From NCBI GenBank assembly GCA_018396535.1, contig JAGTQC010000005.1, forward strand, positions 94,523-158,522: a DNA stretch of 64,000 bases, in the 5' to 3' direction. Under the pieces are notes generated by a model that was not told where the DNA came from, did no database searches, and saw nothing but the letters and a program-made list of their open reading frames with translations. Source of the stretch: Candidatus Bathyarchaeota archaeon (GTDB taxonomy: Archaea; Thermoproteota; CALKCG01; B24; DRYS01). The first letter of the stretch is position 1. Every line of letters starts with the position of its first letter. Made by a program: the position numbers and the translations under genes. This document shows positions 1-64,000 of the stretch, piece by piece.

Positions 1-981
1 TTATATCAAGGTGAATACCCGCTTAGCAGTGCTTTATCGAGGCCGCTTATAGCATCTAAGTGTGTGGATATAGCTTTAAGAGAGGGGGCGGATGCCATAG
101 CTCATGGATGTACAGGTAAGGGTAATGATCAACTAAGATTTGAGATCACGATAAAGTCTCTAGCACCAGATCTTAAAGTATTAGCACCAGTGAGGGAATG
201 GGGCTTTAATAGAGATTGGGAGGTAGAGTATGCGTTAAAGCATGGCATACCTATAAAACCTAAGAGGGAGAGATATAGCATAGATGTGAATCTATGGGGT
301 AGATCGATAGAGTGCGGTCCACTAGAAGATATATCCTCAGATCCACCTGAGGATGTATTCGAATGGACCAATCCGCCATGGAAGGCTCCAGATAAACCTG
401 AAGAAGTCTCTATAAAATTCGAGGATGGTATACCTAAAGCTATAAACGGAGAGGAGATGGATGGGGTTAAGCTGGTATCCTTCTTGAATAATCTAGCTGG
501 ATTGCATGGTATAGGACGTATAGACCATGTAGAGGATAGGACTACTGGTATAAAGACTCGTGAAGTATATGAAGCCCCCGCAGCTACATGTATACTTAAA
601 GCACATAAGGATCTTGAAAAACTAGTGTTAACTGGACGCGAATTAAGGTTTAAGGAGCAGGTCGATGTGGAGTGGTGTAGCCTTGTATATACTGGTTTAT
701 GGATGGATCCGCTTAGGGAAGCTTTAGATGCCTTCATAGATACGATCGAGAAGAGAGTTTGCGGTGAGATAACTCTCAGAATGTATAAAGGCTCCGTTAC
801 GATTGTATCGAGGAAGTCGGAGTATAGTCTATACGATGTAGATCTAGCAAGCTATAGTAGTAGCAGCCTATTCGATCAGAGGTGGGCTGAAGGATTCATA
901 ACATTATGGGGTCTACCTACAATCCTCGCTAATCGGGTTTCTCGAAAAAAGTTATCTATCAGATATGCTTATGGGGGGTGA
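1..981 (+). CDS. argG: Argininosuccinate synthase (5' end outside window)
   Basis: Frame open from base 1 (LYQGEYPLSSALSRPLI); motifs AHGCTGKGNDQLRF, YSIDVNLWGRSIECG, GIKTREVYEAP. Confidence 0.96.
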   Translation, partial: LYQGEYPLSSALSRPLIASKCVDIALREGADAIAHGCTGKGNDQLRFEITIKSLAPDLKVLAPVREWGFNRDWEVEYALKHGIPIKPKRERYSIDVNLWGRSIECGPLEDISSDPPEDVFEWTNPPWKAPDKPEEVSIKFEDGIPKAINGEEMDGVKLVSFLNNLAGLHGIGRIDHVEDRTTGIKTREVYEAPAATCILKAHKDLEKLVLTGRELRFKEQVDVEWCSLVYTGLWMDPLREALDAFIDTIEKRVCGEITLRMYKGSVTIVSRKSEYSLYDVDLASYSSSSLFDQRWAEGFITLWGLPTILANRVSRKKLSIRYAYGG

Positions 982-987
982 GTAGGT

Positions 988-1161
988 ATGCAGATTAAAT
1001 GTCCTGAATGTGATGGTGATATACCGGTACCCGAAGATGTGGTTCCAGGAGAAATAGTTCCATGCCCAGATTGCGGATCTGAGTTTGAAGTGTATCTAGG
1101 TAGTGATGGAAGTATAGAGCTGAAACCTGTAGAGATAGAGGGTGAGGATTGGGGAGAATAA
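988..1161 (+). CDS. lysW: Amino-group carrier protein LysW (57 aa, not in ORF track)
   Basis: MQIKCPECDG...CPDCGSEFEV...EGEDWGE: two CxxC motifs and the hallmark C-terminal EDWGE. Confidence 0.97.
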   Translation: MQIKCPECDGDIPVPEDVVPGEIVPCPDCGSEFEVYLGSDGSIELKPVEIEGEDWGE

Positions 1162-1182
1162 AGTCTAGGGAGTAGGAAAGGT

Positions 1183-1992
1183 TTGAGGATCGTATTGAAG
1201 ATAGGTGGAAGCCTATTAGCCGAAGGGGTTGAAGAAACAGAGCTAGCCTCAGATATAGAGAGGATAGCTTCAGAGCATAGCTTAGTTATAGTTCATGGAG
1301 GAGGAAGGGATGTAACTCATGTATGTGAGCGTATGGGTAAGAAGCCTATCTTCGTAACATCACCTGAAGGATTTAGGAGTAGATACACGGATCTAGAAAC
1401 TCTAGAGATATACGTTATGGTTATGGCTGGGAAGGTTAACAAAGAGCTTGTAGCATACCTTAGGAGCAGAGGATTGAATGCTATAGGTCTTTCAGGAGTG
1501 GATGGAGGGATATTGAAGGCTGAGAGGAAGAAGAAGCTTATCATAATCGATGAGAGAGGTCGTAAAAGAGTTATAGAAGGTGGGTATACTGGGAGGATAG
1601 TATCCGTCGATACTCGTATACTAGAGTATCTATTGAATCTAGGCTACATACCTGTAATCGCACCTATAGCTTTAGGGACTGAGGGCGAAATGCTCAACGT
1701 TGACGGAGATAGAGCTGCAGCTTATATCGCTGGCGCTATGAAAGCGGATAGGCTTATCCTAACGACGGATGTGGATGCTGTATACGTTAAAGGTAAGCCT
1801 ATCAGTAAGTTGAGTCTAGATGAAGCTAAGGCTGCGCTTAAGGATATAGGGCCGGGTATGATAACTAAGATCTACGCATCTATAGAAGCATTAGCGATGG
1901 GTGTAGGGAGAGTACATATATGCTCTGGTAAAGGCGATTCCCCACTCCTCAAAGCTTTAGAAGGATTAACAGGGACTGTTCTAGAACGGTAG
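1183..1992 (+). CDS. lysZ: [LysW]-aminoadipate/[LysW]-glutamate kinase
   Basis: KIGGS, VHGGG, SRYTD, NVDGDRAA; directly after lysW. Confidence 0.92.
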   Translation: MRIVLKIGGSLLAEGVEETELASDIERIASEHSLVIVHGGGRDVTHVCERMGKKPIFVTSPEGFRSRYTDLETLEIYVMVMAGKVNKELVAYLRSRGLNAIGLSGVDGGILKAERKKKLIIIDERGRKRVIEGGYTGRIVSVDTRILEYLLNLGYIPVIAPIALGTEGEMLNVDGDRAAAYIAGAMKADRLILTTDVDAVYVKGKPISKLSLDEAKAALKDIGPGMITKIYASIEALAMGVGRVHICSGKGDSPLLKALEGLTGTVLER

Positions 1993-2003
1993 ATTACCTA
2001 GGC

Positions 2004-3155
2004 TTGGAGGATGTAGATGCTATGGGAGACTATACTCGTAGGGAAGCTGTGGATCTCCTCTCCCGCATGATAAGCATATATTCACCCACTGGTTATGAAA
2101 GCGAGCTAGCTAATTTCATCCATAGCGTATTAACAAGTTACGGAGTGAATGCTAAGATCGACTCCATCGGTAACGTAGTATCTACCATAGGATGCGGTGA
2201 TCCTAGAATACTCTTATGCGGCCATATGGATACTATACCAGGCTATATACCTATCAGGACTAGGGGTACACGTATATATGGTAGAGGAGCTGTCGATGCT
2301 AAGGGGCCTCTAGCATCCATGATATCCTCCTTCATAATAGCATCCAGGTATAGCTTCAGCGGTACGATCATACTTGCATGCGTAGTAGATGAGGAAGGAG
2401 AGAGTAAAGGTATATCTAGGATTATAGATGATGGTATCTATGCAGATTACGCTATATTCGGCGAACCTAGCGGATCCTCCAGTATCACTATCGGTTACAA
2501 AGGTAGTATGCATGTAAAATTAACGGCTAAAAGCGTTGGTGGACATGCATCGGCTCCGTGGCTATACGATAACCCTCTAGAACTCATATTCGAAGCATAC
2601 AAGTCTATAAAGGAGAGGATCGAGGGTTTATCTATCTCTGATGATAGATTCTATAGGTATAGCGTGTCTTTAACGATGGTTAAGGGTGGTGTAGCAGCGA
2701 ACGTTATACCATCAGATTCAGAAGCCTACCTCGATGTAAGGCTTCCCCCAGGGGCTACTCCTCAATCCATCTTAGAGATCGTAAAGCAGGAAGCTCTAAA
2801 TACTGCTAGCAAATATAGGAGGAGTAGGCTAAAGGTGGAGGTATCAGATTTAACCCCTCCATACGAAGGAGAAGCCGATTCTACACTAGTGGAAGCCTTT
2901 CGTAAAGCTGTGAAATCCGAGCTAGGTGTTGAACCTAGGCTTATCAAGAAGAGTGGGACGAGCGATATGAATATATACGCTAATAGAACTGGAGCCATAT
3001 CTGTAGCGTACGGGCCTGGTAATCCTAGATTATCGCATAGGAATATCGAATGGATAGAGGTGGAGGATTACATACATTCGATAAGGATATTGCTTAGAGC
3101 TTTATCATATATAATGGGTATAGGTGTAGGTGATGTAGGAGATATTTTAACCTAA
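2004..3155 (+). CDS. lysK: [LysW]-lysine/[LysW]-ornithine hydrolase (M20 family)
   Basis: CGHMDTIPG, GRGAVDAKGPL, DEEG, GEPS, GTSDMN, YGPG; LysW cluster context. Confidence 0.88.
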   Translation: MEDVDAMGDYTRREAVDLLSRMISIYSPTGYESELANFIHSVLTSYGVNAKIDSIGNVVSTIGCGDPRILLCGHMDTIPGYIPIRTRGTRIYGRGAVDAKGPLASMISSFIIASRYSFSGTIILACVVDEEGESKGISRIIDDGIYADYAIFGEPSGSSSITIGYKGSMHVKLTAKSVGGHASAPWLYDNPLELIFEAYKSIKERIEGLSISDDRFYRYSVSLTMVKGGVAANVIPSDSEAYLDVRLPPGATPQSILEIVKQEALNTASKYRRSRLKVEVSDLTPPYEGEADSTLVEAFRKAVKSELGVEPRLIKKSGTSDMNIYANRTGAISVAYGPGNPRLSHRNIEWIEVEDYIHSIRILLRALSYIMGIGVGDVGDILT

Positions 3156-4378
3156 AACATAGCTTTAAAGTTTCGTCTAGATAATTCATCCTCTATAGAT
3201 CTAGCTATAACCTCAGGTTGTACTGGTAGACCTATAAGCGTAGTCTTACCCCTATAGCCTACGCTAGAAGGCTTCACCTCTATTAATCCAGCGATGGATA
3301 GAGTCTTCATGTAGTTCCAAATCTGAGTATGCTTCTTAGGCTCTACACCGTATTCTTCACATACAACTCTATATGCTTCTTCTACCCTCCCAGTCGGGAA
3401 GTATGCCTCTTCAGGTGAAAACTGGGATATACGTGCTACAGCTAGTAGTAGGAGTAGCTCGTGATCTGCTAGATTCCTTATATTATCCCTGACAGGTATG
3501 ATACTGTATACTACGGATTGCTGGATTGCACGTATATGGATCGGTAGGACGATCCTAGAGCCTACACTATCAGCATACCTTCCAGCTTTAAGTAGGAGTT
3601 CGACAGCCCATCGTATATTACCAGATGATGAGCATATATCCGTTACGAGTCTTAAAGCTTCATCAGATATAGCTCCATATTTGAAAGCTAGATCTGCCCT
3701 ATACTTTACGATATCATATACCTCGCTCCTAGTATAGCTGTGTAGATCTAGAACATAGCCTTGGAGAGTTTCTAGTATAGGTGTACTTAGATTGTTACGT
3801 AGGGCTTCGATATCTCTCACGATGAGAATTAGGTGTACTCTCTGCTTAGATCCCATAGACATCTCGTATAATCTCGAAAGACTGATCAGAAGCTTCACAC
3901 CCTTCGATGTGAGTAGAGCCTCCACCTCATCTAGCGTTAATAGAAGATAGCAGTCGTTATCATCTAAAGCCTTCAATAAGAATGATAGTATCTCTTCGAA
4001 GGAGAAGCCTCTAGACGGTATATCCGGTATGATCCTCGATGCCACCGTAGTTAGGATCGTATGCGGGCTACCTCGAAATTCCTGAGCGTTAATATACACT
4101 GAATTGAGTCTTATACCCTTATCGATACATATCTTCTCGAGATCGCTGCAAAATTTACGTGCTAGCACAGTCTTACCTACACCAGTCGAACCTACGATAG
4201 TAACTTTAGAAGCCATGCTTCCAGGCTCACTTACTAACGAGCGGAATATCCTAGTTAGAATCCTGTATTCATGCTCCCTATGGGGTAGGCGTGGAGGTAT
4301 ATACGATAGATCTAGTGTATGCTCATTCTTGAATACGCTTCCTACTCTAAGACCTTCCCTGAGTATATCCTCGCTCAT
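3152..4378 (-). CDS. cdc6: Cdc6/Orc1 family AAA+ replication initiator
   Basis: YIPPRLPHRE, Walker A GSTGVGKT, Walker B LDEVE, C-terminal winged helix ending GYRGKTTLI. Confidence 0.92.
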   Translation of the reverse strand: MSEDILREGLRVGSVFKNEHTLDLSYIPPRLPHREHEYRILTRIFRSLVSEPGSMASKVTIVGSTGVGKTVLARKFCSDLEKICIDKGIRLNSVYINAQEFRGSPHTILTTVASRIIPDIPSRGFSFEEILSFLLKALDDNDCYLLLTLDEVEALLTSKGVKLLISLSRLYEMSMGSKQRVHLILIVRDIEALRNNLSTPILETLQGYVLDLHSYTRSEVYDIVKYRADLAFKYGAISDEALRLVTDICSSSGNIRWAVELLLKAGRYADSVGSRIVLPIHIRAIQQSVVYSIIPVRDNIRNLADHELLLLLAVARISQFSPEEAYFPTGRVEEAYRVVCEEYGVEPKKHTQIWNYMKTLSIAGLIEVKPSSVGYRGKTTLIGLPVQPEVIARSIEDELSRRNFKAMF

Positions 4379-4535
4379 AGATCATCGCTATATCTCGTAG
4401 TCGAAGCCTTTAAGCATAATAGGGCTAGATCGATGTAAAGTATATATTGCTAATCAAACTATTTTTTAATTTCTAAAGCTAAACGTTAACGCTTATAAAT
4501 CGATTTAAAATAGGATCGTATAGGTGTAACGGTTC

Positions 4536-4874
4536 ATGCAGAGTGATGTAATAACTGTTACAACTCAGTGGATCCCGGGGTACGAGGTTGAAGCAGTTTT
4601 AGGACTTGTATGGGGTATAAGCGTTAGAACTAGGGGTATGCTCGGTAGGTTTATCTCAGGTATAGAAGCGATCGTAGGTGGTAGAGGTTCAGCATACCTA
4701 GAGGAGCTGGATAAAGCTCGTATGGAGGCTCTAGAAGATTTGAAGAGAAGAGCTGCGAGTATGGGTGCTAACGCTGTATTATCGATAGATTTCGAAACTA
4801 CCGAGATACTAGAAGGTTTCATAGTTGTGACAGCTTACGGTACAGCCGTAAGGGTTAGAAGAGTATCGAGCTAG
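4536..4874 (+). CDS. UPF0145/YbjQ family protein
   Basis: IPGYEV...GLVWG...AR.EAL..L...A..MGANAV...D...VTAYGTAV. Confidence 0.9.
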   Translation: MQSDVITVTTQWIPGYEVEAVLGLVWGISVRTRGMLGRFISGIEAIVGGRGSAYLEELDKARMEALEDLKRRAASMGANAVLSIDFETTEILEGFIVVTAYGTAVRVRRVSS

Positions 4875-4877
4875 TCT

Positions 4878-5600
4878 TCACATACTATTAAACCGTCTAA
4901 CCTTCTCTACGAGTATCGAGAGTTTAGTCTCATCTAGACGGCTCTTAACCCAATCGCCTACACTACATACAGCTCTACGTACTCCTACCACATCGAAGCC
5001 TAGCTTAAACACCCTATCTATATCATCTAGCTTCAACCCGCCTGCTAATGCTTTAATCAACCCTCTAGATGAAGCTTTATCAGCGAATGAGGTAAGATAA
5101 CTCGTATCCAAGTAGTCGAATACATTATTCCCACCCTTAGTCTTCACATCTATCATCACCCCGTCAGCACCGGCATCCGCTGCGATATCAACTATCTTCA
5201 TAGGCTCTAATGATCTTATCCTAGCGTAATCCGCATAGCCTACTAGAACTATCCTAGTATCAGAGGAAACCTCCCTCACAGCTATACATATCTCCCTAGC
5301 AAGTTTCAACCCATCTCTAACCCTCGATACACCGTATAAGCCTGCCTTAACATAATTTATACCTATAGTAGCCGCGCCACGGGCAGCTAACGAAGCCGTA
5401 CCGGGTAGATTAGGTAGATCACCTATAGTAGCACTAACCTCTATACCTCTAGGTACTATCATCCTAATATCCCTTATCACTCTAGGTATACTCGCACCTA
5501 GAGCCCCCTCCCTAGGATTCTTAACATCGATTATATCGACGCTATACCTGGAAGCGATCTTAGCCTCACGTCGATCTACTACGCTTACGAGGAGCTTCAA
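4878..5600 (-). CDS. mfnB: (5-formylfuran-3-yl)methyl phosphate synthase (methanofuran biosynthesis)
   Basis: MKLLVSV...DIIDVKNPREGALGA, VSATIGDLP..PGT, YVKAGL, ALAG.L, DVVGVRRAVC. Confidence 0.88.
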   Translation of the reverse strand: MKLLVSVVDRREAKIASRYSVDIIDVKNPREGALGASIPRVIRDIRMIVPRGIEVSATIGDLPNLPGTASLAARGAATIGINYVKAGLYGVSRVRDGLKLAREICIAVREVSSDTRIVLVGYADYARIRSLEPMKIVDIAADAGADGVMIDVKTKGGNNVFDYLDTSYLTSFADKASSRGLIKALAGGLKLDDIDRVFKLGFDVVGVRRAVCSVGDWVKSRLDETKLSILVEKVRRFNSM

Positions 5601-6837
5601 TAGACGCCACCCCAGCCTTCCCTAATAGAAACTCTATCTCAGAGCTCGTTAGATCGTAGCTCTTCAAGAGTTTTACACCGTAATCTGGGTTACTCCTTAG
5701 GATGAATAATATGTATGGTATGATATCGGATAAAGCAGTCCTTCTAGATGTTAGGCATCTAGAAGCTATTTTAGAAGCTATAGAGTTCATAACCTCCCGT
5801 TCACTCTTGATCGATGATAAGAACTTTATCCTTTCAGGGAAATGGAATGGGGTCCACTTCGATTTAGTAGCCTCCTTAGCGACAGCCACCCCGCCGGTCA
5901 TAAGCTCTGTAACGAAGGATAGTAGCTCCCATCTCTGAAGAAGCTTAACCCTAGATCTAAATAGATCTGCTTTAGCTAGATTCTCCATAGCTATAGCTAA
6001 ATCCCTAGGATCTGTAAGCTGCGAGGGTGTATTCTCGTATATCCATTCAAACATCATATCTGGATCTACATCTATAAGCGATAATGCTCTTCTAGCAGTA
6101 GCTACAGTCTTAGCGTTAAATATCATAGATAATACATCGAATATCGGTTCTATACGATTCCTATATGGAAGCCATTTAACATCATCTATCGTTATCCTCC
6201 TCCTACCCTGGCTTACAGTTTGCAGATCGTTTATAGCAGATCTTAGATCACCCTCAGATCTTTTCGCTATGAATTCTAAAGCCTCCTTATCTACCTCTAT
6301 ACCCTCCCTCAAACATATCTCTCTAAGCTTCTTCACAACCTCCCACTGTTTAAGCCTCTTAAATTCTAGCATAAGGCATACCGATCTTAGGGGTGCAAGC
6401 TTAGGATCCCATGCATCGTTAGCTGTTAGAACTATAGGTTGACGAGTCTTCTCTAAAACCTCTACTATAGCCTTCACTCCCCCCTTATCCTCCTCACTCA
6501 TACCATCAACCTCATCTAACAATATGATACGTCTACTCATAGAACCCATAAGAGTACCCTGGGATGCTGCTACACCTACGATACGCTTTATTATAGACTC
6601 ACCCCTCTGATCGCTTGCATTCAATTCGACGAGATCGTATCCATATGTTCTAGCAGCAGCTTCTACTAGACTTGTTTTACCCACACCTGCTGGACCGTAT
6701 AGTAGAGTTGCCTTATACGTCGGCTTACCCTTAACCCAACTCTCCAGCCACTCGATAAACTTCTTCTTAGACTCTTCGTTACCTACAACCTCCTCTATCC
6801 TCTTCGGACGATACTTTATTATCCAAGGTATACTCAA
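5566..6837 (-). CDS. rfcL: Replication factor C large subunit
   Basis: PWIIKYRP, GPAGVGKT, ELNASDQR, LDEVDG, GDLRSAINDLQ. Confidence 0.95.
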   Translation of the reverse strand: MSIPWIIKYRPKRIEEVVGNEESKKKFIEWLESWVKGKPTYKATLLYGPAGVGKTSLVEAAARTYGYDLVELNASDQRGESIIKRIVGVAASQGTLMGSMSRRIILLDEVDGMSEEDKGGVKAIVEVLEKTRQPIVLTANDAWDPKLAPLRSVCLMLEFKRLKQWEVVKKLREICLREGIEVDKEALEFIAKRSEGDLRSAINDLQTVSQGRRRITIDDVKWLPYRNRIEPIFDVLSMIFNAKTVATARRALSLIDVDPDMMFEWIYENTPSQLTDPRDLAIAMENLAKADLFRSRVKLLQRWELLSFVTELMTGGVAVAKEATKSKWTPFHFPERIKFLSSIKSEREVMNSIASKIASRCLTSRRTALSDIIPYILFILRSNPDYGVKLLKSYDLTSSEIEFLLGKAGVASIEAPRKRSRST

Positions 6838-7811
6838 CCCGAACCCCTACCTACTAACGCTAACCTTGCTAGGAATGCTGATATCTGAACCTCTTCATCA
6901 GCTCCTTGAGCTATCCTAAAATCTATCTCACCTAGATAGTTTATAAGATCCACCTTCTGCTTCTCGCTTATACTAAGCTCGTATACGCTGGAGTGCATCC
7001 TCTTAACTATATCGCTACCCGCATACCCCCTCTGGTATAGAAGCATCCTGAGGAGCATTCTACTCTTAGTGAAATCCCCTTTAAGCGCATACTCCATCAT
7101 CTCGGCAACCTCCCTAGGATGCACCCATCCTACTACATCGTACACTACATCCGCTACTATAGGTTTACCTAAAGATGCAGAAGCTTGAAGAATATTAACA
7201 GCTTTCCTAAGATCACCCTCAGCCACCTCATATATAGCTTTCGCCCCATCCTCGGTGAGTTGAACCCTTTCAGCATTGCATATACGCTTAAGATACGCAT
7301 AGGTATCCTCGAAGGAGAGGGGTGTAAACCTGAATATAGCAGTCCTAGATTGTATAGGCTCTATTATCCTATTACTATAGTTGCAGCTCAGTATGAAGCG
7401 GCATGTATCGGTATACCTCTCCATAGTCCTCCTTAAAGCTTGCTGAGCATCAGCTGTAAGATTATCAGCTTCATCCAATACGAGTATCTTAAAAGGTACC
7501 TCTGTAAGCGTAGCTGATCTAGCAAAATTCTTAACTGTAGTCCTTATAACATCTATACCACGCTCATCTGAAGCGTTAAGCTCTAAGAAGTTCTCACGGT
7601 AATTCTCACCGAAAAGGTCGTGTGCCAAGCAGTGTGCAGCCGTCGTTTTACCAGTACCAGGTGGACCTGCAAAGAGACAGTGAGGCATAGTCTTCGTTTC
7701 CACAAACTTTTTAAGTCTCTCAACTATCTCCTTCTGGTTAACCATCTCATCGAGCGTCCTAGGCCTATACTTTTCAGCCCATAGCTCATACTCCTTAGCG
7801 TAGAGGCTCAT
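6834..7811 (-). CDS. rfcS: Replication factor C small subunit (start probably ATG 7811, not 7883)
   Basis: LWAEKYRP, GPPGTGKT, ELNASDERG, LDEAD, AQQALRRTME, IIEPIQSR. Confidence 0.95.
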   Translation of the reverse strand: MSLYAKEYELWAEKYRPRTLDEMVNQKEIVERLKKFVETKTMPHCLFAGPPGTGKTTAAHCLAHDLFGENYRENFLELNASDERGIDVIRTTVKNFARSATLTEVPFKILVLDEADNLTADAQQALRRTMERYTDTCRFILSCNYSNRIIEPIQSRTAIFRFTPLSFEDTYAYLKRICNAERVQLTEDGAKAIYEVAEGDLRKAVNILQASASLGKPIVADVVYDVVGWVHPREVAEMMEYALKGDFTKSRMLLRMLLYQRGYAGSDIVKRMHSSVYELSISEKQKVDLINYLGEIDFRIAQGADEEVQISAFLARLALVGRGSG

Positions 7812-7935
7812 AACCCGATTAAACAGATGAACGTTTAGAACGATATAAACTATTAACCGCCATGAAGTAAAAAACCGGTACAACCATACAATGTTTATTC
7901 GCGTATAGGTTTAAACTAGGCTAGTATACATGGAT

Positions 7936-9078
7936 CTACAGATTTTTCAAGAATGCTGTACTTATATATCCTCTTTTATGGAGGATAAAGATCGTAGCTA
8001 ACGATAGAGCAGCTGCGGTTATCGTGATAACAATTATCGATGGAAGATTATACTCGGATACCGTTACTCTAATCCTTTCCGTCTCATAGGTTAAGCCTTG
8101 AGATGAGTATCGAGCCCATATATACGCTACTCCTGTTCTAGTAGGTTTAAATCTATAGGAGAAGCTTCCATCTTCTTTAACAGTGATATCAGCTATAGGC
8201 TCCCCATTCACTATCAAAGTAACATTCTCCCCGCTTAATCCTACGTTATGGATGCGGAGGATTCCCTTCAATCCAACCTCACCCCCGATAGCTACATCCT
8301 GGCTATCCGCTTCTAGCTTAAACTCCGGTTTACCCCATAGAATCTCTATCGAATATACGCTAGGCGGATAGTATATATAAGACCAGTATTCATCCATATG
8401 CTTCGATACTATAGGTTTCAGATACATACTACCATTTAATAGGCATACGAATATACCATCCGCAAGATCGCGTGGTATAGATATATTAGATGCTTCGCTA
8501 CACCTCCCCCCTCCCCTAATCGTTAATAATATGGAATCGGATCTTATTATCGGATCCGATATCAGCGTGGAGTTTGTATATATCTTCAAAACATAGAGGC
8601 AACCTCTATCCCTATACCTATACTCATAATACGTTAAATCTGATATACCGAACGGATTCTTAACTATATGTAGCTCTACCCTATCTATAGACTCTAAGTT
8701 TCTAAACGTCCAGACAATTCTATGTCTTCCATCTACTCTTATAGGTTTACTCATTCCATCAGATGCATCCGGCACCGCTAGCTCTACCATCATCGTATAA
8801 TTCGAGGAGCCTTCTAGAGTTAATGTCATCCCATCCATAGGCGTTATGTACGAATAAACTGAAAGAATCCTTAGCAGATTATATGGATCTAAATCCATAA
8901 GCCTAACTCCTGAAACATACATACTCAAATAGCCTTCTTCTAGCTTAAAATCAACTTCTAAACTCCTAATAGATATCTTCGTAGGATACCCTAGGATATC
9001 TGTTAAGATACCATAATGCCGTGTACTACCGCGTATCCATGATGTAAGCCATAAAATCTCTGTTATACATCTATCCAT
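7936..9078 (-). CDS. Hypothetical cell-surface protein with Ig-like segment and C-terminal membrane anchor (possibly the 3' half of a split gene)
   Basis: Beta-rich Ig-like segment (GENVTLIVNG...DGSFSYRF), then hydrophobic helix and basic HKRG tail; no signal peptide. Confidence 0.55.
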   Translation of the reverse strand: MDRCITEILWLTSWIRGSTRHYGILTDILGYPTKISIRSLEVDFKLEEGYLSMYVSGVRLMDLDPYNLLRILSVYSYITPMDGMTLTLEGSSNYTMMVELAVPDASDGMSKPIRVDGRHRIVWTFRNLESIDRVELHIVKNPFGISDLTYYEYRYRDRGCLYVLKIYTNSTLISDPIIRSDSILLTIRGGGRCSEASNISIPRDLADGIFVCLLNGSMYLKPIVSKHMDEYWSYIYYPPSVYSIEILWGKPEFKLEADSQDVAIGGEVGLKGILRIHNVGLSGENVTLIVNGEPIADITVKEDGSFSYRFKPTRTGVAYIWARYSSQGLTYETERIRVTVSEYNLPSIIVITITAAALSLATIFILHKRGYISTAFLKNL

Positions 9079-9992
9079 TCCCCATAGAATTCGAAGCAGC
9101 CTGAAATACTGGTGACACCGTTTTCCGATCTACAATTGATCCACCCGGTATTAATCCATGCACACCTCAACTCAGATGCCTTATCTATAGCATAGAAGTA
9201 TAGATCGAGTATACTGCTCAAGATCGGATACCGTAAACTCTTTAGAATAAAATCTAGTATAGGGATATCTAGATCTGATTCGAGAAACTTTCTAAGCCCT
9301 TTCAAACTACCTGAAACCTCAGATGATAGATGGAGGGTGCACCCCTCAGATCCTATACCATAGTCTTTAAGCTGTGTTTTAAGTGAAAGCATCCTCTCTG
9401 AAGATATGCTTACGATAGCTTCATACAGATCGATCATGGTAGGTATAATCTTTATGAACCCTTCTACTATAGCTCTATCTAACCCGATAAGGGTATAGCT
9501 TAACGATACGGTTGTATTGAAGTATATTTCGAAGAAACGTGTGATCTTCACATACCTACCCGTACCTTTAGATGTGATGTTTAATCCATCACCCCTCAGT
9601 AGATCTATACTAAGTAGGAGTCTAAGCTCATCCCTACCCCCTTCAATCCTACATTCTAGATCGAGTGTATGGTTTATAGCCGGTATGAAATCTCTAGCAA
9701 ATACTAGTAAAGCATCGATCATAAATCTATAGCAGCTATCCTCAGCTTCGCTTCTAATCGAAAACATTAATCTATCAAATCCATCTATACTAGATCGATT
9801 ACCTTCAGCTCTAATCTTGACGCCTATCGATCCATCTGGATAGAATCTAAATGCTAGATCACCTACAAGCTCTATCGAATAACTTGGTAAACCCGATATG
9901 TAGCAGCTGGATGGCGATAGGTATGCGGAGTTAACATACACTAGTATTAACGATATAAGTATAAGTCTAGGTATACCTTCAACTATATTCAT
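9063..9992 (-). CDS. Hypothetical exported protein with N-terminal signal/TM segment (possibly the 5' half of a split gene)
   Basis: 309-aa ORF, hydrophobic N-terminus PRLILISLILVYVNSAY; overlaps next ORF by 16 nt. Confidence 0.55.
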   Translation of the reverse strand: MNIVEGIPRLILISLILVYVNSAYLSPSSCYISGLPSYSIELVGDLAFRFYPDGSIGVKIRAEGNRSSIDGFDRLMFSIRSEAEDSCYRFMIDALLVFARDFIPAINHTLDLECRIEGGRDELRLLLSIDLLRGDGLNITSKGTGRYVKITRFFEIYFNTTVSLSYTLIGLDRAIVEGFIKIIPTMIDLYEAIVSISSERMLSLKTQLKDYGIGSEGCTLHLSSEVSGSLKGLRKFLESDLDIPILDFILKSLRYPILSSILDLYFYAIDKASELRCAWINTGWINCRSENGVTSISGCFEFYGEWIDV

Positions 9993-10112
9993 AGATACGT
10001 GTTAATACTCGTTAAGCAGCTTCTATCTTAAGCTTATAGCACTATTCGACTACTAGAAGAAATCATCGAGGCAGAGTATAGTATGCTAGGAGGGTTAAAA
10101 TTCTTTATAGAG

Positions 10113-12404
10113 CTACATCACATCTACATGACTAAAGAATATCCTTCTAGAATCTAGAATTCTAGCTGTTCCAACTATTTCAAATTTTCCTGTTAACCTT
10201 ATATCCTCAGAGGAGCTACCCACCATTACGGTATATACGCCAGGCTCTACCGTTAGCTTCATACGGCGATCGTAGAAAGCTAACTGCTCAGCCCAGAGCT
10301 TGAATCTAACAGTTTTAACCTCCCCTACATTCACTGGTATCCTCTTGAATCCCTTAAGCTCCTTAACAGGTCTAGATACGGATGGGGTATCCTTACGTAT
10401 ATACAGTTGTACAACCTCCTCTCCTAAACGTGTACCAGTATTCTCTATCCTAAGCTTCACTTCTACATAGCCGTTAGGCTGTATCCTAGATGGTGATATC
10501 TCTAGGTCTCTATAGCTAAAGCTAGTATAGCTTAAGCCGTGGCCGAACGGGTATAAGGGTTTAGCATCCATAGAGATATAGCTTCTGAACGATGACGGTC
10601 TCCTAGAATAGTAGACTGGTATCTGCCCAGTCTCCTTAGGTATAGATATCGGGAGTCTACCAGCCGGGTTGTAGTATCCGAAGAGTATATCCGCTATAGC
10701 GTTTCCCCCTTCCTCTCCTGGGAACCATGCTTCGATTATAGCTTGACACTTATCGACTATACGATCGAGTATAAGTGGTCTACCGTTAACCAATACTAGT
10801 ATGATAGGCTTACCTACGCTATGTAGTGCTTCTACAAATTCCTCCTGTACACCTGGAAGCCTTAGATCCACCCTATCATTCCCCTCACCGGATAAGCCTG
10901 AACCGAATAATCCAGATGTTTCACCTAGTACAGCTACCACTACATCGGATTTCTCAGCTATAGCTATAGCTTCATCAAACCCCTCCTTAGATGTACTCGA
11001 TACATCGCAGCCCATAGCATAGTATACGCTACATGAGGAGGGTACTCTACTCTTTATCCCATCTAGTACGCTCACTATCCTTACAGCATCTACCGCTGTA
11101 CGTACATGCACAGTGTAACTATAATCTCCTAGGAGGCATCTAGTCGAAGCCGCATTCGGACCTACCACTGCTATAGACCTGATATCTCTAGGTATCGGTA
11201 GTATACCATCGTTTTTAAGTAGGATTATAGATTCCCTCGCCACTTGGAGAGCTAGGCTTCTATCCTCCTCAGTATCGAATAGAGATGGAGCTCTATCCAC
11301 ATCTACATATGGATCTTCGAATAAGCCTAGAAGGAACTTTACCCTTAAAACCCTGGCTACAGCTATATCCACCAACTCCTCAGATACGAGCCCCTCACGT
11401 ACAGCTTGCAGTAGTGGATCCCCATAACATAGTCTATCTGGAAGCTCAACATCTATACCAGCTTCTAATGCCTGTATAGCTGCATCCCTCTCATCATAGG
11501 CTACAAGGTGGAAAGTCTTCAGCATTCTTATAGCTCCGTAATCGGATACGACGTATCCCTGAAACCCCCATTCACCTCTAAGTATATCTGTAAGTAGTTC
11601 ACGTGAAGCTGCACATGGTATACCATCTATATCATGGTATGCATTCATAAGCGATAATGCTCCAGCACATTTCACAGCAGCTTCGAAGGGGAACATGAAT
11701 ACCTCCCTTAATTCTCTAGGAGAAACATGTACTGGAGCTAGGTTCCTACCCCCCTCAGGAACACCGTGGGCTACGAAGTGTTTAGGTGTAGCTACAACCC
11801 CATACCTGATATCAGAGCCTTGTAGACCGCGTATGTAGGCTACACCTATAGATGCAGCTAGGTATGGATCCTCACCATAAGTCTCCTCAGTCCTACCCCA
11901 CCTAGGATCTCTCGCTATATCTAACACTGGTGCTAAACCTTGATGCGCTCCCACAGCCCTCATTTGTCTACGTATAACTTCAGCTACTCTCTCTACGAGT
12001 TGCGGATTCCAAGTACTAGCTAGGTTTATAGCCTGCGGGAAGCTGGTAGCGTTGAAAGCCATGAATCCTGCTAGACACTCCTCATGTACTATAGCTGGTA
12101 TACCTAGTCTAGTCTCTTCTCTTAGAAACCTCTGTATAGCATTCGCTACTTCAGCCGCCTCCCTAGGTGTTAAACCTATCCTACTACCTGAGACCCTAGT
12201 TATCTGTCCTACACCATGCTTGAGGAGCTCCCTAGCCTTCTCTACAGAAAACTTTCTCCCATCGAGTAGCTTAGAAACATCTACCGACGATAGCTGAGCT
12301 ATCTTCTCCTCAAGAGTCATCCTGGAGAGTAGATCCTTAACCCTATACTCTATAGGTAGATTCGGATCGAGGTATGGAGGTTTAGATGACTGTTGAGAAG
12401 ACAT
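10113..12404 (-). CDS. GH3 beta-glucosidase/beta-xylosidase
   Basis: MTLEEKIAQL, RDPRWGRTEETYGEDP, KHF, GYVVSDY, PAGRLPIS, PFGHGLSYT, Fn3-like C-terminus. Confidence 0.95.
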   Translation of the reverse strand: MSSQQSSKPPYLDPNLPIEYRVKDLLSRMTLEEKIAQLSSVDVSKLLDGRKFSVEKARELLKHGVGQITRVSGSRIGLTPREAAEVANAIQRFLREETRLGIPAIVHEECLAGFMAFNATSFPQAINLASTWNPQLVERVAEVIRRQMRAVGAHQGLAPVLDIARDPRWGRTEETYGEDPYLAASIGVAYIRGLQGSDIRYGVVATPKHFVAHGVPEGGRNLAPVHVSPRELREVFMFPFEAAVKCAGALSLMNAYHDIDGIPCAASRELLTDILRGEWGFQGYVVSDYGAIRMLKTFHLVAYDERDAAIQALEAGIDVELPDRLCYGDPLLQAVREGLVSEELVDIAVARVLRVKFLLGLFEDPYVDVDRAPSLFDTEEDRSLALQVARESIILLKNDGILPIPRDIRSIAVVGPNAASTRCLLGDYSYTVHVRTAVDAVRIVSVLDGIKSRVPSSCSVYYAMGCDVSSTSKEGFDEAIAIAEKSDVVVAVLGETSGLFGSGLSGEGNDRVDLRLPGVQEEFVEALHSVGKPIILVLVNGRPLILDRIVDKCQAIIEAWFPGEEGGNAIADILFGYYNPAGRLPISIPKETGQIPVYYSRRPSSFRSYISMDAKPLYPFGHGLSYTSFSYRDLEISPSRIQPNGYVEVKLRIENTGTRLGEEVVQLYIRKDTPSVSRPVKELKGFKRIPVNVGEVKTVRFKLWAEQLAFYDRRMKLTVEPGVYTVMVGSSSEDIRLTGKFEIVGTARILDSRRIFFSHVDVM

Positions 12405-12477
12405 TACGTTAAGATATCCGTTTAACAGTATATATAAGTCTAAGTCTAGTTATAGCTATCTACTGTATGATTATGAG

Positions 12478-12810
12478 ATGAGCTGTATAAAGGATAGTCT
12501 AGAAGTTGATGATCAAAGATACACGATGATGTATATCGAGCTAGAGAACTCCATACTAGTAGTGTTTAGTGAAGGTAATCCTAGACTCGGAACCCTAGCT
12601 GCTGCTACCGATATCGGTCTATCATCTATAATCCTCGGAGGTAGGAGTATACTTCTAGCTAAATCTCTTGCATTACTCCTCTTCCAAAGGTTTAGGATAC
12701 CAGTAATACTCTCCCTATACGTATCTGAAGGGGTTAATGAGAAGAGGATCCTCGATGTATTCCTAAAACTTCTAGATAGAGTTAGTAGGAGACGAGCTCA
12801 GATAGTGTAG
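12478..12810 (+). CDS. Small protein resembling proteasome assembly chaperone PAC3/PAC4 family
   Basis: Pattern ELENSILV...PRLGTLAAA...SSIILG...LAKSLA...PVILSLY recalls PSMG4-like proteins. Confidence 0.45.
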   Translation: MSCIKDSLEVDDQRYTMMYIELENSILVVFSEGNPRLGTLAAATDIGLSSIILGGRSILLAKSLALLLFQRFRIPVILSLYVSEGVNEKRILDVFLKLLDRVSRRRAQIV

Positions 12811-14053
12811 GGCTTCCTAGAACCTTCCTCGATGCCTCAGCTACCCTATCCCTAAACTCCCTGTATGTATATACTCTAACTATGTTCATAAACGATTTGA
12901 GTACAGAGACTAATTGTGAAGCTTCAGCTAACCTATACCTACTCACCCTCCCATCTAATTCTACTTTAAATACAGGTATCTGGTAGGCTTCGACATCCAT
13001 AGCGTATGCATACGGTACTGATGGAAGTGAGGGTGCATCTATAAATACCATAGATTGATCTACACCTGCTGTAGATGCTATCTCAGACTCAATCCTCATC
13101 CTAACAGACTCCTTAGCTAGGAGGGAAACTAGAAGCCTATCCTCTATGAAGTATAAGCGTTCGTACGCACACTTTAGAAGTCTTCGTGAAGCTATATCTT
13201 TGATAAACTTAGATGAATCCTTATTCTCTAGTAGTATCGACCACATCGTATAGTCATCTAAAGCTATATACTCCTCCACACTACTAAAGAATGGTATCCC
13301 CATATCCTCCGCAGCTAGCTCTATAGCTTTACCTAGCATTATCTGAACAGCTCTAGATACCTTATGGTAATATATAGTCCTAAACGATTGGATACGAGCT
13401 ATTAGAAATGATTCAAGAGTGGGTAGCGCTGTATAATCCACAGCTAGCTCTCCATCGATAATACCGAAGGTATATATCAACCTATAGATATCTATGGATC
13501 CATATCCAGCACCCGTATGGTAGGAGTCTCTTACTAGAAAGTCGAGTTTATCCGCATCTACCGCTCCATGTATAATCTGATTCATATAAGCCGGCATCTT
13601 TCTACATCTACCTACAGCGAGTAAGCCTATCTCTTCTGGGTTAAACCCGTAATTCTCTACAACATCTGCTATAGAAGTCTCCTTCACGATCTCTACAGTC
13701 ATATCCTCATGGGTTTTACCTAGAAACTTGTATAGTAGTGGTTCGAATACATGGGAGAATGGACCGTGACCTACATCATGTAGTAAGCCTGCTAATCTAA
13801 GTTTAACTATATCCTCCTCTGAGAGTTGTATAGGTAGATTCTGAGCGGCCAAACCAGCAAGATACATAACTCCTAGTGAATGTTCAAACCTAGTATGATT
13901 CGCAGCTGGGTATACATACTCCGCTCCACATAGCTGTTTTATACGTCTAAGTCTCTGAACAGCATCCTGATCTATGATATCCCTCTCAAACTCTGTTACC
14001 CTTACATACCCGTATATGGGGTCTTTAATGAATCCCCAGTACTTACTATACAA
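12782..14053 (-). CDS. HD-domain dNTP triphosphohydrolase (SAMHD1-like)
   Basis: DPIYG, QRLRRIKQL, HTRFEHSLG, LLHDVGHGPFSH, DADKLDFLVRD, IYYHK. Confidence 0.92.
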   Translation of the reverse strand: MYSKYWGFIKDPIYGYVRVTEFERDIIDQDAVQRLRRIKQLCGAEYVYPAANHTRFEHSLGVMYLAGLAAQNLPIQLSEEDIVKLRLAGLLHDVGHGPFSHVFEPLLYKFLGKTHEDMTVEIVKETSIADVVENYGFNPEEIGLLAVGRCRKMPAYMNQIIHGAVDADKLDFLVRDSYHTGAGYGSIDIYRLIYTFGIIDGELAVDYTALPTLESFLIARIQSFRTIYYHKVSRAVQIMLGKAIELAAEDMGIPFFSSVEEYIALDDYTMWSILLENKDSSKFIKDIASRRLLKCAYERLYFIEDRLLVSLLAKESVRMRIESEIASTAGVDQSMVFIDAPSLPSVPYAYAMDVEAYQIPVFKVELDGRVSRYRLAEASQLVSVLKSFMNIVRVYTYREFRDRVAEASRKVLGSPTLSELVSY

Positions 14054-14122
14054 GATCTAGACACCCTAACCCTATATATCTAGACGTTAGGTAAGTCATA
14101 TAAATGGGTTAAGGTGTAGGTT

Positions 14123-14980
14123 GTGAACGTAGATGCAGCTATACTTAACGATGTACTATCAAACTTAGAGCAGATAGTATCGAAGTATGAGTATTTTACA
14201 AGCGATGTAGCTGCTGAACTTAAGAGTATTTGTAGAGGCCTACATCCAGTAGTGGTTAGACGTATATATGTATCGGTTAGAGGGTTACTTACACCGAAAC
14301 CGAAGGTTTATAATGGTTTATTCATAGCCGTATCTGGTATCGATAAATCTGGTAAAGAGACGCAATGCTTTAATCCAAATCATCTAGAGGGTGTAGTATC
14401 GGTTAAAGACCTACTTAAAAACTATGGTTACCGTGTATACGCTGTAAGTTTACCAAGCTATAATACCGTTTTAGGCTCGCTTGTTGGAGCATACATAGGG
14501 AGGAGTGATACTAGGTATAGGATAGTATTGACTGGGAGGATAGATGATGATTTAGCTTGGATTTTGTGGAGCTTAGATAGGGGACAGTATGCTGAAAGAG
14601 TTTCGAAGATACTTCTAGATGGAGGCTCCGCTATACTAGCTAAGAGATGGACTGAGAGCAATCTTGCATATCAGGCTGCTAAAGGTATAGATCCGTCTAG
14701 GATACTACTCTTCGAGAGGAATATACCTCAACCGAGTTTAACTATAGTGATAGATATACCTGTAGAGGAGGTTCTACGTAGGGTTAAAGATCCAGATCTA
14801 TACGAGCGGAGTAGTAGATATCTAGATATGGTTCGTAAGATGTATTTCAAGCTGATAGAGGATGGATTAATAAGATCTACTATCATAGTTAACGGTCTAG
14901 GTAAGCCGGAGGATGTTAATCGAAGATTAATAGCGGTAATACGCCATGCTATACCTAGGAGACGAGTACAGGAGGGTTGA
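14123..14980 (+). CDS. tmk: Thymidylate kinase-like protein with N-terminal extension
   Basis: FIAVSGIDKSGKETQ P-loop, KRWTESNLAYQ, PSLTIVIDIP, DLYER. Confidence 0.75.
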   Translation: MNVDAAILNDVLSNLEQIVSKYEYFTSDVAAELKSICRGLHPVVVRRIYVSVRGLLTPKPKVYNGLFIAVSGIDKSGKETQCFNPNHLEGVVSVKDLLKNYGYRVYAVSLPSYNTVLGSLVGAYIGRSDTRYRIVLTGRIDDDLAWILWSLDRGQYAERVSKILLDGGSAILAKRWTESNLAYQAAKGIDPSRILLFERNIPQPSLTIVIDIPVEEVLRRVKDPDLYERSSRYLDMVRKMYFKLIEDGLIRSTIIVNGLGKPEDVNRRLIAVIRHAIPRRRVQEG

Positions 14981-15385
14981 GCTTGCTTAAAGCTTCGATA
15001 ACCTCTCGTATACTATTCATCCTAAATAACAAATTTAATGAGTATGATAGCTTATGCATTTATATATGAATCAATTCTTGAATAATAGTCTCTTAATTAA
15101 CTGTTTCATCTTCTCCTACTTTCTAGGCTTCTTCATCGAATCTGATAGTCTAAAGCCTAGAATAGTGGGAAGGTAGAGTAAAGAAGCGAAGGTAGTGTAG
15201 GGAAACAATATCTATGAACGCGACTATGGATCTTGGAAAGGATGTAGTTATGAAAATCGAAGGGAAGGGATGGGGGTACCTCACCCATAAGGATTGGCTA
15301 TGATTAGAATGTTATGGAAGCTTTAATAGAATTGAGGATTAGGAAACCCTTATATCCTCCTTAGATCACCTCTTCGTAGGGAGGT

Positions 15386-15664
15386 ATGAAAGTACCCACC
15401 TCTATAAACACCTACTGCCCTAAATGTAGAGCGAAGACTGAGCATAAGGTATCGATATATAGACGTGGTAAGGAGAGCTCTCTCAGAAAGGGTGCTAGGC
15501 ATCATGAATGGCAACTGCATGGGTATGGTGGACAGAAATTCCCTGAGCAGAGGAAGCATGCTAAAACTACTAAGAAACAGGTTATACTATTAAGTTGTGT
15601 TAAATGTGGTTATACTCTTCATCGTTTAGGTGTAAGACTTAGTAAGCTAGAGGTTAAACATTAG
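15386..15664 (+). CDS. rpl44e: 50S ribosomal protein L44e (eL42)
   Basis: TYCPKC..TEHKV, GYGGQKFP, AKTTKK, CVKCG. Confidence 0.96.
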   Translation: MKVPTSINTYCPKCRAKTEHKVSIYRRGKESSLRKGARHHEWQLHGYGGQKFPEQRKHAKTTKKQVILLSCVKCGYTLHRLGVRLSKLEVKH

Positions 15665-15710
15665 GTAGCATAAAGATTAATTAGTTTCGAGAATTACTAA
15701 TCTTTTAGCT

Positions 15711-15964
15711 ATGCCGAAAGCATTCGTCCTCATAAATGCTGAGATAGGGTATGAGAGTGAAGTATTGAAATCTTTGAAGAAGATAGAGAATGTGAAGGAA
15801 GCATATATGGTGTATGGTATATATGATATAATCGTTAGGGTAGAAAGGGGTTGTTAAACCCCCTATAAGCCGATAGTATGGAGAAGCTTAAGGAGATAGT
15901 TACGTGGAAGATAAGGAGATTAGAGCATGTTCAGAGTACTCTAACGATGATAGTCATAGAGTAG
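15711..15964 (+). CDS. Stand-alone Lrp/AsnC ligand-binding (RAM) domain protein, 76 aa after splicing; exons 15711-15845 and 15869-15964
   Basis: Exon 1 MPKAFVLINAEIGYESEVLKSLKKIENVKEAYMVYGIYDIIVRVE plus exon 2 ADSMEKLKEIVTWKIRRLEHVQSTLTMIVIE gives an uninterrupted AsnC C-terminal domain (VYG.YDII..VE...L...IR.L..V.ST.T.IV). Confidence 0.9.
15846..15868 (+). other. Putative 23-nt bulge-helix-bulge (tRNA-type) intron in an mRNA
   Basis: GG-GUAG-[AA^A]-GGGGUU-GUUA-AACCCC-CUAU-[AA^G]-CC; cuts at the canonical bulge positions give GUA GAA GCC GAU in frame. Confidence 0.85.
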
Positions 15965-15975
15965 ACGTAGAATCT

Positions 15976-16602
15976 CTAGATACCATGTAGTCTAATCTTA
16001 AACGCTGAGAGGATAAGTCTTAGAAGTGTAGAGGATACTACAGGTATACTAGATTCATCTACGAACGATGCTATCAGACCTACAGCATCGATTTTTTTAA
16101 TCCTAGCTAAGCCTACTATCAACCCTGAAAGACCTTCAACTCTACTTCTAGAGATAGTCTTAACATTGTATCCCTTGAATATGTCTAGGAGATTTCTCCT
16201 AGAAGCGAATGCTAGTATATCCTCGCTACTCGATTTAATCCCATCCAACGCTACTACGAGTCTGCATCTATATCTACGTGTATAGTCTAGTATAAGACCT
16301 GCTATCTCATAGTATGGTTCTGGGCTGACCGGGCTAGGTTGAACCCTAGCTTCAACTAGTATAATCCTAGGATCTGAATCCGATATATAGTACCATTCAT
16401 AGCTGTTCAGTTTAGCTAAACCTAGCTCATCTATATCTGTATAATCTGGATTATAGGGAGTATACATGTGAGCGAATAACGCTCCTCCAGCTATAGACCT
16501 CATTTTCCTAAGAGTTAAATATCCAACCTCCCCCACCCCTACCAATAGTATAGATGGTTCGATACCTTCTTCACGGATGATTCTTAAACTCGTCTTCAAC
16601 AT
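15976..16602 (-). CDS. PAC2 family (proteasome assembly chaperone-like) protein
   Basis: GVGEVGYL, ARVQP...YYEIA..ILD, VALDG, GLSGLIVGLA..K.IDAVGL. Confidence 0.7.
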   Translation of the reverse strand: MLKTSLRIIREEGIEPSILLVGVGEVGYLTLRKMRSIAGGALFAHMYTPYNPDYTDIDELGLAKLNSYEWYYISDSDPRIILVEARVQPSPVSPEPYYEIAGLILDYTRRYRCRLVVALDGIKSSSEDILAFASRRNLLDIFKGYNVKTISRSRVEGLSGLIVGLARIKKIDAVGLIASFVDESSIPVVSSTLLRLILSAFKIRLHGI

Positions 16603-16769
16603 GGCTTGATAGTTACGAGTAGTATCTAATAATGTGATATAAATTTAACCTGTTTCTCATGGAGTATACGATCTATATCCATCGCATAGTGTTGCAGTAT
16701 GATACGTACAATTCTATTCGATTATATTTATTAGCTGAACAGGCTTAGCATCCTTATGGGTGTTATGCA

Positions 16770-18776
16770 TTGGTATTCATCTTTGGTGTAGACTATTATC
16801 CTGAGCATTGGCCTAGGAGTAGATGGGATATCGATGCCGAGCTTATGTCTGAGTTATGCTTTAACACCGTACGTCTAGCAGAGTTTTCTTGGAGTAGGAT
16901 AGAGCCTAGGGATGGTGTATATGATTTCGGATGGTTAGATGAAGCTATCGATATACTAGCTAAGAAGGGTATAAGGGTTATACTAGGTACTCCTACCGCA
17001 GCTCCTCCACCATGGCTTATAAGAAAGTATCCAGATATCCTACGTATAGATCCTAACGGTATTAGAGCTCCCGCTGGGACTAGGAGGAATTACTGTCCGA
17101 ATAATCCAAACTATATAATGCATACTAAGAGGATAGTCGAGAGGATGGCTTCGCACTATAAGGATAACCCTCATATCATCGGCTGGCAGATAGATAATGA
17201 ATTCGGGATAGATCCATGCTACTGTGATAACTGTATAGAAGCTTTTAGAAGCTGGTTGAGGGAGAAGTATCGGGATATAGATTTACTGAATAAGTTTTGG
17301 GGCTCCATATTTTGGAGTCAGGAGTATAGGGATTGGGGTGAGATACAGCCACCTAAGCCTCCTTTGGATATGCAGAATCCTAGTCTATGCCTTGATTGGC
17401 ATAGATTCATGAATGATTCATGGGTGAGCTACCAGAAAATACAGGTGAATATTATCCGTAGGATCGCACCCCATCATATAGTCACGCATAATCTTATGGG
17501 GTTGTATAAGGAGCTCGACTACTTTAAACTAGCTGAACCGCTGGATGTAGTCTCGTTCGATTACTATCCTAAGCGTAGTCTAACCGTAGACTATGCGAGG
17601 GGGGCTATGGCTCACGATGTTATGCGTAGTTTAAAGAAGAAGGGTTACTGGGTTATGGAGCTTCAAAGTGGAGCTATAAAAGCTCCTATGGCTCCTATAC
17701 CTAAACCTGGTGAGATAAGGCTTTGGACTTTCCAATCGGTGGCAAGGGGGGCTGATGGAATACTATACTTTAGATGGAGATCTTGTAGGTTTGGAGCTGA
17801 AGAGTATTGGCACGGTATCTTAGATCATGATGGTATTCCTAGAAGGAGGTTCTCAGAGGTTAAGAAGGTATCGGAGGATCTTAGGAAGGTGGCTCCGTAT
17901 ATAGAGGGCACGATAGTTAAGCCTGAGATAGCCTTCACCCTAGTCTACGATAGCATCTGGGCTTGGGATCTAGAATTAACTTATGGTGGAAGAAATTATT
18001 ATGGTCTAGGCTCATGGGATCCAGCTCTGGATGTATATAGAGCGTTATACTCTAGGAATCTACCAGTGGATTTTGTCAACCCATATAGAGATGATCTATC
18101 TAGGTATAGGATCGTCTTCGCACCCCCACTCATCCTTATGGATAAGCATATAGAGGATCGTTTAAGAAGCTATGTCAGTGATGGGGGTATACTAGTAGCG
18201 GTACCTAGAACCGGGGTGAAGGATTGGAATAACGTTATAGTCGATTCTACACTACCAGGTGGTTTATCTGATGTATTCGGTATAAATCTGGAGGAGTATA
18301 CTGGTCTACCAGATGAGAGTAGAGTATACGTAGAGATGGATGAAGCTATCTTCGGTAAGAAGGTGGTGGGATCGGGTAGGTGCTGGGCTGAGATGTTAGC
18401 ATCTAGGGGAGCTGATATTATCGCATACTATAGATCCGGTATATATGATGGAAGGCCTGCTATAGCTATGAATAGGTATGGTAGAGGTATCGCCATATAT
18501 ATCGGATCGTTTCTAGATACGAGTAGCTATATACCGCTGATAGATTGGTTGATTAGGATAGCTGATGTTAAGCCTATTCTACACCCGCTAGATGGGGTTG
18601 AAGCTATCGAGAGGATAGGTTCTGAAGGTAGGGTTGTATTCGTGTTAAACTATAATGAAAACTCGGTTAGCATACATCTAGAGGAGGAGTATCTAGATAT
18701 TTTAGCCGGAGGAAGTGTTCGTGGAGATATAGGGGTCGACGGGTTGGATGTTAAGATACTTAGATCATCGAGTTAA
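16770..18776 (+). CDS. GH42 beta-galactosidase
   Basis: GVDYYPEHW, RLAEFSWS.IEP, LGTPTAAPP, WQIDNE, WVMELQ, YFRWR, GAEEYWHG. Confidence 0.95.
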   Translation: MVFIFGVDYYPEHWPRSRWDIDAELMSELCFNTVRLAEFSWSRIEPRDGVYDFGWLDEAIDILAKKGIRVILGTPTAAPPPWLIRKYPDILRIDPNGIRAPAGTRRNYCPNNPNYIMHTKRIVERMASHYKDNPHIIGWQIDNEFGIDPCYCDNCIEAFRSWLREKYRDIDLLNKFWGSIFWSQEYRDWGEIQPPKPPLDMQNPSLCLDWHRFMNDSWVSYQKIQVNIIRRIAPHHIVTHNLMGLYKELDYFKLAEPLDVVSFDYYPKRSLTVDYARGAMAHDVMRSLKKKGYWVMELQSGAIKAPMAPIPKPGEIRLWTFQSVARGADGILYFRWRSCRFGAEEYWHGILDHDGIPRRRFSEVKKVSEDLRKVAPYIEGTIVKPEIAFTLVYDSIWAWDLELTYGGRNYYGLGSWDPALDVYRALYSRNLPVDFVNPYRDDLSRYRIVFAPPLILMDKHIEDRLRSYVSDGGILVAVPRTGVKDWNNVIVDSTLPGGLSDVFGINLEEYTGLPDESRVYVEMDEAIFGKKVVGSGRCWAEMLASRGADIIAYYRSGIYDGRPAIAMNRYGRGIAIYIGSFLDTSSYIPLIDWLIRIADVKPILHPLDGVEAIERIGSEGRVVFVLNYNENSVSIHLEEEYLDILAGGSVRGDIGVDGLDVKILRSSS

Positions 18777-18790
18777 ACCCAACCCCTCAT

Positions 18791-20068
18791 CTATACATAC
18801 TCCTCTACCACTATGACTGTATCTATAGGATCTAAAGGTTTCTCAGGTACCTCTACTACCAGATCTTTTCCATCCCATCTATAGGTTAATCCTCCATTAT
18901 CTTGAGCTGCTAGTAGGTATACCTCTCTAGGTTCAATCCTCCCCTCTACATCGAATATTCTAAGCTCCCTATCCCAGGGCCATCCGAATACATGTATATA
19001 GAGTTTACCATATCTATATGTACACCTATACGGCGCATCGCTAGGTATATCGAAGGGTGCTGCTCCAGCACCGTAGATGCTTTCTCCATTCTTCCTAAGC
19101 CATCTACCTACCTCGAGTAGTATATCTACTGATGGTTTCGGTATCTCCCCTTCAGCAGTAGGCCCTACGTTGAGTAGTAGATTTCCACCCTTACCTACGA
19201 CTTCTACAAGTATTTGTATAACTCTACCTGGAGACTTCCAGTTATGATCGTAGCTTTTATAACCCCATGTATCGTTAAGGGTCATAGGTACCTCCCAATC
19301 ATCATCTATCTTTCTATCTGGTATCTGGTTATCGCCCATCGATATATAGTCAGCTAAACCTCTAGAAGGTATGGTAGGTCTACCTATCCTACCACCTATA
19401 CGTCCGCTTATGATAGTCTCTGGAGATATTCTGCGAACTAGATCTCTAAGCTCGCGTGCAAGCTCAGGTATGGGGGTAGTTATATCGAACCATAATACTG
19501 CTACAGGCTTATATTTCGTTAGAAGTTCTTCGACTTGCGGCTCCACATACTCCCTGAAGTATCTTGTAAAATTTTGCTTCGATATATCGTAATCCCAATC
19601 GTTACCCATACCATCTGGATGATGCCAATCCAGCGTCTGAGAGTAGTAGAATCCAAGCTTCATACCCTCCATCCTACAAGCTTCTGCAAGCTCTTTAAGA
19701 GGATCTCTTCTAAACGGGGTTGCCTTAACGATATTATAGTCAGTATACCTTGTATCGAACATACAGAACCCATCATGATGTTTAGCCGTTATAACGATAT
19801 ACTTCATACCTGCATCCCTAGCTATATGAACCCATTCTCTAGCGTTGAACTTGGTAGGGTTGAATCTCTCTGCAAGCTTCTCATACTCTCTCACAGGTAT
19901 CCTAGCATTATACATTATCCATTCACCTATACCAGATATACACCTACCCCTCCACACACCAGCAGGTATAGCGTATAAACCCCAGTGTATGAACATACCG
20001 AATCTAGCTTCACGCCACCAAGCCATACGTCTATCCCTTTCGCATATATGCTCCATTATAACCACCAC
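18791..20068 (-). CDS. GH29 alpha-L-fucosidase family glycosidase
   Basis: WWREARFGMFIHWG, AGMKY...TAKHHDGF, YYS..DWHHP, LWFD, GNLLLNVGP. Confidence 0.93.
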   Translation of the reverse strand: MVVIMEHICERDRRMAWWREARFGMFIHWGLYAIPAGVWRGRCISGIGEWIMYNARIPVREYEKLAERFNPTKFNAREWVHIARDAGMKYIVITAKHHDGFCMFDTRYTDYNIVKATPFRRDPLKELAEACRMEGMKLGFYYSQTLDWHHPDGMGNDWDYDISKQNFTRYFREYVEPQVEELLTKYKPVAVLWFDITTPIPELARELRDLVRRISPETIISGRIGGRIGRPTIPSRGLADYISMGDNQIPDRKIDDDWEVPMTLNDTWGYKSYDHNWKSPGRVIQILVEVVGKGGNLLLNVGPTAEGEIPKPSVDILLEVGRWLRKNGESIYGAGAAPFDIPSDAPYRCTYRYGKLYIHVFGWPWDRELRIFDVEGRIEPREVYLLAAQDNGGLTYRWDGKDLVVEVPEKPLDPIDTVIVVEEYV

Positions 20069-20177
20069 TGATAGCTAGCGTAATGTAATCTTCATAAGAT
20101 TTTCGAGATAGCTGAGTCTATATGGGATAATATTTATATAATACACCCATGTTACTACTGTTTTTCCTCAGCTAGGT

Positions 20178-21155
20178 TTGTGGGATTTAATATACGGGTT
20201 TACATGCATACTTGGAGGCATAACCCTCCTATACATGAGCTCGGGTAGGGTCGTCGGATATGCGTCTAGGCTAGCATACATTCTAAACCTGAGTAAGATA
20301 TACCTCGGAATGGGTATCATTGCCTTCATAACAGCTCTACCAGAGTTGATAACCTCTGTAGTAGCAGCTACATACGGTGCCTCACCCCATATGGCGTTAG
20401 GTGATGTGGTTGGCTCAAACATATACAATGTACTAGTTGTTATAGGTGTATGTGGGCTAGCTAAGAAGAGATTAAACGTGGATCGCTATGCTTTAAGAAA
20501 GGAAGCTTCGATTATGCTAATCCTATCCACCACCCTTACTCTACTACTCCTCCTAACGCGTAGGTTAACCTCATGGATATCATCCATATTCCTACTAGTA
20601 TACCCAATCTACCTGTACCGCTCTATAAGATCTATAAATAGGAATGAACTACTAGCTAATGGAGGCTGTAGACATGGTAAACATAGATGTGAAGCTATCG
20701 GCTATCTAGCTATGATGATAGCTTATGGTTTAATCCTTGTAACCGGTGCATACATACTAGTATACGGTGCTATGGTTATAACAGATACCTTAAGGTTAAG
20801 TCACCTATACGTTGGTATGAATATACTATCATTAGGATGTACAATTCCAGAAATAGCTGTCTCTATAACCGCAACGTTTAAGGATGAATACGATATAGCC
20901 TTCGGAAATGTTATAGGAGATAATATAATAACAATAACATTAGTGCTAGGTATAATAGGTTTAATAGCTCAACCAGAAGTTACTCTAAGAGATATAATAT
21001 TCACTATGCCATTCATGATATTTGTAATAATTTTAGTCTTAATCATAAATGAATACTTTAAAAACATTGAGAAAATACCTGGATTAGCTATAATAGCACT
21101 AACCATAGCATTATACATTCTAGAAACAATATTCTTTCATACATCTATCTTGTAG
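20178..21155 (+). CDS. Na+/Ca2+ antiporter (CaCA/YrbG family)
   Basis: Two alpha repeats (TALPEL...GDVVGSNIYN and CTIPEI...GNVIGDNI), multiple TM helices. Confidence 0.88.
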   Translation: MWDLIYGFTCILGGITLLYMSSGRVVGYASRLAYILNLSKIYLGMGIIAFITALPELITSVVAATYGASPHMALGDVVGSNIYNVLVVIGVCGLAKKRLNVDRYALRKEASIMLILSTTLTLLLLLTRRLTSWISSIFLLVYPIYLYRSIRSINRNELLANGGCRHGKHRCEAIGYLAMMIAYGLILVTGAYILVYGAMVITDTLRLSHLYVGMNILSLGCTIPEIAVSITATFKDEYDIAFGNVIGDNIITITLVLGIIGLIAQPEVTLRDIIFTMPFMIFVIILVLIINEYFKNIEKIPGLAIIALTIALYILETIFFHTSIL

Positions 21156-21162
21156 TATATAC

Positions 21163-21720
21163 GTTACATCATTGAGATAACGAACGTTGCAAATGAATCT
21201 ACAGATATATTTCTCTTACAGAACGATTTACGTGTACTTTACGATGAGGTTTTAGAAGGTAGAAAAACATTAGGTAATACCGTGAATGTATTATGATGAG
21301 TGTAAGCTCAAACTTCGGTAACAAGTTCAGTGTTGCCGAGCTTCACTATTCCTACTTATGCTTCCGGTACAGATACTGCTTAATAGCATACCCTATGGCT
21401 TCTCCTAGCCGACAATACCTATAGATGAAGTTGACTATAAAGCCTAATAAAGTAGGATATAAAATTCATTAAACTGTTCATGATTTATCTCAGACCAGTC
21501 AGTTCTCTACCCAGCTCTATAACATTCTTATAATGCTTTTCATTTCCCACTCTTCTAAACAGCTATTCTAGACATCTGGTTTATCGAATTCTCGCTTCAC
21601 AAACCATCTTAATCTTTGCTATTAGAACAAACAAGACGCCGATAACATTAGCTGAAGCTACTAAAAGCTGGCTCCACAAAAGATATAGCTATCGTTTAAA
21701 ACAAACACCTATTCCGCCTA
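21163..21720 (+). pseudogene. mgtA: Decayed C-terminal part of Mg2+-transporting P-type ATPase
   Basis: Frame-broken fragments VANESTDIFLLQNDLRVLYDEVLEGRKTLGNT, MMSVSSNFGNKFSV, MLPVQILLN, DIKFIKLFMI, SQTILIFAIRT. Confidence 0.8.
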
Positions 21721-22149
21721 AGATGATCGGAATATACCTTACAAAAACTATGAGACTCATCCAAAATGTTATCGCTACTATCTTTCTAAACTCAGAAGAT
21801 GAAATATCGATCGACTCTTTCTAGAAGATCTGTAGAGAAGCATAGAATACCCGCCTAACCACTACCAAATAATTCACGTTTTATAAGGAAGATAAAGTTA
21901 ATGCTATACCTTACAGAGCCTAAGAATATTATGGGAAGCATGAAGCTTAGCTTATTTTAAAATATGTAGACATCTACCAAAACAAATTGTAGAGAATGTG
22001 AAGAACAAGAATATCTTCCATCAAAATCAAACTCTAAAATAAGGAAGAAATACTTCAAGCTAGACGTAGTTAAAGAATTCTACTTGTTTTTCTTAGGCAT
22101 CTCTAATATACATAGATGTTATTCATAGTTTACTAAACCCTCTAAATAG

Positions 22150-22665
22150 CTATAGTATTGGTGTTAATTTCACTTCCACCCCCTCTTCATCTGTATGAAG
22201 CTCAGCATTTAGTAGTGGTGTTTTCGGTTTTACTCCTTGGAGAAAGATTGCTCCGTATATCTCCCTGACGATTAAATGCGTGTCGGCTTTAAAGTCAGCA
22301 ATCTTGAGGTTACGCCTTAAAGCATCCTCATGAACAAAATGAGGCGGAAGGATAATGGCGCATCCTCCCTGGCTGTTACCATGTCTAGGAAACGAAACCT
22401 TCCAGTAACGTAGCCAACCACGTCTCCCTCCTCAAACTTTGGAAAAGCGTATTCAAGTGTGGCTATATCACCGCTTATGTCAATGACCCTCAGCGCTAAT
22501 CCTATCCTTTAAGATCCTCCTCTCTTCAGACCTCTCCCTTATGAGTAAGCGCTTCGTGAAAGATAGAATCCTATCTCTATTCGTGTAAAGCACAGCATAA
22601 CCATAACGCGGACACGAAACTAAGCCAAACCGAATCCACGTACCACATTTAGAGTAAAACTCCAT
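22150..22665 (-). pseudogene. Frameshifted fragments of unidentified foreign gene(s)
   Basis: Protein-like stretches in successive frames (ILSFTKRLLIRERSEE; RVIDISGDIATLEYAFPKFEEGDVVGY; IILPPHFVHEDALRRNLKIADF); atypical composition. Confidence 0.4.
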
Positions 22666-22707
22666 ACCCAGCTACTCAGAACAAAATTATTCGTAAAGGG
22701 TCGAACC

Positions 22708-22932
22708 CTAAAATTTCATTATTTCATCTGAAAATTGCTTAAGATTTATTTTTAACTTTTCATAGTATTCTCTACCTTTCTCGGTTATTTCCCATATTTC
22801 CAGAGAGGTATCCTTTCCTATATATCCTTCATTTATCAGCTTCCATCTTCCCCACCTTATATGGTTCACGCATCTATTTTCTTTGACCGAGAGCAACATT
22901 TCAAGATCCTTTAGCTTAAGCTTATTTTTCAT
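22708..22932 (-). pseudogene. Fragment of Mrr-type restriction endonuclease N-terminal winged-helix domain
   Basis: NR..NHIRWGR.KL...GYI.....IWEITEKGREY matches Mrr_N pattern; upstream part degenerate. Confidence 0.6.
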
Positions 22933-23141
22933 CTTCTTAAAACACCTATTATCATAGACTTGGTAACGTTAATGATATTTTACCCAGATCTATTTAATCA
23001 GTTTCCTTCTCTCTTGTACACCAGATGAGAGCATACTTTTAGATTGGCAAGTATTAGTCCAGGCAGCTCTTCGTTAAAGATATTTGAGCTTGCTTTCTTC
23101 AGAATCGAGATAATATCTTTCTAAATTCGCATATCAAGCTC

Positions 23142-23368
23142 TTAGGAAATTGAATATGTAGCCTTGGCCCTGGCGGTGGAGAGGTCGAATGGAACATGCC
23201 TAAATATTGCGCATAGGTTAGTAGCGTACTTTAGAACTCTAGCCCTAGAAAGGCCTAGGCTCTTCAAGTAGTCTATGAAGAACATTAATATTCCACCATA
23301 GGGCAACTGGCTCAGCTTAGACCTATCGGTTTCAAGCCCCCCTCAACATTACGTATATCCGCATTCAC
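23142..23368 (-). pseudogene. N-terminal remnant of tyrosine recombinase/integrase
   Basis: MNADIRNVEG / LETDRSKLSQLPYGGILMFFIDYLKSLGLSRARVLKYATNL...FDL, with frameshift at G6 run (23337-23342); begins about 63 nt past the tRNA 3' end. Confidence 0.6.
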
Positions 23369-23431
23369 ACTAAACTCTGTACTCGAAGACTTGAAAAAGG
23401 AGGCTATGTAGGACTCCAGAATTAGGGGTGA

Positions 23432-23508
23432 TGGAGCCTCGGGCGGGATTCGAACCCGCGACCCGCAGCTTACGAGGCTGCTGCTCTACCAGGCTGAGCT
23501 ACCGAGGC
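23432..23508 (-). tRNA. tRNA-Thr(CGT), CCA encoded, no intron
   Basis: GCCTCGG acceptor stem, anticodon arm GCAGC-CTCGTAA-GCTGC, T arm GCGGGTTCGAATCCCGC, TCCA end. Confidence 0.96.
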
Positions 23509-24391
23509 TCTATACTTTACTTCTATTTTTCGGAAATTTATTCTTTAACCCTAGCTGTGTATGAGAGTCTTGATACCGGTTCTCTATACTCTCCTTCTAT
23601 CTATAGGTATATCTACCGGTTTTCTTTTGAAGCTGGATTGTATTATGCAGTTAACTACTTCTTACTCTTTCTACAGCTTCCACCATATCTTCCATGAGGA
23701 TTCTTTGAATTCTATCCTATTATATCTAGATCCTGATCTACCCCGTTTCTCAGTAGATGAGAGTACATGTTCTCTAGAGTATCTACTTCGGAATATCCTA
23801 TCTCGATTTCTCCATTCTATTAGTCTAGGATTATCCTACTCCCAGCTAGAGTTATCTTGATCGTCGTAGGGTTATCCACTAGACCTGTCTGTACCACCAT
23901 CTAAATACTATTCTCGATTAATACTACTGTTTACTAAATCCTCTACTTCTTCAGCTTTATGTAGTACTAATGGTAAATATTATGATATAGTTTGATTCAT
24001 TAATACGTTTCGCATAATATATGCTTTCCATGTTTGTAAGTTTCTAAATCTATATCTCTATGGGTGTGGTGAGGTGTACATATGCATATTACACCGTGAT
24101 TGCTTAGATTGAGTATATCGTTATAGTCTACGAACCATTTTGCATTATTCCTCTCTCTTTCACTCCTAGCTAACTCTTATTTTATCACATACATCTACGA
24201 GTTTAGCATTCTCCACCCTATTTATACCATCCATATGTGTACGTCCTATGCATCTAAGCTCTACTATACTAAATCCTATCATAGCTATGATAGGCCTCGA
24301 TTATTCATGGATATAGGAGGTATAGTTTGGTAATACATAATCTGAATGAAGCTTGAATTCTATAGTGTTAGAGTAGGGTTGGTTAACTATT

Positions 24392-24826
24392 TTATAGATC
24401 TAGTATAAACCGTGCTTTCACACCTTCTTCATCTTTATAAACCTTCATCTGATGGTATGTTACAGCTTTGATACTAGTCTTAGATATATGTCTTCTAGGA
24501 TCGTATACTTCACCTAAGATACGTGCTCTAAGCTTATACATATCATCCTCCATACCTATATACTCTACATCTATTTTAGAAGCTAGGAATCCATCTATAT
24601 CAACCATTATTAATAGCTTCTCAAGCCAATCGTATAATAATGCTTCTAGATCCTCCCCCTCAGCTTCGATTATCCTCTCATCCCTAGGCTCGATTAGACT
24701 AGTATCAGTTATAACTTCGTAGAGAGCTAAACCTGCATTCTCGTAGCATTCTTCATAGCTTCCACCATAAGCTTCTATATAGGCATCGGCTGAATGCTCT
24801 AGGAATCTAAACCCTCCCATACCCAT
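24392..24826 (-). CDS. Archease (RtcB RNA ligase cofactor)
   Basis: FLEHSAD, DLEALLYDWL, IKAVTYH, FILDL. Confidence 0.95.
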   Translation of the reverse strand: MGMGGFRFLEHSADAYIEAYGGSYEECYENAGLALYEVITDTSLIEPRDERIIEAEGEDLEALLYDWLEKLLIMVDIDGFLASKIDVEYIGMEDDMYKLRARILGEVYDPRRHISKTSIKAVTYHQMKVYKDEEGVKARFILDL

Positions 24827-24830
24827 CCCT

Positions 24831-25907
24831 TCATCTACTCATCAACATTCTAAGCTTCTCCTTGAATTTAAGCCTTGCATCTACTTCTTCTTTAAGTCTA
24901 CCTATGATAGCTATATCTCCGGGATCAACTCCTCTTAACTCAGCTAGGTATAGAGAAGTCATATCTCCTACATATACTAGGCTAGCTATACAAGCTAGCC
25001 TAGATGAACCGCTACCCCAAACCTCTATTAAATCCGATACCCTATCATGTAGAAGATTCTTAGTAACTTCCATCCTAATCCTAGCCTCCTCGGATTCTAG
25101 TATAGATCTTAGAAGTATAACAGCTATGTTACTAGGCCTGAATCCGTTATCCTGGTAGGCTACTATCTCGTTATGGTGGAGTTCAGGTATACTAGCATCG
25201 ACTGCGTAGACTTTACTATTCTCGTTAAACTGGGTTCTCCATCTGAAAGCTACGGAGCTTATAGACTCCCATCCATATATGATCGGTAGCTTATAAAGTA
25301 CTCTATACGCTATATGTTTAGCTATATTACCCTCCTCTACCGTTACTGATGGTGCTAGCCTACTTCTAAGCATTTCTAAAGCTTTCAGAGTATCTTGAAG
25401 CTCATCTTTAAACCTACCTGAATCTAGTATGTTAGCTTCTAGAAAAGCTAGGGTTGAGGATAGCATAACGCCTAGAGCTGCTCTAGGCTGGTATCCTCTA
25501 GGTACCTTTATATGCGGTACACCTAGATTATAGCATAGCTCTTCTAGTAAGCCTCCAGAACTTAAGCCTACTATCCTAGCTCCAAGCTTGAAGGATCTGT
25601 AAGCTATACTTAAAGCCTCCTCTGTATCACCTGAATAGCTTAAGACGAGTACTAGTATATTCTTATCGATGAAGTTTGGAGGATTGTATCCTCTAATCGT
25701 GTAGACTGGTATACGACACCATTCTCTAAGCCAATCTGAGGCTAAGCCTCCTACGATAGCTGATCCACCCATACCTGCGAATACTATACCACTCGGCCTC
25801 CATCCATCGAGGTAGCTTGATGCATCGATCTTGAAGCCTATATCCGCCCCCATCTTATACTGATCTACAGATTCCAGTATCGCTTTGAATACAGGGTTTA
25901 GATCCAT
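24831..25907 (-). CDS. Bifunctional phosphoglucose/phosphomannose isomerase
   Basis: GMGGSAI, SYSGDTEE, SSGG.L, QPRAA, RWRTQFNENSK, PELHHNE. Confidence 0.92.
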   Translation of the reverse strand: MDLNPVFKAILESVDQYKMGADIGFKIDASSYLDGWRPSGIVFAGMGGSAIVGGLASDWLREWCRIPVYTIRGYNPPNFIDKNILVLVLSYSGDTEEALSIAYRSFKLGARIVGLSSGGLLEELCYNLGVPHIKVPRGYQPRAALGVMLSSTLAFLEANILDSGRFKDELQDTLKALEMLRSRLAPSVTVEEGNIAKHIAYRVLYKLPIIYGWESISSVAFRWRTQFNENSKVYAVDASIPELHHNEIVAYQDNGFRPSNIAVILLRSILESEEARIRMEVTKNLLHDRVSDLIEVWGSGSSRLACIASLVYVGDMTSLYLAELRGVDPGDIAIIGRLKEEVDARLKFKEKLRMLMSR

Positions 25908-26058
25908 ACCTCTGCAACCCCTACTCTATCTTGGATATTTAGCGTAATACCTTATCGAAGAATATAAACCTCTGTAGGAGCTGGGGTTTTGATAGAGTTA
26001 ATTAGGAGTGTTAGCTATATCGGTGAGGTTAGTTTAAATATAGCTGGAGGTTTGGTAG

Positions 26059-27075
26059 ATGGGTTTCGAGATAGGCTTAATATATGCTACGATCCTATCT
26101 CTAGCATCATCGTTCTTAGCGACTCTTATAGCTACACCTAGGATAGCTGAATTCAATAAGCGTCGTGGTATAGTCGGTGTCGACTACCATAAGCCTGGTA
26201 GGCCTGAGATACCTGAGATGGGTGGTTTATCCATGCTTATAGGTCTATCTATATCTAGTATGGTAATCCTAGTCCTCTATCCATCAAGCTTCTGGTATAC
26301 CTTAAGCTTCATACTCACTGTGCTATCGGTTGGCTGTGTAGGAGTAGTGGATGATCTCTTAGGTTTAGGTGCTAGGGTTAAGCCATTATTAACGTTTATA
26401 GCAGGTTTAGTACCGGTTCTCCTTAATATACCTGCATACCCGAAGATCTATGAGGGATACCTATCCGTACCATTCGGTAGGATTAGGATAACGATACTAT
26501 ACAATCTACTCCTACCTATAGGTATAGCTGTATCCTCTAATACTATGAATATGTGTGATCCTGTTAACGGTGTTATGGCTGGTTCATCGATAATCATATC
26601 GTTAACCCTACTCTTAGCTTCACTATTCACTGATAGATTTTATGCTTCACCCTATATAGCATCCATACTAGGATGTGCTCTAGCCTTCTACATCTATAAC
26701 AGGTATCCGGCTAGGGTGTTCCCAGGGGATACTGGTACCCTATCGCTGGGTGCTGCTATAGCTTATGCATCCGTTATAGGAAGGCTAGAGTTTATAGCTT
26801 TAATAGCTATGCTTACACAGATACTTAACGCTCTATTCACCTTGATAAGCTTAGGGGGTTTGATCGAGAGGAGGAGTATAAGCGAGAGACCTGTACGTGT
26901 ACTCGATGATGGGCGTATAGTAGCTAGCGTTAACCCTCAGGCTCCCATAACCTTAACTAGGATGTTCACAGCTTCTAGACCTATGAGTGAGAGGGAGGTA
27001 GCCTACTCCTTCTTCATACTTACAAGCTTCTCATGTATACTAGCTTTGATTACTATACCTTTGATACCTAGGTGA
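26059..27075 (+). CDS. UDP-GlcNAc:dolichyl-phosphate GlcNAc-1-P transferase (AglH/MraY family)
   Basis: GVDYHKP, IPEMGG, GVVDD, SN..N..D..NG, YNRYPARVFPGDTG. Confidence 0.88.
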   Translation: MGFEIGLIYATILSLASSFLATLIATPRIAEFNKRRGIVGVDYHKPGRPEIPEMGGLSMLIGLSISSMVILVLYPSSFWYTLSFILTVLSVGCVGVVDDLLGLGARVKPLLTFIAGLVPVLLNIPAYPKIYEGYLSVPFGRIRITILYNLLLPIGIAVSSNTMNMCDPVNGVMAGSSIIISLTLLLASLFTDRFYASPYIASILGCALAFYIYNRYPARVFPGDTGTLSLGAAIAYASVIGRLEFIALIAMLTQILNALFTLISLGGLIERRSISERPVRVLDDGRIVASVNPQAPITLTRMFTASRPMSEREVAYSFFILTSFSCILALITIPLIPR

Positions 27076-27081
27076 TTAGCT

Positions 27082-27333
27082 ATGGTTAGGTTAGGATTCT
27101 TCCTGAATATACTATTCGCTTGGCTCCTCCTAATAGTACTATCATACCTAACTATCAATGTAATAGCATCGATAACTATCCCAGATGGATATATATTCAA
27201 GCTTATCGAAGCTATAGTTAAAGCTCTATCGGTAGCTATACTCCTAGCTCTATGGCTTTATACGTGGAGGAGGATTTCTAAGCTATACTTCGAGAAGCTT
27301 CTGAAGGGTAGGGTATCGGTATCCAGCTTCTAG
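27082..27333 (+). CDS. Small two-TM membrane protein
   Basis: Two hydrophobic helices; tight spacing with upstream gene and GGTGA SD. Confidence 0.55.
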   Translation: MVRLGFFLNILFAWLLLIVLSYLTINVIASITIPDGYIFKLIEAIVKALSVAILLALWLYTWRRISKLYFEKLLKGRVSVSSF

Positions 27334-27386
27334 CGATATAGTTATAAGCATCGATTTCATCCTCTACCAGTACCAGTGTATAGGTT

Positions 27387-27854
27387 ATGCCTAGCTGGGG
27401 ATACTCTCTTAAATCTCTGAATCTAGATCCTGAGAGGACTGCTATAGCTTCGCTTAGAGATGTAGATATGAGTATGAAGAAGGCTGTAGAGGTATGCTCA
27501 TCGATAAAGGGTTTAACTCTAGAGGAGGCTAGGAGGCTTTTAAGAGATGTTATAGCTTTGAAGAAGCCTATACCTTATAGACGGTACTTTAAGAAAGGAT
27601 CGCATAAACGTCAACTTCAGGAGTGGCATAGTGGTGGATACCCTGTTAAAGTATGTCGCTATCTACTTAAACTACTGGATTCTGTAGAAGCTAATGCTGA
27701 GCATAAGGGTCTCGATACTAGTAGACTTGTTATAGTTCACGCTGCTGTTCATAAGGGTAGGAGGATACCTAGATATATGCCTAGAGCCTTCGGTAGAGCT
27801 ACTAGATGGGGTAGGCAATTGGTGCATGTAGAGATAGCTGTTCGTGAATTATAG
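27387..27854 (+). CDS. rpl22: 50S ribosomal protein L22 (uL22)
   Basis: S.KKAVEVC..IKG, GGYPVK, ANAEHKGLD, MPRAFGRA, HVEI. Confidence 0.95.
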   Translation: MPSWGYSLKSLNLDPERTAIASLRDVDMSMKKAVEVCSSIKGLTLEEARRLLRDVIALKKPIPYRRYFKKGSHKRQLQEWHSGGYPVKVCRYLLKLLDSVEANAEHKGLDTSRLVIVHAAVHKGRRIPRYMPRAFGRATRWGRQLVHVEIAVREL

Positions 27855-27971
27855 AGTGTTCTCCGAGTATCTATCAGAAGATCCTAGTCTATGCTGCCGG
27901 GTTTAACATATACCGGTTCTCAAAGCTTTAAACACTGCTTTCAACGCTACCCTATCTAGAGGTATCGGATT

Positions 27972-28517
27972 ATGCAGTCTGAGAAGGGTGGTTATATATT
28001 CGAGGATCTAGGCTGTACGGTATCTGATGAAGAGTCTGAGCAGGCTGAGAGGGAGCTTAAACTACTCTTATTCGAGAAGGGTCTACTCGAAGATATCCTA
28101 TCTAGTATACAGGATGCTGGATCGATAGATCCATCGGATAGGGAGAGGATCTATAGGAAGTATGATGATCAGCTTAGATCTATAGAGGAGCGTATAGGTA
28201 GATGTAGACTCGTAGTTAAGCTTAGGAAGCTTGAACTCGGTAGGATGAAGCTTCTCGATATGCTGAGAGATAGGCTTGAGAATTTAGATAGGGAGATTAT
28301 GGAGATCCGCTCAACTCTAGGTAAGCAGAGGAGGGAGTCTAGAACTAAACCTGAGGTTGTGGAATCTAAGCAGGCTAGGAGTCGTGTAGCCGAGGCTAGG
28401 GGGGTTAAGCAGGTAGAGGTGGTAGAGGATTTGGGGGAGAGGGATGAGCTTCAGAAGCTTCAAGAAGATATAATGGCTACCTTAGAGAAGCTTGAACAGT
28501 TGGATCTCGAGCTTTAG
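27972..28517 (+). CDS. Hypothetical coiled-coil protein
   Basis: E/L/R/K-rich heptad pattern, GAGGT SD. Confidence 0.6.
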   Translation: MQSEKGGYIFEDLGCTVSDEESEQAERELKLLLFEKGLLEDILSSIQDAGSIDPSDRERIYRKYDDQLRSIEERIGRCRLVVKLRKLELGRMKLLDMLRDRLENLDREIMEIRSTLGKQRRESRTKPEVVESKQARSRVAEARGVKQVEVVEDLGERDELQKLQEDIMATLEKLEQLDLEL

Positions 28518-28522
28518 CAACG

Positions 28523-28864
28523 TTATCCTCCTAGATGCTTCTCGATAACCCTCCTCAACCTATCCTTCGATAGTAGCCCTTCTATACGTTCTACGAGTAC
28601 TCTATCCTTGAATACTATTATCGTAGGGATAGCTGTTATACTATAGGTTACCGCTAGGATCCTACCGAGGGGTTTATCTACGTTAACCTTACCGAACGAT
28701 ACTCTCCCACTATACTCTGAAGCTAAATCCTCTATGATAGGTGCTAGTAGCCTACATGGCATACACCATTCAGCCCAGAAATCTATGACTACCACACCAT
28801 CCCTTCCTATAAACCTCCTATACTCTTCTAGAGATTCTTCACCTAGCTCACGTATAGGCTCCAT
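28523..28864 (-). CDS. trxA: Thioredoxin
   Basis: DFWAEWCMPC, GKVNVD, AIPT. Confidence 0.92.
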   Translation of the reverse strand: MEPIRELGEESLEEYRRFIGRDGVVVIDFWAEWCMPCRLLAPIIEDLASEYSGRVSFGKVNVDKPLGRILAVTYSITAIPTIIVFKDRVLVERIEGLLSKDRLRRVIEKHLGG

Positions 28865-28874
28865 ACCATCCCCC

Positions 28875-30254
28875 CTATACCGCAACCATAACAATTACAT
28901 CGTTTACATTCGTTCCTGTAGGTCCTGTGAATATACAATCCCCAAGCTTAGAGAAGAAGCTATAGCTATCATTCCTATCTAGATACTCCTCAGGCTTCAA
29001 TCCTAGTGTTAAAGCCCTATCGTATGTATAGCCATCGGCTACAGCTCCAGCTGCATCTGTAAGTCCATCCACTCCATCAGTCCCCATGGAGGCTATGGCA
29101 ACTCCTCTAAACCCTCTAATCTTAATCGATGCTGCTAGAGTTAACTCCTGATTCCTACCTCCAACCCCATCACCTTTAACAGTAACCGTTGTCTCACCTC
29201 CAGCTAGTATAACGGTAGGTTTGGGTGTAGGCTTACTCTTCAAAACTACACCCTTCAATACGCCTGCTAGCGTATATCCTACATACCTAGCCTCCCCCTC
29301 TATGTATGATGAGAGGTTTACGACGTTGTAACCCATACCCCTAGCATGCTTCTCCATCTCTTCCAAAGCTATAGAGTTACCGGCTATTATGAAGTTGTAG
29401 GTTTTCTCGAATATACGATCTCCTGGTTTAGGTGTCTCGGATATCATACCTGCACATCCGGCTTCTATTATCTTCCTCACGCTATCTGGTATAGAATCCC
29501 ATACCCTATATCTCTGGAGTATGCTTCTAGCATAATCGTATGTAGTCGTATCTGGGGCTGTCGGTCCTGAAGCTATGGTATCGAGCCTATCACCTACTAC
29601 ATCCGATACTATGAGGGATATGATCGTAGCTGGGTAGGCTGCAGCTGCTAATCTACCACCCTTAACCTGTGATAGATGCTTCCTAACAGCGTTTATATCC
29701 TCTATAGGTGCACCGCATTTAAGCAGAATCGATGTAAGCTTCTGTAGATCTTCTAGCGATACTCCTTCGATAGGTTTAGTCATTAGAGCAGATCCTCCAC
29801 CAGATAGGAGGCAGAAGATTAGGGTATCCTCACCTACTCCTTTAAGCATATCGAGCATAGCTGAGACTCCTCTAACACCACCCTCATCAGGTATGGGATG
29901 ACCTGCTTCGTTGAGTTTAATCCTCCTAACCTTGTATAGTCTAGATGTTCCTCTAGGTATATTAACTACTCCGCTATCTATATGTTCACCAAGTATCTCT
30001 TCTAAAGCTTCAGCCATAGCTCCTGAAGCTTTCCCACCACCTACGACTAGTATCCTACTATACTTCTTTAGATCGTATTCTACACCCATCACGTATAGCT
30101 TATCCCTAGAGATGCTTACACTTCTCTTAACAGCTATCCTAGGATCAGATGCTTCCAAAGCCTTATCTAGTAGTCTTAGTATAGCTTCTCTAGCAGCTCT
30201 ATCCTCATCGTATACAGCGTTACCTAATATTCTTTCAGGAGATCTAATCCTCAT
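28875..30254 (-). CDS. Glycerate 2-kinase (MOFRL family)
   Basis: GGGKASGAMA, GHPIPD, SGGGSAL, KGGRL, IASGPT, GGETTV, GGRNQE, TGTNVND. Confidence 0.93.
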   Translation of the reverse strand: MRIRSPERILGNAVYDEDRAAREAILRLLDKALEASDPRIAVKRSVSISRDKLYVMGVEYDLKKYSRILVVGGGKASGAMAEALEEILGEHIDSGVVNIPRGTSRLYKVRRIKLNEAGHPIPDEGGVRGVSAMLDMLKGVGEDTLIFCLLSGGGSALMTKPIEGVSLEDLQKLTSILLKCGAPIEDINAVRKHLSQVKGGRLAAAAYPATIISLIVSDVVGDRLDTIASGPTAPDTTTYDYARSILQRYRVWDSIPDSVRKIIEAGCAGMISETPKPGDRIFEKTYNFIIAGNSIALEEMEKHARGMGYNVVNLSSYIEGEARYVGYTLAGVLKGVVLKSKPTPKPTVILAGGETTVTVKGDGVGGRNQELTLAASIKIRGFRGVAIASMGTDGVDGLTDAAGAVADGYTYDRALTLGLKPEEYLDRNDSYSFFSKLGDCIFTGPTGTNVNDVIVMVAV

Positions 30255-30339
30255 ATCCTACCAGGGTTAGGATAGGTTGGAGCGAAGTTCTTAAATCTAT
30301 CCTCGCATAGACTATTCTAGGTTTGGAGAGCTGATCGAT

Positions 30340-30879
30340 TTGGGTATTCCATACCTATTCGAAAGGAGGGGTAACGTCAGCCTTATAGTAGGATTACTCG
30401 TATCTGTAACTATAGGAACCCTGGCTTTGATAATAGCTGAGGATATAGCGGATATAGGTATAGCGTTAGGCGCATTCCTAGGCGGGTTGATAGCTGGTAG
30501 ATTCACTGTTAAACCATTGAACGGAGGATCTAGGGGTGCAGCTGTAGGTGTGCTAAGCCTTCTACTATACTACTTCTTCATAGTACCTGCACTCTATATG
30601 GCTAGACTTATAACTATACCTGAGGTGGAGCCTTCTACGCTGGAATTGATAGTTGCATGGATAGTAACTATACTAGAGCTTGTAGGTGTAGGATTCGTAG
30701 GCGGGGTTGCCGGCTACTATACTACTATAGGTGTTAAACCAGCTATGAAGCCTACTCCGGAAGCTAAACCTACTATACCAAGCTTATCTAGATGTCCTAG
30801 ATGCGGTGCATCCCTACCAGTCGATGCTATATACTGTCCACAATGCGGTTTTAAGGTTAGGGAGGTTAGACCCGTCTAA
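30340..30879 (+). CDS. Membrane protein with C-terminal zinc ribbon
   Basis: About 4 TM helices then CPRCG...YCPQCG. Confidence 0.75.
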   Translation: MGIPYLFERRGNVSLIVGLLVSVTIGTLALIIAEDIADIGIALGAFLGGLIAGRFTVKPLNGGSRGAAVGVLSLLLYYFFIVPALYMARLITIPEVEPSTLELIVAWIVTILELVGVGFVGGVAGYYTTIGVKPAMKPTPEAKPTIPSLSRCPRCGASLPVDAIYCPQCGFKVREVRPV

Positions 30880-31723
30880 TATCTAAGCTTAGATCTATAG
30901 CTTTAACAGAATGTGTTAACCTACCCAGCGATACTATATCGATACCCTTAGATACGTATTCGACTATATTCTCCTCATCTATACCTCCAGATACCTCTAT
31001 CAAAACCCTTCTCCTCAACCCCCTCTCCTCTAGTAGCTTCACAGCTTCCTCCACCATGCTAACCGTGAAGTTATCTAGCATAACTATATCAGCTCCAGCT
31101 TCAGCAGCTTCTACAGCCTCCTCGATACTAGATACTTCTACCTCGATCTTATATGCGAAGCTAGCTCTAGCTTTAGCCTTCGCTACAGCTTCTCTAACAG
31201 ATCCTACTAGAGCTACATGATTATCCTTTATCAGTATCATATCCTCGAGTCTAAGCCTATGTGTATCTCCTCCACCAACCTCTACAGCTTTCTTATCGAA
31301 GTATCTAAGACCGGGTGGTATCTTACGTGTAGCAGCTATCTTAACATCTAACCCTGCTTCTCTAACCTTATCTACGAGTCTACGTGTAGCTGTAGCTATA
31401 CCACACATACGTGAGAGTAGGTTGAGTAGAGTCCTCTCGATAGCTAGTATAGTTCTAGCATCACCCCTAACCTTGAATATTGTATCTCCTCTCCTAAACC
31501 TCTCTCCATCAGCTATGCTATACTCTACTCTCAACCCAACTATCTCAGATAGTATACACGCCTCCCATAAACCTGCTGCTACCCCATCCTCCTTAGCTAC
31601 GATAACCCCCTCCGCTTCTACATCCTCATCTACCAGGATAGCTGTAGTTACATCCGTTAATCCTAGATCCTCTTCTAGAAACTCTAGTAGCATATCGGCT
31701 ACTACCTGTTTAGGAAGCCACAT
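30866..31723 (-). CDS. nadC: Nicotinate-nucleotide pyrophosphorylase (quinolinate phosphoribosyltransferase)
   Basis: ERTLLN, ATRK..PG, HR..L.D..LIKDNH, IEVEV, MLDNF, EVSGG. Confidence 0.95.
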   Translation of the reverse strand: MWLPKQVVADMLLEFLEEDLGLTDVTTAILVDEDVEAEGVIVAKEDGVAAGLWEACILSEIVGLRVEYSIADGERFRRGDTIFKVRGDARTILAIERTLLNLLSRMCGIATATRRLVDKVREAGLDVKIAATRKIPPGLRYFDKKAVEVGGGDTHRLRLEDMILIKDNHVALVGSVREAVAKAKARASFAYKIEVEVSSIEEAVEAAEAGADIVMLDNFTVSMVEEAVKLLEERGLRRRVLIEVSGGIDEENIVEYVSKGIDIVSLGRLTHSVKAIDLSLDIRRV

Positions 31724-31778
31724 ACTAGATCAATCGTAAATCTTAAACACTCTCCTAGATAACCTTGTATATGTCTAG

Positions 31779-32474
31779 ATGTATGGTGGGAGGGTGGCTC
31801 TAGCTTTCTCAGGTGGTAAGGATAGCGTTTATACAGCATGGCTCCTATCATCTCAAGGATTCGATCTAATACTATTCACTATCCAGCCTGAAAGCGATGG
31901 ATCATGGATATTCCACTATCCTAACTCAGCTTACACATGGATGCAATCTGAAGCTCTAGGTCTGCCATGGATTAAGCGTAGGAGTGTTGTAGGGGAGAGG
32001 GAGGAGCTGGAGTCTCTGAGAGGCGTAGTAGATGAAGCTATAAGGATCTGGGATATCGGAGCTCTTGCTTCAGGAGTCGTTTATAGCTGGTATCAGATGA
32101 GGATATTCCAGCTTATCTCAGATGAGTTTGGGTTGAAGCTTTATACACCGTTGTGGGGGAAGGATCCGTTGAAGCTTCTACTCGAGGAGATCGAATCCGG
32201 TATGGAGATAATAGTTACCAGCGTAGCTGCGGAGGGTTTGGGTGAGGATTGGCTCGGTGTTAAGCTTGACTATGATTCTATAGATAAGTTGAGGATGCTT
32301 AGCCTCAGGTATGGTTTAAGCCCTATAGGTGAGGGGGGTGAGATGGAGACTTTCGTAGTAGATGCGCCATTCTTCAAGTATAGGATCCATATAAAGCGTT
32401 CTAGAAGGGTGTGGAGGGGTGTGAGCGGATACCTAGATATAGAGGAGGCTACGCTGCATCCTAAGCTTCTCTGA
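31779..32474 (+). CDS. Diphthine-ammonia ligase family ATPase
   Basis: FSGGKDS, SWIFH, PLWG, GEGGEMETFV.DAP.F. Confidence 0.88.
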   Translation: MYGGRVALAFSGGKDSVYTAWLLSSQGFDLILFTIQPESDGSWIFHYPNSAYTWMQSEALGLPWIKRRSVVGEREELESLRGVVDEAIRIWDIGALASGVVYSWYQMRIFQLISDEFGLKLYTPLWGKDPLKLLLEEIESGMEIIVTSVAAEGLGEDWLGVKLDYDSIDKLRMLSLRYGLSPIGEGGEMETFVVDAPFFKYRIHIKRSRRVWRGVSGYLDIEEATLHPKLL

Positions 32475-33795
32475 ATACTCTTATAGCATCAGCTACCCTC
32501 TCGTATACCTCTTCTTCATCTATATTCACGATACGGTTATACCAGACTACCGGCTCCCCATCTACTATCGTAGAGTGTACATCGCTACCGCTACAAGCGT
32601 AGACTATATTCGATATGAGACCCTCAGCTCCGTGTATAGGTTGTAGTCTAGGCTTTCTAAGATCTATGATAGCTATATCCGCACGTGCTCCGATGCCTAT
32701 GTAGCCAGCTTTATCTATACCTAGCGCTCTATATCCTTGGATAGTAGCTGCCTCCAATACCCTCCATGCTGGTAGAGTTGTAGGATCCCACCTATACCAT
32801 TTATGTATCAGAGCAGTGGCCTTCATAGTCTCGAACATATCTAGGCTATTATTACTCGCAGCCCCGTCTGTTCCAAGCCCTACTACTACACCTTTCCCTA
32901 TCATATCTGGTATAGGTGCTACCCCACCGACTGCTAGCTTTAGATTGGATATAGGGCAGTGGGCTACCTTAACTCTACGTGAAGCTATAATCTCTATCTC
33001 TCTAGGTGAGAGCCATACACAATGTGCCGCTATAACTCTATCTGTTAGGAATCCTAGGGAATCTAGGTATTCGATCTCTCTCCTACCATACATCTTCTCA
33101 AACCTACTCTGCTCCCCCCTCGTCTCCGCTAAATGTATATGAACTAGCAGATTCTCCCTCTCAGATCTATCCCTAACCCACATCAAGGTATCATCTGAGC
33201 ATGTATAGGGTGCATGAGGTCCTAGAGCAGCTTTAACCCTATCATCTCCTAGACTCTTCACGTAATCTATAAATCTCTCAGCAGATCTACGACTATAGAT
33301 CCTTAGTTTTAGATCTGATCGCCTATCCTCTGGATCGAAGGTATCTATAATACCTACAGAAGCTACTATCCTCATACCTACTTTTAGAGCAGCTTTCACA
33401 GACTCCTCTGGATGATAGTACATATCTAGGAAGCATGTGGTTCCGCTCCTAGCCATCTCCATACATGCTAGTAGTGCTCCTAGATAGCATAGATCAGCTG
33501 TAAGCTTCCTCTCAGCAGGCCATATCCTTGTTCTAAGCCACTCTTCTAGAGGCATATCTTCAGCATAGCTTCTAAGTAGAGTCATAGCTGCATGTGTATG
33601 TAGATTAACTAAGCCTGGTATAGCAGCCTTCCATCCCCCCTGTAGGGTATAATCTGCTTCTGGTATACTACCGGTAGATACATCCGCTATGATGCCATCC
33701 TCTATGTAGATCGAGTAGCCTTTAAGTATCCTTCTAGAATCATCCTGGGTAACTATCCAATCTAGATTCTTTAAAGCTATGGTAGGCTTCCCCAT
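32461..33795 (-). CDS. MTA/SAH (5'-deoxyadenosine) deaminase family amidohydrolase
   Basis: PGLVNLHTH, PHAPYT, HIHLAET, AHCV, HCPISNLKL, GTDGAASNN. Confidence 0.88.
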   Translation of the reverse strand: MGKPTIALKNLDWIVTQDDSRRILKGYSIYIEDGIIADVSTGSIPEADYTLQGGWKAAIPGLVNLHTHAAMTLLRSYAEDMPLEEWLRTRIWPAERKLTADLCYLGALLACMEMARSGTTCFLDMYYHPEESVKAALKVGMRIVASVGIIDTFDPEDRRSDLKLRIYSRRSAERFIDYVKSLGDDRVKAALGPHAPYTCSDDTLMWVRDRSERENLLVHIHLAETRGEQSRFEKMYGRREIEYLDSLGFLTDRVIAAHCVWLSPREIEIIASRRVKVAHCPISNLKLAVGGVAPIPDMIGKGVVVGLGTDGAASNNSLDMFETMKATALIHKWYRWDPTTLPAWRVLEAATIQGYRALGIDKAGYIGIGARADIAIIDLRKPRLQPIHGAEGLISNIVYACSGSDVHSTIVDGEPVVWYNRIVNIDEEEVYERVADAIRVFREA

Positions 33796-33856
33796 AACCG
33801 ATATATCTAGAATATTTATCCAGCCATTAAAAACATTGTGAAGCTATCTATCCATC

Positions 33857-36631
33857 CTAATCCCAGTATGGCCTAGTCCTGATATACATACGTTCAGCTT
33901 CAGCTATCGCTTTATAAAACTCGTCTTCGCTTAGATATAGATTCCTAAGTATCCTTCTAGCTGTAGCAGGACCTATACCTATACCAGCTAGGGCTGCTAT
34001 AGCCCTCCTCCCATGCACCTTAACTAGATCTGCTATACTAGTATACCTCTTATACACTTCTACATTCCTCTCGCTTAACCTTCCATCTATAGCCATCCTA
34101 GCTATCGCTAATGCTTGGAAGTCGTCTGGTTTAACTACAGCTATCCTCCTAGATCCGCATCTAGGACATACTACTGGATCGCTTATATCTGATACCTTGA
34201 ATATATCCTCCCAATCCGCTCCACCTATACAGACAAGTTTAACTCTAGTAGATTCTATCCTCGCTTTCACTATATCGGTAAGGCTTTTTAAACTAGTATC
34301 TATATTAGGATATACTTCACGGTATATTCTAGACATAGGTGATAGACCGCTAGCAGATGCTATCCTCATCCTTAGATAACCCTTAGATAGCTTATCAAGG
34401 AAATCTCTACATACATCTACATCCACTACATCTCTTAAAACCTCTCTCACAGCCTCCCTATAGACGGGTGTATCCATATATACTTCTACAAGCCTTCTAG
34501 CTACTGATAGACTGTACTCCGCATCCTTCTCGATTATACCGAATCTACGTGCTACACACCACAACCTCCATAGAAAATATCTCCTATACGGTAGTATCTC
34601 CCTCATGATATTATCTACATCATCCGGTTTCAAATCTGATAGTATATCTGCTACTATAGAGCTATCGAGTCTACGACTTCTAGAGTAGAATATGATCTTA
34701 TATGCATCCTTTACATAATCCACTACCGCGCTTATCCTAGCAGATATCAGAGCTGAGAGTATAGAAGCTAGAGCTTCCATACCCCTATCTCCTATGTGAG
34801 CGTGTAGGACTACACATCTCCCACCATCGTCTACCTCCATCCACTCTAATACTACATCCCTATCTGATGGTATATCAAACCCTCTATCCATCTGCTCCCT
34901 CACATAATCCTCCATAGCCTTAGCAGCATATCGATCCAACCTATATTTCGATAGGATTCTCGATGGGCTTCTACCAGAAGCTAGAGCTTCAGCTATACGT
35001 CTCTTAATTCTACCCACCTCCTGAGCAACCTCTAACGGTACTGGTATAATCTCGCCCTCCCAGACTGGTATAGCTTCTAGAGCGTAGGCATCCTCCTCTA
35101 CATTCACTATACGTCTATCCCTATCTATACTCAGTATACGCCAAATCCTACCTCCGAGGATGAATAGAGAATCAGGTTTACAATACTGTTCTACAAAATC
35201 TTCATCTAGTAGACCTACGCGTCTCCCCCTCCTTTCGAATACTTCAAACCTAGATACATCGATTATAGTCGATAGATTCTCGAAATAATATTTATACGAT
35301 CTACTAGTAGGCATCAGTATGGAATCCCTAACTCTAACCAGCCCTATACGTTCCAGTAACCCTAATATCTCCTTCAATTCTTCTAGAGTTAGATCGTTGT
35401 ATAGGATGCATCCTCTAACTATCTCTAGGATATCAGATATAGATGCCCTCCCCCTCTCCAATAATATACCTACAATCTGATGAGCTGCGACATCTAATGC
35501 TCCGTAGAGTTCTGGCTCATACTCGTATGTAGCTGATGAAGCCCTCCTAGCTATAACACATGATTCTATAAGGTCATCGAGGTTGTATGCTACTATAGCA
35601 CCGCGGCTTTCGACACCGATTCTATGACCGCTCCTACCGATCCTATGTATAAACTTTATGGTTTGTCTAGGTGAACCGTAGTGTATAACATAGTCTACGC
35701 TACCTACATCTATACCTAACTCTAGACTCGAAGTACATATCAGTGTCTTCAATACCCCAGTCTTAAATCCTTCCTCAAACTTCTCCCTCAAATCTCTAGA
35801 TAGACTGCTATGGTGTACCTCTACGGGTAGGCTTGGATCAAATAGCCTAAGTTTGAAACATAGAGTTTCAGCTTGCTGTCTCGTATTAGTGAATATGAGT
35901 ATCGATTTATGTTCACCGATAAGCTTCGATAATAGTCTACCAGTATCCTCCCAATTACCTGAGTATAATACTTGGATCGAGTACCCTCTACTACTCCTAG
36001 ATTCGACTATCTTAACCTCTTCTCCATTAGAAAGAAGCTTAGCTACGTATCCTGGATTATGTATAGTAGCTGATAACCCTATCCTCTGAATACTTCTACC
36101 AGCTATACGTTTAAGCCTCTCTAGTGAAAGGAAGAGCTGGACTCCACGTTTATCATATGCGAATTCATGTATCTCATCTATAATAACCCATTTAACACTA
36201 TTAAGATGGCTTCTAAAACCTCTGTGTACGAGTAGTACTTGTAGAGTTTCAGGAGTCGTTATAAGTATGTGTGGTGGTTCTAAAACCTGTTTTAACCTTA
36301 TTTCAGCTGGTGTATCGCTATGCCTTACATCTAGGTTTAACCCGATCTTCTCTGCAAGCGTCTTCATCCTACGGAATATATCCCTATTTAAAGCTCTCAG
36401 AGGCGTGATGTATAGAGCTAGAACACCTCTCATATCCCTATACTTTGAAGCCATATACATTACGGGTATTAGAGCTGCCTCAGTCTTCCCCGATCCGGTT
36501 GGAGCTATTATTAGTGTATGATATCCATCGATTATGTATGGTATAGCAAGTTTCTGAATCTCTGTAAATTCTTCATAACCCTCATCCCTCAGTATCTTCC
36601 TATATTCCTCGCTTAAACCGTATTCATCCAT
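33857..36631 (-). CDS. lhr: Lhr-type SF2 helicase
   Basis: APTGSGKT, ITPLRALNRD, TTPETL, IDEIHE, GLSAT, SSLELGID, RIGRSGH; C-terminal Cys motif. Confidence 0.92.
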   Translation of the reverse strand: MDEYGLSEEYRKILRDEGYEEFTEIQKLAIPYIIDGYHTLIIAPTGSGKTEAALIPVMYMASKYRDMRGVLALYITPLRALNRDIFRRMKTLAEKIGLNLDVRHSDTPAEIRLKQVLEPPHILITTPETLQVLLVHRGFRSHLNSVKWVIIDEIHEFAYDKRGVQLFLSLERLKRIAGRSIQRIGLSATIHNPGYVAKLLSNGEEVKIVESRSSRGYSIQVLYSGNWEDTGRLLSKLIGEHKSILIFTNTRQQAETLCFKLRLFDPSLPVEVHHSSLSRDLREKFEEGFKTGVLKTLICTSSLELGIDVGSVDYVIHYGSPRQTIKFIHRIGRSGHRIGVESRGAIVAYNLDDLIESCVIARRASSATYEYEPELYGALDVAAHQIVGILLERGRASISDILEIVRGCILYNDLTLEELKEILGLLERIGLVRVRDSILMPTSRSYKYYFENLSTIIDVSRFEVFERRGRRVGLLDEDFVEQYCKPDSLFILGGRIWRILSIDRDRRIVNVEEDAYALEAIPVWEGEIIPVPLEVAQEVGRIKRRIAEALASGRSPSRILSKYRLDRYAAKAMEDYVREQMDRGFDIPSDRDVVLEWMEVDDGGRCVVLHAHIGDRGMEALASILSALISARISAVVDYVKDAYKIIFYSRSRRLDSSIVADILSDLKPDDVDNIMREILPYRRYFLWRLWCVARRFGIIEKDAEYSLSVARRLVEVYMDTPVYREAVREVLRDVVDVDVCRDFLDKLSKGYLRMRIASASGLSPMSRIYREVYPNIDTSLKSLTDIVKARIESTRVKLVCIGGADWEDIFKVSDISDPVVCPRCGSRRIAVVKPDDFQALAIARMAIDGRLSERNVEVYKRYTSIADLVKVHGRRAIAALAGIGIGPATARRILRNLYLSEDEFYKAIAEAERMYIRTRPYWD

Positions 36632-36727
36632 ACTCTAATCCTAGAGATGTTAGTATTAGGAGGGTTTATAGTAAGCTTTATTTAAGGTTATAGCTCCGTC
36701 ATCTTAGTAGGGGAGGGTTCGGGAGGG

Positions 36728-37312
36728 TTGGAGGTAGGAGAGGTTAAATTCCCATTTAATGAAGCATTCAGGTTTACTATAGAGAGTATAAGGAAGAGGT
36801 TTACGAGAGCCTTAATAACAGCGTTATCTGTTATACTAAGCGTAGCATTCTACGGAGCTACACGATCTATGGGTGTAATCTACGCAGCACTACTACCAGG
36901 CTCTGCTACGATACAAGTTTATCAGATAGTTATGGCTGTCATAGCCTTAGTCGTATGTACTGTAGGTATACTGAACTCTATGCTTATGGCTGTCGCTGAG
37001 AGGACTAAGGAGATAGGGACTATGAAGTGTCTAGGTGCTATGGATTCACATATCCTAACGATCTTCCTTCTAGAAGCTGCTCTAATAGGCTTACTCGGAG
37101 GTTTAATAGGTGGTGTTGCAGGCCTCATCGTAGGTATAGCATCGACTTGGGGTCAAGTCGCAGGTATAGGTCCCCTACCTATATTGAACCTGGTATTAAC
37201 TCTAGTTGAATCACTTGGTATATCTATACTACTATCGATAGGGGCTACGCTATATCCTGCATACTATGCGGCTAAGCTTAACCCAGCTGAAGCTCTAAGA
37301 TTCGAGGTCTAG
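36728..37312 (+). CDS. Minimal FtsX/MacB-family ABC permease
   Basis: GILNSMLMAVAERTKEIGTMKCLGA, FLLEA, YPAYYAAKLNPAEALR. Confidence 0.85.
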   Translation: MEVGEVKFPFNEAFRFTIESIRKRFTRALITALSVILSVAFYGATRSMGVIYAALLPGSATIQVYQIVMAVIALVVCTVGILNSMLMAVAERTKEIGTMKCLGAMDSHILTIFLLEAALIGLLGGLIGGVAGLIVGIASTWGQVAGIGPLPILNLVLTLVESLGISILLSIGATLYPAYYAAKLNPAEALRFEV

Positions 37313-37448
37313 CTTAGACAGTAAGACTTATTAAACCTATCCCCAGCTCTATTTTGAGATTCCTGGATTGATGCTAGATACCGTTATATCTAGCATCTAC
37401 AGGTATGTGGGATGTTGTATAGGAAGGGGGTTTGGAGGTGGATCTAGA

Positions 37449-38726
37449 TTGAAACCTATGAATATAGCTGAGAAGATCCTTGCTAGAGCTTCTGGTAGGA
37501 GTTATGTAGAGCCTGGGGAGATAGTGGATGCTGTGGTCGATAGAGTTATGTTCCATGATCTAACCGGGCCTATGACGTTAAAGGTGTTCGAGGAGATGGG
37601 TGGAGGCTTAGTATGGGATCCAGATCGTGTAGTAGTGGTATTCGATCATATAGTTCCAGCTTGTAGTATAACTGCTGCTGAGAATCATGTTAAGCTTAGA
37701 AGGTTCGTAGAGAATCAGGGTATAAAGCATTTTTACGATGTGGGGCGTGGAGGTATATGCCACCAGGTTATGGTGGAGAAGGGTCACGTACTTCCAGGTG
37801 AACTAGTAATCGGTGCAGATTCGCATACATGTATGTATGGGGCTCTCGGAGCGTTTGCTACAGGAGTAGGTGCTACCGATATGGCTGCTACGCTACTCAC
37901 AGGTAGGATATGGCTTAGAGTACCTGAAACAATTATCGTTAAGTATACTGGGAGGATGCCTGAATACCTATCTGGTAAGGATCTCATATTATACACGATA
38001 AGTGTGATAGGTGCTGATGGTGCGAACTATAAGGCTGTAGTATACTCTGGTGATGTAGTGAGCCATCTATCTATGGATGATCGGCTTACTATGAGTAATA
38101 TGGCTGTCGAGATGGGTGCTAAGACAGGTATATTCGAACCAGATGATGTAACCTTAACCTACTTGAAGGGTAGAGCTAGCAGTGGTTTCGCTTTGATGAG
38201 GAGCGATGAGGGAGCTAGCTATAGTGAGGAGTATGAGTTCGATGTATCCGGTATGGAACCTCAGGTTGCATGCCCATATAGAGTTGATAATGTTAAACCT
38301 GTATCAGAAGTCGAAGGTATACATGTTGATCAAGCTTTTATAGGTTCCTGTACGAATGGTAGGCTTTCAGATTTGAGGATAGCGGCTAGGATATTGAAGG
38401 GGCGTAGAGTTGATAAGGGTACGAGACTTATAGTTATACCTGCATCTCAGGATGTATACCGTGAAGCTTTAAGAGAGGGGTTAATAGATGTGTTGTTGGA
38501 AGCTGGAGCTATGATCTGTAATCCTACTTGCGGTCCCTGTATAGGTGTACATCTAGGAGTATTAGCTCCAGGCGAGGTTTGTATAGCTTCGATTAATAGG
38601 AATTTCATAGGGAGGATGGGTAGTCGTGAATCTAAAGTCTATCTAGCATCTCCAGCAACAGTCGCAGCTTCATCTATCGAAGGTAAGATAACAGATCCTA
38701 GAAGATATCTGGGAGGTGCTGTGTGA
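37449..38726 (+). CDS. leuC: 3-isopropylmalate dehydratase/homoaconitase large subunit
   Basis: GICHQ, GADSHTC, MAVE.G, IGSCTNGR, CGPC.G, NRNF.GRMG; GGAGGTG SD before TTG 37449. Confidence 0.9.
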   Translation: MKPMNIAEKILARASGRSYVEPGEIVDAVVDRVMFHDLTGPMTLKVFEEMGGGLVWDPDRVVVVFDHIVPACSITAAENHVKLRRFVENQGIKHFYDVGRGGICHQVMVEKGHVLPGELVIGADSHTCMYGALGAFATGVGATDMAATLLTGRIWLRVPETIIVKYTGRMPEYLSGKDLILYTISVIGADGANYKAVVYSGDVVSHLSMDDRLTMSNMAVEMGAKTGIFEPDDVTLTYLKGRASSGFALMRSDEGASYSEEYEFDVSGMEPQVACPYRVDNVKPVSEVEGIHVDQAFIGSCTNGRLSDLRIAARILKGRRVDKGTRLIVIPASQDVYREALREGLIDVLLEAGAMICNPTCGPCIGVHLGVLAPGEVCIASINRNFIGRMGSRESKVYLASPATVAASSIEGKITDPRRYLGGAV

Positions 38727-39220
38727 TGATAATCGATGGCGTAGTAGTTAAAGTCGGGGATCATATAGATACCGATGTTATAATACCTGGTAGATATCTA
38801 GGTATAACAGATCCCGTAGAGCTTAGTAAGCATGTATTAGAAGGTTTAGATCCTAACTTTCCGACTAGGCTTAAACCTGGTGTTATCCTCGTAGCTGGTA
38901 GGAATTTCGGCTGTGGTTCGAGTAGAGAGGAGGCGCCTGTAGCTTTGAAAGCTGCTGGTGTTAGATGTATCGTAGCAGAATCTTTCGCTAGGATATTCTA
39001 TAGGAATGCTATAAACATAGGTCTACCTATAGTTGAATGTACTGGTATTCAGAGTTACGTAAAGGATGGAGATAGGATAACAGTAGATCTATCTTCAGGT
39101 ATTATAGAAGCTTCAGGCTATATATTCAGGTTTAAACCTCTCCCAGGATTCATACTAGAGATACTTAGGGATGGAGGTTTAACAAACCATATACGTAAGC
39201 TTAGGGGGCTTACCGTTTGA
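38723..39220 (+). CDS. leuD: 3-isopropylmalate dehydratase/homoaconitase small subunit
   Basis: IDTDVIIPGRYL, NFGCGSSRE.A, SFARIFYRN. Confidence 0.9.
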   Translation: MMIIDGVVVKVGDHIDTDVIIPGRYLGITDPVELSKHVLEGLDPNFPTRLKPGVILVAGRNFGCGSSREEAPVALKAAGVRCIVAESFARIFYRNAINIGLPIVECTGIQSYVKDGDRITVDLSSGIIEASGYIFRFKPLPGFILEILRDGGLTNHIRKLRGLTV

Positions 39221-40248
39221 AGTTTAAGATAGCTTTAATCCCAGGTGATGGTATAGGTCCCGAACAGCTCTCCGTATCTATGAATATACTCTACAAGCTA
39301 CCGAAGCTATATGGTTTAGACGTAGAGTATATAGAGGTTGAAGCTGGAGATGGATGTAAAGCTAAGAGAGGTATAGCTCTACCCGATGATACTTTAAACA
39401 TCCTGAAGGAGTCTCATGCATGTCTTAAAGGCCCTGTAGGCGAGACCGCGGCAGAGGTTATCGTACGTTTAAGACAGCTCTTCGATCTATACGCTAACGT
39501 GAGACCTATAAAATCCTATCCGATACCTATCCCTCCACTTAGGAGCGATGTCGATTTCGTGATAGTAAGAGAGAATACAGAGGATGTGTATCGAGGTTTA
39601 GAGTTTAAACTTACACCGGATATAGCTATATGTTTAAGGATCATATCTAGAAGAGCTTGTGAGAGAATAGTTAGGTATGGATTCGATCTAGCTATGACTA
39701 GGAGGAAAAAGGTTACGGTAGTACATAAATCGAACGTTATGAAGATTTCAGATGGTTTATTCGCAGAGATTTCTAGGAGTATAGCTAGAGAGTATCCGTC
39801 CGTATCTCTAGAGGAGATGTATGTGGATGCAGCTGCATACCATATAATAATGGATCCTAGGAGGTTTGATGTCATAGTTACGACGAATATGTTCGGGGAT
39901 ATATTATCGGATGAAGCAGCCGCTCTTATAGGAAGTCTAGGTTTAGCCCCCTCTGCTAATATAGGTGAGAATTTCGCTCTATTCGAACCTGTACACGGCT
40001 GTGCACCAGATATAGCTGGTAAAGGTATAGCTAACCCTTGCAGTCTTATACTCTCTGCATCTATGATGTTCATATGGCTTGGCAGAAGGTATAATGTAGA
40101 GGCTTCTATAGAAGCTGGTATAGATCTAGAGAAGGCTGTATTCAATGCTTTAAGTGAAGGATATGCTACACCAGATATCGGTGGGAGATATAGTAGTAGA
40201 GAGGTAGCTGAAGCTATAGCTTCTAAGCTTAAGGGGTATGAGTATTGA
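39217..40248 (+). CDS. leuB: 3-isopropylmalate/homoisocitrate dehydrogenase
   Basis: GDGIGPE, YANVRP, RENTE, HKSNV, NMFGDILSD, FEPVHG.APDIAG. Confidence 0.88.
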   Translation: MKFKIALIPGDGIGPEQLSVSMNILYKLPKLYGLDVEYIEVEAGDGCKAKRGIALPDDTLNILKESHACLKGPVGETAAEVIVRLRQLFDLYANVRPIKSYPIPIPPLRSDVDFVIVRENTEDVYRGLEFKLTPDIAICLRIISRRACERIVRYGFDLAMTRRKKVTVVHKSNVMKISDGLFAEISRSIAREYPSVSLEEMYVDAAAYHIIMDPRRFDVIVTTNMFGDILSDEAAALIGSLGLAPSANIGENFALFEPVHGCAPDIAGKGIANPCSLILSASMMFIWLGRRYNVEASIEAGIDLEKAVFNALSEGYATPDIGGRYSSREVAEAIASKLKGYEY

Positions 40249-41750
40249 GTAGTAACCGAGTACTTATATTCGATACGACGCTTAGGGATGGGGAGCAGAC
40301 CCCTGGTGTAGCTCTAACACCTGATGATAAGCTCACTATAGCTAAACAACTTGATAGACTTGGTGTAGATATTATAGAAGCTGGCTTCCCTATAACATCT
40401 AAGGGTGAGATCGAAGCTATCAAGCGTATAGCAGCTGAAGGTTTATCAGCTAAGTTATGTGTCCTAGCTAGATGCTCTAGAGAGGATATAGATGCTGCTC
40501 TAAATTGCGACGTAGACTATATACATCTATTTATAGCTACCTCGGATCTCCATCTAAAATATAAGCTTAAGCTTACTAGGGAGGAAGCGTTGAATAAAGC
40601 TATCGAGTCTATCGAGTATGCGAAATCGCATGGATTATACATAGAGTTTTCAGCTGAGGATGCGACTAGAACTGATCTAGACTACCTTGTATCCTTCTAT
40701 AAGAGTATAGCAGAAGTTGGTGTAGATAAAGTGAATATACCCGATACAGTAGGTGTAGCTACACCTAGTAGTATAACCCGTATAGTATCTAGCGTAGGTA
40801 GTGCCGTCGGTAGCATACCTATAAGCATACATTGCCATAACGATTTTGGTTTAGCTGTTGCTAATAGTATAGCTGCTGTAGAAGCTGGTGCTAGACAGGT
40901 TCATGTAACTGTTAACGGTCTAGGTGAGAGAGCTGGAAATGCTGCATTAGAAGAAGTAGCGGTAGCATTAAAAATACTATACGGATACGATATAGGAGTG
41001 AAGCTTCCCCTTATATACGAGACTAGTAGACTTGTATCTAGGATTACAGGCGTCTACGTTCAACCGAATAAAGCTATAGTAGGAGATAATGCATTCACAC
41101 ATGAATCTGGGATACATACACACGGCATACTCTCTCATCCACTAACCTACGAACCTATACCGCCAGAACTGGTAGGTAGACGTAGAAGACTAGTAGCAGG
41201 TAAACATGCAGGTAGACATGGTATTATGAAAATGCTCGAGGAAATGGGTATCAAAGTCTCTGATGACGAGCTTAAAACTATAGTAGAGAAGGTTAAGGAT
41301 CTAGGAGATAAAGGTAAGAAGGTTACAGATGCTGATCTACTAGCTATAGCTAGATCTATAACTGGCAGAGTTAAGTCTGAGGAGAGGCGTGTTAAGCTAG
41401 TAGAACTAGCTGTAGTAACAGGATCTAGAGTTATACCTACAGCTTCTGTTAAACTAGAAGTTGATGGTAAGACATATGTAGCTGCTGAAACAGGTGTAGG
41501 TCCAGTCGATGCTGCTCTTAAAACTATAGAGAAGATACTATCCCCGACAGTTAAAGCTAGGCTTAAGACCTTTAGGCTTGAAGCTATAACCGGCGGGTCA
41601 GATGCGCTAGCAGAAGTTATGATAGTGGTAGAGGATGATAGAGGTAACACGGTATCGGCTAGAGCAGCTCATGAAGATATAGTTATGGCTAGTGTAGAAG
41701 CCATGATAGAGGGTATAAATAGGCTTATATCTATTAGGAGGGAATACTGA
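40245..41750 (+). CDS. leuA: 2-isopropylmalate synthase / citramalate synthase family
   Basis: DTTLRDGEQ, HCHNDFG, GERAGN, HESGIH, GKHAG, regulatory domain GPVDA. Confidence 0.88.
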   Translation: MSSNRVLIFDTTLRDGEQTPGVALTPDDKLTIAKQLDRLGVDIIEAGFPITSKGEIEAIKRIAAEGLSAKLCVLARCSREDIDAALNCDVDYIHLFIATSDLHLKYKLKLTREEALNKAIESIEYAKSHGLYIEFSAEDATRTDLDYLVSFYKSIAEVGVDKVNIPDTVGVATPSSITRIVSSVGSAVGSIPISIHCHNDFGLAVANSIAAVEAGARQVHVTVNGLGERAGNAALEEVAVALKILYGYDIGVKLPLIYETSRLVSRITGVYVQPNKAIVGDNAFTHESGIHTHGILSHPLTYEPIPPELVGRRRRLVAGKHAGRHGIMKMLEEMGIKVSDDELKTIVEKVKDLGDKGKKVTDADLLAIARSITGRVKSEERRVKLVELAVVTGSRVIPTASVKLEVDGKTYVAAETGVGPVDAALKTIEKILSPTVKARLKTFRLEAITGGSDALAEVMIVVEDDRGNTVSARAAHEDIVMASVEAMIEGINRLISIRREY

Positions 41751-41751
41751 G

Positions 41752-42405
41752 ATTATACAGTTAATTCTTCTAGCTTTAAACTCTTTTATAATAGGTTTCT
41801 CAGGGGCTTTAGTTCCAGGCCCACTATTCGCGGTTACGGTCTCAGAGTCTGTAAGGCTTAAGAGAAACGTAGGTTTTCATATAGTTCTAGGCCATGTATT
41901 CGCCGAACTCGTACTTATCGCTATCATAGTTCCAGGTTTATCATATATTCTAGAAAGGATGGAGGTTAAAATAGCTCTAGGTATAATCGGAGGAGGCTTC
42001 CTACTCTTTACGGCCTACGGACTCATAAACTACTCTATGAAAGGCGCTGGTGGACAAATCGTATCTAACACTATATCGACTAGTAGGAATCTACCAGCAC
42101 TCGGCTTCTTAACAAGCTTCTCAAATCCATACTTCACTATATGGTGGGTTTCGATAGGTGGCCTACTTGTAGCTGAATCGTTAACGTTAGCAGGCTATAT
42201 AGGTCTGGCAGTCTTCCTTGTATCGCACTGGTGTTCAGATCTATCCTGGTATATCCTCGTCTCTATCCTATCGTATAAGGGTAGTTTAAAGTTCGGTTCT
42301 AAACTAGTGAAAGTGGTTATGTATGGATGCGGGTTATTCATAGCTATCCTCGCAGCATACTATATCATAGATGCGGTATCAGTATTATCGCATATATTAA
42401 CATAG
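41752..42405 (+). CDS. LysE-family amino acid exporter (probable ATT/ATA start)
   Basis: Frame open upstream of ATG 41959 and encodes GFSGALVPGPLF...GH...E; downstream SNPYF.IWW and H..SD..WY. Confidence 0.8.
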   Translation: MIQLILLALNSFIIGFSGALVPGPLFAVTVSESVRLKRNVGFHIVLGHVFAELVLIAIIVPGLSYILERMEVKIALGIIGGGFLLFTAYGLINYSMKGAGGQIVSNTISTSRNLPALGFLTSFSNPYFTIWWVSIGGLLVAESLTLAGYIGLAVFLVSHWCSDLSWYILVSILSYKGSLKFGSKLVKVVMYGCGLFIAILAAYYIIDAVSVLSHILT

Positions 42406-42411
42406 AGTTTA

Positions 42412-43881
42412 CTAACTATTCAATCCCATACATTTAAGCCAAGGCTTGATTACTTCAATAGATGCTCCTAACTTAGAGAGGAATTCTATGAATTTTCTAT
42501 GGATATCTACAGCTACATCCATCTCTTCAGATAGTACATTCACACTCTGTCTAGGATCTGCTCTAAGATCATAGAGTTCAGTATCTACCCTACCAAATGG
42601 TTTAAGAACTCTCGGCTCCCCATCCACTATAAACGTTATCTCCGCTTCCTCTACACATACACCCTCTCTAGGTGCGAGTATAAGAGACCATCTATCAGTC
42701 GTTATAGTAACTCTAAGACCTGCACGTACACCCTTAATCAGCGAGGGTGTAGATACGGCTATGTCTCTGATAACCCGTCTCTCCCCTCTAACTATAGGTA
42801 GAAGAGATTCGCCTTGAATATCCATGTAGCTCTTACCTTCTATACCTGCAAGCTCTAGTATGGTAGCTGTTATATCTGGGGTCTGGACTAGAGCATCTAT
42901 CTTTACACCACCATCTAATCCAAGCTTATCCGCAAATCTTATCACTAACGGTATATGCGCTACCTCCTCGTAGAGTGGAGCTAAACCATGGTATCCACCC
43001 ATTATTATGGATTTCCCTATAAGGTTATGCTCACCTAGATAGAATCCATGATCACTCGTAAATATGATGGTAGTATCATCGAGTAATCCAAGCTCATCGA
43101 TCTTATCCAATAGAAACCCAACCCATCTATCGACTAAGGTAGCTTCACCAGCATACATAGCTCTGATGTGAGTAAGCTCTTTATCTGTAAGATAACCACA
43201 CGGACCGTATGCAGGATATATAACCTCCTCCCCATCGTAACCAGGATCGTACATATCTACATACCATCTAGGAGGGTCCCAAGGCTCATGTGGATCGAAG
43301 AAATCTACGTATAGAAAGAATCTCCTATTATAATTCTCTTCAAGCCATCGTACAGCCTCCAAAGCTGTCTTAGCAGGTATCCAATCCTCCTCATACCTCC
43401 TACCATAATTATTCCTAATATGCTGTATGGTAGTCTCGACACTCCTCAGCTTCCACGGGCTACATGGAAGCTTCACATCTAGCGGGCTCGTCTTATAACG
43501 ATCGTTCTCCTGTCCTCTAATCCAGATCCACCCGTCGAACCCTCGATCAAAATTATATCCATCCTTAAGTATATGCGGTGTATCCGCTATCATCATACAC
43601 GTATAGCCAGCTTTCCTTAAGATTATAGGGAGGGTTACCCAATCCCTAGGTAGAGGAGCCCAATCAAAATAAGTAAACGTATACCTACCTGTAAACAGAT
43701 CAGCTCTATTAGGTACCGTAGGAAACGATGCATGGTAAGCTCTAGTAAACTCTATCGAATCTGAGGAAAACCTCTCGACCCTATCCAGATTAGCTACTAC
43801 CCCATCTTTAACTTGGAATCTTCTATGAAGCAGATCGTATCTAAATGTATCTGACACTATTAGTATTATGTTGCTCTGCAA
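42412..43881 (-). CDS. Sulfatase-like hydrolase (alkaline phosphatase superfamily)
   Basis: NIILIVSDTFRYD, PTVPNRADLFTG, FDPHEPWDPP, FTSDHG, ELYDL..DP. Confidence 0.88.
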   Translation of the reverse strand: MQSNIILIVSDTFRYDLLHRRFQVKDGVVANLDRVERFSSDSIEFTRAYHASFPTVPNRADLFTGRYTFTYFDWAPLPRDWVTLPIILRKAGYTCMMIADTPHILKDGYNFDRGFDGWIWIRGQENDRYKTSPLDVKLPCSPWKLRSVETTIQHIRNNYGRRYEEDWIPAKTALEAVRWLEENYNRRFFLYVDFFDPHEPWDPPRWYVDMYDPGYDGEEVIYPAYGPCGYLTDKELTHIRAMYAGEATLVDRWVGFLLDKIDELGLLDDTTIIFTSDHGFYLGEHNLIGKSIIMGGYHGLAPLYEEVAHIPLVIRFADKLGLDGGVKIDALVQTPDITATILELAGIEGKSYMDIQGESLLPIVRGERRVIRDIAVSTPSLIKGVRAGLRVTITTDRWSLILAPREGVCVEEAEITFIVDGEPRVLKPFGRVDTELYDLRADPRQSVNVLSEEMDVAVDIHRKFIEFLSKLGASIEVIKPWLKCMGLNS

Positions 43882-43929
43882 GGCTAGATGAAGTTAATAG
43901 AAACTGATACTACTTAAAGTTTTAATTCA

Positions 43930-44709
43930 TTATCTAATGCAATAAGAGTGGTATAGTTTAGCTATACTTTCTAAGATCTTCTTTAAATCATGATATTGGC
44001 ATATTTCATTCAAATAGCTAGCCATATTACTTAACTCTTCGATACAGTTCATCTTTGGATACATATTTGCCATCGATAGAATGATAGATACCAATATAAT
44101 AGCAATACTGATATCATCCATAGAATCAGAGAACCATATTATCCTAGTCGCTTTACTTAACTGATCATTTAGATACGTCTCTATATCTTCCAATCTCTCA
44201 ATCCTGCTAATATCCAAAAGTATCTTCCGCAGCTCTTCAGATAGAATCCACTGTTTATCATAGAGCTTTAATTCTTTTAGACATCTACCGCATAATCCCA
44301 TAATGCATTCAAAAACCCTAAAGCTACATAGCTTACATCTAGAAGCGAGAAGAGCTACACGATACCCTCTAGATGCGTAAACTATAGCCTTATCTAAATC
44401 TTTAATACGCTGTATAGTTAATCCCCCATCGTATGTAAAGGTTAAAGCTATACTTCCATCGTCTACTCTACCTATCTTAAGCGTAGGACTACAGATTGTT
44501 CTTTCGATACGTAGTGTTCGTATGAGTTTACAAATAGTATTGAAATCCAGTTCGTATATACCTTCTATAGGTGGATATCTAACCATATATCCTTCATCCG
44601 ATATACATGGCTGTATCGTAATATCTTTTCTATCAGTAGACTGTATAATGGATTTAAGCTTGTCTAAATACCTACCGCTACATCCATACTCTAGCTCTAT
44701 ATACGTCAT
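43930..44709 (-). CDS. Hypothetical protein with Cys cluster
   Basis: 259-aa ORF with CKLC...ECIMGLCGRC motif. Confidence 0.55.
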   Translation of the reverse strand: MTYIELEYGCSGRYLDKLKSIIQSTDRKDITIQPCISDEGYMVRYPPIEGIYELDFNTICKLIRTLRIERTICSPTLKIGRVDDGSIALTFTYDGGLTIQRIKDLDKAIVYASRGYRVALLASRCKLCSFRVFECIMGLCGRCLKELKLYDKQWILSEELRKILLDISRIERLEDIETYLNDQLSKATRIIWFSDSMDDISIAIILVSIILSMANMYPKMNCIEELSNMASYLNEICQYHDLKKILESIAKLYHSYCIR

Positions 44710-44833
44710 ATCTCTACTTTTCTAACCCTCCATCCTATAGGTCTAAGATTTAAAGTTTAATAGGTAATCTATCGTTTCAAGATGTCGATATAGAAACTAC
44801 GATAATATATTGCCAATGGTTGGTGATAGATGA

Positions 44834-45586
44834 TTGAGTATACGGGTCATAGATGCCCACTCCCATTTAGATGAGATAACAGATATACATGGAGCCATAG
44901 CTAAAGCTAAATCCTCAAATATTATAGCGATAGTAGCCGTAGGTACATGTAAAGAGTCTAATATCAAGATAGCCAGGTTCTCAGAGGTATATAGAGGCTA
45001 TGTTTACCATACCGTCGGTATACATCCATGGAATATAGAATCCCTAGATCTCGAAGAAGAATTCGAATTTCTAAAATCGTATTCACGTAACTGCGTAGGT
45101 ATAGGGGAGGTGGGTTTAGATTACCGGATAAAGACTGATAGAGATCTTCAGAAGAAGGTATTTAGCGAAGTGCTTAGTATAGCTGAAAGTAGGAAGCTTC
45201 CCGTTATAATTCATGCTAGGGCTGCATGGAGCGATGCATATAGGATGGTCAGGGAGGTAGGTATCGAGAAAGCAATATTCCACTGGTTTAGCGGCTCTGA
45301 TTCCGTTCTTAAGAAGATAGTTAGAGATGGATATCTAATCTCAGCTACACCAGCTGCATCGTATAGTCTAACCCATATAAAAGCTATCAAGCTTACTCCG
45401 ATAGAGTCTATAATAGTCGAATCGGATTCCCCGGTATCCTACCGTGGTATAGTATCTGATCCATCATGGGCTGTGAAAAGTCTTGAAGCCGTTGCTAAAA
45501 TTAAAGGTATTCGTGTTGAAGATCTAGCTGATAGAATATTGGAAAATACGTGTAGAATTTACGGAGTGAAGGTTTATAATCGTTAA
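44834..45586 (+). CDS. TatD-family nuclease
   Basis: IDAHSHL, GIHP, IGEVGLD, IIHAR, FHWF, ESDSP. Confidence 0.92.
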   Translation: MSIRVIDAHSHLDEITDIHGAIAKAKSSNIIAIVAVGTCKESNIKIARFSEVYRGYVYHTVGIHPWNIESLDLEEEFEFLKSYSRNCVGIGEVGLDYRIKTDRDLQKKVFSEVLSIAESRKLPVIIHARAAWSDAYRMVREVGIEKAIFHWFSGSDSVLKKIVRDGYLISATPAASYSLTHIKAIKLTPIESIIVESDSPVSYRGIVSDPSWAVKSLEAVAKIKGIRVEDLADRILENTCRIYGVKVYNR

Positions 45587-45628
45587 ATTTAAAGTAGCTT
45601 CCATCTTGATGATGAAGGTTGGATTTAC

Positions 45629-46129
45629 ATGGGCTACACGAGGAAGATAAGCTTCATAGCGTTAATATCATCCCTATACGCTATGTTAACGATAATCCCC
45701 GGATACCTATCATTTGGTCCTATCCAATTCAGAGTATCAGATATGCTTATACCATTATCAGCTATCTACGGATACCCGGCTTGTATAGCTGTAACTATCG
45801 GATGCATAGTTGCTAACGCATACTATTTCGTAGGCTGGATAGATGTTATCGCAGGGCCTATAGCTAACCTTATATCCTCTATCCTAATATACCATATGAG
45901 AAAACACCTTTTAATCGCTACCATCATATCAAGCTTCATTATAGGCTTTACAGTAGGTAGTTATCTATGGCTATTCTTTCCTCCTCAAGATCTAGGTATA
46001 TCGCTCCACCCATCTATACTCATAGGTCTAAGTGTATCTGCTAGTAGTCTAATAACGGTATCAGGTTTAGGATATATACTAGTAAAATCGATATCTAAGA
46101 TTCTACCTGAAAACTTGAAGAGACTATGA
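45629..46129 (+). CDS. QueT-family membrane transporter
   Basis: LYA.LT...LSFGPIQFRVSD, GC.VAN, DVI.G. Confidence 0.82.
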   Translation: MGYTRKISFIALISSLYAMLTIIPGYLSFGPIQFRVSDMLIPLSAIYGYPACIAVTIGCIVANAYYFVGWIDVIAGPIANLISSILIYHMRKHLLIATIISSFIIGFTVGSYLWLFFPPQDLGISLHPSILIGLSVSASSLITVSGLGYILVKSISKILPENLKRL

Positions 46130-46175
46130 GTGGATAATAGACGTTATCTAGCCGTATATCTAAAATTAAACGATA

Positions 46176-47165
46176 TTATACCTTAATACCTATTAGGTTC
46201 TCTAACTCCTTGAGTCTCCTACCCCTCTCCTCCACATACCTTTCTGCATCCCTCCTATACACAGGCTTACTCTTCGCTATCTCCTCATCTAGGACTTCAG
46301 GTATCCTAGTTATAGCTTCGAATACTCGCCCCGTAAAATATCGTGTAGTAATGTTTCTCCTTTTCAATTCTAAATCTATAATCTCATCGTTTAATCCCGC
46401 TAAATATCCCCCGTTAGATGCGTATGTAAACCCCCAATCCGAGCCAAAGCATGGTATATACTCCCTGGCTACTATGACATATTTGAAAACTGATTTTATA
46501 GTTGCAACTATATTGTAAAAGTGTACCTGGAATATATACTTGGAGAATGTAGGCGATTCGGATTGAACAGATAGTATACCATCCTTTGAAAGCTTTGAGG
46601 AAATCATTTTAAACGATTCATAGGTATATAATCCAGCAGATATTAGAGATACAGGATCTGTTAAATCCATTATTATAACATCGAAAGGCTCCCCACTCCA
46701 GTCCTCTATGAATCTATACGCATCCATATATACGAGTTTTACCCGTGGATCATTGAATGTGCCTCGAGAAATTTCATCTAGGTATCTCCGGCAGATATCG
46801 ACAACCATCTTATCTATATCTACTAGGTAGACTTCAACTACACTATTATACTTTAAAACCTCTCTGAGAACCCCTCCATCACCTCCTCCGAGGATAGCTA
46901 TTCTTCGAGGATTTGGATGGGCTAACATAGCTGGATGAGTTAATATCTCGTGGTATATATGCTCATCTAGTGTCGATAACTGTGGTTTTCCATCGAGTAT
47001 CAGAACTTTCCCGAATGCCGGGTGCTCGTATACTTCTACAAGCTGATACTCAGTTCTCTCTACGCATAGCGTTTTAGTGAAGGAATATGCGTGGATATAA
47101 TTCGGAGCTAGCTGCTCGATAGAGATCCTTCCTAGAATCAGGAAGTCTTGAGTAAGCATACTCAT
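46176..47165 (-). CDS. speE: Polyamine aminopropyltransferase (spermidine synthase)
   Basis: LILDG..Q, DE..YHE...HP, LGGGDGG.LRE, VDID, DVIIMDLTDP. Confidence 0.93.
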   Translation of the reverse strand: MSMLTQDFLILGRISIEQLAPNYIHAYSFTKTLCVERTEYQLVEVYEHPAFGKVLILDGKPQLSTLDEHIYHEILTHPAMLAHPNPRRIAILGGGDGGVLREVLKYNSVVEVYLVDIDKMVVDICRRYLDEISRGTFNDPRVKLVYMDAYRFIEDWSGEPFDVIIMDLTDPVSLISAGLYTYESFKMISSKLSKDGILSVQSESPTFSKYIFQVHFYNIVATIKSVFKYVIVAREYIPCFGSDWGFTYASNGGYLAGLNDEIIDLELKRRNITTRYFTGRVFEAITRIPEVLDEEIAKSKPVYRRDAERYVEERGRRLKELENLIGIKV

Positions 47166-47211
47166 AAATTTTCCATGGCAGATGTATATAAGATTTGATC
47201 TTAGGTATAGG

Positions 47212-47655
47212 TTAACCAGAGTGGCTACTCGGTATGATAGGCTCGCGTATAACTATGTTATCGGTTGTATCTCTACTCTTCCTCGGTACAGTTATGACTC
47301 CTCTTTTAAGTTCAGTAACTTTCACCCTCTCTGGTTTAAGCTTCTCGTATACTACATTGTAAGCTTTCCATGGATCCTTGCTACCGCATACAAATACGTC
47401 TAAAGCTGCATATCCGTATTCAGGCCATGTATGAATAGCTAGGTGGGATTCGCCGACTATTACAAGTGATGTTACTCCAGGTATGAAATTGTGGGTTTTA
47501 GATGCTACTATGGTAAGCTCAGCTTTTCTAGCTGCTTCGATTAGTAGCTCCTCCATTAGCTGTGGGTCGCTTAGATATCTTCTATCACATCCATACATCT
47601 CTGCTACTATATGCCTACCTAGAGTTAGTCTAGTCCCCCTCATAGCCTTCTGCAT
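47212..47655 (-). CDS. speD: Pyruvoyl-dependent S-adenosylmethionine decarboxylase proenzyme (could be the arginine decarboxylase paralog)
   Basis: GRHIVAEMYGC, GESHLAIHTWPE.GYAALDVF.CG; next to speE. Confidence 0.85.
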   Translation of the reverse strand: MQKAMRGTRLTLGRHIVAEMYGCDRRYLSDPQLMEELLIEAARKAELTIVASKTHNFIPGVTSLVIVGESHLAIHTWPEYGYAALDVFVCGSKDPWKAYNVVYEKLKPERVKVTELKRGVITVPRKSRDTTDNIVIREPIIPSSHSG

Positions 47656-47798
47656 ATTTAGATTTGCCTCTAAGATAAATTTTACTCGTAAAGCTAGAAA
47701 AGCCTGGATAAAACTTAATTTGGCTTAATAATCTTTAGTAGAAGCAGAATTAAAATTCCTAATAAAGGTTTGTTTGGCTTAAAATCGTTTATCTAGCT

Positions 47799-48743
47799 TT
47801 ATTTACCAGATAAAGCTCCTAAGACTAAAGATATTATCGACATACGCGTTAATAAGCCGTAATATACCTGCTTAAAGTAGACTGCGTTAGGCGTAGAATC
47901 TACTTCTATAGCTATCTCATCAACCCTAGGTAGTGGATGCATTATTATAGCATCCTTCTTCATCTTTGATAGAGTATCGATAGTAACCCTATATGAACCC
48001 TTAACCTTTAGATATTCGCTTTCATCAACAAACCTCTCCTTCTGAATCCTTGTGACGTAAAGTACATCAAGCTCCGGTAGTACTTGATCTATACTCTCTA
48101 GTTCCTGTACTTCTATCCTACCACTTATATGTCTCAAAACCTCCCTCCTCATTCTTAGAAGCTCAGGTGATACCAGGTATAATTTGACATCGTAGTTGGA
48201 TAAAGCATATGCTAAGCTATGAGTTGTACGTCCATACTTCAAGTCTCCTAGGATACCTATCCTAAGACCATCGATACGTTTCTTACACCTCCTTATTGTA
48301 TAAAGGTCGAGCATAGCTTGTGTTGGATGCTCTTCAGCTCCAGATCCACCGTTAATCACCGGTATATCCGCTACTTCTGCTGCAAGTTTAGCAGCCCCCT
48401 CTTTAGGATGTCTTAGTACTATTAGATCGGCGTAATTCTGTACGACTCTTATAGTATCTGTCAGTGTTTCCCCCTTTTCGATGGATGCTCTCGTAGGCTC
48501 ACCCATATCGAGTGTTAAGCCTCCAAGCTTCTTCATAGCTGCTTCAAAGCTAAGTCTAGTTCTAGTAGATGGTTCAAAGAAAAGTATAGCCATAGTCTTA
48601 CCTGATAGAAGACCTCTATATGCATCCATATTCCTCTCTACCTCATCTGCTACATCCATTATGTAATCTAGTTCTTCTCGATTGAAATCCAGTATGGATA
48701 GAACATCTCTACCTACGAAATCCTTAGGGGATACCATTCCCAT
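47799..48743 (-). CDS. pyrB: Aspartate carbamoyltransferase catalytic subunit
   Basis: FFEPSTRTRLSF, KGE.L.DT, HPTQ, GDLKYGRT.HSL, TRIQKERF, HPLPR. Confidence 0.96.
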   Translation of the reverse strand: MGMVSPKDFVGRDVLSILDFNREELDYIMDVADEVERNMDAYRGLLSGKTMAILFFEPSTRTRLSFEAAMKKLGGLTLDMGEPTRASIEKGETLTDTIRVVQNYADLIVLRHPKEGAAKLAAEVADIPVINGGSGAEEHPTQAMLDLYTIRRCKKRIDGLRIGILGDLKYGRTTHSLAYALSNYDVKLYLVSPELLRMRREVLRHISGRIEVQELESIDQVLPELDVLYVTRIQKERFVDESEYLKVKGSYRVTIDTLSKMKKDAIIMHPLPRVDEIAIEVDSTPNAVYFKQVYYGLLTRMSIISLVLGALSGK

Positions 48744-48837
48744 AAAAGTTTAACTCAGGTAAGGTTTGATTTAACTTTATCGTAGTCTTAAATCACTATA
48801 TCAAAATCGTAGTGTCTTTACTAGCTGCTTCGCTAGA

Positions 48838-49647
48838 GTGGAGGTAGAGGAAATATTGAGCTTCCATACCATAGTACTCGTTAAGCATGTCCCAGATATA
48901 GAGAAAGTTAGATTCGATGTAGAGACTGGTAGGATTGATAGAAGCTCTGCTCCAGGGGAGATAAATCCATTCGATCTTAATGCTGTAGAGGTTGCAGTAC
49001 GGTTGAAAGAGAAGCTTGGGGGTATGGTAACAGCTCTATGTATGGGTCCTCCTCAAGCAGAATCATCTCTTAGAGATGCTATAGCTAGAGGTGTAGATAG
49101 AGCTGTATTATTGACTGATTCTCGTTTTGCCGGTGCGGATACGTTAGCTACATCCTATACGCTTGCATCAGCGATAAGGAAGATAGGTAGGTTTAATCTC
49201 GTAGTTTGTGGAGAGAAGACTGTTGATGGTGATACAGGTCAGGTCGGGCCTGAGGTAGCTGAGCATCTAGGCATACCCCATGTAGCTTATGTATGTGAGG
49301 TTAGAGAAGTTTATGATAACCGTCTAGTAGTCGTATCCGATATGGGTGATAAATTCCTCGTAGAGGTTATGCTTCCAGCTCTTATAACGGTAACTAGAGA
49401 TGTCTGTTCTCCAAGACTCCCGACCTTGAGGGATATATTGAGAGCTCGGAGATCTAGGATAGAAGTATGGGATGCTGATGCATTATCAGGGTTTATAGAT
49501 ATCTCTAGGATAGGGCTTAAAGGCTCGCGTACGAATGTTTTCAGGATAGTTATACCATCAGAATATCATAGGCGTGGCGTCATATTGAGGGGTAGCGATT
49601 CTGTTAGTAAGCTTGTAGAAGCCTTACGTATGGAGGGGTTGATATAG
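48838..49647 (+). CDS. etfB: Electron transfer flavoprotein beta subunit
   Basis: KHVPD, INPFD, MGPPQA, FAGADTLATS, DGDTGQVG. Confidence 0.92.
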   Translation: MEVEEILSFHTIVLVKHVPDIEKVRFDVETGRIDRSSAPGEINPFDLNAVEVAVRLKEKLGGMVTALCMGPPQAESSLRDAIARGVDRAVLLTDSRFAGADTLATSYTLASAIRKIGRFNLVVCGEKTVDGDTGQVGPEVAEHLGIPHVAYVCEVREVYDNRLVVVSDMGDKFLVEVMLPALITVTRDVCSPRLPTLRDILRARRSRIEVWDADALSGFIDISRIGLKGSRTNVFRIVIPSEYHRRGVILRGSDSVSKLVEALRMEGLI

Positions 49648-49652
49648 AAGGT

Positions 49653-50639
49653 ATGTTTTCTAATGGTGTACTAGTATATTCTGAATACGATGAAGGAGCT
49701 ATACATCCTGTTGCGTTTGAACTCTTAGGTAAATCACGTGAGATAGCTGATAGGTTGGGTGTCGAAGTTTGGGGGGTTATAGTCGGCTATAGGATTGGAG
49801 ATGATAAAGCTCGAGAGTTGATATACTATGGTGCTGATAGGGTTTTCATATATGATCATCCTAGGCTCGAGTATTTCGATCCAGTACTATATAGGGATGT
49901 ATTGGTCGATCTAGTAGAGAGGGTTAACCCCTCAGTCTTCCTCTTCGGAGCGACGCCTCTAGGTAGGAGTTTAGCTCCTAGAGTAGCTGCAGCGATAGGT
50001 GCAGGTTTAACTGCTGATTGTATAGATATTCAGGTAGATGAGAATGGGGATATAATCCAGGTTAGACCAGCTTTCACAGGAAATATACTAGCTTATATAA
50101 AGACTACTAGTCGTCCAGTTATGTCTACGGTTAGGTATAGGGTTATGAAGATGCCTAATCGTGATACTAGTAGGGTTGGTGAGATTATAAGGTTAGCATA
50201 TAGTTTGGGGAGAGACTCAGGGATTAGGGTACTAGGTAGGATATCTAGGAGGAGTGTGGATCTGGGTAGAGCGGATATAGTGGTAGCTGGAGGTAGGGGG
50301 TTTAGGAAGAAGGAGGATCTAAAAATGTTGGAGGATTTAGCTAACCTTCTCGGTGGTGTTGTAGGAGTTAGTAGGCCTCTAGTAGATGAGGGTTGGATGC
50401 CTCGTGAACGTCAAGTAGGGTTTAGCGGTAATACCGTTAAGCCTAGACTCTATATGGCTTTCGGCATATCTGGTTCTCCACAGCATATAGCGGGTATGAG
50501 AGGTTCTGAAGTGGTAGTAGCTGTTAATATAGATCCTTCAGCACCTATATTCAAGATAGCAGATTACGGTATAATCGGTGATCTATACGAAGTTATACCT
50601 AAACTTATAGAGGAGTTAAATAGGATTAAACGTGGATGA
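49653..50639 (+). CDS. etfA: Electron transfer flavoprotein alpha subunit
   Basis: GLTADC, RPAF.GN, AGGRG, SRP.VD, QVG.SG.TV.P, GISG..QH.AGM. Confidence 0.92.
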   Translation: MFSNGVLVYSEYDEGAIHPVAFELLGKSREIADRLGVEVWGVIVGYRIGDDKARELIYYGADRVFIYDHPRLEYFDPVLYRDVLVDLVERVNPSVFLFGATPLGRSLAPRVAAAIGAGLTADCIDIQVDENGDIIQVRPAFTGNILAYIKTTSRPVMSTVRYRVMKMPNRDTSRVGEIIRLAYSLGRDSGIRVLGRISRRSVDLGRADIVVAGGRGFRKKEDLKMLEDLANLLGGVVGVSRPLVDEGWMPRERQVGFSGNTVKPRLYMAFGISGSPQHIAGMRGSEVVVAVNIDPSAPIFKIADYGIIGDLYEVIPKLIEELNRIKRG

Positions 50640-50642
50640 GGT

Positions 50643-52031
50643 ATGCGTTCATCGATAGATAGGTTCATAGTAGAAGAGCTTTCATCTATAGTAGGTGAGG
50701 AGAATATCGTATTCGGTCTAGATAGGGTTGAAAGCTATCTTCTAGATGAGACACCCCCGCCTATAAGACCAGAGCCGTGTAGAGATATCGTAGTAGTTAA
50801 ACCAGCATCTACAGAGGAGGTTTCAGCTATACTTAAGCTAGCCTCTGATAGGATGATACCCGTCTTCCCTAGAGGTGGTGGTACAGGTCTTGTTGGTGGA
50901 TGCATACCTACTCGTAGTGGTATAGTACTATGTCTAGAACGGATGAATAGGATAGAGATCGATATAGATAATATGATAGCTGAAGTAGAAGCAGGTGCTA
51001 CACTCCACGATCTAATCGAAGCTGCAGATAAGGCTGATCTATTCTTCCCCCCTCATCCTGGTGATGAGTATGCTCAGATAGGTGGTTTAATAGCTTGCAA
51101 TGCTGGTGGAGCTAGAGCTGTAAGAACTGGTGTTATGCGTAACTATGTTAGAGGTATAGAAGCCGTACTACCTACAGGTGATGTATTAAAGCTTGGAGGT
51201 AAGCTTCTCAAGAATAATACCGGCTATGATATAATGCAGCTCATAGTAGGTAGTGAAGGTACCCTAGCTGTGATAACCAAAGCTTTCATAAGATTGTATC
51301 CTAAGCTTCCATTCTCTATAACGATGGTTGTTCCATTCGATAGTAGATCTAAAGCTTTGAAAACCGTACCTGCGATAATGAAATCTGGTATAACACCCCT
51401 AGCTTTAGAGTATGTAGAGAGGATACCGGTAGAGCTTTCAGCATCTAGACTAGGTTTAGAATGGCCGTGTAGGGATGGTGAAGCCTTCCTTATAATAATA
51501 CTTGCAGAACAGGATGAGGATTATCTATACAGGTTATGCGAGAAACTCCTAGATATATGCTTAGAATTCGGTAGTTTCGAACCTATAGTAGCTGAGAGAC
51601 GTGATGAACAGGATAGGATACTTAAGATTAGGAGTGAGATCTATACAGCTTTGAAACCAGGTATGGTAGATATACTAGATGTAACCGTTCCACCAGCATC
51701 GATAGGATTACTGATGGATAGGGTGGAGGAGATAGCTAGAAGTTATGGTACATATCTACCAGCTTATGGTCATGCAGGTGATGGAAATATACATGTACAT
51801 ATAATGCGTGAGGAGGGTTGGGATACGAGGATATACGATGATATTAGGGATAGGATATATAGTGTAGCTTTAGAACTTGGAGGAGTTATAACCGGGGAGC
51901 ATGGTATAGGATTCGTTAGGAAGAGTAGCCTCCTACGCTTCTCCAATCCTGTATACATAGATTTGATAAGGAGGATTAAACAAATCTTCGATCCGAATAA
52001 TATATTGAACCCGGATAAGCTACTACCCTAG
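50643..52031 (+). CDS. FAD-linked D-2-hydroxyacid dehydrogenase (LctD/GlcD-like)
   Basis: PRGGGTGL.GG, IGG....NAGG, GSEGTL, GHAGDGN.H, GEHGIG, FDPNNILNP.K. Confidence 0.88.
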   Translation: MRSSIDRFIVEELSSIVGEENIVFGLDRVESYLLDETPPPIRPEPCRDIVVVKPASTEEVSAILKLASDRMIPVFPRGGGTGLVGGCIPTRSGIVLCLERMNRIEIDIDNMIAEVEAGATLHDLIEAADKADLFFPPHPGDEYAQIGGLIACNAGGARAVRTGVMRNYVRGIEAVLPTGDVLKLGGKLLKNNTGYDIMQLIVGSEGTLAVITKAFIRLYPKLPFSITMVVPFDSRSKALKTVPAIMKSGITPLALEYVERIPVELSASRLGLEWPCRDGEAFLIIILAEQDEDYLYRLCEKLLDICLEFGSFEPIVAERRDEQDRILKIRSEIYTALKPGMVDILDVTVPPASIGLLMDRVEEIARSYGTYLPAYGHAGDGNIHVHIMREEGWDTRIYDDIRDRIYSVALELGGVITGEHGIGFVRKSSLLRFSNPVYIDLIRRIKQIFDPNNILNPDKLLP

Positions 52032-52033
52032 GA

Positions 52034-53182
52034 TTAGTATGGTGGATGGAATATTGTTGCAGCTATATATCTAACACCTCCATCACAGTAGATTTTATCA
52101 TCCTTATCGTTGAAATAGTATACTGTAAGTATCCTTCCATCTGGTAGCTCTGTAGATCTTGGATATCCTAGATCGCTACTCCCTCCATCATCTCTGATAA
52201 TTATCTCAGGACCCCATGTAGCTCCGCCATCATAGCTTATCCTAGCTCTAATACCGTATGGTGGTGCTCTATACCCGTATACGCATAGCAGTCCTCCCCC
52301 CCTAAGCGGTGTTAGCGATGCAGGTGCACCCCACCTATTAACCCTAGATAGGAATCTCCAGGTTAAGCCCCCATCCTCTGAGATATAGAGCTCCGTCCAT
52401 TGAAACCTCCAATCAGGCCAGAGTACTCTTAAAGCTACAGCTATCCTCCCATCATCCAGTATAGCTGGGTATGGGCATATACGAGGTATATCAGGGTTCA
52501 ACGATAGTATATATGATAGGAACCTCCAGCTTACAGCTCCATCCGTACTAACTAGAACCATAGGTCTACCCTCAGGCTCAACCATCCTATAACCCTTCAT
52601 AGTCTCATCATATCTAATACCCTGTACGAATAGCATTATATCCCCATCGTAGGATATATAGGATGGTCTAGCATGTATTGTATCGAATAGCTGATCCCAT
52701 AGTATATACGGCCCCTCCCAAGTATAGCCCTTATCTCTAGTAACGAAGTATGCTGTAGGACCAATCTCCCTACCTAACGGCGGCTCTACAGCTATACCGC
52801 TCAACCCATCCCCTATATCTATAGGTTTAGGTTTAGGTAGAGGTTCTCCATCAGTCATATAGTACTGTATCCTCGCTCTTAAACATGCCTTACTCTCTAC
52901 CACGACCCTTAGAGATTCCTCAAGCCATGTATATCCTCCATCCATACTTCGAATTACTACAAACTGTCCTCCATCATACTGTATCCTCCTATGCCTAACA
53001 TCCTCTACAGAACTATACCTACACTTATTACGTACAAAACCAGCTAGTACCTCACCTCCACCGAAATTCCATAACCCACAGTTAAACGGCCAGCCTGCAT
53101 ACTCATCATCCCTACGGTAGACTACTATATTCTCATACTCTTCGAGTCTACATACCTTCATACAATCCGATCCCCCATCCAT
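52034..53182 (-). CDS. BNR/Asp-box (sialidase-like) beta-propeller protein
   Basis: Repeated Asp boxes SMDGGYTW, TRDKGYTW, STDGAVSW, SEDGGLTW, SYDGGATW; DLGYP. Confidence 0.8.
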   Translation of the reverse strand: MDGGSDCMKVCRLEEYENIVVYRRDDEYAGWPFNCGLWNFGGGEVLAGFVRNKCRYSSVEDVRHRRIQYDGGQFVVIRSMDGGYTWLEESLRVVVESKACLRARIQYYMTDGEPLPKPKPIDIGDGLSGIAVEPPLGREIGPTAYFVTRDKGYTWEGPYILWDQLFDTIHARPSYISYDGDIMLFVQGIRYDETMKGYRMVEPEGRPMVLVSTDGAVSWRFLSYILSLNPDIPRICPYPAILDDGRIAVALRVLWPDWRFQWTELYISEDGGLTWRFLSRVNRWGAPASLTPLRGGGLLCVYGYRAPPYGIRARISYDGGATWGPEIIIRDDGGSSDLGYPRSTELPDGRILTVYYFNDKDDKIYCDGGVRYIAATIFHPPY

Positions 53183-53191
53183 ATTGGTAGG

Positions 53192-53953
53192 CTAGGATAT
53201 GATACGTCTAAGATTATCTATACACTTCCTTACACAATCTAGCGGTGGGTATGGGTAGCTCTCCTGCTCGATTATAAACCATTCTGTTCCACCGATTTCG
53301 ATACATAGATCTATAAACTCCCTCCACCTCATATCACCCTCACCTATAACAACTCTATCACTCATCCTCGAATACTCCTTTAGATGTACTGTTACAGCTC
53401 TCCTAGGATACCTCTTAACTATATCGAATACCTCATCTACAGTAAGACCTGCACGCATAGCATTACCCGTATCCAGCTGCATAATAACATCTGATCTAGT
53501 ATTCTTGAAGAATATATCCCAGGGTACCTCCCCATCCAAAGGTTTAAACTCTACGGTATGATTATGGTAACCTATACGTATACCGTAGCGTTCAAGCTTA
53601 CCAGCTAGATCGTTGAATAACCTAGCTGCCTCCACCCATCTATCCCTAGACCCCCTCATATACTCTGGTAGACTAGGAACTATGATGAATCTATTACCTA
53701 ACCTAAGATTAAACTCGACTGTATTATCGAAACAGATTCCTAGAAGCGCATCGATACCGGTATGCGAGCCAGCTACCTCCAACCCATACTCATCTAGCAT
53801 CCCCTTAAGCTCATCAGCATCATATCCATAGTATCCTGCAAACTCGACACCCTCATACCCCATATCAGCTACAGCTTTTAAACACCCTCTTAGATCACGT
53901 CTACAATCCTCCCTTATCGAGTAGAGTTGTAGAGCTATACGAATACCACCCAC
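53192..53953 (-). CDS. Sugar phosphate isomerase/epimerase (xylose-isomerase-like TIM barrel); start probably GTG 53953
   Basis: ALQLYSIR, GYEGVEFAG, YHNH..EF, QLDTG, VHLKE, IIEQE. Confidence 0.85.
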   Translation of the reverse strand: MGGIRIALQLYSIREDCRRDLRGCLKAVADMGYEGVEFAGYYGYDADELKGMLDEYGLEVAGSHTGIDALLGICFDNTVEFNLRLGNRFIIVPSLPEYMRGSRDRWVEAARLFNDLAGKLERYGIRIGYHNHTVEFKPLDGEVPWDIFFKNTRSDVIMQLDTGNAMRAGLTVDEVFDIVKRYPRRAVTVHLKEYSRMSDRVVIGEGDMRWREFIDLCIEIGGTEWFIIEQESYPYPPLDCVRKCIDNLRRIIS

Positions 53954-54109
53954 AGCAAACCGCCTCGATAATCGATCAACCGAGATAGAATATAAATGAG
54001 TTACCCCCCTTCTAGAATATAGGTTCAAGGATAATAGCCCTACCAGGATCACCGATTAATCACAGCTGATAAAGTTAAATAAAGGCCTAGATAGAAGTCT
54101 AATTTCTAG

Positions 54110-54340
54110 GTGATCTATTTGGTCGAGTACGAACTTCAATTAGCACCAATACATAGGCTTATAAAGAAAGCTGGAGCTATGCGTGTAAGCGAGAGTGCAG
54201 CTGAAGAGTTAAGAAGAGTTCTAGAGGATATAGGTATGAGGATAGGGCGTGAAGCAGCTAAATTCGCATCCCACGCGGGTAGAAAGACTATTAGAGCTGA
54301 GGATATAAGGCTAGCCGTTAGCAGTATCCTGAGGATGTAG
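54110..54340 (+). CDS. Archaeal histone
   Basis: EL..API.RLIKKAGA.RVSE.A...A.HAGRKTI.AEDI.LA. Confidence 0.95.
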   Translation: MIYLVEYELQLAPIHRLIKKAGAMRVSESAAEELRRVLEDIGMRIGREAAKFASHAGRKTIRAEDIRLAVSSILRM

Positions 54341-54509
54341 TCTTTTTAAAATCTAGACGTTAAATATACGCTATGTTTCCTATGATAAGCTTTATCCTAC
54401 CCCATCCTTAAACCACCCACCTTCTCGGATAACGTTTATATCCTAGGCTTATTCATCTCTTACCTTGCTTAGAATATAATATAGCGTATAATTTGGGGTG
54501 GTATGTATC

Positions 54510-56153
54510 ATGTCTGAGCGTAGGGTTGTAAGAGCTCCGGTATTGATACTTAAGGAGGGTACGACTCGTCAAAGAGGTAGGGAGGCTCAGCGTCAGAATA
54601 TCCTAGCGGTTAGGATAGTAGCGGAGATGCTGAAATCGACTCTAGGACCTAGGGGTATGGATAAGATGCTCGTAGATAGTATCGGTGATATAACGATAAC
54701 TAACGATGGAGCTACCATAATGGATGAGATAGAAGCTGAACATCCAGCTATCAAGCTCCTAGTTAACGTAGCTAAGACCCAGGATAAGGAGGTTGGTGAT
54801 GGAACCACTACAGTAGTTGTACTAACCGGTGCTCTAGTAAAGAAGGCTGAGGAGCTTCTAGATAGGGATATACATCCATCCATCATATGCTCAGGCTTCA
54901 GGAAGGCTGAAGCTAAAGCTCAGGAAGTCCTACAGAGGATAGCTAAACCTGTAGATCTAAGCGATAAGACTACGCTCATCAATATAGCATCAACAGCTAT
55001 GAGGAGTAAGAGTGTAGAGTATCTTAGAGATTATCTAGCATCGATAGCCGTCGATGCAGTCTTAAGGATAGTAGAGGATAGGGATGGTAAGAAGTATGCA
55101 GATCTAGATAATATACAGGTGATAAAGAAGCCTGGTAAAAGTATAGCTGAGACGCAGCTTATCAATGGTTTAATAATAGATAAGGAGGTTGTACATCCAA
55201 GTATGCCTAAACGTATAGAGAATGCTAGGATAGCGTTACTAAACTGCCCCTTAGAGATAGAGAAGACGGAGTTTAGTGCTGAGATAAGGATTAGGGATCC
55301 ATCGCAGATGAAGGCTTTCCTAGATGAGGAGGCTAGGATGCTTAAGGATATGGTTGATAAGATTGCTGCTACAGGTGCTAACGTAGTATTCTGTCAGAAG
55401 GGTATAGATGATATGGCTCAATACTTCCTAGCTAAGAAGGGTATACTAGCAGTAAGAAGGGTTAAGAAGTCTGATATGGATAAGCTTTCGAGAGCTACAG
55501 GAGCAAGAATAGTAACAAACATAGAAGATCTAAGAACAGAGGATCTAGGAACAGCAGAACTAGTAGAAGAGAGGAAGATAGGAGAGGATAGGATGGTATT
55601 CGTAGAAGGTTGTAGGGATCCGAAGGCTGTAGCTATACTCGTAAGAGGAGGATTCGAGAGAGCTGTAGATGAAGCTGAGCGATCACTACACGATGCTCTA
55701 TCAGTCGTAGCAGATATAGTTAAAGATCCGAGGATAGTATACGGTGGTGGTGCAGTAGAAGCGGAGATAGCTAAGGAGATACGTAGATTCGCTACGCAGA
55801 TAGGTGGTAGAGAACAGCTTGCAGTACAAGCATTCGCAGAAGCTATAGAGATGATACCTCAAGCTCTAGCTGAGAATGCAGGTCTAGACCCCATAGATAT
55901 ACTAGTAGAGCTTAGAGCTAAGCATGAAGAACCTGAAGGCTATAAGTATGGTGTAGACGTATTCTCTGGTAAAGTAGCGGATATGAGCGTACTAAACGTT
56001 ATAGAGCCAGTCATAGTTAAGAGTAAAGCAATCTCAGCAGCTGTAGAAGCAGCTATAACGATACTAAGGATAGATGATGTAGTAGTAGCTAGTAAGCCTC
56101 TAGAAAAGGAGAAGGGTAAGGAGAAGGAGACTCCACCATCAGAATTCGATTAA
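54510..56153 (+). CDS. ths: Thermosome (group II chaperonin) subunit
   Basis: [42 protein letters not shown]. Confidence 0.97.
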
Positions 56154-56217
56154 CCCTGTAAAGAAAATTTTTTATCTAATCCCCCATCTAACCTATCTCC
56201 TTAGCTCGAATATGTAT

Positions 56218-56292
56218 GCTCCGGTGGTGTAGCCCGGCCAAGCATAGGAGGCTCTCACCCTCCTGACGCGGGTTCAAATCCCGCCCGGAGCA
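56218..56292 (+). tRNA. tRNA-Glu(CTC), CCA not encoded, no intron
   Basis: GCTCCGG/CCGGAGC acceptor, GGAGG-CTCTCAC-CCTCC anticodon arm, GCGGGTTCAAATCCCGC T arm. Confidence 0.93.
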
Positions 56293-56359
56293 TTATCCAA
56301 CCCTAATAGGTTTCAGAGGGGAAGATTTTAATCCACCAGTAGCTAGCGATGGCTTAATC

Positions 56360-56980
56360 ATGAAGTTTATAGTAGTATCCGGTACTCCTGGTGTAGGTAA
56401 ATCTACGATCTCATCTAGGTTAGCTGAGAAGATGCGTTTCGATCTCATAGATCTTAATAGATGGCTTATATCTGAGGGTTTAATCATAGGATTCGATGAA
56501 TATCGTAGAACGAGTATAGTCGATCTAGAATCGGCTAGGATTAGATTCTCCGAGTTTAAACCTACACGTAATACGATAGTAGAGGGTCATCTAGCCCACC
56601 TAGTAGTACCGGTAGATTCTGTAAGCCTAGTTTTCATAATTAGATGCCACCCGATCGTATTAGCTAAGAGGCTAGCTAGCCTAGGCTATAGCGTAGATAA
56701 GATTCTAGAGAATATCGAAGCAGAGCTACTAGGTGTATGCTTAGAGGAGGCTATCGATGCATACGGATCGGATATAGTATACGAGGTAGATAACTCCTAT
56801 AGATGCTTAGATTCAGTTGTGGATGAGATGGTATGCATAATATCTAGTAGAGGTGGAGGATCAGCTTCAGAACGTATAGACTGGTTCTCCAGGTTATCGA
56901 GTGAAGGAATCCTAGATAGAGTACTTATAGCTGTAGAATCTAGAAGCCTAGATCCTATAAGCAGCATCATAGATTCATAA
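56360..56980 (+). CDS. AK6/Fap7-type adenylate kinase
   Basis: SGTPGVGKST, VEGHL, RCHP..L..RL...GY...KI.EN.EAE. Confidence 0.88.
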   Translation: MKFIVVSGTPGVGKSTISSRLAEKMRFDLIDLNRWLISEGLIIGFDEYRRTSIVDLESARIRFSEFKPTRNTIVEGHLAHLVVPVDSVSLVFIIRCHPIVLAKRLASLGYSVDKILENIEAELLGVCLEEAIDAYGSDIVYEVDNSYRCLDSVVDEMVCIISSRGGGSASERIDWFSRLSSEGILDRVLIAVESRSLDPISSIIDS

Positions 56981-57022
56981 GGGTATAGCTTAAATGATCG
57001 TTTATCATGTATCCTATTATGG

Positions 57023-57232
57023 ATGGTATCGAATCGGAGGAGAGGTTTCATAATAGTTAGATGCCCATACTGTAGTAATCTATCCATAGCTAAGATCAGC
57101 TATAGGAGTAGGAGCTGCAGCTTCTGTGGTAGAAGGTTTACCATATCCCAGGCTACGATAGTTAAGTATGCGGATGATGCTAGGATGGCTTCTGAGATAG
57201 TTAGATCTCTTAAGAAACGTTTAAGGGTCTAG
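57023..57232 (+). CDS. Small zinc-ribbon protein (DUF1922-like)
   Basis: RCPYC...CSFCG...A...V..L. Confidence 0.7.
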   Translation: MVSNRRRGFIIVRCPYCSNLSIAKISYRSRSCSFCGRRFTISQATIVKYADDARMASEIVRSLKKRLRV

Positions 57233-57262
57233 ATAACCCTAGATTTCTAAGAGGTTTAGGTT

Positions 57263-57685
57263 ATGAGCCTAGCTTCGAGAAGGTTTGTAGAAGAGTTATC
57301 GAAGCTTATAGGTAGAGGTATAACAGTCGTAACTATCGAAGGTAGAAGCTTCTCAGGTAGGCTAGAAGGGTTCACGGTAGAAGGATTCGATGTATGCCTA
57401 TCAGATGCTAGATCATCCGATGGAAGCCTATATCCCAAGCTATTCGTAAGGGGTGGGCAGATAGCCTACATGTACAGTTCTGAGAAGCCTCTAGAACTTA
57501 AAGCATTAGCTGAGAGACTTGAAAGGGTATTCCCCAAGATGGTTAAATACTATGAGGATCAAGGTGTTATAATAGTTATGAATAAGGTTAAGGTAACAGA
57601 GCAGGGTGTAGTCGAGGGATCCGGACCTATAGCTGAGAGAGCTCAGAAGGTTTATGAAGAGTTTATGAAGGAAGCTGCAAGTTAA
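57263..57685 (+). CDS. Sm-like protein with C-terminal extension (SmAP3 type)
   Basis: RRFVEEL..L....V.V....G....G.L.G, FVRG, C-terminal V.VTE.GV.EGSGP.A. Confidence 0.85.
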   Translation: MSLASRRFVEELSKLIGRGITVVTIEGRSFSGRLEGFTVEGFDVCLSDARSSDGSLYPKLFVRGGQIAYMYSSEKPLELKALAERLERVFPKMVKYYEDQGVIIVMNKVKVTEQGVVEGSGPIAERAQKVYEEFMKEAAS

Positions 57686-57687
57686 TC

Positions 57688-58515
57688 TCAACCTATCTTT
57701 ATAGGATCGACTATAGACTTTAGTAGAGCTAGAGCGGATAGAGCAGCTATCATACTAGTCTTAGGATTCAGCGGAAACTGTACATTCCTAGTTTCTATAC
57801 GAAACTCCCCAAACTCACCCTCCACATACAGCTCATGGATATTCCTATCTACACCAGGATCTATATAGATCTTTACAGAAGTCCTATCAGCTCCTATACC
57901 TGCTAAAGCTATGGTGGAAGCTATATTCACAGATCTAGGTAGTAGTCTACATGCATCCCTAGCCGATCCATCGAATATAAGCGTAGGCTCCCTAACACTC
58001 TCAGGATCTATAGACATCTTCTCAACATACTCATCACCTATAAACGATCTAGGAGGCTTCCTAGTAGTTAACACAACCCTACGTATACCTCCGATACAGG
58101 CAGCTCTAATACCATCCACACCTACCACAGCCCCAGATGGTATATACACTCTCCTACCCATCCTAGAAGCCTCCTCCCTAATCCTAGATAGAAGATCCTC
58201 ATCGACTAGGGCACCTACACTCATTATCATCAAATCCTTACCAGATCTAAGTATAGGAATAGCATACATCCTCACAGCATCCTGGCTTGCAGCTTCGATT
58301 ACCAAATCTAGATCCTCAGATAGAAGCTCATCGAAGCTCCTAGCTATCCTAGGCTTACATCTAAGATCTGAAACCAAGGCTTCACACCTATCGATATTAC
58401 GATCGTAGACCACCCTAACCTCAACCCTAGGTACAACCCCGGAATCTATAGATCTAGCTATAAAGCCGCCTATAGCTCCACAACCTATGATACCTACTAC
58501 TAGATTCCTCACCAA
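57688..58515 (-). CDS. nadX: L-aspartate dehydrogenase
   Basis: GIIGCGAIG, EAAS, MSVGAL, PSGA..G.D, TRKPP, NPKTS. Confidence 0.92.
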   Translation of the reverse strand: MVRNLVVGIIGCGAIGGFIARSIDSGVVPRVEVRVVYDRNIDRCEALVSDLRCKPRIARSFDELLSEDLDLVIEAASQDAVRMYAIPILRSGKDLMIMSVGALVDEDLLSRIREEASRMGRRVYIPSGAVVGVDGIRAACIGGIRRVVLTTRKPPRSFIGDEYVEKMSIDPESVREPTLIFDGSARDACRLLPRSVNIASTIALAGIGADRTSVKIYIDPGVDRNIHELYVEGEFGEFRIETRNVQFPLNPKTSMIAALSALALLKSIVDPIKIG

Positions 58516-58588
58516 AGTCTAAAAGCTAGAGAATTAGTAGGATTCAAACATTTAAAGTTATCCTAGGATAAACCCTACTCTAGAAGAG

Positions 58589-59734
58589 CTATAGGATAGG
58601 CTTATTCCTCCTATACCTTCTACTCATCCTTATGAATGCTTGGAAATTCTCAACATCCATCTCGTACGGTATATCACCCTCAGAGCTTAGTATAAACCCT
58701 CCACCCGGGCTCCCTATCCTAAGCCTATCTAGTAGATGCTCCCTAAGCTCATCTATACTCATAAAACCTATATGCTTACTAAGCCCACCCTGAAGGCATA
58801 GCTTATCCCCATACTTCTCCTTCAACTCCTTTAGATCCATATTATCGGATGGACCTATAGGATTCAATACATCTAAACCAGCTTTAACTAGGAGTGGCAC
58901 TATAGCGTTTATATTACCATGACTATGCATATTAACGAATGCACCATACCTATGAGCTAGATCTATAGCCCTCCTATGCCAAGGATATATAAGCTCCTCG
59001 TAAAGCTTAGGATTCATAAACATACCCTTATTATAGCCTAGATCCTCAGGCCATCCTATCATCATAACCCCACGCTCCAATAGATTCTTCTCAGCTCTAA
59101 GATTCCACTCACCTATCTTATCTAGAAGCTTCTTGTAGAAATCCCTATTCATATACATATCCCTCAAGGTAACAGCTAGAGGACCCCTTAGAAAATACCA
59201 GACACCGGAGAAGAATCCGTTAATCCCAGCAGATGGGAAAAACCCCCTATCCACCACGTATCTAACAGCCTTCTCAACACCCCTATACCTCTCAGGATCA
59301 TCCGGATCAGGTAGCTCAAGCTTATCCAGATCATCCTCACACTCCACAGGATACTTTATATACTCCCTAGCCCAAACCCTCTTAGCAGTACCCATACGCC
59401 ATCTAGCACCAGTCTCCCACTCCACTACATAGCTATCAGGACCAGCTTCTAAAACCCTAGTAACCCTAAACCCACCGCCACCAACACCTATAAAGAAGTT
59501 ATCCATATACTCAGCTACACGTATAGCCCTCTCTAAATGCCTAAACTCCGGCTCACCAGCCGTAATCTCGTACGCAGCCCTCCTAGCCTCAGCCTCCACC
59601 TGTCTAACACCCTCCTCCACCACCGGGAAGAATTTAGCTCTAGCCATCTCGTTAGTAAACCCTATAGTTTGAGGAGTTATAGGAGGATCCTCGTGAAGAA
59701 TAGCTGATAATACACATTCAAACCTATTAACCAA
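58589..59734 (-). CDS. Uroporphyrinogen decarboxylase / methylcobamide methyltransferase-like TIM barrel
   Basis: EDLG, P..YEE...P, HSHGN, D...LKEKYG..LCL.GG, PGGGFILS. Confidence 0.75.
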   Translation of the reverse strand: MVNRFECVLSAILHEDPPITPQTIGFTNEMARAKFFPVVEEGVRQVEAEARRAAYEITAGEPEFRHLERAIRVAEYMDNFFIGVGGGGFRVTRVLEAGPDSYVVEWETGARWRMGTAKRVWAREYIKYPVECEDDLDKLELPDPDDPERYRGVEKAVRYVVDRGFFPSAGINGFFSGVWYFLRGPLAVTLRDMYMNRDFYKKLLDKIGEWNLRAEKNLLERGVMMIGWPEDLGYNKGMFMNPKLYEELIYPWHRRAIDLAHRYGAFVNMHSHGNINAIVPLLVKAGLDVLNPIGPSDNMDLKELKEKYGDKLCLQGGLSKHIGFMSIDELREHLLDRLRIGSPGGGFILSSEGDIPYEMDVENFQAFIRMSRRYRRNKPIL

Positions 59735-59807
59735 TACCGAACACCCTCCAACCTAGAAACTCCATAGACAAATATAGAGATATATAAACTTCAGGTATCA
59801 CGCTAGT

Positions 59808-60164
59808 CTATAGAAGCTTAATCCAGTACTCAGCAGCATCACCCAATACTACGCTACTCCTAGCATACTCAAACTCCTCAGGTGTATAAGCTAGTATCTC
59901 GAACGAATGAGTATCAGGTGCAAGCTTTCTAAGCATAGCTCCTCTAACATGGATAGGTACACCCCTAAACCTAGGTGAGACAACTATAAGATCTATATCA
60001 CTATCCTCTACCCAATCCCCTCTAGCATAGCTTCCGAAAAGGTATACCTCAGCATAGCCAAGCTCCCTAACGATATTCTCGAGGAATATCTTCAAAGCTC
60101 TACACACATCCTCAGGTAGACCCCTCAAATATAGATCCGGCAATCCTGATAACCTCCTCAGCAA
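59808..60164 (-). CDS. Minimal nucleotidyltransferase (MNT), antitoxin-type
   Basis: LFGSYARG...DSDIDL.VVS, YTPEEF. Confidence 0.88.
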   Translation of the reverse strand: MLRRLSGLPDLYLRGLPEDVCRALKIFLENIVRELGYAEVYLFGSYARGDWVEDSDIDLIVVSPRFRGVPIHVRGAMLRKLAPDTHSFEILAYTPEEFEYARSSVVLGDAAEYWIKLL

Positions 60165-60534
60165 CTTCTAAAGCCCTCCTAGCCTGCTCCTCAGAGATAC
60201 TCTCAGAAGGTACTTCAAGCCCAGCGTTAGGATACCTAGCGATAGTATAATACTGCGATACCTCCGGCAGCCTCTCCACTATCCAACCATCTAGAGATAG
60301 TACATTCGATAACCCTCTATATAAAGCAACTAGATCATGCCCCCTACGCGGTCTAACTCTTAAAACACCTATATACACAGCTTTGAAAGCTTTCTCACAT
60401 GCTTGCTGAGACATGAAGGTCGATAAAGCCCAATCCCTATCCCTTAAAGCTCTCCTAGCCCTCTCTAGATCAGCCCTAGCTTCCCTAAACCAGTTTACAG
60501 CCTCCCCCCTAACCATAAAACCCCTAGATATCAT
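60112..60534 (-). CDS. HEPN domain protein (HEPN-MNT pair)
   Basis: W..EA..DL..A, F.SQQA.EKA.KA, GHDL, YT.ARYP; overlaps MNT gene. Confidence 0.88.
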   Translation of the reverse strand: MISRGFMVRGEAVNWFREARADLERARRALRDRDWALSTFMSQQACEKAFKAVYIGVLRVRPRRGHDLVALYRGLSNVLSLDGWIVERLPEVSQYYTIARYPNAGLEVPSESISEEQARRALEVAEEVIRIAGSIFEGST

Positions 60535-60673
60535 AATCCATAGGATCGAGATAACCTTTACCTCGAAGTAAGGTGTAGCCAGCTATTATGGATAGCAGAT
60601 ATCCAGGATAACCATCCACTCTGAACCACATATACTGAAGACTGATATAGCCTTACATCGTTATCAACTACAC

Positions 60674-62626
60674 ATGGCTAAGCCTAGTAGAGCTGTCTTG
60701 ATAGGTTTAGATGCACCTATAGCTGGTAGGGTCTACGATTATGCTAAACGTGGTCTACTACCATACCTGAAGAAGCTTATCGATGATGGTGTTTACGCTG
60801 AGAACTATCTTGTCCCGTATCCTACAGTAACCCCTGAGAATTGGACTACCATAGCGACCGGTGCTCGTATAGGTACTCATGGTGTAACAGGCTTCTGGAT
60901 ACATATACCCGGTGACGATATATATAGTGTTAGATCTGCTTGGAATACTAGCCTATGTAGAGCAGAGTATCTATGGGATACAGCTGAGAGGTTTGGTTTA
61001 AAAAGTATAATCATAAACTGGCCCTGCAGCTATCCGGCAACGGTTAGATACAGCTATCAGCTTTGGGGTACAGGTCTCGCTCCTAACGAGTGGAGGACTG
61101 ATAGGGAGAGGGGTATACTATATGTCGCAGATCTAGCTGACGGTCAGCTATTCTCAACAGAGGACTTACCTTTTGCTTCCAGGATATATTTGAGGAAGGC
61201 TTCTGGTTGGATAGGTTTAGATCAGGGTATGGATGCTCTGGAAGCAGAGCTTAAGCTAAGCTATAGTGTATGTAGGAAGGCTGGTGAGGATGGTGAGAGA
61301 CATGCGAAGATTAGATCCCCGGATAGATGGTTCATGCTAGTATTGAATACCTCCGGGTTAGGATATGATAGAATCCTCATCGCTAAATCTAAGAGTATAG
61401 GAGATGTGTTTACAGAGTTATCCCCTGAATGTTGGAGCCCTACGATAGTAGATGAATTCCAAACTGATGATGGTGTTAGAAAGGGAGCGTTTAGATTTAA
61501 GCTTCTAGAGTTGAGTAGGGATGGATCTAGGGTACGCCTACTCGTTACACCTATATGTAACGTAGAAGGCTACTCGTATCCTCCAGATCTATCAGCTGAA
61601 TTCAGTAAGGTAAACCCGCTAGCCCCTCCAAGCCATATATTCTTCGATGGGTTAGGCTGGGGTTGGTATGATATAGATACATATCTCGAACTGATCGAGA
61701 TGGAGCATAGATGCCTAGCAGATGCAGCGGTATACCTTATGAAGAGTAGGGATTGGAACCTACTATTCATGCATATGCATGCACCAGATTGGATGTACCA
61801 CTACGCTATACCTATAGAGAAGTGGGATCCATCGAGCAGGTTCTACGAGGGAGAGGAGAAGGCTAAGCTATACGAGAAGGTGGAGCTCGAGACGTATAGG
61901 ATTATAGATAGAGCTATAGGTAGGATAGCGGAGGCTGCTGGGAGTGATTCACTTATAGTAGTAGTCTCAGATCACGGAGCTAGAGCTAGAGGCTACGAAT
62001 TCTCACCGATCGAAGCCTTAGCTGAAGCTGGTTTACTCGTATTCAAGGAAACCGGGAGCGGTAGGATTATAGATATAGAGAATTCTCTAGCTATACCAGC
62101 TCACGGCCCATGGATATACATAAACCTTAAGGGTATATATAGGCATGGTGTAGTAGATCCATCGAGATACGAGGAGATACAGGATAGGATAATCGATGCT
62201 CTATACAGCTATACAGATCCAGAGACAGGTAGGAAGCCTATAGCTCTAGCGGTTAAGAAGAGGGATGCAGCACTCCTAGGCTTATACGGTGATAGGATAG
62301 GAGATGTGGTATACGCTGTTAGGGATGATTATGGCGAGCATCATGGACAGCTACCTACATGCGAATACGGTTTAGGATCGCTTAAAGGCTTACTGATAAT
62401 ATCCGGTCCAGGAGTTAAGAAGGGTATGGTTCTGAAGAGGATAGTCTACGCTGTGGATATAGCTCCGACTATATGCTACCTCCTAGGAATACCACCACCA
62501 AGAGATACCGAAGGCTCCATAATCTACCAGATACTAGATGAGCATCCCCATCAGGGGTGTGATTCTAGAGATATAAGCCGTTCCGGTAGAGCTTCAACCC
62601 TTGGATCCTATCAAATCGAGAGTTGA
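60674..62626 (+). CDS. Alkaline phosphatase superfamily phosphodiesterase (NPP-like)
   Basis: IGLD, PTVTPENWTTIATG, HG, PDWMYH, VSDHG, D.APT. Confidence 0.85.
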   Translation: MAKPSRAVLIGLDAPIAGRVYDYAKRGLLPYLKKLIDDGVYAENYLVPYPTVTPENWTTIATGARIGTHGVTGFWIHIPGDDIYSVRSAWNTSLCRAEYLWDTAERFGLKSIIINWPCSYPATVRYSYQLWGTGLAPNEWRTDRERGILYVADLADGQLFSTEDLPFASRIYLRKASGWIGLDQGMDALEAELKLSYSVCRKAGEDGERHAKIRSPDRWFMLVLNTSGLGYDRILIAKSKSIGDVFTELSPECWSPTIVDEFQTDDGVRKGAFRFKLLELSRDGSRVRLLVTPICNVEGYSYPPDLSAEFSKVNPLAPPSHIFFDGLGWGWYDIDTYLELIEMEHRCLADAAVYLMKSRDWNLLFMHMHAPDWMYHYAIPIEKWDPSSRFYEGEEKAKLYEKVELETYRIIDRAIGRIAEAAGSDSLIVVVSDHGARARGYEFSPIEALAEAGLLVFKETGSGRIIDIENSLAIPAHGPWIYINLKGIYRHGVVDPSRYEEIQDRIIDALYSYTDPETGRKPIALAVKKRDAALLGLYGDRIGDVVYAVRDDYGEHHGQLPTCEYGLGSLKGLLIISGPGVKKGMVLKRIVYAVDIAPTICYLLGIPPPRDTEGSIIYQILDEHPHQGCDSRDISRSGRASTLGSYQIES

Positions 62627-62675
62627 ACGAGAATAAGCAATATATACAGCGAACTAAAGATTTCATTATAGAGGG

Positions 62676-63494
62676 TTGCCTAGTAGAAGTGGAGGGTTCA
62701 GATCCAGGCTTACCGCGTTGATAGCATCCTGGCTTCTATCCCTACCCACCATATCCTCCACATTCTGGCTTCCTATGTGGATAGCATTATCGATAATATT
62801 CCCCACCATATTCAACTATTTTCCAGAATCACCAGCTCCGATTAGGATAGATTGGATACCGCAATGGGTTTTCCGTATACTATACATACCATGGATACCC
62901 TTCATGATAATCCCAGGTTTAGAATGGCTTACAGAATACCTTCTACTACCATGGCTATGGACTAATACACCGCTCATGATGATCATAGCATCTGTAAGGC
63001 CTATATTAGCGATAGGAGGCTTCACATTCTTCATCGGAAGCTTAACCCAGCTACTAGTCTATAAGCGTAGAGGGGTTAAACTAGTAACCTCAGGATTCTA
63101 CGGTATAGTACGTCATCCACAGTATCTAGGGATATTCATATGGACATTTGGACATATACTCTACGCGCTCCCCCTATTCCTAAGACCAGCAGATCTTATA
63201 GCATGGATAACCCTCGTATACACATACATACTACTAGCTAGAAGCGAGGAGGCTGATCTGATGAAGATACTCGGTATAGAGTATGCTAGGTATAGGGAAT
63301 CTACACCATTCATAATACCATACACACCAGCTAGGATATCTAAACCCATATCCATGCTAATCGAACGCTATACACCTAAAGCTAGATGGGCTAGGATAAC
63401 CCTAAAAATCATGATATACTTATCGGTTATAGCTACCATAGCATACCTATCATATGGTAGAACATACTGCTTCAAGGATAAACCCCCAATCTAA
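62676..63494 (+). CDS. Isoprenylcysteine carboxyl methyltransferase/PEMT-like membrane protein
   Basis: LVTSG.Y..VRHPQY.G, EE..L....G.EY..YR...P. Confidence 0.8.
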   Translation: MPSRSGGFRSRLTALIASWLLSLPTISSTFWLPMWIALSIIFPTIFNYFPESPAPIRIDWIPQWVFRILYIPWIPFMIIPGLEWLTEYLLLPWLWTNTPLMMIIASVRPILAIGGFTFFIGSLTQLLVYKRRGVKLVTSGFYGIVRHPQYLGIFIWTFGHILYALPLFLRPADLIAWITLVYTYILLARSEEADLMKILGIEYARYRESTPFIIPYTPARISKPISMLIERYTPKARWARITLKIMIYLSVIATIAYLSYGRTYCFKDKPPI

Positions 63495-63568
63495 CCCTAC
63501 TAGATAAACCGAAATTTTTAATAAGAGATTAGTTAACCTCTATCTACTCAGGGTAGGGGAGGATAATC

Positions 63569-64000
63569 GTGAACCCGCGTAGTATAATCCTATCCTCGAT
63601 ACTATTATCTGTAATAATCGCCGTATCCATTATCACAGTATTATCCATAAACTCTACGCCTCTCTACGCTCAGATAGATATTGATTATATTACGCCTATG
63701 ATGGCTGCTTTGGATATCGATGAGCTTAAGCGTTATATCGATGATCTTGTAGGTTTTGGTTCACGTTTTACAGGTTATCCTGGATGCTATGCTGCTGCAG
63801 ATTATATAGAAGCGAAGTTTAGGGAGTTTGGTTTACAAGATGTAGCTAGGCATAGCTTTAAGGTAACTATACCATTAGATGAAGGTGCATATATAGAGAC
63901 ATCTATAGGTGAGAAGCTTAGGGTATACCCGTTATATCCTAACCGTGTATGTCCACCACAAACTCCTCCAGGAGGGTTGAAAGGAAAGCTAGTCTACGTA
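63569..64000 (+). CDS. Exported protein with M28-peptidase-like N-terminus (runs off window)
   Basis: GGAGG SD, GTG start, signal-like hydrophobic segment, GSRFTGYPG...AADYI...F...GL; open to base 64000. Confidence 0.65.
   Translation, partial: MNPRSIILSSILLSVIIAVSIITVLSINSTPLYAQIDIDYITPMMAALDIDELKRYIDDLVGFGSRFTGYPGCYAAADYIEAKFREFGLQDVARHSFKVTIPLDEGAYIETSIGEKLRVYPLYPNRVCPPQTPPGGLKGKLVYV

What the first reader, a model, noticed from the sequence alone, without database searches (positions are those of the whole stretch)
15711..15964. Canonical bulge-helix-bulge intron interrupting an Lrp/AsnC regulator mRNA
Seen: a clean stand-alone Lrp/AsnC ligand-binding domain is broken after VRVE by 23 extra nt (15846-15868, AGGGGTTGTTAAACCCCCTATAA) that add an in-frame TAA and a frameshift. 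The RNA folds as follows: exon pairs GG(15838-39)/CC(15870-71), extended by AUC/GAU; 4-bp helix GUAG(15840-43)/CUAU(15863-66); 3-nt bulges AAA(15844-46) and AAG(15867-69); intron stem GGGGUU/AACCCC with a GUUA loop. Established: the archaeal splicing endonuclease EndA cuts after the second nucleotide of each bulge. Applying that rule gives exactly GUA GAA|GCC GAU (V-E-A-D) and a full 76-aa protein. The well-known archaeal mRNA case is crenarchaeal cbf5. Inference: this is a tRNA-type intron in a regulator mRNA. Unspliced RNA would give a 48-aa truncated peptide, so the regulator would depend on EndA/RtcB activity, and a pipeline would call it a pseudogene or miss it. More such hidden introns may exist in this genome.
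Basis: partly seen in the sequence, partly recalled or inferred. Interest (0 to 1): 0.95.

Follow-up and report, generated by a model that had tools for sequence, protein, structure and literature searches.

The report
tRNA-type intron in RAM-domain gene
A small ligand-sensing protein gene of an uncultured hot-spring archaeon (class Bathyarchaeia) is interrupted by a 23-base insert shaped like a tRNA intron, and 14 related species keep such an insert at the same codon, so the mRNA very probably has to be cut and rejoined before the protein can be made; in the papers I could search, this is confirmed in archaea for only one other protein gene (cbf5).

Summary
Window 15711-15845 and 15869-15964 encode the two halves of a 76-aa stand-alone Lrp/AsnC ligand-binding (RAM) domain. 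They are separated by 23 nt (15846-15868) that carry an in-frame TAA and shift the frame.

[quoted passage not shown] Cutting after the second nucleotide of each bulge rejoins the Pfam domain seamlessly.

The organism is a hot-spring Bathyarchaeia MAG. In its order, 14 of 16 species genomes carry a 21-32 nt insert at the same codon boundary. All have BHB geometry, compensatory changes and intact 76-78 aa spliced frames; pN/pS is 0.14 for exon 1 and 0.20 for exon 2. One species has lost the insert precisely at the same rpl44e-linked locus. 66 loci from other orders lack it.

The genome encodes a crenarchaeal-type EndA alpha/beta pair and RtcB. BHB inserts also sit in cbf5 (at the classical, experimentally proven site), EF-2, aIF5B and SAM synthetase.

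No RNA read covered the junction, so splicing itself is inferred. The protein has no DNA-binding domain, so "regulator" overstates it.

Earlier notes of this scan already reported mRNA BHB introns in this genome and in other Bathyarchaeia. The papers I could search confirm coding-region splicing only for cbf5, plus one Haloferax 5'-UTR intron. Verdict: new member of a known kind.

The parts
15711..15845 (+). Exon 1: codons 1-45 of the stand-alone RAM-domain gene (MPKAF...IVRVE)
   Evidence: Pfam PF01037 profile positions 2-40, E 8e-6. 73-96% identical in 13 other species of the order.
15846..15868 (+). 23-nt BHB intron (AGGGGTTGTTAAACCCCCTATAA). It contains an in-frame TAA and its length is not a multiple of 3.
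   Evidence: Orthologous inserts of 21-32 nt lie at the same codon boundary in 14 species. Present in independent DNA assemblies. Single copy in the genome.
15869..15964 (+). Exon 2: codons 46-76 (ADSMEKL...MIVIE) plus the stop TAG
   Evidence: Pfam PF01037 profile positions 42-72. pN/pS 0.20 in the post-splicing frame; 8 synonymous and 0 non-synonymous differences against the congener G001.
15838..15871 (+). Bulge-helix-bulge motif. Outer helix GG(15838-39)/CC(15870-71). Central 4-bp helix GUAG(15840-43)/CUAU(15863-66). Bulges AAA(15844-46) and AAG(15867-69). Intron stem GGGGUU(15847-52)/AACCCC(15857-62). Loop GUUA(15853-56). Predicted cuts after 15845 and after 15868.
   Evidence: Covariation count: 94.8% of cells paired against 38-55% when partners are slid; 4 pairs changed on both sides; 0 of 500 shuffles reach the score.
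15386..15664 (+). Upstream neighbour rpl44e (ribosomal protein L44e), same strand. It marks the orthologous locus across the order.
   Evidence: Pfam Ribosomal_L44, E 4e-23. Adjacent to the RAM gene in 13 of the 14 relatives' loci, including the intronless G003; none found in the short L007 locus.

Best explanation
The 23 nt at 15846-15868 are a tRNA-type (bulge-helix-bulge) intron in the pre-mRNA of a 76-aa stand-alone RAM-domain protein.

Proposed mechanism:
1. In the transcript, the last exon-1 codons (aGG GUA GAA) and the first exon-2 codon (GCC) pair with the 3' part of the insert and with each other.
2. This gives a 4-bp helix flanked by two 3-nt bulges, capped by a 6-bp intron hairpin.
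3. The heteromeric (alpha-beta)2 splicing endonuclease EndA cuts between the 2nd and 3rd nucleotide of each bulge, after 15845 and after 15868.
4. RtcB joins the exons to give ...GUA GAA|GCC GAU....
5. Only this spliced message encodes the full RAM domain. The unspliced message ends after 48 codons.

Evolution: the intron was gained in the ancestor of one hot-spring order of Bathyarchaeia, is kept in 14 of 16 sampled species, and was precisely lost in one.

Shown here: the anatomy, conservation, covariation, purifying selection on both exons, and presence of the enzymes. Inferred: cleavage and ligation in vivo.
For: (1) Seamless restoration. Exon 1 matches PF01037 positions 2-40 and exon 2 matches 42-72. 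The spliced ORF is 76 aa, the unspliced one 48 aa.

(2) Same-site inserts of 21, 22, 23, 30, 31 and 32 nt occur in 14 species from 4 families of the order. Each gives an intact 76-78 aa frame after excision, and each stops early if read through. This includes the 21- and 30-nt inserts, which keep the frame but carry TAA.

(3) Boundaries fixed by protein homology coincide with BHB cut sites in all 14 species. The central helix covaries: GUAG/CUAU, GUAG/CUAC, GUGG/CCAC, GUGG/CCAU. The intron stems differ in sequence but stay paired. Overall 94.8% of cells are paired against 38-55% when slid, and 0 of 500 shuffles reach the covariation score.

(4) Purifying selection acts in the post-splicing frame: pN/pS is 0.14 for exon 1 and 0.20 for exon 2. 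Against G001, exon 2 has 8 synonymous and 0 non-synonymous changes.

(5) Exon nucleotides that build the motif are fixed as NGG-GUR-GAR|GCY in all 14 intron bearers. The intronless G003 orthologue at the same rpl44e locus reads CGT GTT GAA GCT.

(6) Machinery. The EndA catalytic-type subunit has as best PDB match 3p1z_B, E 7e-48. A second EndA paralogue best matches the first half of the chain 5x89_A (molecule name 'EndA-like protein,tRNA-splicing endonuclease') and appears, by eye, to lack the catalytic His. RtcB scores 596 bits.

(7) The same genome carries a 34-nt BHB insert in cbf5, between letters 1 and 2 of the catalytic Asp codon. This is the site of the experimentally spliced crenarchaeal intron (PMC2738675). 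Clean BHB inserts also restore conserved-looking motifs of EF-2, aIF5B and SAM synthetase (motif identity is from my own knowledge).

(8) The insert is present in DNA contigs from three independent studies.
Against: - There is no RNA evidence. The one metatranscriptome that held part of the stretch (X17) covers rpl44e but not the junction.
- The fold of this single sequence is not significantly more stable than shuffles (z = -1.65).
- The MFE structure chooses a different outer helix, which leaves 4 rather than 3 unpaired nt on the 3' side.
- The secure outer helix has only 2 bp.
- Two species (G006, G009) have a U-C or U-U mismatch in the central helix, so the motif there is relaxed.
- The 14 species are kin. 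Shuffle statistics therefore overstate independence; only about 4-5 independent structural variants exist.
Confidence: 0.87

Rival explanations
1. Split gene. The insert separates two independently translated pieces: 48 aa from the ATG at 15711 and 28 aa from the ATG at 15878. The pieces assemble into a RAM fold without RNA splicing.
For: An ATG (Met49 of the spliced protein) lies 10 nt after the insert and is conserved in all 14 species. ORF 15878-15964 is listed. Both halves are conserved.
Against: The same Met is conserved in intronless homologues, so it is not a start added for a split gene. Codons 46-48 (A-D/E-S/T), upstream of that Met, are conserved as amino acids while their third positions vary: GAT/GAC, and AGT/AGC/ACT/ACC/TCC/TCT. 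So they are translated in the exon-2 frame. This model does not explain the BHB geometry, the fixed cut-site register or the exon-intron covariation. I saw no Shine-Dalgarno-like motif at a usual distance before 15878 when reading by eye.
Confidence: 0.04
2. EndA cuts the motif but the exons are not rejoined. The BHB would then be an mRNA-inactivation or decay site, or splicing would be a conditional switch, and the gene would mostly yield a truncated product.
For: The BHB shape and EndA are present. In Haloferax a BHB element in a 5' UTR affects expression (PMC7714728).
Against: Exon 2 is under purifying selection in exactly the frame that ligation creates. That requires the ligated message to be translated. 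RtcB is present.
Confidence: 0.04
3. Translational recoding. Ribosomes bypass or frameshift over the hairpin, as in T4 gene 60 hopping, with no RNA processing.
For: There is a stable hairpin right after a stop-containing stretch. According to PMC2738675, cbf5 introns were once confused with frameshifting.
Against: Insert lengths of 21-32 nt fall in all three phases. There are no matching take-off and landing codons (GAA against GCC). Recoding does not require two 3-nt bulges spaced by 4 bp with covarying exon-intron pairs.
Confidence: 0.03
4. Ordinary pseudogene or assembly artefact: a random 23-nt insertion that killed the gene.
For: The unspliced frame is broken. Public gene calls give only a 48-aa product.
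Against: There are 14 species with intact exons, pN/pS of 0.14-0.20 and no secondary lesions. Independent assemblies agree.
Confidence: 0.02

Closest known systems
BHB intron in the cbf5 pre-mRNA of Crenarchaeota (Desulfurococcales, Sulfolobales; Watanabe 2002; Yokobori 2009, PMC2738675)
   Same: A short BHB intron inside a coding sequence. Cleavage is predicted between the 2nd and 3rd bulge nucleotides by a hetero-oligomeric EndA. It shows clade-level gain and scar-less loss, and gene callers mis-annotate it. This genome's own cbf5 carries a 34-nt insert at the same Asp-codon site.
   Different: The gene is different (a 76-aa stand-alone RAM module) and so is the lineage (one order of Bathyarchaeia). 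The intron lies between codons (phase 0), not inside a catalytic codon. The cbf5 case has cDNA and in-vitro proof; this one has only comparative proof.
BHB intron in the 5' UTR of HVO_1309 mRNA, Haloferax volcanii (Schwarz 2020, PMC7714728)
   Same: An mRNA substrate of the archaeal splicing endonuclease outside tRNA and rRNA.
   Different: That element lies in an untranslated leader of a euryarchaeon and does not interrupt the reading frame. Here the coding frame depends on excision.
Archaeal tRNA introns at canonical and non-canonical positions (hBHBh' and relaxed HBh' motifs)
   Same: The same structural motif and the same presumed enzymes (EndA, RtcB). The very short intron length (21-32 nt) is typical of tRNA introns in Thermoproteota (own knowledge).
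   Different: The host RNA is a messenger. The exon strands of the motif are codons, so they are constrained by both protein sequence and pairing (NGG-GUR-GAR|GCY).
IRE1-dependent unconventional splicing of HAC1/XBP1 mRNA in eukaryotes (own knowledge; mentioned in PMC13149111)
   Same: A short, frame-changing intron is removed from an mRNA by a protein endonuclease acting on RNA structure. In metazoa the exons are joined by RtcB, and the full-length protein exists only after splicing.
   Different: The endonuclease (IRE1) and its recognition motif (paired stem-loops) are unrelated, and the process is stress-regulated. No regulation is shown here.
Stand-alone RAM-module proteins (PDB 2zbc_A, 2cvi_A, 2e1a_A)
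   Same: The intronless orthologue of G003 matches 2zbc_A over 76 residues at E 1.4e-24. It has the same size and carries only the ligand-binding domain.
   Different: No ligand or partner is known for this protein. The genes behind those structures are uninterrupted, as far as I know (own knowledge).

Membership tests
Archaeal BHB (hBHBh') intron, substrate of splicing endonuclease EndA | Two 3-nt bulges on opposite strands separated by a 4-bp helix | tested here: met
   GUAG/CUAU with bulges AAA and AAG. The same geometry holds in 14 species: the central helix is fully paired in 12, with one mismatch in G006 and G009.
Archaeal BHB (hBHBh') intron, substrate of splicing endonuclease EndA | Flanking helices on both sides (exon-exon h and intron h') | tested here: met
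   h' is a 6-bp stem here and 4-11 bp in relatives. h is short: GG/CC, paired in 14 of 14, with an optional extension 83% paired. The MFE fold prefers another outer register.
Archaeal BHB (hBHBh') intron, substrate of splicing endonuclease EndA | Cuts between the 2nd and 3rd bulge nucleotides yield a functional joined product | tested here: met
   The joined frame gives a continuous PF01037 domain and a 76-78 aa ORF in all 14 species. The rule is taken from PMC2738675.
Archaeal BHB (hBHBh') intron, substrate of splicing endonuclease EndA | Structure kept by compensatory change in relatives | tested here: met
   4-5 pairs changed on both sides; 94-95% of cells paired against 38-55% when slid; 0 of 500 shuffles. 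Kin are not independent.
Archaeal BHB (hBHBh') intron, substrate of splicing endonuclease EndA | The host encodes a splicing endonuclease of broad specificity and an RtcB ligase | tested here: met
   Two PF01974 genes: one alpha-like (3p1z_B, E 7e-48) and one beta-like. One RtcB gene. The subunit roles are inferred from best matches and from motif reading by eye.
Archaeal BHB (hBHBh') intron, substrate of splicing endonuclease EndA | The intron is absent from mature RNA (junction reads, or cleavage in vitro) | tested here: inconclusive
   The only RNA run holding part of the stretch (X17, contigs) covers rpl44e but not 15846-15868. The in-vitro assay is not possible with these tools.
Lrp/AsnC (FFRP) transcription regulators | N-terminal helix-turn-helix DNA-binding domain | tested here: not met
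   The whole protein is 76 aa and is covered by the ligand-binding domain alone. Its matches to full-length regulators cover only their C-terminal halves and lie far below the cut-offs.
Lrp/AsnC (FFRP) transcription regulators | C-terminal RAM (ligand-binding, oligomerising) domain | tested here: met
   PF01037 matches on both exons. The orthologue matches the stand-alone RAM structure 2zbc_A at E 1.4e-24.

The most novel reading that the evidence does not exclude
In this hot-spring order of Bathyarchaeia, cutting and re-ligating mRNAs with the tRNA-splicing enzymes is a routine layer of gene expression. At least five messages in this 1.4-Mb genome (EF-2, aIF5B, SAM synthetase, cbf5 and this RAM-domain protein) are untranslatable until spliced. 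EndA/RtcB activity could therefore act as a global gate on translation capacity and on this small ligand-sensing protein, an archaeal analogue of IRE1-XBP1-type control.
Probability: 0.3. Interest if true: 0.85.

Novelty: new member of a known kind. Interest (0 to 1): 0.65.

Why it matters
In the papers I could search, archaeal splicing of a coding region is confirmed only for cbf5 (PMC2738675, PMC7714728). A second, unrelated gene with an order-wide conserved BHB intron would change that picture, especially as one of at least five in a single genome. It would show that tRNA-type splicing of messengers is not a one-gene curiosity in this lineage.

There are three practical consequences.
- Gene callers record a 48-aa stub here, and similar stubs probably hide other genes in Bathyarchaeia MAGs. 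This would distort completeness and metabolic inference.
- The exon codons that form the motif are under double constraint (protein and RNA structure).
- The one precise loss gives a small natural system for studying intron gain and loss in prokaryotes.

Tried and rejected
1. RNA evidence. The look-up of sequencing runs gave one metatranscriptome (X17, share 0.08). Laid on 13000-19000, its contigs cover rpl44e (15387-15638) but not the insert. The one contig touching exon 2 (15878-15913) continues upstream as an intronless homologue from another organism. No verdict on splicing.

2. Genome-wide BHB-plus-ORF scan of G000. Three filter sets gave no excess over decoy bulge geometries: 2331 against 2203-2333; 48 against 34 and 55; 539 against 513-545. 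The total number of mRNA introns therefore cannot be estimated this way. Only candidates with long perfect hairpins were picked by eye and checked by translation.

3. Requiring at least 2 outer-helix pairs missed cbf5, which has only 1.

An alignment worked.

5. A repeat or MITE origin was tested with blastn-short of the insert plus flanks. It found no second copy in the genome.

6. The review PMC13149111 and the preprint 10.64898/2026.10.13.758758 say nothing about archaeal mRNA introns.

Full report
**1. Observation**

The window reads ATG(15711)...GTT AGG GTA GAA, then AGGGGTTGTTAAACCCCCTATAA (15846-15868), then GCC GAT AGT ATG...TAG(15962-15964). Read straight through, the ORF is 48 aa and stops at the TAA inside the insert.

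Exon 1 (45 aa) matches Pfam AsnC_trans_reg (PF01037) profile positions 2-40. Exon 2 (31 aa) matches positions 42-72. Removing exactly these 23 nt therefore rebuilds one uninterrupted 76-aa ligand-binding domain.

The minimum-energy fold of 15826-15882 contains three of the stated elements:
- the 4-bp helix GUAG/CUAU;
- the bulge AAA;
- the stem GGGGUU/AACCCC with loop GUUA.

The fold of this one sequence is not significant by itself (z = -1.65).

The insert is real DNA. Contigs from three hot-spring studies cover it without a gap. It occurs once in the genome.

**2. Whose genome**

The window is contig C10 of a 1.41-Mb, 14-contig, 93%-complete genome. Named relatives found with an exon-1 alignment are nearly all "Candidatus Bathyarchaeota/Bathyarchaeia" MAGs. 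The nearest come from hot springs, and the runs holding the stretch are hot-springs metagenomes.

**3. Comparative test**

I searched exon 1 in 40 relatives and in the whole order (16 species genomes), and located exon 2 by tblastn.

| Group | Result |
|---|---|
| 14 of 16 genomes of the order (4 families) | Insert between the same two codons; lengths 21, 22, 23, 30, 31 or 32 nt |
| G003 | No insert |
| G005 (82% complete) | No orthologue found with this query |
| 66 loci from other orders and neighbouring lineages | No insert |

In 13 of the 14 relatives' loci, G003 included, the gene lies just downstream of rpl44e, so these are positional orthologues. The short L007 locus showed no rpl44e match.

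Parsimony suggests one gain in the order's ancestor and one precise loss.

**4. Structure**

I took the exon-intron borders from protein homology alone and then asked whether the BHB rule fits. In all 14 species the borders lie after the second nucleotide of two 3-nt bulges spaced by a 4-nt helix.

- The helix covaries: GUAG/CUAU, GUAG/CUAC, GUGG/CCAC, GUGG/CCAU.
- The Val codon changes GUA to GUG together with U to C in the intron.
- The intron stems are unrelated in sequence yet paired.
- Two congeners (G006, G009) have one U-C or U-U mismatch in the central helix.

On alignment A2, 94.8% of cells pair, against 38-55% when the partners are slid. Four pairs change on both sides, and 0 of 500 shuffles reach the covariation score. 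The species are kin, so these figures overstate independence. About four to five structural variants are independent.

The exon nucleotides that build the motif are fixed as NGG-GUR-GAR|GCY in every intron bearer. They are free (CGT GTT GAA GCT) in the intronless G003.

**5. Selection**

After excision, every species has an intact 76-78 aa frame. Without excision, every one stops early. This includes the 21- and 30-nt inserts, which keep the frame but carry TAA.

pN/pS is 0.14 for exon 1 and 0.20 for exon 2. Exon 2 differs from the congener G001 by 8 synonymous and 0 non-synonymous changes.

This excludes a pseudogene. It also shows that exon 2 is translated in the frame that only splicing creates. 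Codons 46-48, upstream of the internal Met, are conserved as amino acids with varying third positions. That argues against separate translation of a 28-aa piece.

**6. Machinery and context**

The genome encodes two EndA paralogues.
- One best matches the chains 3p1z_B, 3ajv_B, 2cv8_A and 2zyz_B, at E down to 7e-48. From my own knowledge these are catalytic subunits of crenarchaeal EndA. By eye it keeps the Tyr/His/Lys pattern.
- The other best matches the first half of 5x89_A ('EndA-like protein,tRNA-splicing endonuclease') and, weakly, 3p1z_A. By eye it lacks the His.

This fits an (alpha-beta)2 enzyme. According to PMC5829648, that is one of the only two EndA types that cut non-canonical introns. 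One RtcB gene is present.

[quoted passage not shown] PMC2738675 gives this as the site of the crenarchaeal cbf5 intron and reports cDNA support for splicing there.

Clean BHB inserts also interrupt three other genes, and excision by the same rule restores their motifs:

| Gene | Insert | Restored motif |
|---|---|---|
| EF-2 | 32 nt | QIR\|NIGIIAHVDHGKT |
| aIF5B | 24 nt | EAGGM\|TQHIGA |
| SAM synthetase | 35 nt | ER\|KGLGHPD |

These confirm leads from earlier notes of this scan on the same genome.

**7. What I could not show**

No RNA read crosses the junction. My generic genome-wide scan did not beat decoy geometries, so I cannot say how many mRNA introns exist.

**8. The protein**

It is a stand-alone RAM module. 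The G003 orthologue matches 2zbc_A at E 1.4e-24. It has no helix-turn-helix. Calling it a regulator is an inference from family. From my own knowledge, such modules bind small ligands and can associate with full-length Lrp/AsnC proteins.

**9. Comparison and novelty**

The papers I could search report BHB introns in archaeal mRNAs only for cbf5 (coding region) and for the Haloferax HVO_1309 5' UTR (PMC7714728, PMC2738675). Others were only "predicted".

Public gene calls contain just the 48-aa stub of this gene.

The mechanism is the known one. The gene, the lineage and the order-wide conservation are new. Earlier notes of this scan had already flagged mRNA BHB introns in this genome and in other Bathyarchaeia. 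This finding adds a member to an emerging set rather than founding a new kind.

**10. Verdict**

- Observation: confirmed.
- First reading: supported.
- Confidence that the insert is removed from the mRNA by EndA/RtcB at the predicted sites: 0.87.
- Novelty: new member of a known kind.
- Interest: 0.65.

Noticed in passing
G000:C1:62867-62900 (+), outside the window; L115:1357-1390: cbf5 of this genome carries a 34-nt BHB insert between letters 1 and 2 of the catalytic Asp codon (GGTL|DPAVTG). This is the site of the experimentally spliced crenarchaeal cbf5 intron, here in a Bathyarchaeia genome.
   Followed up: partly
G000:C9:125139-125170 (-), C12:5713-5736 (-), C8:172213-172247 (-), all outside the window: BHB inserts of 32, 24 and 35 nt interrupt EF-2, aIF5B and SAM synthetase. 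Excision by the same rule restores QIR|NIGIIAHVDHGKT, EAGGM|TQHIGA and ER|KGLGHPD. Their bulges are also A-rich: AA|A, TG|A, AG|A, AA|A, AC|A.
   Followed up: partly
L006 (G003:C12:26409-29543), gene at 1402-1635 (-): This is the only intronless orthologue in the order, at the same rpl44e locus. The loss is scar-less, and the codons that elsewhere form the motif have drifted (CGT GTT GAA GCT). This fits loss through a spliced copy, as discussed for cbf5 in PMC2738675.
   Followed up: partly
L005 (G006) and L008 (G009), insert regions: Both congeners have a U-C or U-U mismatch at the second pair of the central 4-bp helix (GUGG/CCCC, GUGG/CCUC). They have longer outer helices (4-5 bp) and the longest inserts (31-32 nt). 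This is a relaxed motif that a strict BHB search would miss.
   Followed up: no
G000:C1:62627-62663 (+); L115:1117-1153: A 37-nt element with an 11-bp perfect hairpin and BHB-like spacing overlaps the stop codon of the gene upstream of cbf5. It could be a terminator or another endonuclease site.
   Followed up: no
whole genome G000: ARAGORN calls only 36 tRNA genes in a 93%-complete genome, 5 of them with introns (one an implausible 844-nt 'intron' in tRNA-Val). This suggests that several multi-intron or non-canonical tRNA genes are missed.
   Followed up: no
window 15665-15710: Only 46 A/T-rich nt separate the rpl44e stop from the RAM-gene ATG, and the pairing is kept across the order. The two genes may be co-transcribed, which would put an intron-bearing cistron on a ribosomal-protein message.
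   Followed up: no
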